The translations under genes were made by a program, and so were the position numbers. A DNA stretch of 63,612 bases, filler included, from Licmophora abbreviata (Eukaryota), in NCBI GenBank assembly GCA_900291995.1. It is 9 parts of 9 records of this genome, joined end to end, with 100 filler letters (N's around TTAATTAATTAA, not from the genome) between each part and the next. Parts side by side here need not be neighbours in the genome. Positions count along the whole stretch, not along the records: positions 40,368 to 43,573 come from OLMU01000260.1; positions 43,674 to 45,597 come from OLMU01000261.1; positions 45,698 to 47,948 come from OLMU01000262.1; 6 more parts are not named here. One strand, given 5' to 3'. Shown piece by piece: positions 1 to 63,612 of the stretch. The stretch's first letter is position 1. Every line of letters begins with the position of its first letter. The notes beneath the pieces are model-generated. The model saw only the letters and a list, made by a program, of their open reading frames with translations. It searched no databases and was not told the origin of the DNA.

Positions 1-587
1 AAAAACCATTGATTCTAACTAGTCGCTCGGTTCTCCCAAAGTCGACTTGGTTCAGTGCCTGCAGGATTCCATATCTCGCGTCCTCCTTTTTCGACAGTGC
101 CACGCCGTCCTCCATATCCAAGCAAGCGCAGTCAAGAGTAGGATGAGATGATGCCTTGGAAATCTTGCGAGCATCAAAGCCTTGCAGATACAGGAGGGCG
201 CGTCTTACACGCGGTACCAAGCTCAAAGCTGACATAACGGAGCAGAGTAGCAGGCGGGAGGGTGCAGAGCAATCAATCTTCGGAAGGTTTCCGCTCGCTG
301 TATCTTTTCGCCATGGTCAGATCGATCAAAACATCATAAGCGCGTTCGCGGTCCGGCGGGTCTTTTGAACGTTTCGAACCTTGTTTTGCGCGAAGTTGCC
401 GCGCGCAACCGCGCAATCAAAATGTCATTGGCCTGTCCGTCACACGAGGGCGTCCCCAATTCCAATCTGTGCCGCCGCTGTCAGCGTCTACCGTCCATGA
501 CGGTTCACATGGCAAGACAGAACCGGAACAGCACCGTTGCACACCCAATATCATTCCACTCTGGTCGGATACACCGTACGCAGAAAG

Positions 588-949
588 ATGGCTACTAGAA
601 TTTTGCCGCTAGAACTAATCGACAAAGCAATTGGCTCCCAGCTTTGGATACTCATGAGGGGCAAGACCGAGGTCGTCGGCACGCTTCGAGGCTTTGATGA
701 TTATGTACGTGTTTCATCCTTTGGCTGTGCTTTACTTTGACATAAGTCTTCTTAAACACTTTTTCACGCATCTCTCAACAGGTAAATCTCGTATTGGACG
801 ACGCGGTCGAGTATACTTCAGACAGCGACGGGAAGTTTGTCAAGACTGAGTTACAAAGCGAGATCTTGCTCAATGGAAATCAGATCGCCGTGTTGGTGCC
901 GGGAGGGGCTGGTCCACCAGAAGATTCACTAGCAGCACAGGCTAACTGA
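588..949 (+). CDS. LSM5: U6 snRNA-associated Sm-like protein LSm5 (exons 588-704, 782-949)
   Basis: Exon 1 MATRILPLELIDKAIGSQLWILMRGKTEVVGTLRGFDDY, GTACGT..CAG intron 705-781, then VNLVLDDAVEY...ILLNGNQIAVLVPGG (Sm1 and Sm2 motifs of LSm5). Confidence 0.93.
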
Positions 950-1125
950 AGACTGGGTTTTAACGACAATCGGGATGAGACATTACTGGTGGTGACGAGA
1001 TATGGTCGATGAGTTCATACAACGAGACGGTCAGAAATACACCAATACGAAGTACTATTTTACCGTCTTCTCGCATCGTTCGTTACAAAATGCTTCCCAG
1101 GATTCCACATTATCATGTTTGTTGA

Positions 1126-2031
1126 CTAGTTGAGGGGACGGAGGTGGTCCAGTTTCGCAGGGACGACCATCACTTTGTCGTTTGTGCCTGCTACTTTGAC
1201 GCTCCAGCGCTCGCCGTTCGCGGACTTCTTTAGTACCTTGACGATTTTGCCATTGAGTTCACAGTTTGACTTCAAGTCCACAAGAGCCATAAAGTCACCC
1301 ACTCTTATATCGTCGGGCTTGCGGCAGTGTTGTCGGTGCCCGTCTGTACTCCCGGTACGTCCCCAAGCGGCGATTTGACAGGCTCGGGAACAGTAGTATG
1401 CCTTCTTGCAACGGAGACATCCCTCGAGACTCTTTTTCCGTAGCGCTTGCAAAGATTGCTTACAGTAGTCACACTCAAATCCTCCACATAACAATCTCAG
1501 AACGTTGAAATCAGGAAAGCGAGGACCAGCCAACCTCCCGTCTCTGAGTCTATCTATGTTTTCAAAGATGATTTCCTCCTCATCTGAAAGAAGGAAATCA
1601 ACTTGGGTAAACTCCGGCTCTTCTTCAGGACCTCTCTCGTAGACATTTATGTGACGTCGACGTTCGTCGAGACTGGCACGGTTCATGATCCGCATAGCCT
1701 TACGAGCCGCGACTGCCGCTGCTTCTACCCTGCCACTAAATAGCAAAATTTGGCCAATCTCATGTGCAACTTTACCGCGATACAGACAGGGCTCCGCTTC
1801 GTTCATGACCAGTTCTACGAGGATTTGCAAGTCAGAATCCCTCACGAAGTCTCTGGTAGTGCAGTTTTCTCTTATGAGCTGCGCATACATGAGCATGATA
1901 GAGAACCGTCCATCGTCCCACACCTCATTCGTAGCCCGGAGCGCTTCCAAATACAGGTCGGCAGATCGTCGAACATTTCCGGATCTCCATTCCCAATCGG
2001 CCTGCCTCCAGATGCTCCTATAGTTCGACAT
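1126..2031 (-). CDS. MYND zinc-finger protein with helical (TPR-like) N-terminus and C-terminal SH3/KOW-like segment
   Basis: CDYC..CLRCKKAYYCSRACQIAAW..HRQHC MYND motif; first ATG at 2031. Confidence 0.8.
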   Translation of the reverse strand: MSNYRSIWRQADWEWRSGNVRRSADLYLEALRATNEVWDDGRFSIMLMYAQLIRENCTTRDFVRDSDLQILVELVMNEAEPCLYRGKVAHEIGQILLFSGRVEAAAVAARKAMRIMNRASLDERRRHINVYERGPEEEPEFTQVDFLLSDEEEIIFENIDRLRDGRLAGPRFPDFNVLRLLCGGFECDYCKQSLQALRKKSLEGCLRCKKAYYCSRACQIAAWGRTGSTDGHRQHCRKPDDIRVGDFMALVDLKSNCELNGKIVKVLKKSANGERWSVKVAGTNDKVMVVPAKLDHLRPLN

Positions 2032-2415
2032 GAGAAAGAGCACGAAGACTTTTATCAGCGTCGCCGACAAGAGAGCTGATGGGCGATGTGAATGAATTGC
2101 AAGAAGATTGTGATTGTGGTGCCAGAAGAATCTTCAATGTGTTCGAAAAAATGATGATGGGCACAGCATCATCAGTTAATCAGTTTGGACACATCGATGG
2201 GCAGAAAAGTCCGGGTCATCGATGGTATTGACTTCACGTAGCTTCTACATACCGTGATGCTGATGTTGACATTATCTGATGGCAGAGAGTCGAGCCGAGA
2301 GCCGCCGCGTCGTGTCCCTTAGTCGTCTTCTCTCGTTGATTGACCCCCTCCGATCTCATCTCTGAATACAATCGACGAGAGCTGACTTGATTCGAAGTGT
2401 CGGGAGAGATAGAAC

Positions 2416-3658
2416 ATGACGGGTCGGACGAACCTTCGTTTGGGCGAAGTGACTGTGATAGATTGCGGCACTCAACGAGAAAGGGTACGTCTGTCTCAGT
2501 ACAAGCGCTGCATGAAACTGCACGAGCTTCAATACAGTACTTTGCTCTTCACTAATCGCTATCCACTTTAAACTATCTCGCTCCGACACAGTCGAGGAGC
2601 GTGTCGTGGAATAGCACTGGGTCATGGCTAGCGGGAGCGACGAGCGAGCGGCTAGCGAAAATATGGACAGTCGAGGGTGGTGGCAGCCAGGTACGACATC
2701 CTCTGCACGGCCAACAAGCTTGAATTCGTGAATGAGACGCGGCATTCTAAACGTCTCTGACGCTTTGTTGTCAAAGGGAAGAGAGATATTGAGTATTTCC
2801 GGTCATAACGCTCCAGTGGAACGAGTCCGATTTCATCCGTCCGACGCCAACGCACTCTGTACGGCGGCGCTCGATCGGACCGTGAGACTCTGGGACATTC
2901 GCGGCGGCTCACAGCGGGCCATGGGAAAGATTGAATTGAAATCGCCACCGGGGCGCTTTGGAGTGGGGAGTGCGGCTTCGATTGAGTGGGCTCCGACTGG
3001 TTCGCTCCTGGCCGTCACGGAACGCGACAATACTGTCCATATCTATGATACGCGGAAGCTGTCGTCTTCTTCCAAGGGAGGACGAAATTCCTCGTCGGCC
3101 ACTCCGTTACATTCTTTCTCGTTGAAGCCTCATGTCATTGAGTCATGTGTGTTTTCGCCCTCGGGTGAGTATCTTGTCGCCGCAACGACGTTTCAGGGTG
3201 AGGGGATGGGAGAGTTGCGACTTTGGAACTATCTAACAGGCGAAGCAGTCGACGAAGAGGCGTTTGTGTATCCGGCTCACACGGGACCCGTGTACACTCA
3301 TGTGTTTTCAGGGGATGGATCACGGCTTGCATCGGGCGGGAGTGATGCCATTGTGGGGCTGTGGGACGTGAAGAAGATGATTTGCACTGATACCATTACG
3401 CGACACGTCAAGTTTGTTCGAAGCGTTGCCTTCTCTCATGATTCCAAAATGGTCGCTAGCAGCACAGAAGGCGAAGCTATCGATCTAGCAGACGCATCGA
3501 ACGGGCAACTCATTGGGAAGGTGGGACGAGGTGGAGCGGACGAAGTAGCGTTTCATCCGAAGAACTACATGCTGGCGTGGGCAAGGGGAGACTACGTGTC
3601 GACATCGGGCGAGCAGCGTCCTCCTCCGGTGGCGGTGGCTGTGCTAAATGTCAGCTAG
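2416..3658 (+). CDS. THOC3: WD40 protein, THO complex subunit 3 (Tex1)-like (exons 2416-2484, 2592-2690, 2777-3658)
   Basis: Two in-phase GT-AG introns; exon 2 SRSVSWNSTGSWLA..AKIWT; WD repeats GHNAPVERVRFHP, AHTGPV..LASGGSDAIVGLWD, VRSVAFSHD, VAFHPKNYMLAWA. Confidence 0.8.
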
Positions 3659-3911
3659 TGAGTTTCATCCTTTTGTAACGTAGGGTACAAGTAGCAAGCT
3701 AGTAGCAACATAGAGAACTCTCTATTGGGCGCTATTGCTTTCGGTCGATGTGGTTGATTTTCTGGTCGTCTGTCGCTCACATCTGCATCAATGCAATGTC
3801 CTCGGAGATGTCAAAGTCATTTCAGGGGTCATTATTATCCTGAGAGCCATTCTGGTTATCGTGCTCACAAAATGAGACCACATAAAAGCCTCTCGCCGTA
3901 GCAAGACCAAG

Positions 3912-4781
3912 ATGACCGCCTGGGCACGGAAACTCCTGTGCGCTGTCGCCTTGACGGCGTTCGTAGCGCTGATTCCATATTTGAAAGAGAGCACCAGAGT
4001 CTTGACCATGGATCCGTCGCGGCGTGTGTTACAGGCGATGTTCGATCCCGCCACAGTTGTGCTCAAAGGTCCAGAGCGCGGCGTGAAAAGGCTTGAATTC
4101 GTACACATCACAAAGAATGGAGGAAGTGCGATTGAGAAAGCCGCTTCCAGGGCTGGCGTTATCTGGGGCGCTTGCCATTACAAAGAATGGGGGAATCTTG
4201 GGTGTAAACGCCCAGACTGGCCCAAGCAGTTCAACATGATGAGACCGCCCAAAGGTGGAAAGCGTTACCACGGCGAACCGTGGCACGCACCACATTATTG
4301 GCTCGACCCTCCTGTATATGGAGATGCGGCGACGTTCGCTGTTATCAGAAATCCGTACGATCGTATCATCAGTGAGTATCATTACTTCGAAGGCGCAATT
4401 CATGGATCCTCGCACGACCCCGCCAAAATGAACGAGTGGATTGTCTCCAAAATCCATGAATACGACGGGAAAACCTACTATGGAGGCCACTTCCTTCCCC
4501 AGCATAATTTTGTATACGATGAGGCAGGGACGCTTATGATCGACCACGTTGTGCGTTACGAGAATCTCAGTGAAGAGTTCGCGAATCTCATGAAAGTGTA
4601 CAAGCTTCCGATTGAGCTCCCCGAGAAGACAAGGCACTTTCGCGACACGACAAGCAAATACTACACAAAGGAACACCTTGATGAATCCACGATTCGACTC
4701 ATCAATGACTTCTACAAGAAGGATTTTGAGCTTTTGGGGTATCCCATGGTTACAGGGGCAGCCGAATTCCAGACGGAGTAG
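3912..4781 (+). CDS. Golgi-type carbohydrate sulfotransferase (Sulfotransfer_2 family), N-terminal signal anchor
   Basis: 5'-PSB FVHITKNGGSAIE, 3'-PB RNPYDRIISEY, HFLPQ, RYENL, YKKDFELLGY. Confidence 0.85.
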   Translation: MTAWARKLLCAVALTAFVALIPYLKESTRVLTMDPSRRVLQAMFDPATVVLKGPERGVKRLEFVHITKNGGSAIEKAASRAGVIWGACHYKEWGNLGCKRPDWPKQFNMMRPPKGGKRYHGEPWHAPHYWLDPPVYGDAATFAVIRNPYDRIISEYHYFEGAIHGSSHDPAKMNEWIVSKIHEYDGKTYYGGHFLPQHNFVYDEAGTLMIDHVVRYENLSEEFANLMKVYKLPIELPEKTRHFRDTTSKYYTKEHLDESTIRLINDFYKKDFELLGYPMVTGAAEFQTE

Positions 4782-5002
4782 TACAGAGGGCTAACTCTTT
4801 TCGCTTTGCCCCGAACTCTCTTTTGTGGTAATCTACACTCTAAGTACAAACTGGTCACTATTCTAGTAGCAAGCAGCTTGTAGAAGTTGTGCACATTTCT
4901 CCTAATGTAAACTTGTTGTAACAACGCATTGTTCTAGCTGGCAAGATCACCAGAACCCCGCGCGCTCTCCATACATATTCAGTGTGAGGGTTGCAAGCGT
5001 CT

Positions 5003-6656
5003 TCAGTCCTTTGATGCCTTCTTTTTCTTGTCTTTCTTTTTCTTTTTCTTCTCCGATTTCCCTTCTGGGGTCTCAGATGAGTCCTTCTTTTTCTTCTTGG
5101 AAGACGGCTCTTCCTCGGCGGCTTCTGACTTTCGCTTCTTCTTCTTCTTGTCCTTCTTTGATTTCGGGGTGTCGACTTCTTCCATTTCTTCGTCATCGTC
5201 CGCCTTTGGTTTGCCTGCCGATAGCTGCTTGGCGACTTCTTCCATCACATCCACATTCTTTCGTGGGGCGGCCCCAGTTTCGTAGAACTTCAATCGCTCC
5301 TCCACCTGGTCTCGGAGCTTCTCACCATACAGCCGACTAGGCTCGTCCGAGAACGAATCGATTCGTGTGGCAATGGAACATTTGTTTGCCAAATATCGTG
5401 AAATACGGCCCTTGTTCTTTGCGTCGGCGCGTCCAATAAACGTCGAGTGATAGATGAGACCGTACTTAGGTGTGTTGCCCTTGGTCTTGAGCGCTCGAAA
5501 AAGGGCCTTCTCAGCCCCAAGGATCTGAACGGTTGATGCTGGAGCTTTGGCTAGGTTCGTGAGTGATCCAGCCTATAGAACGAATTTGCAATGGCGACAA
5601 GGTTGGTAAAATCTCGCGGACTATTGATGCACTGCAACGAAGCGCGACAACAAAACGTACCTTGCTGATGAGCCTGGCAGCGACGGTATCGCCAATTAAC
5701 GCGCTCAGATTCGGCGCGACAACCGACATCTTTTCCTGCAAGTACAGGGCGAGCTGCTTCCGGTATTCGGCAAGCTTAACCATACGCTGTGTGAAGTTCA
5801 CAATGTTGACCATGTCGACGGAGCTACAATCCATTCCCATACTGGTGCGCGCCGCTGCCACAACGGCCTTCGCCATTTCTTCATCACCGATGATTTCCTT
5901 CAAACCTTCCAGTTTACTTTCCCCTCCACTTTCATCGGTACTTTCTCCAGCAGGAATCAGAAGAGAACTCTTGTCCTGAACAAAAGCTGCGGCGCGCGCA
6001 AACATGTAGTTGTCCTTGACGATATCTTTAAGCTCCGGGAAGTGCCAGCTATACCACTCGCGCACACGCATCGCAAACGTGTTCAAGTCCTTATCCATCT
6101 GGTCCAAAAGAGCGATCGATTGGATAATCATGTTGTCGGAACGGGCAGGATTGAACTTGACCTTGGAACGAGAGTAGGAGTGGCCCAAGCCGAGCTGTGC
6201 TTTTTCTGCAGCACCGCTCTCCAGTCCTTTTACAAACGTTTCGAGGTGAAGCCGACATCCTCTCAGAATTTCACGCACAGTATCGTCGCTGCGACAAGAG
6301 ACGCCAGGGAGACCATCGGATATGGCAGTAGCGAGACCAGGATCGATCACCCCCAGAGAAAAGGAGGGTGTTTTGGAAGCCTTCTTTGCCTTGGGAAGAT
6401 TCATTTCGAGGAAGTTGTGGAGAGATCCGGCCATGGCATGCTCCGACACCGCGTTGGCATTTTCTAGAGCGTCCTGAGCACTCTCGAATGGCTGAAACGC
6501 CTTGAGCTTCACGGCCCGCCCAAATCGCTGAAGATCCGCAACCGTGTCCATCGATCCCTCCAACAGGCCTCCGATCTCCTCAAACGCGACCACCTCAAAA
6601 AGGGCGTAGCCAGCTGCACATTCCAGAAGTGTGAACAGACTCTTTGAGTCCGCCAT
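5003..6656 (-). CDS. NOP56: Box C/D snoRNP protein Nop56 (exons 6656-5661, 5572-5003)
   Basis: [37 protein letters not shown]; after intron 5573-5660 [55 protein letters not shown]; Lys-rich tail. Confidence 0.95.
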
Positions 6657-7338
6657 CGTCTACGATAGCTTCAGTATCAAAGATACCAACACAGCAGCAA
6701 GTGTCGCTTTGTGTTGTGTTGGTCAGGTGAAAGCAATCGGAGAGTTATCAATAGAGTTGATGTGGTTGTTGTGTTTTGTGTGGCTGTGAGGGTTTTGATG
6801 TGTGGGCAGGAGAGTCGAAGGGCGAACACTCCTGATTCCGGAACGTGTCTGGCCGCCGACACCGCCCGAGCTTGTGGGGTCAATGTGATGATGTTAGCCC
6901 GTCTGGTAGTTCTAACCTCTATTGTCCACGAAGGACAACATTTTGGTCTAGCGCCGCACCATCTAAACCTGAACACAAGCGAGAGGATCTGCATCGAGAG
7001 AAGAGTCAGTGTTGGGCAACCTCGGGCCTTTCTGTTGGTGACATTGATCACTCGGCTCCTCCCATAGCATTGCTTCCCACTTCAGGCGGCTACAAGTTTG
7101 TAGGACCCCAGTTTAATCAAAACATACACAGTACAAGGGACGAGAGCCATAGGAGAAGAGGGTTGTGGTAATATGCCGCCAAAACAGACCATAACCGTCT
7201 TACTAATATTGTCGCGTGGTCGCGACATGGCATTAACTTCGCCATGCACAAGACTCGCCTCATTCGTGCTTCTACCCCTTGCGCCGTTAACCATACACAC
7301 GGAGAGTTCTGTCCTGTCTTTCTGACCGGAGCATTCCT

Positions 7339-8933
7339 TCAACGCAGACGTGAGCCATAATGCGGGTACATGAAACGCTGCGCCATGTCCCCCCGCCTCA
7401 TGTTCAGCCCTTCGTCCGAGTCAGAATCATCGCTCATGTACATACTCGTGTCGGCATGGCGACGAGTAGAAATGCCTTTCTTTATATTTGCGTTTGCTCG
7501 CTGCTCGTGTGCCTGTATCTTTCCATCTGGTTGAATGTTTCGGCGGGGAGCGATACCCTGCATCTCGAATGTGACGTGGCCTGATGGGGCCGACTTGGAC
7601 TTTCCGAAAGGAAATTGATTCTCCTGATCGGGAGATGGATAGTCGCGAATACCCAGGCGCTCGTACGTTTTCTGAGGTGGGCTCGGGGTCGACATTTCAT
7701 CAAATGGCTTATCATCAAATGAATGATCAATTCCAATAATCGTTGTAGTCTTCGTCGATTTCTTGCCATGGTTTCTGTCGATGCCGAGACGCGAATTCTT
7801 AGTAGGACTCACACGCATCGGCGACCCACTCTGCACTTTATTCATGATATCCTCGAGTGCGAAACGCTCTTCCTCCTCGTCTTTAAAATGGACAGACACG
7901 TGTGGACTAGCGGTAGGAGACAACAACGAACAATCGCTGTCCTGAGCCCAACTGTCAAACGCCTCCGAATCTGTCTCGTAGGAAACGTCTTCATTGGCGA
8001 CGGCCCTGAGGAATGCCGAATCGATCTCATCGTTTTGATCAAACGAGAATCGACCCCCATGATCCTCGCTGATATCAAAGGTGTCGTCGCCACTCTCCAC
8101 TTCATCCCCCGACGAGTCGCTCTTCAGGTCGAGGACATCACCAGGGTCGTCGATCTCTTCTTCCGATGCGATCGGCGAGGACAAGTCCATCACCTCATGG
8201 CTATCAAAGGAAACCTCTCTAGGAGAGGTTTCTCTGGAAGTTTCCGCATCCTCGTCGCTCACTTCCAACGACCAGCCAGAGAAGCTTTCCCAGTGGCCGT
8301 TATGACGGGACGACATGTCGCTCTCGAAAGAAACGTCGACAGCACTGGCTGACAATGTAGGCTTTGTATCGTCGTCAGACTCTTGATGCTCAAGTGAGTT
8401 CTTCTTGGAATCCAGGTCCTTGACAATGAAATTATTGAGCTGGCGTTCGTCTATGCGCAGTGAAATGACGTCTAGACGCTTTCGGATCCAGTCCAAATCA
8501 TTCAGACTCTTGTCGCGCAAGCTGGAAATTTCAGCTGTGGAGCAATGATAGAGTGGGTGCCTCGGAAGCGCCACCAATAAGAAGGCAATCAGTCGGTTCC
8601 CCATAACGTAGATCTCTTCCATGTTCTTGCGATTCTGGTACATGTTGCGAAACTGAGCGAGGACCTGTCATATTTCATAGTTGGATGACGTGAGAAAGCG
8701 AAGGATCGGAGCGGTGGTACACAGCCAGCGAGACTTACCCGATCTGCGACTTGAAAGTACTTTCGAACGTGACACTTGCGGTTTATGAAAAAGGAGGTGC
8801 CTCCCTCGGCCTTATCCTTGCGCAAAAGCTCACGGCGTCGCTCTTCGCCGTGGCGTCGCCACTCGTCGTTGCCAATCATGGGGAGCTTGCGGACTGCGTA
8901 TGAGGACGAAGACAATTGGCTGTTGGACTCCAT
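7339..8933 (-). CDS. Hypothetical protein with N-terminal USP8-dimerisation/AMSH-MIT-like domain and long acidic disordered tail (exons 8933-8739, 8664-7339)
   Basis: In-phase GTAAGT..CAG intron 8665-8738; RKYFQVADRVLAQFRNMY..NMEEIYVMGNRLIAFLLVALPRHPLY resembles the AMSH/USP8 N-terminal helices. Confidence 0.6.
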
Positions 8934-9808
8934 TCCGAAAAGTGATGCTTTGTTGAGCTTATCCGCCCTTCCACGTCAAGTAGTCGTGCCTCAGAACAGT
9001 CTTGTTGTGCTTGAGAGGCGCTCAACGCAACAGTCGGAGAAGAGAACGGCTTCCAACAATGCCCTCACACACTCACATCAATGTTCTTGTGAAGCGCGGC
9101 TCGCCTCTCCAAGAAATGGCGCGACACACTTCAAAAATAAATAGCATGAAAATTTCGATTCGCTTGTGCGATCAATTTAGCGTCACTATCGTCCAAAATG
9201 GGTTGTAAGTATGATCTTTTGAATTGGAATCCAACGGACGCGCTCGTTCTGCCAGCGCTCATCATCTTATAGTATTCGTGCTTGTTTCTATACATTTCGA
9301 ATAACAAGACGACCGTGAAACCAAGGCCACAAAATGTGACGTGAGAACCTCGAGCCACCGTCGTTTACCGCTACCATGGCATAGAAGCAGCCCACGCTTT
9401 CGACGGTTCCTCCGAGACAGCGAGGCGCACCTGCTCGTAAGAATGAACCCCCCTGACTCAATGACTTCAATTTTCTGATCATGTATCGCTTTGCGGACTT
9501 CTGTCAGCGTCGGAAGTGAACGCACAGTGCATTGGTCCATTGAGAGAGCGTCTGTCGTCCTTGCCTGGAAAAATACATAGCGAGGATCGAAGAGCAAACC
9601 TCTGGAGGCCGAAATACCTCTAGGCGAGTCAAAAGACGCCATTTACGTAACTAGTCACCGTCGCGTATGACTTTCTAGGGGATTTGTTTGTGCAAGAGGT
9701 GACGACCGTCACGACATCCTACTTACGACCAACCGCAATCATTTTTCGAGTTGATCTGACTTCAAAAACGATCTCATTGTCGCACGTTGATCGTATTTTA
9801 GTTTACTC

Positions 9809-10261
9809 TTAGAGCGATCCGCGTCCCTTCTTCACTGGCACGGGCTTTGTGATTCCTTTGGCACGTCTGTTCGCTTGGTAAACCTTGGTGTACTTGGCGA
9901 GAGCAGCATCTTTCAAATCCCTGCGGTAAAAGTTGTCGACAGCCTGACCATTGATCACCTTTTCGGATCGACGAAAGTCCTTGTTCACGTTGGTGGTGGC
10001 GAAGGCCTTGTTTGGGAATGAGTATGACTTGGAAGCCGTCTTGGTCACAAGCTGGGCTCCATTATCCTTGGTGGCGACCACATCAACCGCCTTGGAGTTG
10101 GCCAGACCGGAGAACTTGAACTGGCTCACACTCTTGACGTTTCCCTTTTCGACACTGAACTTGATGGATCCAGAACGCTTCGTTCGGCCATTGGTCTTTT
10201 TCATAAAGCACGTGTTGTGCTTCACCAGCTCCCACACGAGCGAATCTGAAACTTGCACCAT
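9809..10261 (-). CDS. RPL28: 60S ribosomal protein L28 (probable 5'UTR intron 10263-10339)
   Basis: SDSLVWELVKHNTCFMKK..FSVEKGNVKSVSQFKFSGLANSKAV..YRRDLKDAALAK; TTTTCAG acceptor 1 nt before the ATG, CTAAC branch site. Confidence 0.92.
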   Translation of the reverse strand: MVQVSDSLVWELVKHNTCFMKKTNGRTKRSGSIKFSVEKGNVKSVSQFKFSGLANSKAVDVVATKDNGAQLVTKTASKSYSFPNKAFATTNVNKDFRRSEKVINGQAVDNFYRRDLKDAALAKYTKVYQANRRAKGITKPVPVKKGRGSL

Positions 10262-11215
10262 CCTGAAAATTATCTACTGAGCAAAAACGGTAGACAGAAC
10301 AGTGGTTAGACTAGATCGACGCTTGGGGACGAGTCGCACTGAAGTCTGCCACCAGTTTGTTTGTGTCGACACGGTAAGAAAACATGCAGGGACCGAACAA
10401 CAGACCAGCCGAATACCAGCACCACGACGTAAGAATAACACCATCGACGAAGCTTCACAGCGATGGAAACATTCCATTCGTCGCATGCCGTCACTCGGGC
10501 TAGGTCTAGACGGTCTCATAACGACCGCACTGTAGGCTGGCACCATTGTGGCCATCATCTTCAGCGCGAGCCGCAACCCTTTCGGTCAGGTGAGCCCATC
10601 GTACGCATTCATTTCGCGTTTGTTGCCCCGTTTTCTCTCCTCCAGTGAAACATAGCACTCCAATCACCCCGATAACACTATTCAAGCAAAGACAACAGCT
10701 GAAACACTCCGTTCGAGCCACCATGGAGAAACACACCTCTTCAATACGTCGACGCTGTTGCGACCGCACAAAGATGAAGGGCGGGAAAAGCTCTAGTACT
10801 GAAACAGTGTAGGTCTCTACAAAGAAGTAAGCGGTAAGCCTTTGGTACATCAACCGCATATTTCTACGGAACAATCCGGGTGCCCCCAAAACTCTCGCCA
10901 CCGCAAACATCATTCGCTCTTCGCCGCGTTTCGAGGTAAGGACCATGGCCGCACACCGCTGCCCAGAGGTGTTTAACCGCATCCTGGGCTATTCCATTAG
11001 CGTGATACTGTCTTTTGGAGTGAATGGGATGGATAGATTGACAAGAATGAGGAAAATTGCTTAAAAATCGCTTTGTGTTGAGCTCCGTCGTTCGCCTAGA
11101 TCTTCCTTGCAGTGTCGATGTTTATTGACAATAGTCAAGCTCCCACAGTCGACGCTGCTTTCTCAATGGTCCCTTTTTCCCCATTTTCTTACTGCAGAAT
11201 AAAACCTATTTCACC

Positions 11216-11833
11216 ATGCCGGCTTACAAGTACATGGAAGAGCTTTGGCGCCACAAGCAGTCGGACGCTCTCCGCTTCTTGATGCGCGTCCGCGCTTGGG
11301 AGTACCGTCAACGCAACAAGATCACTCGTTGCAACCGTCCTACTCGTACCGAAAAGGCCCATCGTCTTGGTTACAAGGCCAAGCAGGGATACGTTATTGT
11401 CCGCTGCGGTGTCCGTCGTGGCGGGCGTAAGCGTCAGAACCATCGCGGAATGGTCTGGGGTAAGCCCAAGCATCAGGGTATCAACCATCTCAAGTTCGAA
11501 CGCAATCTTCAGAGTGTTGCTGAGGAGAAAGTGGGACGCAAGTTTGCAAACCTCCGTGTTCTTAACTCCTACTGGATCAATCAGGATGCCACCATGAAAT
11601 ACTATGAAGTCATTTTGGTCGACCCGTCGCACACCAAGATTCGCAACGACCCTCGTATCAACTGGATTGTAAACCCTGTTCACAAGCACCGCGAATGCCG
11701 TGGGCTCACCAGTGCTGGACGCAAGTCTCGTGGTCTTCGCAAGAGCGGCCACCGCGCGAATGGAACCAAGGGAGGATCCTACCGAGCCGCCTGGCTCCGT
11801 CGCAACACTCTCCGTCTCAAGCGCTACCGTTAG
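11216..11833 (+). CDS. RPL15: 60S ribosomal protein L15 (probable 5'UTR intron 10936-11197)
   Basis: [57 protein letters not shown]. Confidence 0.97.
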
Positions 11834-12227
11834 AGCCGCTGTGTTTCGTTGTGCCGAGACAACTTGTGAGCTTGGTGGTCCTTTTGCGATGGTGTTGTTG
11901 ACCGCTGCTACTGCGTCGGCAGCGTAACTAGAACAGTATTCACTTCTCTACTTTATTGTGCTCACCACAACTTCGTGCGTATCGCGTCTGTCTTGTGAAT
12001 ACTGCGGGTTGCGTCCCCTTTCAATAAATTTGTTTCCTACCGGTGGCCCATCTACGGCAGTGCCACAGGGCACCCTGTTCCATAGCATCAAGCTGGCAAG
12101 ACGATGCTTGCGTGAATGCATTGGGGACAAGCACTGAAGATCGATCATCGAGGAATTCTTTCTCAGAAAAAGCAATCGGCAATTTAGCTCATTATGTATT
12201 ATAAAGCAACCTCAAAGAGCATGGAGA

Positions 12228-12309
12228 GACACTGTGGCCGAGTGGTTAAGGCGATCGACTAGAAATCGATTGGGTTTATCCCGCGTAGGTTCGAGTCCTA
12301 CCAGTGTCG
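12228..12309 (+). tRNA. tRNA-Ser (anticodon AGA/IGA)
   Basis: GACACTG..CAGTGTC acceptor stem, TGGCCGAGTGG A-box, ATCGA-CTAGAAA-TCGAT anticodon arm, long variable arm, GGTTCGAGTCC B-box; TATA-like TATTATAAA about 25-30 nt upstream and T-rich terminator downstream. Confidence 0.96.
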
Positions 12310-12577
12310 CTTTCCTTTTATTTATGGGTGTGCATAAGTCTGACTAGTCTACCAAGGTACGAGACTAACTTGTGGCACCTTTGTGACTTCATGAATGAAA
12401 AAAAATGGCACCTAGCAACAGGGTGGTTTACAACTTGAATTGTATATTCAGTTAGAGCACTAGAATGGTGGCATGGTTGTTCGGCAGGGTGGCGTTAGTC
12501 TAAACGACGCAATGCAATGGATGCATGATATCTGAATATGATCTCTATCGAGACATGTTCGTCCAGTGAAAGTGGTC

Positions 12578-12609
12578 ATCAAGCTATGAAAGGATCAAGC
12601 TATGAAAGG
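12578..12609. repeat. Perfect 16-bp tandem duplication (ATCAAGCTATGAAAGG x2)
   Basis: Read directly from sequence. Confidence 0.9.
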
Positions 12610-12747
12610 ACCCCTACTGGATACTCGCATTTCAAAAATATAGCTAAAACGGGTTTGTCATGGAGACGAACGCTTCGAATACCGCTACTCCACTCTAGTG
12701 ATACCCAACAAACCACGTACCGGTACGATCAAGCCCACTCACATTCT

Positions 12748-12847
12748 NNNNNNNNNNNNNNNNNNNNNNNNNNNNNNNNNNNNNNNNNNNNTTAATTAAT
12801 TAANNNNNNNNNNNNNNNNNNNNNNNNNNNNNNNNNNNNNNNNNNNN
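12748..12847. other. Artificial scaffold spacer N44-TTAATTAATTAA-N44 (also 23196-23295, 36175-36274, 40268-40367, 43574-43673, 45598-45697, 47949-48048, 61778-61877)
   Basis: Eight identical 100-nt blocks with a six-frame stop linker. Confidence 0.98.
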
Positions 12848-12848
12848 C

Positions 12849-13055
12849 TCCCACGTCGGTGTCACATCTGGAGAGGCAGCAGTCACTGGTGGGGCCTATC
12901 TTCTCTTCTACCAAAGGAGCAAGGGCGCGCTACGATGGGCCGGCCTCGAGAAGGCAATGAGCGAACGATCCGTCGATCCCCACAGTGCCACCGACCAGGA
13001 CGGGTTCAAACAGGTGAGGTCGAAGAAGGGCAAGAAGAATAGAGAGAAACGATAA
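12849..13055 (+). CDS. 3' fragment of a ubiquitin-specific protease (USP, peptidase C19); remainder lost in the gap
   Basis: Not in the ORF track; translates SHVGVTSGEAAVTGGAYLLFYQRSKG..KR*; AYLLFYxR is the terminal USP motif. Confidence 0.75.
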   Translation, partial: SHVGVTSGEAAVTGGAYLLFYQRSKGALRWAGLEKAMSERSVDPHSATDQDGFKQVRSKKGKKNREKR

Positions 13056-13324
13056 GGCTTTGGCGCTTGTCGCCCTACACTACATCATTACTATTTTTTA
13101 AAAGAAGCCACACAATTTTAGCATCAAAACGTCTATTGCGTGCACAATTTCACCAATCGTCGTTTGCGGGGGGGGGGGGGGTTGCCTGTTGAAACGGTTC
13201 CTTGCCTGCCCTCGGTGCTCTTGCGCGCTTCCACTCTACCGGTCTAGTCAGGAGACAGTGGCCTCTGTCGGCCGTTCCACCTCAGAACGCTTCTTTCGGC
13301 CACGACGATGGCGAGATGAATCGC

Positions 13325-15008
13325 TCAGCTTGAGCGGTGGCGACTTTCTCCAAAAAGACGCGCATATATTGAGTGATACATCCACAATGTGACGAATCCC
13401 AACCGCAAACCAATCACTTGTCCCAAGCCGATAACTAATAAGGATACGCCCAATGCCTCGTAGTCCGATACTTGCGATTCACCACTGAACGATCCCAGTA
13501 GCATAAGGAATGCAGCCTGCAATATTTTCGATCCTGGAACCAAGAGATAGAGTGCTGGCAGTAAGCAGAACCACATATCGCTTTTAGCGAACGCCACCTT
13601 CTCCTCGCTTGATATATCATACGATAAATCTGTGTCAATGTAGCCAATGATGTTCAAATCGAGCGTGGCGATCCCAGCTGCTGGACGTGCCCCTGACGTC
13701 GATTCTCCCTGATTTGAGGCAGCACTCCTCGTAGAGGAAGACGATGCTATTTCATTTTGATCCACAGATTCAAGCTGTTCATTGCCGTCACTTTGGTGCT
13801 CCTCCACGTCGCCTCGCAGTCTCGCATCGTCATCCTTCTTGTATGGTACCATATACTCACTCATGGGCAGGGATGCAACAGGTAAGTGATGCATAACGGA
13901 AATCAATGCCGCACTGGCTAGGGTCGCAAGATATGCTGGTATCATGTTGGCCAAGAAGTCCGGCTGAGACCAGACTGTCCCAAGCACGTACTGCGAGCCG
14001 TAGGCAATCGTTTGTACACTCAAACATAGAAGGAAGTGTCCCAGAGTCACTCTGAACTGCATCAAACAGCTAATCGCCGATAACGGAAAAAGGAGAATGA
14101 ACCAAATATCTTCTATCTGACTTTGTTTGGTACTGCACTCGTCTCCAATTGAGTCCCATCGATCATCGGAGTATGCAGCAAACCACACCCCGAGCAACGA
14201 CCCAAGAGCCAAGCCATAGGACCGTACAATCGCCTGTACCAGGCGTGCTAGCCCCGTCATGAGCTGATTGTTAGTTAGCTCATAGAGGCTAATTACAAAT
14301 GCGGTACCATAGAAGAACCAATACAAAGTTCCCAGCAGCTGCGCGCTGAAGCACACGTGATCTGGGAACGCCACCATCGAAACTACTCCGATCATGGCTG
14401 TAAAAATGGCAACCAAGTAATCCACCACTTGATTCAGCTCCTCGAAGCGTGTTCCTAAATATGCAATGATCCCCGCCACTGCCCCACAGCAAAACGAGAA
14501 GCCTAGGTCGTACCAAGTGCCCCCAAAGAAGACAGTGGCGCACGTGAAACTCATGATTGGAATAATGGCGGCTCGATGGGGGGAAGGTTCTATATGCACC
14601 CTCGATGGGATTGTAATCCGCCTTTGACTCGTGGGCTTTGATCAAGACGAGCGCCTGTTTGGGCGATAAGGAGCCTTGCAAGACGGTCCGCGCAATTTTC
14701 GTAAAGGCGAACACAGTGTACATGTCGTAGTCAAAGATCATTCGGTGAGCGACTGTGAAGACAGTCCCTTGCCTATAGGACCAGCGCATGTGGAAGACTT
14801 CAACTTCCAGCACTAGGTCAGAGATCGATAGCTCTTCACATAGTGTGCGAACGAGGGACTGCGTGAGAAAGGTCCCGTAAAAGCTGCGATGCAGGATGTC
14901 CCCCAGTCGAACCACGAAGAGAATGGATATCAGATCCTTCCGGCTCAGATCAGGGACAGCCTCGAGTCGATGAACCAGAGGTCGAAGTTTGACCGGGATG
15001 GAGTCCAT
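13325..15008 (-). CDS. ThrE-family (threonine/serine exporter, Prm10-like) membrane protein; apparent frameshift at the homopolymer 14578-14583
   Basis: Multiple TM helices, FFGGTWYD, SLYELTNNQLMTGLARLV, LPALYLLVPGS; removing one base of the 6-run fuses the two ORFs (AYRTFP-HRAAIIP). Confidence 0.75.
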
Positions 15009-15368
15009 TGTAAGGTTTCATGAAGATCTGAGGATATAGATAGTTAGTGGAAGACGGAAAAGGAAGAAGCTGAGACTAGTGTCGTGTTGTAGCGATGCTG
15101 ATGATGTCGCCGCTCGACGCGCCATGGTCACATGTTGAATTTGTTGGCGACTGCGACGAACTAAATCTTAAATCTCAAAAGCGCGCGACGCGGTGCCCTG
15201 GAATTAGGAATCTGAGTATTCAGAGATAGCTCACCACAACCTTCATCTCTAAATTCTAAATTCAGAGCTCACTTTCGTTGCGACTTGCTCCATGGCGACA
15301 GTCGTCATCAGTCATCCCCACAGCACTCTTTGCTCTTCCTATCGAGACTTGAACACTCTAGCACATCG

Positions 15369-15797
15369 ATGGCTTACTTATTACCGCATCTTCGAAGTGG
15401 CTGGGAAGTCGACCAGGCGATTCTGTCGGAAGAGGATCGCGTCATCGTGATTCGCTTTGGACGTGACCACGATTCCACCTGCATGGTCCAGGACGAAGTT
15501 TTGGCATCCATCGCGGAGAAAGTCAAGCAGTTTGCTGTCGTATACTTAGTAGATCTCGACGAAGTGCCAGACTTCAACAGCATGTATGAACTCTACGATG
15601 CCTGCAGCACCATGTTCTTCTTTCGCAACAAGCACATCATGGTGGATCTGGGGACGGGAAACAACAACAAGATCAACTGGGCTCTCGCAGATAAGCAGGA
15701 ACTCATTGATATCATCGAAATGGTATATCGAGGGGCTAGAAAAGGAAGGGGACTAGTCATCTCACCGAAAGACTACTCTACCAAGTATCGATATTGA
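15369..15797 (+). CDS. TXNL4A: U5 snRNP protein Dim1/Dib1 (thioredoxin-like 4A)
   Basis: MAYLLPHLRSGWEVDQAILSEEDRVIVIRFG..FFFRNKHIMVDLGTGNNNKINW..YRGARKGRGLVISPKDYSTKYRY, 142 aa. Confidence 0.97.
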   Translation: MAYLLPHLRSGWEVDQAILSEEDRVIVIRFGRDHDSTCMVQDEVLASIAEKVKQFAVVYLVDLDEVPDFNSMYELYDACSTMFFFRNKHIMVDLGTGNNNKINWALADKQELIDIIEMVYRGARKGRGLVISPKDYSTKYRY

Positions 15798-16033
15798 AAC
15801 GTGGCCACAGCACTATTACTTTGGCGTGAGAGAGTTAAACTGAGAAGTGGGAACATGCCTTGCCAGGAGAACGGCGGAATCCTCTAGAACGGTCTGATTC
15901 CATACTGACTAATCGTACAGCCACATCCCTTCGAAACATTCGCTACGCATGTCCTGTGTAGGCAGACTTAGTGTTTATCTTTTAATGTATCATCTCTACT
16001 AGACTTATTGCAGGAGCAGCATAGCGACTGGAC

Positions 16034-19000
16034 TCAAATTTTACTATATGGCTCGGATTTGGACACTTCCGACGGTTGAGGCACAAAGCGGAGCTCTTTG
16101 TTGAACAGCAGCCGCTTCACTCGGACAGAGCCACATATTCGTTCCGGTAGCATCGACTCGTCCTTACCCTCGAGGAGAAACCCCATATCCACAACCAGCG
16201 TCTTGGCGTATCCTAGACTGAGACGAATAACCCCGGTAGCCACCGAGCTTGACCCGCAGTCGAGAATTACCTCGCAGTATCGGTCGCTGCGAACGTAAAG
16301 CTGGCGAAGCTTTGTTCCCATAATCGCGGGCGTGCTTCCCACCGCCTTTCGAACGATAAAGTTGCCTTCCACGATTTGCGGAATCATCTTGAACGTCTCG
16401 TCGCGAAAACTATCACTGTCACCAAAGAAGAACTTGTTGCAAAGCCTTGATGACGGCGTCCCGTCAGTCCCGTCGATGGAACTCATGTCGTCGATTGCGT
16501 AGTAGAATACGCCATGGAAGAACGGAGGACCCGGCAAGACAATGTTGACCACAAATAAGAACGGTGGCATGTCACTCTTGAGTCCATTCTCCAGAAGACG
16601 CTTCTCTCGCACCAGTGCCTTCTGAACTCGTTCATCAGGATGCTCACAAAATCCGCTGTAAATGGCCTTTTCCACTCGACACACGTCCGTGGCAATGAGC
16701 CTTCCGATGCTGACGCCAGCGTTGATCTTCTTTTTGTCTCTGGTGTATGTTCTCCCTCGGACACGAAACGAGTTGGCGTCCGGCTCCGCCCACTTCTTCA
16801 GCGGCAGAGGCGGAGGATCGAGGGCAACCCCAGGAGATTCCACCGCAACACTCGACTCTCTCTGAGAGTAGGCATAGTCGTAGTCGAGATCCTCACCCTC
16901 ATCGTCACTCAACTCAAACATGGAAGAGGAGGACTTCTGGTCTGCGATACGGTCGTTGAACGAGGCTGACATTGTCATACCCATTCCGTCGATTCGCTTC
17001 GCAGAGTTGAGAGGCCGTGGGTCTAGAGTCGCTGGGACAAATCTATCGAAATTGAGAGCATCACGATAGTCGAGGAGTTGCAGTAAGGCTGAAACGCCGA
17101 AAGCTTCCGCATATGCCTGATTCGAAAGAAAGGGCATTGATACAGTCGGGACCCAACCTCGAGGGTCAACCTGCATAACCGATGACAAAAGGCATTCTGG
17201 GTACTCTGTACACCTGCCGGACCCATGAGGCTTCTTGAGTGGAGAGATAGTATGCACGCAGTGCATTTCACCTCGTGTGTAGTCGGGATGCGGAGGGCAA
17301 TCCATGTGCTCGACAGAGTCGCGGCAGATGACATACGTGCCGTCAGGCTCAAGGCGCCAGTAGCGAAACAGAACGTAGTCGCGTGGTGCAGTCCAGGTCG
17401 GAAACAAATACATCGGGTGGAACACCAAGTGAATAACGTCCATGTGGTCGTTGATCGTCTCTATGACTCGAAAGGAAGCGCGTTGTCCAGCTTTTGGCAC
17501 GAGAGGGAGACTCAGGTCCCCCCATTCGAGCGAGCGACATTAGACACATGAAAGAATCGAGAGGTGACGCCTTCAAAACAATCTGTGTCTTAAGCGCAGG
17601 ACAAGGACGGCCCTCGAGCGAAAGGTAGGCCTGTCGAAACCCTCGGCTTGGCGTCTCCTCGCGGAATATACGCAATCCCATTGACCCAGAGCCCAGAAAT
17701 GAAATCCACCCCCCTTCCATTGATCGCCATCGAGTCTCTGAACTGAGAAAGTCTTGGTTCACATCATCGTCCTTGCCACCACGCCCATTCATGAATTCAA
17801 AACCAAAGGGTGCCCAACCGTCATCCGAGTCTCTGCTCAGTACATTCCTAAGGGATCCGGAAGTAGGAAGAAGTGCCTTGGTCGCGTCTCGCCCCTCCAT
17901 CCTAAACATGTGACCCCACGTGGAGCCTTTCGTGGATTCAAAGCGAAAGCAAGCATCCAGGGCTGCCTTCCATCGGTGCACTTCAACGTAGCTCAATGAC
18001 GCGAGAACGATGACCGCATTGTTTCCTTTCCGTCGCTTCAATCCGGCTTCAGCTGCAACTCCTGTCCCTCCTGCGGCTGCTCCTGCACCGAGCATGATTA
18101 ATCCCGCAATGATACCCAAACCGGCAGTGAACACTCCCACGGTGACCACGGCACCCGTAACAGCAGCGACCTTCCCGCCTGTGATAATCTTCTTCTTCGC
18201 TTTAGACCTGCTGGCCTTCTTGTTAGCCTTCCTATTAGCCTTGTACATAGCCTGCATCGTACGTTGATTTTCTTCCCGCTGAGCGGCGATAATCTGGGTA
18301 GGTGGCGACTCGCTGCTCTGGGCCCCTCGGTTCAACTCTGACATAGCAGCTTTGTTGGATTCATCCGTCGCTCTAAGTCTGGGTGGACGTGACTTTGGCG
18401 GGAAGTTTGATCTTGCCTCGCTCGTCGAAGAACGTCGGAGCTTTGGTGGACAAGACATTGCCTGAAAGTTTTGTCTCGATGCATCTCCGTGCGACACCAC
18501 AGAAATGGAGTCGGCATCCGAATAATCTCGGCGTCTGGACGATTTCTTCAAGAAAGAGAACCTTTTCTTCTTCCCGGACTTTGTCAGGGTACAGTCGTCG
18601 GTTGCATCTTCTTCAAACGAATGACGCCTCGGTGTGTGATCCGTATCAGGGCATCCTAGCCTCGTCTCACTGCCCTTTAGATCGACCCTGCCGTGTTCTG
18701 GCGTCAACGACGACAGTTGGGGTTGGCTTGCGTTCCAATTCGTTTCCTGGCCGCCATCCCTCGACAAATCAGGAAGCGACAAATTTTCTGACTGATGCAA
18801 GTCATTTGGCGATATTTTCCTATGCGGTGTCGACATTCCATTCACAGATCCCTCAAGATTCGCTGCAGAGGATAGTTGTTGAGGGGCTGAAGGGGGTGTC
18901 GAGTCCAAGACGGAGGCAGGGTTTGTCGGGTCAGCAGCTTCGGATGCGTTGCCGGATGTCCATGTTATTTTGATGCAATAGAGTAGCTCCTTCTTGCCGC

Positions 19001-19247
19001 CAGAGCTTTTCTGGTCGATATACACACCGCCGACATCACAACCAGCCTCGTGACTAACAACAAAAGTGCCCCGTGGCTTGGAGTCACTCTCATCCTCGTA
19101 GTAGGACAGATTATTTCCGGATAGTGCGAAGTAGCGTCTATTCCACTGTTTTGGCCGGTGAGTTCCTCGTTTCAGCATCCATCCTTCTAAATCCACTCCC
19201 TGCTGATCCTCCCCAGACGTTACCGAGGACTGTGCCGACTGCGGCAT
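16034..19247 (-). CDS. EDR2-like lipid-binding protein (PH, START, DUF1336); apparent frameshift at the homopolymer 17518-17523; start uncertain
   Basis: PH: LEGWMLKRG..WNRRYFAL; START: APRDYVLFRYWRLEPDGTYVIC, QVDPRGW; EDR2 C-terminus: WAEPDANSFRVRGRTY, FKMIPQIVEGNFIVRKAVG, LPERICG. Confidence 0.85.
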
Positions 19248-19802
19248 CCTTTGCAAGGTGCGGTATCTGAAAAAAAGCGAACCAAGACTATGAATTCAGA
19301 AGTCAGATTCGTCAGCGGCTAAAGAGACGCTCCTTAGACCCAACTGGTCTAACTTGTCAGGAACAGTGCACTATCCGATCTTGGTCTAGCAAGACCCCTC
19401 GAAACCGGGAACGTTTGGTGTGGCGTCACACGTTGCGCATTGGACCATGCGGACGCGTTCGTGGTTGGGGAACTTTTCATCGTCATCATCGCACCACTCC
19501 GATTGCCGGAAGATTCGGATCCGCGTCCAAGCGGATTTGGCGCGCCAGCCGATATACGAAGATGAATAGGGAGCAATCATATTCAATAAATGAACCACTT
19601 TGTCCGAGTGTCGCATCAGACATCCGACAAATCAAGATGTGAACAAACACGATCGATTTGATTCTTCGTAACCGCAACTGCAACCACGACGCAAAAACCA
19701 TTGTAACTGGTAGCGGCTTTAGCTCCAACATGCCAATAGGTGCGGTTTGTTGTAGTTTATAATGGATAATTGTCACTGCAGCTAATCGAGTAGCTACACA
19801 AT

Positions 19803-21059
19803 TCAACGACGATTATGCGGCTCTCGAAGCTTGCTCAGGACGTCAGGACCCTTAGGAACAATTGACCATGTATTCAGGCTGGGATGCGATGTATAGTAAT
19901 GCGTCTTGATTTGATCCATGTTCACGCTCTCAGCTATACCGGGAGTTTGGTAGATTTCGCGGCAATAGTTGAGAATGGATGGGGTTGAGAGTACAGTTCG
20001 TGTATTGGTCTTGAAATATACAACGTATACTTCGTCAAAACGAACCAGGGTCGCAAACAAGCGGATGTCAGCTTCCGTCATGTGGTCCCCAGCAATGAAA
20101 CGCTGCTTCTGCAGAATCTGGTCAATCCGGTCGAATGAATCCGTCAAGGCAGCAATCGCACTATTGTATGCAGTCTGTGATTTGGCAAACCCACAGCGAT
20201 AAACGCCGTTATTGATGGTCGGATAGACCCACTCATTGACTGCGTCAATTGAAGCGCGGTCCTTTTCTGCGTACAGATCCAAGCCTGGATTCTTGGCAAA
20301 CTCGTTAAATTCGGAATTGAGCATGCGAATGATTTCCGACGACTCGTTGCTCACAATCGTTTCGCGCTTCTTGTCCCACAAGATTGGAACCGAGTACGTT
20401 CCGACAGTGTCTCCCGCATACTCGTACAAGTCTCTCACAAACTTGGCTCCAATCAGTGGATCGGGTTCACAGCCCTCGTAGGTTGCGGGGAATGGTCCGC
20501 CTAGTCCGATAGTATTATGGAACGGTGCTCCGTCTGGATCCGCAAAAACCCAGCCGCAGTGGCTGTCGTTGGGATCATCCGGGCGAGTCCTTTTCCAGAT
20601 CGGATGTACCACCGTGATAGAGATGACATGTTCTAGTCCCTTCAAAGCGCGGACCATAAGGGTTCTACATACATAGTGGCACGTCGAAGGCATGTTAGTG
20701 ATGATGAGGAGTCTCGCTTGCAGTATGAATGGAAGTCGTGACGTGCCACAACACTGCAATTCTCATACACTACGACACATTTCGTCTCACCGATTTGCCC
20801 AGGGACACGCGATCGCCACCACAAGGTGATATCTCCCTACTTCTGGAGGAAACTCTGCCCCAGGTTCTGGAAGCATACGAGAGACAAAGAAAGAGATTAG
20901 AACTATACTTGTCAACGACGACGAGCGGACTCTTTGTTCCTCACCACTCGCTCTTAAAACTATGACGTATATCCGCTACGTACCTCGAGAGATCCAGTTT
21001 CTCCATCCGGCGTCTCGCCTCTTGAACTCTCCCGCGACGCTACTCCGTTGCGACGACAT
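19803..21059 (-). CDS. Glutathionyl-hydroquinone reductase (ECM4/YqjG, GST Xi class), copy 1 (exons 21059-20984, 20866-20791, 20664-19803)
   Basis: GEFKRRDAGWRNWISR, GRYHLVVAIACPWANR, YSVPILWDKK..IVSNESSEI, INNGVYRCGFA, ADIRLFATLVRFDEVY. Confidence 0.92.
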
Positions 21060-21397
21060 GTTTCCGTTGCCACGATAAAGTTTTGCTTCACAGGCAATCT
21101 CAGTGTGCAAGCTATTCTATGATGGTGCTACTCGTCTCGTCTCGTCTCTTCTCTTTGTTGCATTGTATCACAGCGACGACGCACCGGTGAAGTCGGCCAA
21201 GTTATTCCAAAGATTCCAACGAAGACGCGACGAGCTCTAAGACGACACGGAACGACGACACGGAACACGTCACAGAAGCGGCGACGATGCGAAACGCCTC
21301 GCCGGACCTCGCCGTCGCCAACTTTCAACACATTGAACATACACGTCTCGTGTTGTCACCACAAACCAACGATACATACACATTGCATCTCCTTACC

Positions 21398-22610
21398 ATG
21401 GCTCGCACAGCTCTCGACGAAATGTCCAAGGACGGAGAATTTAAACGGCGAGAGGCCGCGTGGAGAAACTGGATCTCTCGTGAAGGTACGTCTTTGATGC
21501 GCTGCGACGACACCTGTAGGCACCTTTTCTCAGTGATGTCTTCCTGTTTTCGTCACTGACGATTCAGAGGGAGCCAAGTTTCCTCCACAAAAAGACCGCT
21601 ATCATCTCATGGTAGCCTACGCGTGCCCTTGGGCGGCTCGGTGAGTCGAATGAGTATATACTTTCTTATTTGCCTCTGGTACAATGTATGCTCACAAACA
21701 CGATGTCCAACTCCCTGCTAGAACTCTCATGACTCGTGCACTGAAAGGACTCGAAGACGTGATCACTGTCACCATCGTGCACCCCACATGGAAGAAGACC
21801 AAGCCCGACGATCCGAATGACACCCATACCGGCTGGGTCTTTGCTGACCCCGATGGCGAGCCCTTTCCCAACACGGCTGGACTTGGAGGACCATTCCCTC
21901 CCGCGTTTCCAGGAAACACACCTGAACCGTTTTTCAACTCCCCGAGCATTCGCGCTTTGTATGAGCGTGCTGGAGATACGGATGGAAAGTACACTGTCCC
22001 CATCTTGTGGGATAAGAAGCTGGAGACCATTGTCAGCAACGAATCATCCGAAATCATCCAGATGCTCAACTCTGAGTTCAACGAGTTTGCCAAGTATCCC
22101 GATCTGGATCTTTACCCTGAAGAAAACAAGGAGGCGATCGACGCTGTCAATGAGTGGGTCTACCCAACGATCAATAATGGAGTGTATCGCTGCGGATTTG
22201 CGACATCTCAGGAAGCCTACGACAAGGCGATTGACGAACTTACCAAGTCCTTCGATCGCGTGGACAGTATTCTCCGGACGCAACGCTACATTGCCGGTAA
22301 CAAACTGACGCTTGCTGACATTCGTCTCTTTGTGACTTTGGTCCGTTTCGATGAAGTGTACGTCGTTTACTTCAAGACCAACACACGCACCGTCTCGTCG
22401 ACTCCTGCGATTCTGAATTACCTTCGTGACATCTACCAGATGCCAGGCGTCGCAGACACGGTGAACATGGAACAAATCAAGACACACTACTTTACGTCAC
22501 ACCCAAAGCTCAACACATGGTCTATCATTCCAAAAGGCGCTGACTTTGTTGGACTGCTGAAACAGCCTCACAACCGAAAGCGCAAGTATGGCGAAGTCGT
22601 GGAAGAGTGA
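21398..22610 (+). CDS. Glutathionyl-hydroquinone reductase, copy 2 (exons 21398-21485, 21568-21640, 21722-22610)
   Basis: DGEFKRREAAWRNWISR, DRYHLMVAYACPWAAR, YTVPILWDKK, INNGVYRCGFA, LVRFDEVY. Confidence 0.93.
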
Positions 22611-23028
22611 AGCAAAGGCTGACAGTCAATACGGAGGGAGTCGCTCCATTAAGTAACCTCACAACAAATTGGGTAGATGATATATCGTCAACATGTACTT
22701 TGTCGATCGTTGAAGTGGTAGAGAGACTACGCGTTGTGTTTGTTGTTACGTTCGTCTAGCACATAGGTGTTTGAAACGAGTCCCGCCTCTTACTCGAGTC
22801 ATGAATGACTCCTGAGGGCGTGCAGATCCATGTTTGAAACGTGTCCCGCTTCATACACGAGTCATGGATGACGTCGGAGAGGGTATGAATATACACACAC
22901 AAGAAGATCGAAGAACACACTGCTTCGCCGTCTACTTCACCGCGGATCTATCGAGGTCAAAGTGCTTTTTGTTGCGATCATCCTTTGTGTTCATAAAAAT
23001 CTCGGTCCCAGTCTATCCCTGTTGTTCC

Positions 23029-23411
23029 ATGATCCGCTCGTTGAAGATCTTGCTCCTGATTAGTCTCGGCAACAGAATGGTTGCTGCTTTGGTGTCGTTC
23101 CCAATTCGGAAAACCCTTGCCTCACGTCGAGTGCGCGCCATTGGAGCGCTTGCGTCGGCGGGATGGATGTCGACCTCAACGGCTTCCAAAACATCNNNNN
23201 NNNNNNNNNNNNNNNNNNNNNNNNNNNNNNNNNNNNNNNTTAATTAATTAANNNNNNNNNNNNNNNNNNNNNNNNNNNNNNNNNNNNNNNNNNNNAGATC
23301 AAGGCGCACTACTACTGCTCACATGTCGAGTTGAACAAGTATTCGATCATCCCGAAGGGTCCTGACTTTATGAAGCTACTGGAAGAGCCTCATGATCGCG
23401 ATAAGCTATAG
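23029..23411 (+). CDS. Glutathionyl-hydroquinone reductase, copy 3 (only presequence and C-terminus visible; middle in gap)
   Basis: After the gap: IKAHYYCSHVELNKYSIIPKGPDFMKLLEEPHDRDKL*, homologous to the ends of copies 1 and 2. Before the gap: MIRSLKILLLISLG..ASRRVRAIGALASAGWMSTST, presequence-like. Linkage across the gap is inferred. Confidence 0.7.
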
Positions 23412-23663
23412 AGGTATAATTACATTGGATGAGGATAACTGGTTTGTTTCCTTATGTGTTTTGATATTCATCGTGTCCGTCGAACCTACACCGCCGGTCA
23501 GTCGAGGTGCTCCATGACAACAAAATAGTGAGAGCTCGCGATTGAACCGCATTCTGCGGCGATGCGACGCCACTGGCGTGTGGGTGTTCATCAGTGAATG
23601 TGGCGATGGTGCATTATCTGTGTGTGTGCGAAGAACGACCTGAACTTTAGGATATCATAAATC

Positions 23664-26600
23664 ATGCAGGGCGATGACGAGGCTCCGCCTCCACTGTCCC
23701 AGCTGTATCTCAAGCCTTCATTGCCTCTACCTGAGCCGCCGTCCGAATGGGAGGCCGCCTCGTCGCAGCATCCGTACAGTCTCCATTCGCAAGCATCAAG
23801 CTCGACAGAAAATTCCCGACATCGTTCTAAGCGTGCCTCAATGGCAATGCGCCAGGCAGAGCGTCTCACGAAACGAGCTGCTCTGGTCAGCAAACAGAAG
23901 GTATGTGTTCTCACCATGTCTCAGTGCTATGTAGTGCAGTGCACAGTGTCAGATCGCCAACCAACTCTTTTCGCACGTCCCCCTCTTTCGATAGATTTGG
24001 GACTCGAATGACGCCTCTATCGATGTGGCCCAGTCGGCTGTAGATCAGTGGGAGTCATCGTACTCAGCTTTGCGTGGTCTGCTTGTAGCCGCTGCGCATT
24101 CGGCACGCGGCCTATATGGTGCTGCCAAAGCTGGAGCGGCCAACCTTGAGGACGGTTTCTTGGTACCTGTGAGGGACTGGGTTTTGCTGCCTGCGTTTTC
24201 CGGTGTGGAACACATTACCGGCGAGACTGTTGGATTCTTGCAGTCAGATCAAGCGGCGCAGTTGGCTCATTCGTCCTTGCAGCTGGTGCAGCAAGTACCT
24301 TATGTCGGAGACACTGTCTTGGCGCCGACGCTTGTCATGGGAGTGAATATTGCACAGCAGACATGGCACGTTGCACAATATCCCATTCCCAGTCGATCGG
24401 CAGTTCGTGACTCTGTAGACACCATAATGACGGGAACAAAGTGGTTGCTGACAACTGCGGGTAGAGAAACGTATTTTTACGCAAAGCGCATGGATGCCAA
24501 CATTACCCGGACGCTCATGCACACACAATGGAAAGTGCTCGGCAGTGGACCGTACGCGACCCTAGACCCTCGGCACAAACGTGAAGTCTTGGATCATTTG
24601 TGTGAACGATACTTATCCACGGAGGACGATGTGGAACGTTATGAGCTTGCCGCGCATATTCGGATGCACAATCCTCGGCTTTATCGTGATTTGGTGTCGA
24701 CAGGACTACTACGCGAGCGTGGGGGCGACTTGACAAAAGACGACGAGTGGCTTACTGCGTGTCCGTCATATCACTCTTTGGATTCGCCATTCCTGCTTCC
24801 GACGGAAGAACATGAAAACCGAGAGGACGTGGTTGCACTTTGGTTTCTTCTCCCTTACCAGAATGGGAAACGGCCTGGAAGAGAGACGCCTTGGGTACGC
24901 TTTCCTGCGGCAGAACGAAAGAAACTTGAGAGCAAATATTTGGCCGTCTTGCGAAAATCAGCACAGGAGACGACATCCGCCGCTGCTCAAGTGCGCGCGG
25001 TAACACTTACGACCGATTTGCCTGCTCCCTCCGCCTCCGATTGCACAGTTGAATCCTTGAAGAAGTATCCGACTGTTGCCCAGTGGTATCAACCCGATAT
25101 CGAAAACGACCTGCTGATTGACGAAAAGCGACAGGCTGTATCGTTTCATGCCTCGTGTCCTCAGTGTCGTGAAATCTACCACAGCCAAAGCTTGCCTCTT
25201 GTACCTAAGCGGTATGGTATGCTGTGTGACGGCTGTGCTCCAGATGTTAATGGTGTACTTGAACGCCGCCTCTCACCCCCGCCGCTGGCCGCCATTATGC
25301 GCCCGACAATGTGGCGCTTCCACGGACCTGGAGACGAGGTACGGCGTGCGGTGTGGCTAATGGACACCAAGCGACACGGGCTGCAGCCGTACGGAGAAGA
25401 GAGCGCTGCCGTCTTGGAGGACGCGTACCTGTTTTTGAAATGGAAGCTACAGAACACGTCAGACGACAACAAAATCGACGGTTCGTTACTTACTGTCCAA
25501 GTAACAAGCCCTGACGGAACGGAGAAACAACTTGTGCAGTTCAGCTCATTGACGCAGGCAACAGCGATTCAAAAAGGGCTTGGCGCCGCGGTGTCGCTGT
25601 TTAAGCGGAGAGTCTATCGGGGGGCGTCGTTGGTACCCGAAAGTGAAAGCCCAGGCTCGGCGAGGACTATCGACTCAACGGTCTCTTCACCGCTTGACGA
25701 GCATAAGGAGGAATGGGAGCACGTATCGCTTGGCGATATAGGAACCACTAAGGATATTTCTCGCCAGGCTTTGGTGTCCCCCCTTTCTCTCAAGCGAAGC
25801 AATCTGTTACCCAGCGACTTTGAAGATATCTCTGTGGAGAAGACGGCTGACCATCTTGTGCTGATCGTGCACGGGATCGGCGAAATGCTCCGTACTGTGG
25901 CGCCGTTTGGAATGCAGCTGCCGAATCTTTCATCTATAGTTGATTGCTGCGGTTATCTTCGAAAGAATCATGCCGTAATGCATGATGTGCACCCTCGTTT
26001 GAAGCTACAGGGTAGGGTTGAATATCTTCCAGTGGAGTGGCACGAGGCCTTCGCAGTCAAATCGCAACGTCAAGCTCCCCTTGATCTACGGGGTGAGACT
26101 TTGCCATGGCACAGGCGAGAGGCGGCCAACCCAACCGTCAATGACATCTCGCTTCAGACAATTCCACAGATGAGGGCTTTTGCGAACGAGACATTGATGG
26201 ACGTTCTGTTCTTTATGAGTCCAGAGCACCACGATCTCATGATCGACATTGTCACGAACGAGCTGAACGTCGTGGTTCAGAATTGCCAACGCCTAACGGG
26301 ATTCAAAGGGACCGTGAGCATCATTGGGCATTCGTTAGGATCTGTGGTCGCCTGGGACATTCTCTCTCATCAGCTTCCAAAGGAACAACCACCGGATTTG
26401 TGTGCTGACTCTGAATCGCCATCGTCAGATAGACTGAGCTACAGCCCAATGTGTACGCCTTATCCGGAACGGGATTCTCGATCTGTGACATCTTCGACGG
26501 CTGGAGGCGAAATTGCTCCGCCACTTCTCATCGGGTCGTCGTATCCCCAGCTTGATTTCAACGTTGAGAATGCATTCATGCTTGGCTCTCCGATCGCTGT

Positions 26601-27231
26601 CTTTCTCTTGATCCGAAACCAGCGCGATCCACTGAGCGACGACTTTAGCCTCAATGGATGTCCAAGGGTATTCAATATTTTTCACCCCTACGACCCGGTC
26701 GCCTACCGAATCGAACCTCTACTCTCCCCAAGGAATGCCGAGGTTGAACCTAGAATCATCACACGCTGGAACGGAGGCTTCCGAGTGCAATATCAGACTA
26801 AGCGATTATGGAACAAATTCATGGACGCTGGTCTGAGAACGCAGCAGACGGTAATAGATGCTGTAGAGGACCGTTTGTCTCGCTTGGGGCTTCTCGACTA
26901 CGCGGCGGACGCTCCTGATTTGGAAGACGAGGACGAGTATCGGTCGGGGTACAGCTCTGACAGTAGTCGAGCCCACCGCGTTGTCTGTGGAAATCTAAAT
27001 GAAGGGGGTAGAGTCGACTTCATGCTTCAAGAAAAAGAGCTGGAAAGTGCAAACGAGTACGTAGCTGCACTTGCAGCTCACTCGTCGTATTGGACTGAAA
27101 GGGACCTGAGTCTGTTCATCGCTCAGCAGATCCTTCACAGCACCATCGAAGCTTCGATTGTTGATACAATACAGAACGTGCCTACCGCACAGGTCGACGC
27201 TGCAGGATACGGCAGAAAGGTCGATTTGTGA
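23664..27231 (+). CDS. DDHD-domain phospholipase A1 (PA-PLA1/SEC23IP-like) with long N-terminal extension (exons 23664-23900, 23995-27231)
   Basis: HLVLIVHGIG, RVEYLPVEWH, GHSLG nucleophile, NIFHPYDPVAYRIEP, RVDFMLQE, AHSSYW. Confidence 0.9.
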
Positions 27232-27326
27232 CGATCAGAATGAAACCTAACTTACGTCGCCTATAACATTTTCTTTTCCATGCACAGCTCATACGCATTG
27301 CTCCATAGTTCCATGTGCATCTTGCT

Positions 27327-29563
27327 CTATCTGAAGTTCAACCTCGATTGTGAGCCAATCTTGCTCACGGTTGTAAAGATGCTTGGTCGTAACATTTCTT
27401 CATTCTCAGAGTGAAGCGATTCCTCGCTGCCGTGGTTTCCAAGAAGACTCGTAGATTCTGTTGCCGGTGGTACTTCCCCGAGTATCTCTTCGCGAGGCGA
27501 TCCTTCTATCGCTGGAGGTTTTTCTCCGGGCATCTCTTCGCGAGGCGAACCTCCTGGGCTTCTCGAGCTTGATCCGTACGTCAATGGGAGTGTATCTAAT
27601 GCTTCAACGCCTTCGAGAGAATCATGGAACTCCTCCGGCTTGTCTGACGATAGAGGTTCCCGGTCACAATCATTATCCCTCGAAAGCAACTTACTATTCA
27701 AAAGGCGTAGAGTAGCTTCTTCGACCTCAGGATCATCCTCGTCGGCATTGCTTAATATCGATCCAAGTCCATGCTCTTCATCGCCACCGTCGAGGCTACT
27801 AGTCTCCGTCTGTCCCGACGCGACACTTGCTCGACCATGAGCGACGTCGTCGTCGCCTTCGTCGTCCTCTCCATCTTCATCCCCTTCAGGAACCGTCGGC
27901 TCGGAAGGTTTCTTCTTCCGTTTTTTCTTGGAAGATCTGCAATAAGGTATTCAAATTCAAGATCGTTGTCAACACACTGCACGGGTCGACCACCAAGTAG
28001 AACACTCCGTCGTCTACAAAAACATACCTCATGATAACCTTCAGGTCTTGTAAGAAATCTCCCAGCGCAATGCTGTCGCCAAACCTACTCGTATCGTGAG
28101 AAGCTCGGTAGCCCTCTTCCCATTCTTCTGTCGGAAACGTGTAAAAGTGGGCAATCGAAAACAAGAGCATCTCCAAGCAAATGAGAAAGTTCTGAGCAGA
28201 CTTGGCCCAAGCGTCGGCGTTCGCCCCGCCTACGTCTGTAGCCGTGGCCAAAATCGAGATAGCCAACCCCTGCCAAAATGTCATGAAAACAACGCCTTTG
28301 ATACATAGAAACTTTGCAAACGGACGGCACCACGCGAGATCCTTGTCGACGGCGTGATAAAATTTAAGCAAACCGGTAAAGGCGATGAATACCGACAAGT
28401 TCTGCAAGCCAATAATGTAGAACTGGGGCGATCTGTAGTCCGTCGGCGAATCACCTCCTCCAAAGTAATTCAACTTCTGAAGCGTCACCATGGCAATGGA
28501 TGTGAGCGGCCGCAAGAATACAAACTGCATGGCGAACCTCTGGCACTGAATCAATACAGCGTCGGCGAGGTGTCGATCATTCTCATACGGATCGGGACAG
28601 CAACAACCGCAGCAACGAAACGGGGGAGATAGATGATTTGCGTGCTTGGTTAACAAATCCACAACTGCTTCTCGATTGCCTTTACCCAAGACGGCAATGC
28701 AGAAGGAGAGGAACTGATAGATAATGTAAGCCTCATAGAAATCTTTGATTACCGCGAGGTAGCCTTCGGCCTCAGGGAAAACGAGACTGAACCACGACGT
28801 GATGGCATACACCGGACTATATCGAAATGCCGAAATCAATTAGGTGTTAGAAAAGAGGGAGCGATATTAACGTTGTATAGTGCAACACTCCGCGACATGC
28901 TCACCTCATCCAAAGAATGGCTAGAATCTTGCGTTGCACGACGGGCTGATTGAACTTGCGGAGATGTGCCGTCATGTGCCACATACTAATAAGACCACTC
29001 AGAAGAGTGAACGTACCCGCAAGTTGATACACCATGAATGAATTCTCCATGCTAAACTGATCTTGCGTCGTTCGAACGTACGACTCAACGTCGTTCTTGA
29101 CCTTCTCGACTTCATCCTCAATTTCAGTTTGAGCGGCTTGCACCGACTGCTCCAATTGATTCAACGTCTGATTGAGTTTGGCGCTGATGATATCCTCTGT
29201 AGTCTTTAATTTGTGGTGCAAATCGTCCGCTGTATCTTTCAAGTTCAATTCGAGGGTCGAGAGTCTGTCCAAGACATCCGTATTCGTCACGCTGCTGTTG
29301 AATCGTTCAATGACCTCGGCCTGATTGTCGACCGTCTTTTGCAGCGCTGCGATATGAGACTCGTCCAGCAATAGTTCCTTCGCCATCGACTGCACTTCGT
29401 ACTGATAGAAAATCGATACACCCACCAGCAAGAAGAGCAATAGAATGCTCAAGACCCGATTCGTAAGCATGCCCTTGCGTGTCGCGGTGTTCTTGGGTGA
29501 ATTTCCGGTATTGGCGTGAAAAGGCACCAGAGGCGACATAGCCTCATCCAGAGACGGGGGCAT
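27327..29563 (-). CDS. TMEM184/OST-alpha family transporter with extra N-terminal TM and coiled coil (exons 29563-28905, 28816-28028, 27936-27327)
   Basis: HLRKFNQPVVQRKILAILWMSPVYAITSW, KDFYEAYIIYQF, KFLCIKGVVFMTFWQG, QNFLICLEM..AHFYTF; two in-phase introns. Confidence 0.88.
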
Positions 29564-29921
29564 GGGACTCTTAACCTTTACCTGGTCCTCTGACGCTATA
29601 CAAGGGTCGAAGACAACCACACAAAGCTTCCAGCCGAGATTCACGTCTCACTCTATCGCTCACGTCTTTGTCGTCTCGCCCGCTCGCGTTGTGTTGTTGG
29701 GTTTCGCGAGAATATTTTTGTTGATCTGTGTTCTCTCACAAAATGTTCGGCGACGACACATACCACATAAACAGATGATGTCGCAGACGACATAATTGTG
29801 AGCTCGTACACCACCTAAAGTGTATCATATGATAGCTACGATAGTGAGAATGACGATGGTCTTGGGACGCTACTGATGTTACCTTACCGTCGTTTTCTAA
29901 CTTAGTCTAGTACAAGATACT

Positions 29922-31935
29922 CTATCGGACAAGGCAGTTCCACACTTGGTAACCTTCTCTGTAGGAAACCAGATAGGAGCCATCTTTGAAGCTCGCTTTG
30001 ACCCACCAGTCTTTCGCTTGTAGAGGAGTAGGACTCAAAGAAGCCGGAGCGATGCGTCCAACCGGCGTCTTGTCTGCGTCCCCAGATGGAGTGAAAATAT
30101 CAGTATCGTAGTCAAGCCCATTGCTCAAGACGCCGTGACAACGAACGCTTAGCACTGATCCAGATTCTTTACACTGCTCAATCAGCACTTCACTAGAGGT
30201 AAAGAAACGACGCCGACAACAATTCTTCAGAGATATCCATCATGAGCAACACAACGATTGAAAGTCACATCTTGCTTGTCGCTCACCTTACGGCGAGATC
30301 TCCTCGTCCTCCCACTCCTCTTTGAGCCTTGTTTCGCTCATTCATGGCGACATCCCGCTCGCTGTCGAACCACTCAGTTTCGCCCGAATAGTTGGTGTCG
30401 CAACATAGAATGCATTTGTTGTTGTCGACGCGAATAGGAGTAGGCATGTCGCCCTGAGGCTGGTGACCACATACAATCAACTCGAGTCCAGCTTGATTGA
30501 AGAAGTCTCGCGTCACTTGCTCAAACACTGTAGGCTCATCTCTATCGATAGAGAATCGCTTGCTTGGGCGACCATCGTTGGTCATCCAACTCGAGTACAC
30601 GACCGTAGGGTTGTGACGGCCCGTGGGAAGCCACCCCATCCCGTATTGCATCAAATCCCCATAAGTCATGGTGGCCGATGGACAATGATGATACCCACCG
30701 CGTGTGGCCCAGACGCGAGCCGACGATTCTGCATTGTGTTCTTGCGTTTCGAGTTTCCAAACACTATCTTCCCATGCTGCTATTTGGGTTTGCCCAAACG
30801 ATTGCAATGCATCGATCCATCCGTCCACAGTATCTGGAGCAGCATTGTCGTCTTCGTCCCTTCGCCATGGCATGCACCATTCAAGCCCGTGTCTCCAAAA
30901 GTCCGGAGCTTCTACTCTTTTCTCTTTCACCTGTTGCAAGACTTCATTCGTCAGAGGCAAGGCCCCGTGTACGAACATGACCTTGCCCAGTTGGAGTACC
31001 AACTGTGCCTGTGACAAGTACTTTCCCATTTCTCCCGACACGGGATGACATGACCGTCGATACGAGTTGACCACGTCGTCATCTGAAACACTAGTAGCGG
31101 AGGAGATTTCGCCCGATCGCTGTTGCTGTTCCACCCGCAACTCGCTTCGTCGAAGTTCAAATGCATTTGGAGACCCCATGGTATTTCGCAACATCCACTG
31201 CAATCGTTGTGCCGCATTCAATTGTGACACGCCCGCATTGGGCTCTCGCGTAGGATCACCAATCGTTCCCCTCCCTGTGAGCCAGTAGACGCCATTGTGT
31301 AGTGGCAAATCGTAAGAAGCATCCCGACTACCACTACCACCACCACTGCTATCTCCTCCTCGCCAAAGCCCCATTTCATTCACGACTCTCATCTTGTTGA
31401 TATCGCGATTGCCCATGATAAAATGCACTCTGGACGGATATCGGCGTCGTAAGTCAAGCAACTGTCGGATCACGTACAAGTCAAAGCCTCCTCGATCCCA
31501 CATGTCTCCACCGTACACTAGAACTGCGTGGGAAGCAGTAAAGTCAATGACACGACTGTAGGGAAAGAAGTCTTCTCCTTCTTCTTCACGGGAGACGTCA
31601 TTTGGAACAAACTGAAGTACTTTGGAAGTGTTGACAAAGCGGTCGAGGTAGACGGCATCGCCCTCGAGATCTGTCAAGTACGTGATGATCCGGCGGCGGT
31701 GACTACGAGATTCCTGGTTCTCCGTGCTTGACGACGTCGAGGTCAGAAAACGGGTTTCTCGCTCCATACAACGAGCCATCCGTGAGAAAGTGCGCCTTCT
31801 ACATAATGATATCTGTGCCGCCGGTTGATATCTTCGTCGCACTATCTGAACCGGAACTATGCTGGCTAGCCTGCTGTGACGGTGATGGCACAGCAGAGCG
31901 AAACCGGAGGACAGGGATGACGACGGAGCTTTCAT
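29922..31935 (-). CDS. Calcineurin-like metallophosphoesterase with organelle presequence-like N-terminus (intron 30193-30286; start uncertain)
   Basis: Motifs TDLEG, GGDMWDRG, GNRD, VHGA, GHQPQGD. Confidence 0.75.
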
Positions 31936-32305
31936 GCTCTGCAACAGTGTCTCGCAAACAGCCATTCCCACAGTGACAACATTGTACGTATATGATATCA
32001 ATCGAATCTCATCGTAAGAGTGTGATGGTCGGCGAGACGATGATGCTGAATGTGATGTGTCAGTCATCCTTCTTGACCTCTTCGTTCGTCCACCCGTCCT
32101 CCGCGGTGAAAAAAAGAGCATACGCCGCGACCACAAACTCACAGAAAGAGAAACACCAGCGATGCGGCGACGATGATGGGCACATTCATCACAGCCGATA
32201 GACCGACACATTTTCCAGGAAGGGGTGTCTCATCGGATCGATCAGTAAGCGTCAGTAAGCGCGGTATAGTTTAGATATCAAAACAAGAAAACACACACCA
32301 GCAGG

Positions 32306-35300
32306 ATGCTGCGACACCATTTACTTTCCATAAGACGGCTTAGGACGCGTTGTGTACCAGATACTACTACTAACTTTGGAGGCCGCTACTTGGCATCATC
32401 CTCGGCACCGGCGACGGCTCCTGAACGCAGACGACAAACCGACAACAGCCCAGGATCCGAGTCCAGAGGAGCCGCTTCCCCTCATCAGTCGCGCGGGGAA
32501 CGCCGTCGTCTCCACGAAGAGCGCCAAGAAAAGGCGCACCGGGCGAGGGAGCAAAGGAAACAGAAAAGCATAGATCAACAGCAGGTGGCACAACGCAAAG
32601 CGCAAGAGCGGCAGCGACTTCATCAAGCGAAAGTGGACGAGGCCCGCAACTTGAAGGAAGAAGCGCATCGTCGACATCGCGAAATACAGGAAACCTCGCA
32701 GGAAAACACGCAAGAGAAACTGAGAAAGAATGCTGCGCGATCGATTCCGTATTGGCTGGGGAAGAATCCAGAGTGTTTGGAGCTTACCATGGGGGCTTTG
32801 AATGTTGAATTAGGAGATAGTCAGAACAACAACAACAAGAGCTCCCCGTCTTCAATCGAGACAGAGTACAAGCAAATGTACTTGGACAGTATTCCCTCCT
32901 TCTTTTTGAAATTGACGGATTCTACTCTATCACCAGAGGTTCAATCAAGCTTGGATATGCTGGTTGAAGTGGGATTTTCCGACCTCAACTTTGCCAAGAA
33001 GCATCGCACGCAGTTGGATCGAGAGCGCAAGCAAGAATCCTACGTCGGCGTCATGCAAGGGAAGCAACGAAAGTTGGTATCGCGCAAAGCTATATTGCAG
33101 CAGGAACGCCTCAAGTTTGAAGAACTGCAGGCAGATCGTAAACAGAAAATGGGAGCAGAGAACGAGGAAAAGGAGAAGGCGGACGAGAGTTTTCTGAATC
33201 GAGCCGCGTCCATGGCTGCGAGTTTCTTTGGGTCCGGCAAGCCAAAATCGGACCACACAGTGACGGCCGCTGTCGACGATATGACGGTGTCTTTAGAGGG
33301 TGATGCTGAATTGGAAAAACAATGGCAAGCTGTCAAACAGGCGGAAACTGCGGTGCAAAAGACTGAGAATCAGATGGAATACTTGAAGGAAAAGAACAAG
33401 TCTCGTGAGCCACTGTTGAGTGATGACGCGTACGCACTGGCCAACAAGACCATGCAAGAAGTATTGCAGAAGACTATTTGTCCAGCCCTTGCCAGCCACG
33501 TTCACGAAAGACACGCGCGCATGATTGAGCAGTATCAAACGTTGGATGCCAACACAGGTTCGTTCTTTTTGCTCGTGCGAGCAGGCGACGAGTGTGCGCA
33601 TGCCTGCTCCATGAATCAACTGTCATTCTGACACGCCTTGCTTCCTTCCCTTATTTGTTGCTTCTGTAGATCTGACCAAGCCACACGAATGGTATACTCA
33701 TGCACGGCTAGATCAACGCAAGGTACGCCAATCACTGTTACCTCCCCTCACTTGTCCTGAGTCTTGCCGCTTTTCTAAATCCGATATTCTCATTCGTCTT
33801 GCAGATCATCTTTCATGGAGGACCGACAAATTCAGGCAAGACGTATACAGCGTTGGAACGTCTGCGCGAAGCAAAGAATGGATTGTACCTTGGACCGCTG
33901 CGTTTGCTGGCAGGCGAGGTGTATGAAACGTTGACATCAAAGGGCGTGTACACAAACTTGTACACTGGTCAGGAGAAACGGGAGATTGCGTTTTCAACGC
34001 ATTCGGCTGCAACAGTGGAGATGGCGCCTACTACCGAAGATTTTGATGTTGTTGTGATTGACGAAATCCAGATGATTGCGGATGAGTTCCGCGGATTTGC
34101 TTGGACACGCGCGTTGATGGGCATCAGATGCAAGGAAATTCATGTCTGTGGTGGCCTCGAGGCGAAGGACATTGTCGAGCGGATCGCTGGTGATTGTGGT
34201 GATGTGTTTGAGTTACGTGAGTACGAGCGTTTCAGTGCTCTCAATGTGGCAGAACGCAGTCTCGCTCCAAATCCAGGCGTGTCTGGATCGTACCGTCAGG
34301 TGCAATCTGGTGATTGCGTCGTGGCATTTTCGCGGAACGACATTTTCGCCATCAAGCGTGAAATTGAGAGCTCAACGAAGCACAAGTGCTGCATCATATA
34401 CGGATCCCTTCCACCTGAGACACGAACGAAGCAAGCTCAACTCTTCAACGACCCAGACTCGGGCTATGATGTACTCGTTGCAAGTGATGCGATTGGCATG
34501 GGTCTGAATCTCAATATTCGAAGGATCATCTTCAATTCCATTTACAAATCCAATGGCGAAAACATAGTTCGGCTAGACCACTCGGCCGTCAAACAGATTG
34601 CCGGCAGGGCAGGAAGACGCAACAGCCCGTTCCCCGAGGGCGAGGTCACCTGTCGTGATCCCGATGATATGCAGCACCTTGTCGAATGCATGTCCAAAGA
34701 AATTACTCCGATATCAAAGGCAGGCTTACTTCCCACATCTACTCATGTTTCTCTCTTTTACGAGACGCTAGAAAAATTCGAAATGGGTAAGGAGTTGGAT
34801 GAACTGCACACTATTCTCGAGCAGTTTAGCGAAATGGCCACGGTCAAAGGTGATTTCTTTTTGTGTCGTCAGACGCCTATGCGCATAATTGCCAAGTGGC
34901 TGACCGAAGCCGACTTGCCACTCGACGAGAAGTTCACCATGTGCTTGGGGCCTGTCAATACTTCCAGCCCGAAATCCTTGCAAATTATCCAGAAGTTTGC
35001 AACGAAGCGAGCTTTGGGGAGTACCGCTGGACTGAGTCGGTACGTATCTCTGGTTGTCGTGGGTTAGTACAATTTGGCGAGCGACCTGTTATCTAACGTG
35101 TTTTCTCTTTGTTTCCTCTAGAGTTAAGATTCCTAAGCGGACAAAGGCCTTTGAAGACTTGTCGTATCTCTGCTCGCTGCACAGCGAGCTCGAGTTGTTC
35201 CTGTGGCTCTACAATCGATTCCCCCCAGGAAACGTGGTGGAGCAACAAACAGCGCTAGCTCTAAAGGAACGAGTGATTGAGATAATCAACAAATCACTCG

Positions 35301-35443
35301 GAAAGGCTGAGTCTCTGAAATTGGAGCACTGCTATATAAGTCGCGACAGGCGTCTGCGAGAAACTTGGATGAGGATGGAACGCGCCGACAAGGAGCTTGT
35401 GGGAGAGTATCTGGAAGGCAATGAAGTCGATGATGATGTTTAG
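32306..35443 (+). CDS. SUPV3L1: Mitochondrial RNA helicase SUV3 (exons 32306-33557, 33670-33722, 33805-35039, 35122-35443)
   Basis: DLTKPHEWY..RKIIFHGGPTNSGKT, GPLRLLA, VIDEIQM, IYGSLPPETR, ASDAIGMGLNLNIRR, QIAGRAGR; Arg-rich presequence. Confidence 0.92.
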
Positions 35444-35881
35444 AATGGTGAAACCAGGAATTTCCAAGAAGGTGCGAATGTAGCTGTGGCGTCGAGTACC
35501 TCCTTGTTGCGGAAAGCTGATGAAGTTCGCCCAATTGGAATGTATTGGTGTGGCCTTTCAATTGCATCCTCACTCTCCAGCGACACCAACAAGGTCGCCC
35601 TCAATACCGAAGATAGGGGCGCAGGGCTACGTTGACATCATGTATCTCTAGGTTAGACTACTATTTAAGAGTAGAAGTAACTGATGAACGAACCATTCGT
35701 CGCAAGACGTCCACCTTCTAATAGAGAGTCGATCGCGTGTCCCAGGTACCCTACTACGAAGACGGAATTGCGTGTCACGACTGCTGATTCATTCGACTCA
35801 ACTGTCAAGACCCGGCGCACGGCGAAGACCACGGCACAATGACGACATAGCCGGCGTCGTCGACCCTCATCATCATCCACG

Positions 35882-36952
35882 ATGAGCAGCAGCGTACTCC
35901 CCGGCATCTCTACCGTCCAGTCGGCCAACTGGTCAGGGAGTATACCTATCGTGTTGAGCTTGGCGCCAACGTCGCTGTCGTCACCGAGCATGCCTGCACC
36001 CATTCACGTGATGGTGTCGCGTCACTCCTATCTGCATGTCGCTCTGCAAGCGGCCGTACTGCGACTTTACAAGTTTGCTCCCATGTCGTTTCTGAGTAGT
36101 AGAAATGGTGGTATGATGGTTCGGAGTGAACCTGAACCGGGAGAGACTTCAGAACAGGCGGAATCGAGTAGTGGNNNNNNNNNNNNNNNNNNNNNNNNNN
36201 NNNNNNNNNNNNNNNNNNTTAATTAATTAANNNNNNNNNNNNNNNNNNNNNNNNNNNNNNNNNNNNNNNNNNNNTTTTGTGGGACATGAAACGCAACGAC
36301 GACAAGACAGTGCCCTGGAAAATACGACTTCATTTTACTTCGTACCCTTCGAGTCAGGTACTGCCGTTGGATAGTGGTGCCGTACTAGCGACCATCGAAC
36401 GAACTTTCAAGAACTCACTAAAACAAGCGCTGGTGCTTCAATATGGAAACAACAAGGCAGCACTCAATATGACTAAGCAGTCACATGAGCGAATATGGGA
36501 CGCGATCGTAACATCGAACTATCGCTTGTACGAACAAGTCAATGACGACTTGCCAAAGAAGAAGGATGCCAACTTGCTGCCTGTTCGTGTCATGGTAGAC
36601 TCGAGACCACCAATGCAGCGCCCGTGCTCCCTGAAAGGTGGTAAGAGAGTTGTCGCCGACAATGCCGTCGGACGTGATTCGCCCGAGCATCAGACTCACG
36701 CGACCCAACTTGTTCTCTCTAATTCTCTAGACTCGTCGTCAATGACTCTTGGAGCTCTTCTGCTGGACTGGTTTCCTGAAAGTTTTTCACACGAGCAGTA
36801 TAGAGGACGGAACGGTAGAACCAAAGTCGCCTGAGACTACAACTTGTACGGTGGAAGGTGTTCGTGTTCCGCTGTCGACAAGTCTAGCGCTCCTCTGGCA
36901 GTGTCTGTGCCATCCTGATCAATTTCTTTACGTCGCTATTGTCACGAGATAA
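35882..36952 (+). CDS. ATG5: Autophagy protein Atg5 (spans a gap; intron 36641-36730; apparent frameshift at T5 36783-36787)
   Basis: WSGSIP..SRHSYL, PWKIRLHFTSYP, FKNSLKQA, TLGALL, and GVRVPLSTSLALLWQCLCHPDQFLY in the next frame. Confidence 0.87.
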
Positions 36953-37242
36953 CATTAGATTTTAGGTTAGACACTTGTGAACTGCGTTTATGGTCACAGA
37001 GGGATCAGCGGTAGACCTACTGTGAGTCGAGTCCAGAGTCAGTCGAGTTGCTTACGAGTGGTAGCGCGGAAGTCAGATGGGTCGTGTCTGTGCGCCGACT
37101 CGCCCCGCGATGGAATTCGATCTGTTGTGGTATTGGCACACAGATCGACCGCAGCGTATCCTTGTTGACAACATACGTCGCGTCGTCGCTCCTATCGACT
37201 ACTGTCCTTCCGAAGACTACTTTGCGAAGATAAGGAACCATC

Positions 37243-38379
37243 ATGGATGCGATTGTCCAGTTCATTCGTAACGCCTCGTGCTGCATAAAGGACTTAAACC
37301 TGTTTTCGGACAGCTTTCTGTACGATCCCAGTGTCACGGCGCAGTACTACCGCTTTCCTGCGCCCATGCACAAGACGACGCCACTTGAGATCATGATTTG
37401 CGTGACTCAGTTCTATGCGTTCGCAAGCGTCACCGTGAGTGGATTTCGGCTGATTAACGAGAGTGGTCTGGGAAAGCTACGACGTATCAATCGACTGAGG
37501 GAGCTCGACTTGACCTCTAACATTTCAAATGGACTCATCGACGAGATTGTAAAAGAGTCTCTCCGCAAGGAACGAACAAACGCATTCCGGTCACTTTTTA
37601 TCGGCGTGAATGTCATTAGTATCGGTCTTGCTTTCTTTTGGTTGTTTTGCAATAGTCTGCACATTACTGAAACGGATTGGATCGGTGGTTTGCCTGGACT
37701 CATCCACGCATTGACGGTGATGGAAATTGGGCTCATCCCTCTTCTGTACTACATGTTTCTTGACGGAATTGGCCAAATCAGCAAGTCGGACCGCATGACC
37801 TACCTCAGTCGTATCCTCATCAAGAGCAAGGGTGGTGTCAGTGCGGCCGTATTGAACGAAGAAATGTACGGCCTAATTGTACACGGCGGCTGGTCGCCAT
37901 TCTGGAGCAATGGCTACAATATGTCAGACCCGCTCCCCGACGAAATGGAAGAAACGAAAAAGTTCAACGACGAACTATCGCAACTAGAAAAGACGCTCAA
38001 TACGTTGCTCGGGGAAAAGATTGTAACGGCGCGGCGCACCAAGATCATGACGCAGACGCTCCAGGAGACTGCAGCGCGTCTCCAAGCGGAGGCCTACGTA
38101 ACAAGACTTGAGGGCTATCGCGAATTCATCTATCTCATCATCAACTACGTTGCGTTCTATGGATATCTTTTGGGGATCATTTCGTATTACTTTGAGGAGG
38201 AAGAGGCACAGCCGTTCCTGATCAACATCTTCAAATTCGGGCTTTCGAACTCGGACGCAGACTGGCACGGGAACTTTGCTGGAGACTTCATGTGGACAAT
38301 TGAGCCATTTGTCATTCTGTGCAGTCCAATACTTTTTGGGTGGACGACGCCCAAGATCGCCAAGGTCAAAGTGGAGTGA
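37243..38379 (+). CDS. Hypothetical multi-pass membrane protein
   Basis: 378-aa intronless ORF with about 5 hydrophobic segments; family not recognised. Confidence 0.7.
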   Translation: MDAIVQFIRNASCCIKDLNLFSDSFLYDPSVTAQYYRFPAPMHKTTPLEIMICVTQFYAFASVTVSGFRLINESGLGKLRRINRLRELDLTSNISNGLIDEIVKESLRKERTNAFRSLFIGVNVISIGLAFFWLFCNSLHITETDWIGGLPGLIHALTVMEIGLIPLLYYMFLDGIGQISKSDRMTYLSRILIKSKGGVSAAVLNEEMYGLIVHGGWSPFWSNGYNMSDPLPDEMEETKKFNDELSQLEKTLNTLLGEKIVTARRTKIMTQTLQETAARLQAEAYVTRLEGYREFIYLIINYVAFYGYLLGIISYYFEEEEAQPFLINIFKFGLSNSDADWHGNFAGDFMWTIEPFVILCSPILFGWTTPKIAKVKVE

Positions 38380-38737
38380 GCTTGAGCGTGAGCATCGCTT
38401 GTGGGATAGATGCATTCACAATGAAGGCGTCGCATCTAACAATCTATAGAAAATGCCGTAGGAAGGAGTTTGCACTGGCATTTTTAGAAGTAGAATGCGA
38501 GAAGCAGTATTGTTACATTGTAAGATTGCGAGTGCGACTCTTCTAGAGAGCCATAAGAGTGCGATGTCGTGCTAGTCAAGCTGAAGTGCTATGAGATTTT
38601 TCTGTCGGACACGAGCTTTCAATCGAGAATAATATCCGGGCTTACGGAAAGAAAGCCTCCGCTGGATCCAAGCGCCGTCGACCTTGTATATCATGCCGAT
38701 AGAGTGTAACATATGATATCAACCTCCGCGCGCTGAG

Positions 38738-39859
38738 TCATCTCAAAGGCCCATTCAACTCCGTATCCGCGTCGGGCGCACCAACTTGCTGTGCCAGCGT
38801 TTGCAACATGCCTTGCATTATTTCTTGTGTTTCTTGCATTCGTTCTATTCGAGTCATCAGTCCATTGATTCGTAACCGTGCATTCGCCAACTGTTCTTCC
38901 GGTGTCTCCTTACGGTCGACGTCCTCCTTTCTCGACTCGGCATCAGCAACTGCTACTGCATCACATACGACGGCAATGATCAAATTGAAGACGATAAAAC
39001 CGGAAATGGCAATGAAAGCGACAAAGGGCAACCAAGCCCAGCTCTCAAACGACATGACTTCGCGGGCCACATCCGCCCACTCGAGCGTCATCATTTCCAT
39101 GCAAGAAAAAAGTGAGGCGTCGAGCGATTTGAAGTTGCTGTTCTCCAGTGGCAAGTCCTTGAAAAGCGATGTGAACAAAACAGCAAATATATAAAAGACC
39201 AGTCCGAGCAGGAACATAATCGCCGCCATTCGTGGCAGCACTGCCCCGATCGCAACGACCAAGTCTCGCAAGACCTTGATTCTCGTAATGAGTCGGAATC
39301 CTCGAAAGATTCGAAAGGCGCGAATAACCTGAATGCTGTCGAAGCCCCAGCTTAAAAAGATAATGACAAAATCAAAGACCAGCCATCCGTCCAGAAAGAG
39401 TCGCCAGCCTCGATATCCAAACTGAAGTGCTAGTTCGACTGTGAAGATACTCAAGAATACAATGTCGGTCGTCTCGAACGCTTTACTGACGTCCGGATTG
39501 TCCTTGACGAAACTAAAAGTCGCCAGTCCCATCATAATGGCGTTGATGACAATCAACGCGATGATACCAAGCTGTACATAGACGTGATTGATGACGTCGC
39601 CACATCGTTGCCGAAATCGGGTAAACCAGTATTTGGAATCGAGATTCGCGAGTCTTCGAGATTGTGCCATTGTCAGTTTGGTCTGCGCCGGGTCGTCGCT
39701 GCTGCCCATTTCTGAATGCGCCTCATAGTACTCTGACTCAGTGCCACTTTTGGCCGATACGCGGCTGGGGGCTCTATGGAAGGCATGCTGCTGCTGATGG
39801 CAGGGAACTGTTTGGTGATGGTGTTGATGTCCGTCGTCGTCATCCTCGGTCGGTGACAT
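38738..39859 (-). CDS. Single-domain voltage-gated cation channel (EukCatA, BacNav-like)
   Basis: One 6-TM repeat; S4 IRAFRIFRGFRLITRIK; filter MTLEWAD; S6 FNLIIAVVCDAV; C-terminal coiled coil. Confidence 0.88.
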   Translation of the reverse strand: MSPTEDDDDGHQHHHQTVPCHQQQHAFHRAPSRVSAKSGTESEYYEAHSEMGSSDDPAQTKLTMAQSRRLANLDSKYWFTRFRQRCGDVINHVYVQLGIIALIVINAIMMGLATFSFVKDNPDVSKAFETTDIVFLSIFTVELALQFGYRGWRLFLDGWLVFDFVIIFLSWGFDSIQVIRAFRIFRGFRLITRIKVLRDLVVAIGAVLPRMAAIMFLLGLVFYIFAVLFTSLFKDLPLENSNFKSLDASLFSCMEMMTLEWADVAREVMSFESWAWLPFVAFIAISGFIVFNLIIAVVCDAVAVADAESRKEDVDRKETPEEQLANARLRINGLMTRIERMQETQEIMQGMLQTLAQQVGAPDADTELNGPLR

Positions 39860-40367
39860 GGTGCTACAGTTATAGAAAAGACTCAATGAAGTAAAGCTAA
39901 GAAAGCGAAGCAAACACAAACAGCAGGAAGGGCAACAACAATTGAGAAGGACCGAATATACAGGACAGTGGTAGGCGATCGTGTCACCCCGTTCTTTCCC
40001 GTCGCCTCCGCTGCGCATCACTGTTTTCCCGCCACTCTCGCGTCGCCAAGTTTGTATCCACTGATGGCAATACCAATCCATCGTAGAAATCTACATCATG
40101 TGACAGCGTACAGCCTTTGGGGTCGCACTTTCTTTATTCGAACTCACCGTTTCGTCGCCTTTTGCAATCAATCCTCTTGACGGCTACACGAGGCGCACGC
40201 TGCAAGGTTTGAATGAATGAATCCATCAATCCTCGAGAGTGCTTCAGAGCAAGCATGTAAGCATGTTNNNNNNNNNNNNNNNNNNNNNNNNNNNNNNNNN
40301 NNNNNNNNNNNTTAATTAATTAANNNNNNNNNNNNNNNNNNNNNNNNNNNNNNNNNNNNNNNNNNNN

Positions 40368-40906
40368 CTCTCACCGTCTTGCACAAGCTGGCAACAAGAC
40401 TCTGCCGCAGACCGCACCTCGGTGGTAGCATCTGTCTGTGCGCACCACAGGCCACCCCAAACTTCTCCGCCCCGCTGCTCCATGACCATGCTTGTCCAGG
40501 CCTTCGGTAGCCGTTCGTAGGCAGCGTGGAGACATTGAATAGAAGCAGCCCGAACACTTGAGAAATCGTCGTATCCCAGCTTGGAGTGGTAGATGAACAA
40601 CAAATGTGACAGCGCAGCAACCTGATCTTTCTTCGAAACATCCTGCTTTTCAAAGTATTCCCGCAATTCTCCCAGAGCCCGTGCTTTCGTAATTCCATCT
40701 CGTTTCTGTGCTATACGACGAAAAATCAAATGCAGACGCTGCTCCGATCCAGTATACACGGGAGACCACTGCTGTTGCAGCGGTTTTGATGGTTGTGCAA
40801 AACCAACAACGCTTGGCGTCTCCGTCGGACTGGCGGCGAAGGCACCAAACCCGACAAACTCGCCACTTCCCTTTTCCAATCGAGTTTTTCGCTTATCGCG
40901 CGGCAT
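40368..40906 (-). CDS. LTN1: N-terminal fragment of E3 ligase listerin (Ltn1), truncated by gap
   Basis: FVGFGAF, IFRRIAQKRDGITKARALGEL, YHSKLGYDDFSSVRAAS, WCAQTD..EVRSAA. Confidence 0.8.
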
Positions 40907-41406
40907 CGTTAAGGCACTACCGTATTGTGGAGACTGGAGCGTTCCTTCTGTGTCCCTCCAACAGTGACTGATCAAATATCGTGGTGGTGACGTTGTGATG
41001 GCGGCTAGACCTACTGGTACTCGTCGAACTTCGAACTTGAGAGTACTATACCAGGCACTTTCAACCTCTTTCGAGGCCTGCGGCGCGCCAAAAAAGGAGC
41101 AGCGGTCAGAATCTCGAAAGTCTCGAAAGCAAGATTCCTAACTCCTTTCATATCCGGGTGCTTCCAGGAGTCTTGTTCGATCCGGCGTCGTCCGGCGCCC
41201 ACCCCTCTTCTCGATCTCTCGTCGCCGGCGACACTGCATACCGCCATGGTAACACATCGGCCGTACTCTCACGACAACGACGACTTCCTTGCCGCACTAA
41301 CGAACGAGATTAAGAGAAAAATACTTCTACAGACTGAGGTAGAATAATTTTGGACGAGGATTGAAAGAGAACAGGACGTATCCGCATCACTTTTCAGCAG
41401 ACAGTC

Positions 41407-44400
41407 ATGTCCGATTTGAGAAGCGGCAGCGGCGAGAAACTCCCCCCGCTTCATGAATCTGACGACGAAGACTTGGAGGACTTCGACGAGCTGCAGCTAC
41501 CGTCGAGAGAAGACAGGCCCGCTCGACCGAAACGCGTCAGTTTTACCAGTTTGTTGAGAAAGAGTCGGAACACTCTAGCACGCCCCTCTCAAAGTCGACG
41601 TCAGTTGTCCGATCCCACCGACACTCGGGCCGCCGCCAGAAAGTCCGGACTACGCGCCACTTTGAGCCACTACTTCTCTTCGGTGAGACAGCAAAACAGT
41701 GACGAGTTCGGGAGTGGATATGTTGATTCAGAAGGTGAGACTCGGTCTACACGAGGCGCACGCAACTTCCGGAGGCGCGGACCGAGGAGTCATGATCTGT
41801 CTTCACAGGCTTCTTCTCGCCAATCTGCTGATACAATGGCTTCACGCGCGACGTATTTACGTTATCGTGTTGGAGATCCCGTATTGGTCAATTGCGACCA
41901 ATCGAAGTGGGCAAACCTAGTGAATCGATACGGGTATCCGCCGGAACAGGGAATGACACCGGAAGAGCAGCGCGGTCCCTACATGTACGTCCTTGCGACG
42001 GTAACGAAGGTGCATTTCGACGAAGATGTAGAATATTACACTGTGAATCGATACGATACAGGTGGTGACCAACGCGCAAACGTCGAGTGGATGGAACCCA
42101 TACGGACAGCGAGAGGCGAAGCTGCAGCGCTGCGTGCTGCCTCGGCAAGCTCAAACGCCAACAAAACAGATGAGGAATTGGCAGAATCGCTCCTTAGTTC
42201 TGAATCTACGAATGGCTTCTGCGTAAATATTGTTCTTTTTCCGATTCTATGGATCTATGGCGTTCTGTATACATGGGTGTGGAAACCGGTCTCGTGGCTT
42301 GGAAAGCAAGTGATCGCCGCTGTTCGCTCCCAGGCAAAGTTGTTTTTGCACGGTGTTCCACCGTATGCACTTTCCTTCCGGATCACGATGGTCAATCTAT
42401 TGGTTTTGAGCAGCATATGGTACATGTTTATCGATCAAGTGAGGCTGGCTTTCTTTCATCCAAGCTCAGACTACAGCCTTGCGGTTGTATCCTTGTAAGT
42501 CTTTGGGTGACGCACACATATCCATTAAATGACCACCTGACGAACCATTTCTCACACCATCTTGCCTCTGCTCCTTCACATAGCGTTTTCTGGATTGTGT
42601 TGGTACTCGAGCTTATGTTTGAGGTATTTATTCGCCCTGAAGGCTACAGCTATCTCATCACGTCAGACAAGGCGTACTCCCCGATCACTGCGAGATTCAT
42701 CAATGCCTTTCACCTTTTCTTTGAAAGCATATCACTGGCCGCCTTTGTGCCAGAATTCGTTTGCTTAATGACGTCAACGTATTCTTGTAGCGACAGACCA
42801 GCGCTGTCCTTCTTCAACGCGTCGCTATTGGCCGTGCTTGGTCCGAGTCGTGCCAATGTGTTCTACGGACGAGCTTTCATGGCGCTGGTTCGACTGCGGG
42901 TATTCGGCCTCGTGCGACATTGGAAGAAGATGTGGTTGACAAACACCTACGTGACGATGAAGTGGAAGTCCCGGCCAGGGACGGCGAAAGAGATGCTGAT
43001 GCGTCACATTTCTCTATCGCGGCAGACCTCCGTGCCAAACAATGTGGCCGAGGAACAACAGGAGAAGGACTGGTCGCTAGTGCATGCATCAAACATTGGC
43101 ACAGCGTTGATGGTGACGAACTCGCACCGTGCTCTGCTGCTTATGTGGTTCATCATGGGAATTTACCCTTTGCTTTATGCGGTGAACATTAGCCAAATCA
43201 ATCCCGTTGCGACTGAAATGGTTGACCAGCTCGCGGCACTAAATCTTCGACTTACGAATGCCTCAGATCCGGAGGAATGCAATTTCTTTATTGCGTCGAT
43301 CATTTCGTGGCTGGTCGGTGTGACAACTGGAAACAAGGCGGGATTTGGAGGCGATGGGCTAGACATTTTTGTTCTCTACCTCGAGCTTTCGCCATTACGT
43401 TGTGGCCTTACAAGCGTCGCGACACGCGATCTGTGCGATGATATCGACTACACAAATCTAACTAAAGAAGAGCTGCAGCTGGTGAACGGCATGTGCGAAG
43501 TCTGGAACGCCACGTACCCCGGCATCACAGATGAGGCGCTGGCAGAGCTTGTCGATTGCAGGGTTGGATCCGTNNNNNNNNNNNNNNNNNNNNNNNNNNN
43601 NNNNNNNNNNNNNNNNNTTAATTAATTAANNNNNNNNNNNNNNNNNNNNNNNNNNNNNNNNNNNNNNNNNNNNGTCGATTGCAGGGTTGGATCCGTCTAC
43701 ACCGTTTCCTCCGAGTCGACCATTGGAAACTACACTGACTCAAATGGCACCCTAGTCCTGGACGCCGAGTTTTCAGTTGTCGCCAAATACGACGAATCAA
43801 TTGTTGTTCGCCCAGCGTAAGTCTACGGGCACGACTGTGATGCTCACATTCGTGTATTCCGTCTCACTCTGCTTCTTTCTCGTGTCTTTCGTCTCGCAGC
43901 TCTGCATTGTCCTTCTTCTTGCAGATTTGTGTGCTGATATGTGTACTGGGCGGCTTGTCTCTACTGAGAAGTGATGCAGCGACGCTTGTCCTTAGTCCTC
44001 TACGAAGAATGCTCAAGATTGTTGCGCGTTGTAAGTCAAAGACTGTCGTAGCAAACCTCGCATTGTGCTCGCGCAATCCACAGCTTGACTCACAACCAAC
44101 CTTACCTTTCTTGCTGTCGTAGACTCCAAGAACCCTCTAGCCCCTACGAACGCTACCAAGAATGAGGACACCGACTCGGACGATGACAGCGATGTTGCTG
44201 GTGCGACATCAACCAGCAAACTTGGTAACTTCGAGACGGAACAACTTATCAACGCCATCACCAAGATTGCCGATTTACTGCGAAAGTGCTGGGGCGTCGC
44301 AGGCGCCGACATTATCTCTACTAACCTTGACACCAAGGAAGGTACACTGACCGAGGTTTTCAACCCCACTGTGCCGGGGAAAAGTGTTTACGCCTTGTTT

Positions 44401-45782
44401 GGATTTGCCGCAATTCAGCAATTCGACCACATCCTTCGTAATCTCGGAGACGAAGTGATGATTCTCATCAACGACGTGGCGGCTGTCCTGCACACGGAAG
44501 TGTTCCGATGGGGATTCGGCGACAGCGGTCAGTGCAACAAGAATCTCGGTAGTGCCTTCCTTATGGTTTATCGGATTGGACTTGTCAAGGAGGTATTTGA
44601 GAAGCTTGAACAAGCCACGGATGTCGTCTTTTCGAACCCCTCCAAGGCAAAGTCTGACGCTAGACAACGACGAGCCGACCAGAACAAGAAGCTCCCACCG
44701 TCCGACCAAAAGTCGCGTCTGCAAATGGCCCGCACGGTTGCCGCGGAACGGCGTCAACGCCGAGCGCACCATGCACGCAAGGGTGCCAACGCCATGAGCC
44801 TGTCGTTGCAGTCACTGCCCGGCATCTCCGCCTTTACCGATCGGGCCGTCATCGGAATGCTCAAGAGCTTCGCTGGTATTTATCGGGATAACAAGTTGAC
44901 GATTTGGAAGAAAGACTTTCGTCTCGGCGCAGGCGTCGGTGCCTTTTCCATCAACCTCATCTTTGGCATGGACGCAGGGTGGGCGCAGGAGGGTGCCGTC
45001 GGTAGTTCGTTCAAAATTGATGCGACGTATCTCTCACCGCATGTCAACATGGCATCGCGTATGATGAGTGCGTGCAAACAGTACGGCGTGAGTATACTTT
45101 TGAGTCAGGCAGTCGAAGAGCTCATGTCCGAAACGGCTCGCAGCAAGTTACGGCATTTGGATACCATCACGGTAAAGGGAAGTACGTTGAAGCAGAGGAT
45201 CTACACGTACGATGCTCGACACGAGGGTGTCGATTTCTTTCTCTTTGATCGTTCCGAAGAACAGGCCGACATTGATTCCGAGCGGTACTCACCGGCGATT
45301 TGGAATACCGATCAAGATTTGAAGGCCATGCGAGAGCATGTGACGGAAGACTTTGAAGAAGCGTTCAGCAAGGGACGTGATGCGTACCTAGCCGGTGACT
45401 GGGAAACGGCTGTGAAGCATTTGGAACGGGCCGACGAAATCATGGTGGAGAATGTACAAGAGATGGGATATCTAGAGGCCGACTTGGGAGACGAAGACGC
45501 TGGGATACATGCTGGTGATCTAGGGGCAGTGGAAGTGGAACGAAGTGAAAAAGAAGACGGCCCGACGCGATGTCTGCTCAACTATATTGCCAAGGAGNNN
45601 NNNNNNNNNNNNNNNNNNNNNNNNNNNNNNNNNNNNNNNNNTTAATTAATTAANNNNNNNNNNNNNNNNNNNNNNNNNNNNNNNNNNNNNNNNNNNNGCG
45701 ATGTCTGCTCAACTATATTGCCAAGGAGGGTGGTCGTGCTCCCGACTCTTGGAAGGGCTATCGTCCTCTTCTCAACAAGTGA
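41407..45782 (+). CDS. Membrane class III adenylyl cyclase-like protein with channel-like TM module (introns 42495-42583, 43817-43899, 44031-44122; spans two closable gaps)
   Basis: FETEQLINAITKIADLLRKCWGVAGADII, PGKSVYALFGF, NKNLGSAFL, GAVGSSFKIDATYLSPHVNMASRM, DTITVKGS, APDSWKGYRPL, as in alveolate/stramenopile membrane ACs. Confidence 0.85.
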
Positions 45783-45866
45783 GTCAAGTCTACTAATAGT
45801 TACTATTGTCGTCATAATTAGTTGCATAGATTATAAATATAGGTCTAATACTCGCACTTGGTATGT

Positions 45867-46515
45867 CTATGATGATTCCTGAGCAGCGGGCGGTTCGTTG
45901 GCACCAAACTCCCAGTCTCTTCGGCAAATAGGACACGTATTTCGGCTGGCATTGATCCATTTCGAGACTGAGCGCGGCCAACAAGACAAGGAAAAACGCA
46001 ACGTGTCAGCACGTTCGAAAATCATGAAGGCAACAAGACAGCAACCCGAATGGCAACGCACGCTACGACAAAGTACAAAGTAGATTTTCTGCTTGCTCAA
46101 GACAAGATCTTCCGCCAAGATTCCACAGACACTCACCACATTGTAAGTGTAAAGCATGTCCACACTTGCCCCAGACCAACGGACTTTCGTCTCCAGGATA
46201 CTTGACTCCCGGAGCAGCTCCTTCAAAGGCCGATTGACAAATAGCACACACATCATCTTCGTCGCCTGCATTCCACGTCCACTTGGCGACTCCGTGAAAG
46301 CGCTTGATTCTCACTCGTAGTGTACGACGACACTGCGACGAGGATGTAGCAGTAGCAGTAGCAGCAGCAACGCGATGAGGGACAATGGGAGTGTCGCTGG
46401 GGCGTTTTCGAGACGAATCAGATGCAACGGATGGTACCTCCGATAATGACATTTCGGCTACTAGAGTGCTGTCAATGGATCGTTTGCGATGCGGCGATGA
46501 GGAAGAGGACGCCAT
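45867..46515 (-). CDS. ANAPC11: Anaphase-promoting complex subunit 11, RING-H2 (exons 46515-46137, 45967-45867)
   Basis: VRIKRFHGVAKWTW..CAICQSAFEG..PGDESPLVWGKCGHALHLQCVSKWI..CPICRRDWEF. Confidence 0.9.
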
Positions 46516-46745
46516 GGTAGAGTCGGTGGAGAGTGGATGTGAGGGTGGATGCAGACACAATGATGAGACCAGACCTCGCGTAATAGCTCGTACAAAGAGA
46601 ATCCGGAATCTGGCACGTTTGAACTCTGAACTGGGACCGAAAAGAACACAAAGAATCCATTCTCGAAAAACAAGAGATGTCTGCGAGCAGATGGCCCCCA
46701 TCACAAAAACACAAGATCGCAGCGGCTTACACCATGACGAAGACG

Positions 46746-47948
46746 ATGAGCGTTCTTCCGCAGCTTCTCCTCTCGTGGCTACTGTGTTCCAGTCACGGGG
46801 ACGCTTTTACACACTCCTCATTGCAGCAGCGACGATTTATAGCCTCGTCGTCACTCTCAAATCTCCACTCGACCAAGCCGCCTCTAAGAGATGACGAGGT
46901 CGCAGACATTCGCCTTGAGATTGAGGAAATGCGACGAGAAGCGTTGCGGCGAATGGAAGCACTGGAAACCAAGCTTCACGAAGCTGATGTCAATGCAGAA
47001 GAGCGAAAGCGCCAGAAAGTAAAGGAGATGGCGACTGCATCAGCGGCTGTGAAAGAGACAACAGCGACAGCCTCCGCAGTCAAGACACTGGAAGAGGAAC
47101 AACCAAGCATGGCGGTCAGTGGAATCGAGCCCGCTTCTGCAGAAACGACGGAAAGTCCTGCGATTCGTCTCCCAACACGTGTCACTGCTCCCACCGATTC
47201 TCACGCGGATCGACGCCTTCATCGAACGTGGTGGAAGCTCATGCTGAATGTTGGTCGCGAACCCGGCACCTGGATGCCGAAATCGTGGGGTGCCAGTGGC
47301 GAACGGCTCTTGTTGAATCTCGAATTGGAATTCACGTCCGACCAATTGTTTGCCCGAGAAGAATTCTTGAATGGCATGGGCGGCGCCAAGATTCTGAGAG
47401 TGCACGACTTGTACCTCGGGCCGACTCTCACTGAGGATAGTCACCAGGTCAAGGTCAAGGATACTGGTGGATGGAGAGTGGCATCAGGAGAAGGACCCAT
47501 GGGGACGGATCTGCTACGCTTTTACATTGAACTGGAAGAAGAATCCCGTCATCAAGGCGGCGACGTGTATTGTCCCAAGGGACGCGTCTACATGACGTGC
47601 GGCTTCTTTCCAACCTACAAGGACGGCATGTCGACTGGGTTGAAGGACCAGCTGCAGAAGGATCAGCGAATGCTGACAACTCGATACGAACAAGTCTCTC
47701 TCGATATGGAGGACGCTAACTTGTGGGACAAGATCAAGCTCGGCAAGGAGCTGATGGATCTTCGTATGCAGAGTGACAAGGTGGCGAGTCAGTTGAATGA
47801 AGTCAAGGTTCGCGAGCCGGAAAAGACACACCTTCGATTTGCCCCCCGAGGCGATGTGGCGCTTACCAAGGAGGGTGGCTTGTGTTGTAGGGTTTCCAAG
47901 GGACTGGCGGTAGAGTATCACATTCTTGGGAAGTTTGGTGTCGCAGCA
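46746..47948 (+). CDS. Hypothetical, probably plastid-targeted protein; 3' end in gap
   Basis: Signal peptide ending ..SHGDA-FTH (ASAFAP-like) followed by Ser/Arg-rich transit peptide; coiled coils; LNVGREPGTWMPKSWGASGERL core. Confidence 0.7.
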
Positions 47949-48170
47949 NNNNNNNNNNNNNNNNNNNNNNNNNNNNNNNNNNNNNNNNNNNNTTAATTAA
48001 TTAANNNNNNNNNNNNNNNNNNNNNNNNNNNNNNNNNNNNNNNNNNNNATTGAGGCCATAGGTACTATTACTGGTATCAAATGTCGTATCAAGAGATGGC
48101 TATACATGGGAAATGAAGATTAAAACAAGACACAGCGAAAGAAATGCACTACTTCAACATAAGCAATACT

Positions 48171-48744
48171 CTAGCAACCGAGTAGATCACGATATGTAGC
48201 AGCTTCTTTCTCCATCTCTTCCTTCGTTCGATCCTTCCTGTCCCTTGTCGTCTGGCACCTCCAGCTTCGGCTTGAGCGCCGCCAACTCTTCTCTCGGAGC
48301 CCATTCTTCCAGTTCATCATAGATTTTATCGTTTAGTTCAAAGTCACAGTCAATGCGAGGAAGAATATGAACGTGCACATGCGGCACACTTTGACCCGCT
48401 GAGCGGCCGTCTTGCACGGCCACATTGAAGGCAGACGCATTCATGTAGTGCTGCCCGAGCATGTTCTGAACGACTCGTACCGACTTCCACAAATCTAGGT
48501 ACTCGTCCTCATGCAGTTCATCTAAACGAGTGACAAGGCGCTTGGAAGCCACGAGAACGTGTCCTGGGACGATCGGTCGCAAGTTTACAAAAGCTGCCGA
48601 CAGTGCCGATCGGTAAAAGATAGTGCTCGACGAAATGCGGAACTTTCCAAAGAACAAAGACATGTCGTCGACGCTATCTTTCGAGGAAGCAGCAGCAACG
48701 TCCGATTCCGATTGCGAAGACGCTGGCAATGATGATGATGACAT
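48171..48744 (-). CDS. FHIT: Bis(5'-adenosyl)-triphosphatase (Fhit); apparent frameshift near 48242-48244
   Basis: AFVNLRPIVPGHVLV, VQDGRSAGQSVPHVHVHILPR, NDKIYDEL; conserved DRTKEEMEKEAATYR lies in the shifted frame. Confidence 0.9.
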
Positions 48745-49212
48745 GCCCAAGAAAGAGGAGCTCGTCCTGCTGGTTCTAGCGTCTCGACAGAAGAGTCCCA
48801 CCGATGATTTCGCACTGAACGCTGCTGCCGATGTTTCAAATGATTATGGAATTGCAATCAAACTGACGAAAAGGATCGCGATCCAGGAATGCCGTTCAGT
48901 AGTGGATGTCAGTTTTGGCATGGGGCGGGGATTACACAAGGATGCAGATCGGAGGCCCTGTGTTGTGCCATGGTCGCGATGATGTGTGTGGTGTGTGGTC
49001 GACAGTCGTCGTCGTCGCAGTGTGGTCGCGCGTGTTCCAGACACTCGGGACCGATGTGGGATGAAGAGAGGATTGATTCAATCATCAATCGCAAGTCAGT
49101 CCCGCCGCCACAGAGCGATCAGGAACAACATCAAGAGACACACACAGCACATGAACACATCTTGCTCTCACAAACGACGTGCCCTATAGTGCCTTACATC
49201 ACCTGCCGCCTA

Positions 49213-49251
49213 ACCAAACCCAAACCCAGACCCAAACCCAAACCCAAACCA
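49213..49251. repeat. (CCCAAA)n hexamer tract immediately upstream of the MFS start codon
   Basis: ACCAAACCCAAACCCAGACCCAAACCCAAACCCAAACCA. Confidence 0.85.
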
Positions 49252-50778
49252 ATGGACCGAATAAACGGTAGAGAGCAAGCCGACAAGACTTCAGCTGCGC
49301 TGCGAGAACCGCTACTGGAGCATCCGTCACTCGGCGCCTCCGTCGTAGAGTCCCCTCACGATGTCAGCGATAGTACGAGTACTCCTTCTAGTGCAAGGCC
49401 ACGCGAGGCACGCATGCTTCATGGCCTCCCATTAGGGACGGCATTGCTCCTCAAGTCGCTATACTTTCTGCAGGCCCTTGGATCTGCGGCGTGGGGTCGC
49501 TTCGGAACCATCTATTACAATTTACACGGTCTGAATAGTCAACAAGTCGGCTTGCTAGAAGGATGCATGCCCTTTGTACGAACCTTGTCGCAGCCCATGT
49601 GGAGCATGATTGCCGATCAGTTTCATTGCCGCAAGGCGGTCTACTTGTTTACGAATGGCGCTGGTACCATCGTTCTGCTCTCGCTCGCGCTGCCCTACGT
49701 CTATTCCTCTTACTCTCGCATCATGACGGTGTCTCTTATTACCATGTTGTTTGCCGGATCGGGTATTCTCGATGCCTACACGCTGGATATGCTTGGCACG
49801 CAAAACAAAATGCTCTATGGAAGGTATCGCATGTGGTCCTCCATCTCATGGGGAATCGGAGCGATCGTCATGGGATACGTCACAGATCACTACGGATTTG
49901 AACCGAACTTTATCATCTATGGCATTCTGGCGGCCGTCTGCATCATACTGGTCGCCTGGGGGATCCCGAATGTGACCGACGAATCTCGCCCCGACACGGG
50001 CAAGGTTGGCGATCTCCTTCGTTTGATGATGCGTCCTCGAGTTTCTATATTTCTTCTTGAGATAATCATCATGGGGGCAGGCATGGCAACTGTCGAACGC
50101 CTGCTGTTTTTGTACCTCGTCAACGATCTAGGATCGTCCACACTGCTCTGTGGACTAAGCGTGGGCGTCAATGTCTTATTTGAACTGCCGATCTTCTGGC
50201 ATGCGGAAGCTCTGATTGCACTGCTCGGTGGCCACGACGGCATGCTAGCGCTATCCTTGCTATGCTTTGTCACTCGGGTGTTTGGATACACACTGCTCAC
50301 GCCAACAACGGTATGGTATATCCTGCCGCTCGAAGCAATGCACGGAGTGACCTTTGCATGCTTCTGGGTAAGCATGACTGACGTTGCCAAAGTGCTCATT
50401 CATCAGGTGGAAGGGTGGAACACGACCATTCCCACGTTGGTGCAGACGCTCTTTAGTGCTCTGGGCACAGGACTCGGCTCCATTGTCGGTGGATGGGCCA
50501 TGCATCGATATGGGGCGCGGACCATGTACCGCGTGGTGGCAGCGATTCTCCTGGGCACGTTACTGCTGCATATACTTGGATCTGTACTGTGTCGTCTCGT
50601 GTCCAAGCGCGGGCTGCTTCCAGAAGACAACCAGGACCCACCGTCACCGACGGACCATGAAGAGGACGAAGAAGACCAACCTCAACAAAATGAGGAAGAA
50701 GAAGTGGTAGAGCAAAAAGGAGAAGTGGAGGCCCTCCTCGGCATTTGGGGAGTCGGACCCGTGGAAGGTAGTCCTTGA
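49252..50778 (+). CDS. Major facilitator superfamily transporter (MFSD6-like)
   Basis: About 12 TM; PMWSMIADQF, YGRYRMWSSISWG, FELPIF, LEAMHGVTFA, GLGSIVGG. Confidence 0.85.
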   Translation: MDRINGREQADKTSAALREPLLEHPSLGASVVESPHDVSDSTSTPSSARPREARMLHGLPLGTALLLKSLYFLQALGSAAWGRFGTIYYNLHGLNSQQVGLLEGCMPFVRTLSQPMWSMIADQFHCRKAVYLFTNGAGTIVLLSLALPYVYSSYSRIMTVSLITMLFAGSGILDAYTLDMLGTQNKMLYGRYRMWSSISWGIGAIVMGYVTDHYGFEPNFIIYGILAAVCIILVAWGIPNVTDESRPDTGKVGDLLRLMMRPRVSIFLLEIIIMGAGMATVERLLFLYLVNDLGSSTLLCGLSVGVNVLFELPIFWHAEALIALLGGHDGMLALSLLCFVTRVFGYTLLTPTTVWYILPLEAMHGVTFACFWVSMTDVAKVLIHQVEGWNTTIPTLVQTLFSALGTGLGSIVGGWAMHRYGARTMYRVVAAILLGTLLLHILGSVLCRLVSKRGLLPEDNQDPPSPTDHEEDEEDQPQQNEEEEVVEQKGEVEALLGIWGVGPVEGSP

Positions 50779-50842
50779 TCTCGCAGTACGGCGTCGCCGT
50801 AGACTAATGTAACATGTCTTTCTATATTCGTTTAGCCAGGTA

Positions 50843-52636
50843 CTATCGTTCTTTGAGAGCTTGGCGGACCGCCTTGGCCCCTTTCCTCGCAAATCGCTTC
50901 CCAGCGCGCCCAATACCGGTTCCAGCCTTACTCAGCATACGCAGAAACGTGTCCAGAATATCCTCGTCGTCCTCCTCACCAAGCGACTCAACAAAGGTAT
51001 CAATGGCCGTGTCAATCCTAGAGAAAGTGTGTTTGACAGACTGCCCCACGTCCGTTGCGAAGTGTACCAATTTGCGCCCTGGAGTGTTGCATCCGGCGGG
51101 CCCCGTGGCATAGAGACAAACTTCCCGAATGCGAGGCGAGCCATCATCGTCGTCATGGATTCTGGCGAGTCTACGGTGCGTCCACTCCCGGACTCGAAGC
51201 CATGCACGAGCAGCCTTGGTTTGCGGAACTTGTCTCGTTGCCGGTCGAAGAATACGAGACCACCATGTGGCCTTGTGTAGCTCGGTATTGGCGTCGTCAG
51301 CGTCATGATGAGGTGGAACAGTCCATTGACTGTATACGGCCAAGCTACCATCGTCGTCTAGTCGTGCAAAGTACACTGGCGACGGACCGCCATTTTGCCG
51401 TATCCTTTCTTCTTCATCATCAGCGACACTTCCCGACACATCATCGCCGTACCATAGGACAGTTCCAGGACGATCGGGATGGCCCAAAGCGAGCACCAAG
51501 TGTGGCCCTTGCAATGTGAGAAAGCATCCGCCGACGCGAGAGAGGTGAGACGGAGGAACGTACGTGCCAGAAGACCAAAGTACTGAGTCTTCAGCCTCAG
51601 GTCCGAGTCGAGAGGAGTCCGACATGATTAGCAGTTCGCACTCGGGGGAAACTCCGGCGTAGTATCGTCCGTTTGCAGAAGTAAGAAGACTTGTTGAGTC
51701 TGGAGTCAAAACATCGCCCTGCCAAAGCCTATTGGGAGTTTTAGACTTTGGCCCTCTAGCACTTTGCGCTTCATCAGACGCCAAGTAGCCTTCTTCCGTC
51801 ACCACAGGTGGGCCGATAGGACCGTAGACCCATCCCCCTTGATAGCTATCGTACTGCTCAACAAACTCTTGCGATATCACTCTATAATACAGTCGCCCTT
51901 GTTCGTCCGGCGCAAACTCCTCTGTCGTTGACACTCGCAAAATGTCAGTACCACGATAAGGGTCATAGCGTATTTCTCGACTTTCCGACGCTCGAACTGG
52001 GTGCTGGTGGTGGGGCGACTGGCGCGATCTCCTACCAGCATCGTCTCGATAGACGTCGTCCCAAGATGAAGCCGATGAAGAACCAAAGAAGAATTCTTCA
52101 AAGACGCGTCGAGGATCCGTCGAAAGATTGTCAAACAGGGACCATCGACTGTCCGAAGACGAGCCCGTCGATGCACCCTGCTGCCTTGCCAGTATCGCGT
52201 CCTCGCAGTCCAGAAGGAATGCGTCGTACTCTTGCCGTTGCGAATCGCCACTCAGTACCTTGTAGGCTTCGGCGATCCGCGCAAAGCGAGCATTGCTTTC
52301 CTCCACTGTGATGGTACTATTCGTCTTAGATTTGACTTTATCCGGATGATAGAGTTGAGCTTGTGTACGATAGGCCTTGCGCACGTCTGCAGACTGGAGT
52401 TTGGAACGTTCCTTCTGACGCTGGCGCCGCGATGCAATCGATTCTGGCCTCTTTGTCAAATCCAGTATCTCATAGTAGTTCAGAGATTCCCAGTCATATT
52501 GATTTGACGATGATGGCGGCGCGCACGTGTCCAGCGACTGAGTCGACGCCGTCCAGAAACCAAGCAATAGCAACACCAACACTGATGGAAATGACCAGAA
52601 TCGGGGTCGTATCCGATATTCCGTCTGAACAGCCAT
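50843..52636 (-). CDS. DnaJ-domain protein fused to a bulb-type (B) lectin-like domain, with N-terminal signal/anchor (start could be 52762)
   Basis: NYYEILDL..VRKAYRTQAQLYHPDK..FARIAEAYKVLS; LWQGDVL..LTSANGRYYA..VLWSSGT..ARLDDDGSLAVY. Confidence 0.8.
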   Translation of the reverse strand: MAVQTEYRIRPRFWSFPSVLVLLLLGFWTASTQSLDTCAPPSSSNQYDWESLNYYEILDLTKRPESIASRRQRQKERSKLQSADVRKAYRTQAQLYHPDKVKSKTNSTITVEESNARFARIAEAYKVLSGDSQRQEYDAFLLDCEDAILARQQGASTGSSSDSRWSLFDNLSTDPRRVFEEFFFGSSSASSWDDVYRDDAGRRSRQSPHHQHPVRASESREIRYDPYRGTDILRVSTTEEFAPDEQGRLYYRVISQEFVEQYDSYQGGWVYGPIGPPVVTEEGYLASDEAQSARGPKSKTPNRLWQGDVLTPDSTSLLTSANGRYYAGVSPECELLIMSDSSRLGPEAEDSVLWSSGTYVPPSHLSRVGGCFLTLQGPHLVLALGHPDRPGTVLWYGDDVSGSVADDEEERIRQNGGPSPVYFARLDDDGSLAVYSQWTVPPHHDADDANTELHKATWWSRILRPATRQVPQTKAARAWLRVREWTHRRLARIHDDDDGSPRIREVCLYATGPAGCNTPGRKLVHFATDVGQSVKHTFSRIDTAIDTFVESLGEEDDEDILDTFLRMLSKAGTGIGRAGKRFARKGAKAVRQALKER

Positions 52637-53089
52637 TCTGCGTAGCTCAAATTTCCCTATAGCTTCCCCAGCAGCACTGTACAATCTTGATCTGCTATTT
52701 CGCTCGCCTGCAGGTGGTTTTCGGCAGCTTTGTCCGTCATCCTGCACAACCGGCATCGTCATGGTCAAGCCGCTGTGAGGCGGGATTTCTTTGTTGTGGT
52801 CTTCTCGCGCGGTGTCTTTGTAGCACATCCGGGTTAGCGGGACTGAAACAGCTCCGCAGGAATCGAGACAGGTCAGAGCAAGAAACAAGCGCAGTTCGAT
52901 TCATTACGTTTCGATGGCAGCCTAGGAGCCTCGGTGGGGCTCTCAGCAAATCCAATACTGCAACGTACCTTCTAGATTTAGAAGCTTTTATAGGGAAAAT
53001 CTAATCGTCGGGGATAGTAGTCAGCGCAACATGAAACTCGCTGTGTTCTTTACAAGTCCTTTGTTTACAGCGTGTACATTACCTATCAA

Positions 53090-55192
53090 CTAGATAAGCA
53101 TGGACCCCTCTTCATTCCAACCTCCTTTCCGACGGTAGGCGGAGCTCATCGCAGTGTCCTCGTCCGAATACTTAAATGGCTTCTCCGCATCACTGCGGTG
53201 TTTAGGAAACGCAGTTCCGAAAGACTTTTCTCGGGGGCGCGACACTCGGTACGTCACCGCGAGCCCAGTCCCAATCAAGACGTATCCCACGGCGAGAAAG
53301 CAACGGCACATGGAAGTTGTACAACCGCCACCCGTTACATCGATTTCGACTTCTTCGTCCTCGTTTCCACTCTCATTGTTGTCAGGGCCGCCCTCTGAGA
53401 CAAACAAGTCATCATCCACTCCAATCGATGTCCCAGAGCCCCCCGAAGTGCCACCGCCGTCATTCCCGCCAGGTGTGTTCGAGCCACCACCATTTTCCCC
53501 GCTCCCGGATCCACCACCACTTGCGCCACCACCTCCTGACGCTCCGCCACCGCTTTGCTCGCCAGGAGAGCCTGTACTACCTCCCCCGGCACCACCACTG
53601 CCTTGCTGTGTGCCTCCTCCCCCCACCGCCCCCTCCAGTTGCTGGGGGCGTCGCCAGCTTGACACAATCGTGACTCAGCAAAGCCAATACGATTGTTGTC
53701 AATTTCGTATGCTGTCGTATGGCCTTGCATCACATTGGCTCCTAGCAAGGATCCATTTTCTCCGTCAAACTGGATTCTGGCTCGATACCTCCCATTGACA
53801 ACTCGTTCAAGATAGTGTGTCGCCGGCACGGCAAGGAGAACGTTGTAGTCGTTCGTCAGGTTCGGGACTGTATCTGGATCTAGTTCCCGTGGTCCATCCG
53901 CACCCTAATAAGTGCGAAAAAGTGAATCGATGATTGCGAGTTGGGAGATGAGAAACACATTATGGCGATCACTATCGAGATGTATTAGATTCATGATGAC
54001 TCACCTCAATCTCAATGAGAAGCGTGGGCAGAGCCAGAATCTCTTGTTCTGTGAATTCCAATCGAGCATAGCTAAAGTCAGCGCCCGTTGCCTGTCTCCA
54101 AACTTCTCTGAACGGGGCTTCCAGTCGCTGGTCGAGCGTAAGATAGGGCACACCCGAGTCGACATCGGTTGAACCGTCAACACCTTCTGGCAACTCGAGC
54201 GTAATGGACTGCTGTCCTGGCTCGGACAAGACTGACGTTCCCCCTCCGATCCGAACAAACATTCGTATGATTTTAACTCGATATCTGTTGACGCCTGTAT
54301 TCTTGGCGTAGACGACTGGTGTCGTCAAAAAGACGGGGTCGTAGCCTCCAAGTGTAACGACACCTTTGGATGTAGATGTCGACGTCGATTGTACATTGAA
54401 GCAAAGTGATACTCTCGGACGCGGAAGTTTTCCAGCTGCATGCATCTGGTTGATGAACGAGTTGGGGGACGGTGATATACCGATAATGCCATCCTGCACT
54501 TGAGAAACGTAATATCCTCGAGCTCGAGTCTGGCAGACAAATCGTAGAGGGAAGCCGTGCACAAGGGCCGCGTCGCTCCCCAAAGGACTAGCACCGTTCA
54601 GATTCGCTCCTCCAATGTACACAGCATCTGTCACTTCATATCCTCTCCACGATGAGAGATCCCGGAAGTCATATGAAACCATGCAACGATCGTCCTCACA
54701 AGTCACCGCCGCGCCCGCAGTACAGTTGCTACACTGAACTGTCGAGAATGCCGTCGAACGAGTTTGATTGTACATATCAACACCGCGATCTCCACAGTCT
54801 GCGCAGTCCTATTAATTGTGTTGCGGAGATACAAGGCGAATTAGTTGGATGTCCATGATGGGGCACGTCATTCGATTCGAATCCCAACGTGCATGCGTAT
54901 TTCTCACCTCACAGGCGAACGCAGTATAGTCGCTCGCTGTTTGAACGGCAAGAGTTCTCTTCTGCGCCGGGTTTCCGATATAAAGATCAACAAAGTGGAC
55001 GCCATAACCTTCGTATCGATTTACGTAGCCCTCTCCGTCAGCTTGCAGCCGTCGTCGTCGAATTTCATCGATGATGACATCTTCGGCTTCTGCTGGATGT
55101 CGGTAGTAGATGGGGAACGACGGAAGTTTCTCCCCTTCTCGCGCCTGCGCCACACATGTGCACCCAAGTAGCAACCACGCGAGACTTCTCAT
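53090..55192 (-). CDS. A1 aspartic protease-like type I membrane protein, first catalytic Asp replaced (exons 55192-54908, 54808-54005, 53904-53090; frameshift about 53619-53648)
   Basis: Signal peptide; YGVHFVDLYIGNPAQKRTLAVQTAS; QDGIIG; VDSG; LLGANVMQGH..DNNRIGFAES; Gly-rich linker and TM helix. Confidence 0.8.
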
Positions 55193-55477
55193 GGCTCTGA
55201 AGGACAGTTCCAGCGGCTGAAAACGACCGACAACACCGTCGATCATCATCGTCATGTGCACCGCAAGCCACCACATTCACGACTTGGAGGGTCATTCTGA
55301 CAAAAGTTGGGTCATCGTTCAAAATATCATTGCCACGTCATCATTACATATGGAAAAAGGTCGGCGACGAAAAGCGTCGTTTGAAAATCATCCGACGGCG
55401 CTCATGATGCGAGAAAGAGAGAATGATCCGGTGCGACGAGCATTTCCACACCGTCACTGACAGCACAAGCTCCCACC

Positions 55478-56569
55478 ATGTTCGCTTCACGATCTGAAGA
55501 CTCGCAACCGTCGAGCAGATCCTCTGCGGTTGTTGCTCCCGACGTCACGCCGCTACACGCTGTCGATTCGATCGATCGTCCCGCCCCGACGCTCTCCAGC
55601 GATGATCTCGACGCGATGGCTCGCGTTCTTCTCATGATTGTCGATAATAAGCCCGATGAAACTATATTGCAGCCATCCTCATCGTTCTGGGAGAATCGCA
55701 AGTACCATGCACTACCTCGCTGCTTTCTCGCATCGTCTGAATCGCCGAACGAACGCGCCAAGTCGCCAGCGACGTCGCAAGAACACCAAGACAGCAAGCC
55801 TTCAGATGAGTCGACTGCAACTGTAGGATCACCCAAAAAAGAAAGCAACACCAAGTCTACTCTCACTATGAGTCTTCGTCGCGCCTTCGGGTCCCTGATG
55901 TTTCGAGGTGGGAATCGTGTGTCGAAGAAGGATCTCGGCAGCCGCCGTGTCTCGCCGAATGCTCATCGCACGCCTCTTCGAGACACCACCAACGCCCCCA
56001 TGGTCCCCGATGGATTGCTCGACCACCTTTCTAACGAAGTTGGAGAAAGCGTTCTCAAGAACTCGCCATCGCGTGTCGTTGCTCGCAAGACCGAATCAGA
56101 AATGCGTACGCTATCGACAACCTCCACTGAGAATACTGTCGAATCCACGAATCTGCTTCCCAACCAGGCTGGTCGCTTGCCTCCACCTCCGTGGAAGAGA
56201 ACGAGTCTTGCAATATCTCCACTTCTCTATCCTTGCCCGTCACCAAAGGGTGAAGGTCCCAGTCCCTCAAGTATTTGCGATACTCCCTTCCAACAATCAC
56301 TTGTCCCTGGATTGCCGTTTCCGAACCGGACTCCTGTAGACATTGCTCCTATCGACCATGTTGTCGCCTCTGCCATCACTCCATTGCGCAACCCCAATAA
56401 TGGGCCGCGCACTCCCTTCGCTTTTACAATGGGCTTCGTCGTCAACGACTTCGGTGAGAAGCGATGGCATGACATGAAGGCCGCGAGCAAGCAACGATTC
56501 TCGGATAGCTGTTCCCTGCCATCAATGGATCGAGAAGTAGCCGAGGAGTCGTGTTTCGACATGCTTTGA
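55478..56569 (+). CDS. Hypothetical Ser/Pro-rich disordered protein
   Basis: 363-aa ATG-initiated ORF filling the intergenic space; no recognised domain. Confidence 0.55.
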   Translation: MFASRSEDSQPSSRSSAVVAPDVTPLHAVDSIDRPAPTLSSDDLDAMARVLLMIVDNKPDETILQPSSSFWENRKYHALPRCFLASSESPNERAKSPATSQEHQDSKPSDESTATVGSPKKESNTKSTLTMSLRRAFGSLMFRGGNRVSKKDLGSRRVSPNAHRTPLRDTTNAPMVPDGLLDHLSNEVGESVLKNSPSRVVARKTESEMRTLSTTSTENTVESTNLLPNQAGRLPPPPWKRTSLAISPLLYPCPSPKGEGPSPSSICDTPFQQSLVPGLPFPNRTPVDIAPIDHVVASAITPLRNPNNGPRTPFAFTMGFVVNDFGEKRWHDMKAASKQRFSDSCSLPSMDREVAEESCFDML

Positions 56570-56607
56570 GCAAGCGACTCTCGTGCTTCGCATGATAGCG
56601 TATTCAC

Positions 56608-59469
56608 TCAGCTTATAAACTCTAGCACTTGTTGTGATACAGCTTTCTCGTCACTTCGCACGGCAATCTTAAGAACGACGCTTGTCGCCGCCACTCCGTC
56701 CCTAGGCTGCGATGCTACCTGCGCACGTACGAGCACATTATGCCCTCCAACAAGGACACCGCTCAGATGAAGCATGTGCGGCTTGTCTTGTTTCGCGACA
56801 TTTCCGGTCCCATCGCATGGCTGCATACCAAGAAGCCGTATCAACGCGACCACTGCGTCGTCGCGAGACTTGAAGGGAAGTTCAAACTTTTCCATCACTT
56901 CCATATCAGTATTCACGTTTGCCCATGACCTGCGAAAGTCAGGCACTGACACCTTGGCCATGTAGTCAGAGGGAACAACGTCCAATGCGTCTAATGAAAA
57001 CTCCTCTTCCATCGAATCACCAAGCTCTTCGCCGTCGTCAAGAGGGACCATCGTAAAGTGCAATTCGCAATGGTACGACGAAGGAGACAGTGGAGCTTCA
57101 GAATTTCGCTTCAGTACAGTGAAGCAGCTTTGACTCGAGCTGTATCTAATTGGATTCGCTGGAACCTCGCCGACAACTTCGTAGTTGCTATCACCTTCCG
57201 AGCCCTCGACAGCAACCGTCGCGTTATCCAGTCTCTGGTCTTCGATCGTATTTTCGACCGTAAACTGCAGAACGACGTGGTCAACAAAAATGTGTTTAAT
57301 GCAGTGCACAATGTACTCGCTCTCACTTTCGGTGAGTTGCACTGGAGGGCAGGACCGAAAGACGTGCCCGAGAGACGCCAGCTCAGGAATCGCGTAAATT
57401 GGTGCGGCAGGATCCGTCTGCTCGGTTTCTACATTCACCTCGTTTTCCTCCTCCTCGTGAAGAATCATAGTGCTAGCGCTCTTCGCCGCAGCGTCAGTTT
57501 CCTCGGGGGTATCCTCGATAACGGGCAATAATGCAAACGTGACTGGCTCAGGACTTTCCATATCAACTGGAGTCGACTGGTAAGCTCGAATACTGCGTTC
57601 TAGTCTACCAAACGACATCGGAAGAGGCGAAGCAATGTACGCCGCCGGATCGTCCGCACTAGGTTCATCTTCCGGTAAGTTGTCCACCTCGGCACCCGAT
57701 GACAGAGGCGAGTACGGACAGACCACCATGGCCTGTTCAAGCATCCGAACGACAAGAATAGCTCGATCACGCGTTTCATCATTCTCGTCAACAAGACTTT
57801 GTTTCAGCAGCGGCAAAATTGAGCCCCGCAGAGACGGAGACTTTGCAGCAAACTTGAAGAGGGCTACTACTCCCGCAGACCGAATCTCGTGCTGCTCCAG
57901 TATTATTCGATTGTAGATGAAAGGAATAAACTCAGCTTTGGCGGAAAGCGATGGTCCTAATTCACCTAACACATGAATAATGTGCGTTGAGAGCTGTAGA
58001 TATTCACAGTCTTCAATATAGTCGCACAGTTGCAACAACGCCGGCTCAGAGATCTCAGGGATTGCTCGAATCAGGGCCACAATGCCGTACACAATTGCTC
58101 GTTTCAACTCGAATCCACCCCGGTCTCTCAGAAACCTTGACATGAATTGAATCAGTAAGAGATGCTTTGAGGGGTACTTCAGACAAAGACGTTGTAGGCT
58201 ACGAACAACGCTGATGCGGTTGTCATCGTCCATCGTATTCATAAATGATGCAATCGGTTCAAGCAACGGCCCAATCGTTTCTTCGCTTCCAGTCTTCAAC
58301 AGTGTCGTCACGGCAGTTGTCGACACCAGGCGATTTTTGTCGTAAATAAGACGTTCAAGTTCCTCGTTGCACTTGGAGACGAGTCGTGGATGCTTCTCTG
58401 CTACCTTGGACAACGTTCTCATGGACACATACTTGACCGTCGACTTTTCCGATCCCAGGAAGCCCTGTAAGACATTTATGGCTGGGCTCAGATCTTCTGG
58501 TTCCAGGGACAGCAACGAACAAATGTCCCGAGCTGCCTCGTACATGACCATTTCGGAGGGATGTCGTAAACACTTTTTGAGAAATTGATATCCCTGTTGA
58601 AACAAGTCCGATCCATTCTGAACGGAGCCACTCGACCTCCCGCTCACCACGTCGTCTCGCATCAACTTGACGGTATACCGAATGAGCAGCACCAGTGCCA
58701 TGGGCGATCTCGCCCCTGGATTCTGAGTATACTGCTGTACCAACTTGCTGACGCCAAGTCTATCGTTGGACTTGATTTGATATAGCAGTTGGATGCCGTG
58801 AAACTGAATCATGGGATTGCGACTTCGGACGGCCTCTTGTATTTCATTGATCCATCGTCGTACAATGACTGCGTTTTCCGGGGAACTTTGGTGCAAGTGA
58901 ATCGCTGACACCATGGCTCCACTCGATACGGCGTGCGATTGATCAACAATCGCCTGCTTGACGTATCGTTCGATCGCGCCCAGCATGGCAGAATCAATAA
59001 TACGGGACAAAACACGAAGAGAATTGGCCCGATACAAGTCAATATCACATGTCATATCCTTGGTGAGAGAAGAGGTCACAATAATAACATTGTTCGGGTC
59101 ACAAAGGGGGTGAAATTCCTTGATGAATAGATAGACCATGCGTCTCAAGGATGCTTCGTTGGATACGAACAATTTCGTGGCGCCAAAGAACATTTCGGTT
59201 GCTTCCATTTCCGTGAAGGGCTGTTGGTTAACATCCTTTATGCGAATCAATTGTGCCAGAATTCGACAACAGGTTTCAGTTTGTTCCTTGACGAGCTTCG
59301 AGTCGTGAAAAATACGCGATTCTTGGATTACGACCGACTTGTCGACGTTGACAAATGGATGTAGAACTTTCGAGTCTTTCTCCTGCTCGTCCGGGCCCGT
59401 AAAGGTCTCAAAGAAATCCTGAATGTCCTGCAGAGCCGATGGATCTTTCGCACTTCGTTTGAGTGCCAT
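56608..59469 (-). CDS. COPG: Coatomer subunit gamma, divergent paralog (intronless, complete)
   Basis: IQESRIFHD, FFGATKLF..LRRMVYLFIKE, AIERYVKQAIVD, QLTESESEYIVHCIKHIF, LGMQPCDGT. Confidence 0.92.
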   Translation of the reverse strand: MALKRSAKDPSALQDIQDFFETFTGPDEQEKDSKVLHPFVNVDKSVVIQESRIFHDSKLVKEQTETCCRILAQLIRIKDVNQQPFTEMEATEMFFGATKLFVSNEASLRRMVYLFIKEFHPLCDPNNVIIVTSSLTKDMTCDIDLYRANSLRVLSRIIDSAMLGAIERYVKQAIVDQSHAVSSGAMVSAIHLHQSSPENAVIVRRWINEIQEAVRSRNPMIQFHGIQLLYQIKSNDRLGVSKLVQQYTQNPGARSPMALVLLIRYTVKLMRDDVVSGRSSGSVQNGSDLFQQGYQFLKKCLRHPSEMVMYEAARDICSLLSLEPEDLSPAINVLQGFLGSEKSTVKYVSMRTLSKVAEKHPRLVSKCNEELERLIYDKNRLVSTTAVTTLLKTGSEETIGPLLEPIASFMNTMDDDNRISVVRSLQRLCLKYPSKHLLLIQFMSRFLRDRGGFELKRAIVYGIVALIRAIPEISEPALLQLCDYIEDCEYLQLSTHIIHVLGELGPSLSAKAEFIPFIYNRIILEQHEIRSAGVVALFKFAAKSPSLRGSILPLLKQSLVDENDETRDRAILVVRMLEQAMVVCPYSPLSSGAEVDNLPEDEPSADDPAAYIASPLPMSFGRLERSIRAYQSTPVDMESPEPVTFALLPVIEDTPEETDAAAKSASTMILHEEEENEVNVETEQTDPAAPIYAIPELASLGHVFRSCPPVQLTESESEYIVHCIKHIFVDHVVLQFTVENTIEDQRLDNATVAVEGSEGDSNYEVVGEVPANPIRYSSSQSCFTVLKRNSEAPLSPSSYHCELHFTMVPLDDGEELGDSMEEEFSLDALDVVPSDYMAKVSVPDFRRSWANVNTDMEVMEKFELPFKSRDDAVVALIRLLGMQPCDGTGNVAKQDKPHMLHLSGVLVGGHNVLVRAQVASQPRDGVAATSVVLKIAVRSDEKAVSQQVLEFIS

Positions 59470-59801
59470 TATGGAAGATAAGAAATGAAAAGGAACTAGA
59501 TAATAACAGACAACAGTCGTCGTCAAGGTTCGAGATGTTGATTGCTGTGCGATCGCCTCGTGACTTGAAAATTTTGTGAGATGCCTTTTCTCTTTTTCGG
59601 AGAGATCTCGAAGGAGCTCGAAATAGCTCGCGAGTTGATTGGAATCTGGAATTTCAGAGATATCGTTCTCCATGCAATGCTTTGTCCGTAGAAATCTGCG
59701 GAGATCCTTCGTATTCCATGACTTGTACTGGATCCTACGTAGAGGCTACGTGGGGTCATTGTCCAAAGGCACAAATCTCTTGCTGCCACACAGCTCTGAC
59801 C

Positions 59802-62582
59802 ATGGCGGCCGAAGGAGAAGAGAACGGAGGCATTTCCTCCATGCTCCGCGAGGTGCAGGAGCTTGCCGATAAGTTCAAGGTCGAGGAAGATGAGCACTAC
59901 GTCTCGCCATACGCACAGCTTGACAAATCTCAGGTTCTGCAGGACTCTCGAATCTTTCATGACCCGACAGCCGTACGTGAAAACCCACGCAAGTGCTGTA
60001 CGGTGATTGCCCAGCTCCTGCATTTGCAGAATACTAGGCAGTTCTTGACGGGGCCTGAGGCCACGGAAGTATTCTTTGGAGTCACCAAGCTCTTCATGTC
60101 CGATGACGCCTCGTTGAGGCGTATGGTCTATCTCTTCATCAAGGAAGTTGCCGAGACCTGCGACCCAGACGATGTGATCATTGTCACGTCCTGTCTCACC
60201 AAGGACATGACTTGCGACGTCGATCTCTACCGCGGGAACGCGCTTCGTGTCTTGACCAGGATCGTCGATGCTGCCATGCTCGGGGCCATCGAACGCTACG
60301 TCAAGCAAGCCATAGTCGATTCTTCCGGACAAGTTTCTAGCTCCGCATTGGTGTCGGCATCGCATCTCTTCTCGTCCTCTCCCGAGTGCGCTGCCGTCGT
60401 GCGTCGATGGATCAGCGAAACAACGGAGGCGACGTCCAGCCCCAACGAGATGGTGCAGTTCCATGCTATGCAGCTGCTGTACCAGATCAAGTCCCACGAT
60501 CGACTCGGTGTATCCAAGCTCGTCACTCAGTACAGTCAGCGCAACACCCTCAAGTCGCCCCTTGCGCTTGTTCTCCTGGTGCGCTACACTGCCAAACTGC
60601 TTCATGACGAAGCTGATGAAGGCCGTGGTGGACAAGATGGATCGACCGTCTTCCGTTCAGGATACCAGTTCCTGGAAGCCAGCTTGAGACACAGGTCTGA
60701 GATTGTTGTCTACGAAGCGGCTCGTGCCATCTGCAACTTACCGAGTCTCGAACCGCAAGACTTGAGCGCTGCCATCTCCGTCTTGCAGCTCTTCTTGTCG
60801 TCGCCAAAGCCTGCTGCGCGCTTTGCCGCCATGCGAACCTTGGCTTCCGTCGCCAATGTCCACCCTCGCATCGTCGCCAAGTGCAACGAAGACCTCGAGG
60901 CTCTACTCGGCGATGCCAACCGCTCCATTGCCACCCTCGCTATTACCACGCTCCTCAAGACCGGCAGCGAGAACTCTGTCGATCGCCTACTTAAGCAAAT
61001 TTCTGCCTTCTTGACGGATATTGCCGACGAGTACAAGATCACCGTGGTGCGCAGTCTCCAGCAGCTCTGTCTCACCTACCCGTCCAAGCATCGCATTCTT
61101 GTGGGATTTCTATCCAACTTTTTGCGCGAGGAGGGTGGCTTCGATTTCAAGCGATCCATTGTTGCCAGCATTGTCTCCTTGATTCGTTCGGTTCCTGAAA
61201 CGACCGAGAGTTCCCTCTTGCATTTGTGCGAATTCATTGAAGACTGCGAGTTCACCATGCTTTCGACCCAGATCCTTCACTTGCTCGGCGAGCTCGGACC
61301 CACCACGTCTGCGCCAGCACGCTACATTCGGTTTATTTACAATCGTGTCATTCTGGAAAACTCTGCCGTCCGAGCCGCCGCCGTCTCAGCGCTCGCCAAG
61401 TTTGCTGCACAGTGTCCGTCGCTTCGCACGTCCATCATGACGCTGCTCAAGCGCAGTCTCGACGATGAAGATGACGAAACGCGTGATCGTGCTGCAATTG
61501 TCATTAGTGTTTTGGAAGAAGCCATGGCGGCCAACCCATACGTGGCGCCTCCCGAAGACGCCGAAGAGCTTCCCGCCGATGCTCCGGTGGATGGCGATAC
61601 GGCAGCCTATCTCTTGTTGGAGTCCATGCCAATGACATTTGAGAAGCTGGAACGTAGCGTCAAGGCGTACGCTGCGACTCCCATGTCCATGGATAGCGCC
61701 GAGGCTATTAGCTTCAGTGCCCTGCCCATCGTGGAGGACACCCCCGAAGAAATAATGGCCGCGACTAACGGCATCTCNNNNNNNNNNNNNNNNNNNNNNN
61801 NNNNNNNNNNNNNNNNNNNNNTTAATTAATTAANNNNNNNNNNNNNNNNNNNNNNNNNNNNNNNNNNNNNNNNNNNNTACGTAGTGCAGTGCATCAAGCA
61901 CATTTTCCCCAACCACGTTGTGCTGCAGTTTACCGTGCAGAATACGATCGAGGAACAGCGACTGGATAATGTGACTGTTGCAATCGACGACAGTGATTCG
62001 GAAGTATTCAACGTGTCCGGAGAAATCGCCGTCGACGGGATTACATACGGCGAGACGAAGAACTGCTTTACCATTCTGGAGCGCGACGCGGATGCTCCGT
62101 TGGCACCGAATACGTTTGCGTGCGAGCTTAAATTCAACGTCGTGCAGGTCGATCCTGTGTCCGGTGAAGAGGAGGGAGACTCGTTTGATGAGGAGTACCC
62201 GTTGGAGGACTTGGAAATTGCAACATCCGACTTTATGGCTAAGGTGTCGGTTCCGGACTTCCGAAAGGCTTGGGAAAATATCGGCAATGACAACGAGGTT
62301 CTGGAGAAATTCGCTCTGCAGTTCAAGAAGATGGACGACGCCGTGAGCGCGGTAATTGATTATCTGGGAATGCAGCCTTGCGATGGAACGGCCGTCGTCA
62401 ATTCGAGCGCTGCCGGCAAGCCGCACATGCTGCACATGAGTGGCGTATTTGTCAGCGGACAACAAGTGTTGAGTCGCGCGCAGATCGCCATGCAAGGAGA
62501 GAACGGTGGTGTCGTGCTCAAGATTGCAGTACGAAGCGACGACGCTGATGTGTCTCGTATGGTGGCTGACTGCATCAGGTAA
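59802..62582 (+). CDS. COPG: Coatomer subunit gamma, canonical copy (gap inside)
   Basis: VFFGVTKLF, IIVTSCLTKDM, LREEGGFDFKRSIV, HLCEFIEDCEF, YIRFIYNRVILEN, DDEDDETRDRA; appendage domain after the gap. Confidence 0.95.
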
Positions 62583-63612
62583 CTTTTGGATTTAGAACGG
62601 AGCTACACGACGTAAGACTCGGAAAGAGCCATTCGATTAAAAATTGACAAACACAAGTTGAATATAAACGGAAGTCACCTTGTAGCCTAGCTAGAAGCAG
62701 TAAACTCGATCTTACTCATGCACGCCTCTCGCTAGGGCTTTTGTCTTGACAAATTCAGAGCTCAATAGAAGCAACTTCTTTGACAAGAGTGTCCTTGATG
62801 CTCGTGGATGGACATTCGGAAGCGGTTTCCGACCAGCCGCCCAGAACTATCTTCCGAATCGCCAGCGGTCATGACTCGTCCACCTTGAGACGATGCCCAC
62901 CAAGAATGACTCGCTCTTCATGCCTCTTCAAACTGTACCCACCGTAGGGCTTGTCCATCGCCATCATCTCCCACAACAAAACGGCAAGGGCAAAAGAGTC
63001 GCTTGTGTAATTGTAAGGGAGGCCTTTTGTATGTTTCGGGCGCCATGTAGCGGATGGAACCAGTCTTGGCAGATAGCTTCCAGTTGCCGGCAGCCATCTC
63101 GTCCGAAGGGTGACGCTCTTTCGTTAGCCCGAAATCGGAATCTTGACATCCAAGATGTCGTACAAGAGATCTATCTTAAGAACATACTTCTTGTCAAACG
63201 GCGTTCCGGTGGTCAATAGCGGTGAGTAAGTGCGTTTCCGTCGCAAAGCGGTGGGGATCCTGAATGACATCCGGCCTCGAGTACTTGATTGCATAACGCG
63301 CGTCGCCGTTGGAGCGGAGAGTGTTCTCATGACGGCAATATCATAGTAGGTCTACCTCTAGTACTCCCAGGACAGGGCGACACCGATGAAATGGCTTTAC
63401 AGGTAGAACCATGACCATCTTCGCAATAAAAAAGGGCTGCACCGAAGAGCTTTCATTCGGACCATCTTCCGGTGATAGTGGAAATGGTACCTGTGATGAG
63501 GATGGCTTCAAAGCACGTTAAGGTGGATGTAGCTTATTCTTGAATGCGTTGTTAACCTGCAAGTCACATCCATGTGAATAAGAGCAGTGACCGACGCGCG
63601 ACGAGGAGCGGC

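Follow-up and report, generated by a model that had tools for sequence, protein, structure and literature searches.

A predicted C2-like subunit of a two-gene, voltage-sensor-fused adenylyl cyclase in the diatom Licmophora abbreviata

INTRODUCTION

Half-site complementation is a textbook principle among class III nucleotidyl cyclases, known from the mammalian transmembrane adenylyl cyclases (tmACs) and from soluble guanylyl cyclase (sGC), which is encoded by two paralogous genes each carrying half of the site. Class III active sites form at the dimer interface, with the metal-binding Asp residues contributed by one subunit and the base-binding and transition-state residues by the other, and many heterodimeric class III cyclases need pairing because each subunit lacks some of these residues; in other cyclase families, heterodimers need not follow residue loss (PMC8815786). 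sGC is a heterodimer, and its beta homodimer is inactive (PMC3591389).

The ACalpha family comprises fusions of an ion channel and a cyclase, found in Paramecium, Plasmodium, Toxoplasma, and Eimeria, and the same domain order is seen in Chlamydomonas CYA18 and in Phytophthora PPTG_13136 and PPTG_13761. This order runs from S1-S4 through TM5, a loop, TM6, and a HAMP-like linker to a class IIIb cyclase domain and a TPR-like tail (PMC11922314, PMC3383692, PMC9561859, PMC12223298). Descriptions of Plasmodium ACalpha, termed class IIIB (PMC3383692), give it the full canonical residue set and probable homodimeric state (PMC5746546, PMC3383692). ACalpha paralogs are treated as separate enzymes in PMC11922314 and PMC12223298, the term dimer does not occur in the main text of the latter, and a channel heteromultimer has been suggested without catalytic complementation (PMC10587447). 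Here, we describe a locus of the diatom Licmophora abbreviata whose product has the ACalpha domain order and one half of the canonical catalytic residues.

RESULTS

Gene model and cyclase residues

The window analyzed is a stretch of 63,612 nucleotides, filler included, made of nine joined parts of the L. abbreviata assembly GCA_900291995.1. On its plus strand, positions 41407-45783 hold a whole predicted gene with a single open frame of 1,285 amino acids after three predicted GT-AG introns and two assembly gaps. The predicted exons are 41407-42494, 42584-43816, 43900-44030, and 44123-45783, of which the second and the fourth span the gaps at 43574-43673 and 45598-45697; the gap flanks share exact overlaps of 23 nt and 31 nt, respectively. 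Alignment of the product to family profiles, including the N-terminal ones, is unbroken over all predicted junctions, and the cyclase motifs all lie within a single exon, at 44123-45597. The closest named homologs among the matches listed are all diatoms. We refer to the protein and its relatives, 99 of the best 120 of 165 homologs matched with it, as A-type.

Similarity to Pfam PF00211 (E 1.6e-4) and fold comparison place the domain at 44377-45216 among the class III nucleotidyl cyclases, and its modeled fold is the standard class III fold, with an insert of about 80 amino acids at 44581-44817. The sequence-only reading had claimed that both metal-binding Asp residues are lost, and the alignment confirmed this: Ala873 replaces the first and Gln875 the P-loop Arg two positions after it (44410-44418), and Ser920 (44551-44553) replaces the second, in a motif that retains the adenine-binding Lys916 (44539-44553). 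Asp is found at neither site in any of the 99 A-type homologs, which show nine different residues at the first site and seven at the second, and the P-loop Arg is retained in only 3 of 98 rows. An acid at either site or directly beside it is present in only 1 of 98 rows. Kept are the transition-state residues Asn1085 (45046) and Arg1089 (45058) of the VNMASR motif, as had also been proposed, together with Thr1078 in the same stretch (45025-45060) and the phosphate-binding Lys1128 of VKG (45175-45177). Among the A-type rows covering these sites (6 to 7 rows are incomplete), Thr, Asn, and the VKG Lys are present in 93/93 and Arg in 92/92. The two Asp columns have entropies of 1.8 and 2.3 bits, compared to 0-0.3 in the Thr, Asn, Arg, and Lys columns. 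The protein therefore has the Asn, Arg, and phosphate-binding Lys of a class III cyclase and lacks the two Asp residues of a self-sufficient homodimeric one.

With respect to substrate selection, the earlier assignment of Lys916 (NKN) held, and that of the Asp of KIDA has to be moved to the adjacent Thr (KIDAT). The position 7 residues before the catalytic Asn, the adenine-selecting site, is the Asp of YDIWG in AC5 C2, the Thr of KMDHT in bPAC, and Thr1078 here. Since this position aligns with the bPAC Thr, the adenine selector of the A-type is Thr, and Lys916 with Thr1078 forms the Lys plus Thr/Ser combination of class IIIb. The proposed likeness to a mammalian C2 domain was borne out residue for residue in the catalytic set: AC5 C2 reads FASIAN, KTIGST, TVNVASR, and VKGKG.

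A paralog with the mirror-image residue set

A genome search with the cyclase exon returned the locus itself (contig C261), a second A-type paralog 71% identical to it (C290), and a distant paralog (G000:C4229). The latter is the paralog keeping the Asp pair that the sequence-only reading had proposed to look for. Its protein retains FCDIR, NKNIGDAF, and KIDAT, has VERAEF where the A-type protein has VNMASR, and lacks VKG; thus, both Asp residues are present, and the Asn, Arg, and phosphate-binding Lys are absent. We defined as B-type the best 120 of 343 homologs of this protein. All 120 listed members have both Asp residues, the P-loop Arg, Lys, and Thr, a mirror image of the A-type set. The Asn is found in none of them (Glu in 118), nor is the Arg (Phe in 97, Tyr in 17), and the VKG Lys occurs in 11, in a column with an entropy of 3.1 bits. 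A profile-profile alignment of A-type and B-type over 782 columns confirmed the residue register. AC5 C1 (FADIEG, KILGD, DVTLANHME) has the B pattern, with both Asp residues and without Asn, Arg, and VKG.

Searches of the genome with the A-type cyclase domain, PF00211, and a full-residue relative identified no family loci beyond the A-type pair C261 and C290 and the single B-type C4229, so that three is a lower bound given an assembly of 7,734 contigs and a search that scores best candidates. Among the best candidates scored with PF00211 and the full-residue relative, no family member with the full residue set was found. The listed B-type matches include eight named organisms, of which five also have a listed A-type match, namely, Seminavis robusta, Nitzschia sp. 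Nitz4, N. inconspicua, Fistulifera solaris, and the Bacillariaceae MAG SGILL; for the other three, no A-type match was seen (among the best 120 of 165 and the best 120 of 343).

Complementary half-enzymes in the wider family

A family search at 50% representatives yielded 150 proteins, 140 of them with both core blocks. The full canonical residue set is present in 47 of the 140, a named example being Eimeria, whose protein P0334 is 40% identical to the A-type protein over the two core blocks. Two further groups, A2 and B2, form a second complementary pair that is less eroded and occurs in centric diatoms and chrysophytes. A2, named from Skeletonema, Minutocellus, Proboscia, an ochromonad, and Florenciella, keeps the first Asp as well as Asn and Arg, and has Asn in place of the second Asp in 20 of 21 proteins. 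B2, named from two Chaetoceros species and two chrysophytes, has both Asp residues in 67/67 and the Asn in most (60), and never the Arg (0/67) or the VKG Lys. Among the named sequences found, no species name was shared by A2 and B2.

In a tree of 209 rows, one branch separated A and A2 from all other rows (SH-aLRT 99) and another did so for B and B2 (89), and removal of the trait columns in a 101-row tree left both groupings in place (99 and 94, respectively); these are quick searches without bootstrap, rooted at the midpoint, with B on a long branch. Triparma clusters with A in the trees. From these patterns we infer an order of events in which the site was split into halves in ochrophytes and a second, more eroded pair then arose in diatoms and relatives.

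Among 448 proteins with complete states, a query-biased sample of related sequences, 217 have both Asp residues without the Arg, 172 have the Arg without both Asp residues, 52 are full, 5 lack only the Asn, and just 2 are missing both halves. Beyond the A, A2, B, and B2 groups, scattered half-degenerate members were found in Toxoplasma, Besnoitia, Alphamonas, and Aphanomyces: neither the Asn nor the VKG Lys is present in a Toxoplasma and a Besnoitia paralog, and both Asp residues are missing from an Aphanomyces paralog.

Membrane module and regulatory parts

Upstream of the cyclase domain, the protein has the parts that characterize ACalpha proteins, a homologous S1-S4, TM5, TM6, and a linker. 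The S1-S4 voltage-sensor-like module lies at 42376-42935. The precyclase part matched a profile of 48 full-residue members with an E value of 4e-28, and the same profile was matched by 97 of 98 A-type proteins; in relatives, the Pfam Ion_trans match covers only positions 4-117 of 241, the S1-S4 part. The proposed voltage-sensor-like module is thus upheld, with an S4 (42864-42935) whose charge pattern is eroded. Ahead of the cyclase, basic residues spaced three apart form runs of at most 2 in 80/87 and at most 3 in 7/87 A-type proteins, compared to maxima of 3-6 in the B-type (45 proteins), and runs of at least 5 are found in 36/38 full-residue, 33/33 A2, and 45/46 B2 proteins. Hydropathy and the lists of Cys residues and sequons agree with the earlier description of a Cys- and sequon-rich loop followed by a transmembrane helix and the cyclase: TM5, this loop, predicted to be extracellular or luminal, and TM6 occupy 43128-43969. 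A helical linker, labeled HAMP-like after PMC11922314, follows at 43970-44295. At its end (44287-44295), CWG stands in all 98 A-type proteins where B, A2, B2, and full-residue members have GFG, so that the A-type lacks the GXG mentioned after TM6 for the ACalpha family (PMC3283738).

The low-complexity N terminus (amino acids 1-148, 41407-41850) has no Pfam match and is probably disordered. Next to it, at 41860-42105, is a small conserved domain found in 72/82 A-type proteins with a long N terminus and in 0/39 A2, 0/120 B, 0/56 B2, and 0/48 full-residue proteins. This domain, previously likened to an SH3/Tudor-like barrel, had no Pfam match, and its best Atlas score, 0.90, was to unnamed clusters. 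An IQ-like motif (KIQRAWR) occurs in 118 of the 120 listed B-type proteins versus weak matches in 4 of 99 A-type proteins; in one protein, the Pfam IQ score was below the cutoff. Behind the cyclase domain, modeled helices, weak TPR-like Pfam scores, and the domain order described in PMC11922314 suggest a TPR-like helical hairpin at 45346-45447, as in alveolate ACalpha.

DISCUSSION

The A-type and B-type proteins match mammalian C2 and C1, respectively, residue for residue, and the A-type protein is thus most likely one subunit rather than a dead enzyme. It likely provides the C2-like half of a membrane adenylyl cyclase that is encoded by two genes and works only as a heterodimer, with the G000:C4229 paralog as the predicted C1-like partner. 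The sequence-only reading had suggested that the protein is inactive alone and needs a complementary partner, and the mirror-image paralog in the same genome supports this at the sequence level, inactivity and pairing being what we infer from it. From class III enzymology, A-A and B-B homodimers would each be inactive. In a heterodimer, B would provide the two Asp residues and the P-loop and A the adenine pocket and the transition-state residues. Of the two sites, one would then be active and the other degenerate, as in tmAC C1/C2 and sGC alpha/beta. Pairing would involve TM6 and the cyclase domains as well as the HAMP-like linker. Most tentatively among these steps, regulation might depend less on voltage, given the eroded S4 of A, and more on Ca2+/calmodulin via the IQ motif of B or on the TM5-TM6 loop.

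Each of the known systems shares only part of this arrangement. Mammalian tmACs (AC5, AC8) divide the residues in the same way, with one active and one degenerate site predicted for the diatom pair as well, but they carry both halves in one chain, belong to class IIIa with Asp as the adenine selector, and are anchored by 2 x 6 transmembrane helices, whereas the diatom pair consists of two genes, is class IIIb with Thr, and has a voltage-sensor-derived anchor. Since the trees place A and B inside the ACalpha family, the diatom split was probably independent of that in tmACs. sGC alpha/beta likewise has half a site in each of two paralogs; unlike the diatom pair, it is soluble, heme-regulated, and GTP specific, with unrelated regulatory domains. 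The closest solved structures by sequence and fold, bPAC, OaPAC, CyaB, and CyaC, also have Thr at the adenine-selecting position, but in contrast to the A-type, they are symmetric full-residue homodimers and are soluble or light regulated. Compared to Plasmodium ACalpha, the residues of the site are divided over two genes, and the A-type has lost the S4 charges and GFG and has an extra N-terminal domain. Pennate diatoms lack flagella. A-type homologs occur in them, which differs from the distribution given for the ACalpha family in PMC12223298, where it is reported only from flagellated or ciliated organisms.

A nucleotide sensor or dominant regulator, also proposed previously, appears less likely: free variation is confined to the metal side, the catalytic residues of the C2 side being invariant, and the best candidates scored in the genome included no full-residue family member that the A-type could regulate. 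A true pseudocyclase would bind ATP or cAMP without metal and act as a sensor, scaffold, or inhibitor, never forming a working site with B. Retention of the adenine-binding Lys and Thr in both A and B would suit this, as would the N-terminal domain gained by the A-type and its changes from GFG to CWG, GLH to GMD, and RLE to RMM. However, Arg1089, Asn1085, and Lys1128, which serve catalysis, are invariant in A, B shows the exact mirror loss, and no full-residue target was seen among these genome candidates, which makes this explanation unlikely. The complete set of Asp residues, P-loop Arg, Lys, and Thr in 120/120 listed B-type proteins, together with their conserved replacements (Glu in 118, Phe/Tyr in 114), raises the question of whether B works weakly as a homodimer by a variant mechanism based on its Glu and Phe, with A as an optional modulating subunit. 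Loss of the Asn is tolerated in some bacterial class III cyclases, such as Rv1900c. Yet the Arg is absent from 120/120 listed B-type and 67/67 B2 proteins, the VKG loop has decayed, as the entropy at its Lys indicates, and mammalian C1, with the same pattern, requires C2 (PMC8815786); we regard an active B homodimer as decidedly improbable.

That A is active alone, with other acidic residues standing in as metal ligands, is very unlikely. A few conserved acids set the A-type apart from full-residue members, for example the Asp in GMDAG (93 in 100) and the Glu in HxEV, but almost no A-type row has an acid near the Asp sites, the P-loop Arg is lost too, and the modeled fold is a standard one. 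The two assembly gaps inside the gene, and catalytic codons covered by no reads, might raise the suspicion of an artifact of sequencing or assembly or of a pseudogene in decay; with a frame open over 1,285 codons and the same losses in 99/99 homologs and in the second paralog of the genome, the chance of this is negligible, and the conservation of the Asp losses rules it out.

Several points count against the heterodimer: three named B organisms without a listed A-type match, the separate species names of A2 and B2, and an assembly fragmented enough for a full-residue member to have escaped the search. In addition, the listed B-type proteins keep Lys and Thr without exception, although a pure C1 role does not need them. 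AC5 C1 likewise retains the equivalent Lys and Asp. The conserved Glu and Phe replacements suggest that B might have a further role beyond that of a bare C1.

In keyword-matched passages of main texts, a body of literature largely outside the subscription journals, we found no description of an ACalpha active site split between two genes. What appears to be new is thus the C1/C2-type split in a voltage-sensor-fused cyclase family, the principle itself being already known. The heterodimer would turn two annotated, apparently defective cyclases into one testable enzyme. It would also mean that the C1/C2 division of labor arose independently in this family, with an intermediate stage seen in A2, which keeps one Asp, and B2, which keeps the Asn. 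In a diatom, cAMP has been reported to change with CO2 (PMC3727952, citing Harada 2006), and the A/B pair, with its IQ motif and class IIIb Thr, is a concrete candidate source. ACalpha-family paralogs in other protists, such as those of Toxoplasma, Besnoitia, and Aphanomyces, may likewise be subunits and not redundant enzymes.

It is possible, though we hold this broader scenario to be doubtful, that ochrophytes split a voltage-sensor-fused cyclase into two obligate half-enzymes and that the diatom lineage then duplicated and rewired the pair. Voltage sensing would have decayed, a calmodulin-binding IQ motif would have been gained by the C1-like half and a new N-terminal domain by its C2-like counterpart, and the degenerate site, with its retained Lys and Thr and invariant Glu and Phe/Tyr, might have come to bind a nucleotide or bicarbonate as an allosteric pocket. 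If so, diatoms would possess a flagellum-independent, Ca2+- or CO2-responsive source of cAMP, and several A and B paralogs could combine into different enzymes. If oomycetes and apicomplexans, too, have half-enzyme paralogs, the ACalpha family would have undergone this split more than once.

A second A-type (C2-like) paralog is encoded on another contig of this genome, G000:C290 (loci L002 and L022), with residue losses identical to those of the cyclase gene in the window (41407-45783, + strand). The two share the N-terminal domain as well. The B-type (C1-like) partner lies on the minus strand of contig G000:C4229 (L021:1861-3282), downstream of what we take to be a BRCA2-like gene; its S4 helix carries four Arg residues, and an IQ motif sits between S4 and TM5. 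Among the matches listed, two A and two B paralogs occur in several pennate genomes. We also observed two mutually similar bacterial-type class III cyclases, on G000:C1181 and C2641 (L011 and L018), which have motifs of their own and belong to a family separate from ACalpha.

Eight scaffold gaps interrupt the window, appearing as N runs flanking TTAATTAATTAA. Flanks overlap exactly at two of the eight, both within the cyclase gene (43574-43673 and 45598-45697), and these two are false gaps.

A single gap and about 1.5 kb of assembled DNA separate the cyclase gene from an upstream single-domain Ion_trans channel gene (38738-39856, - strand; Pfam E 1.6e-35), which has the pore motif TLEWAD and is presumably akin to the diatom single-domain Na+/Ca2+ channels (EukCatA). 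Head-to-head with the cyclase gene, a minus-strand gene with a weak HEAT match (40370-40957) presumably resembles the N-terminal part of listerin, an E3 ligase. Because this gene continues into the gap at 40268-40367, the bulk of a listerin-like gene would either be concealed there or be absent. Directly downstream, on the opposite strand, lies an APC11-like RING-H2 gene (46066-46260, - strand; Pfam zf-ANAPC11, E 9e-14).

Half-degenerate paralogs were found in other protists, namely, Toxoplasma, Besnoitia, Alphamonas, and Aphanomyces (P0504, P0349, P0353, and P0425). The first three have both Asp residues and lack the Asn and the VKG Lys, and the Aphanomyces paralog retains Asn/Arg and lacks both Asp residues. 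It is possible that these four proteins represent independent half-enzymes.
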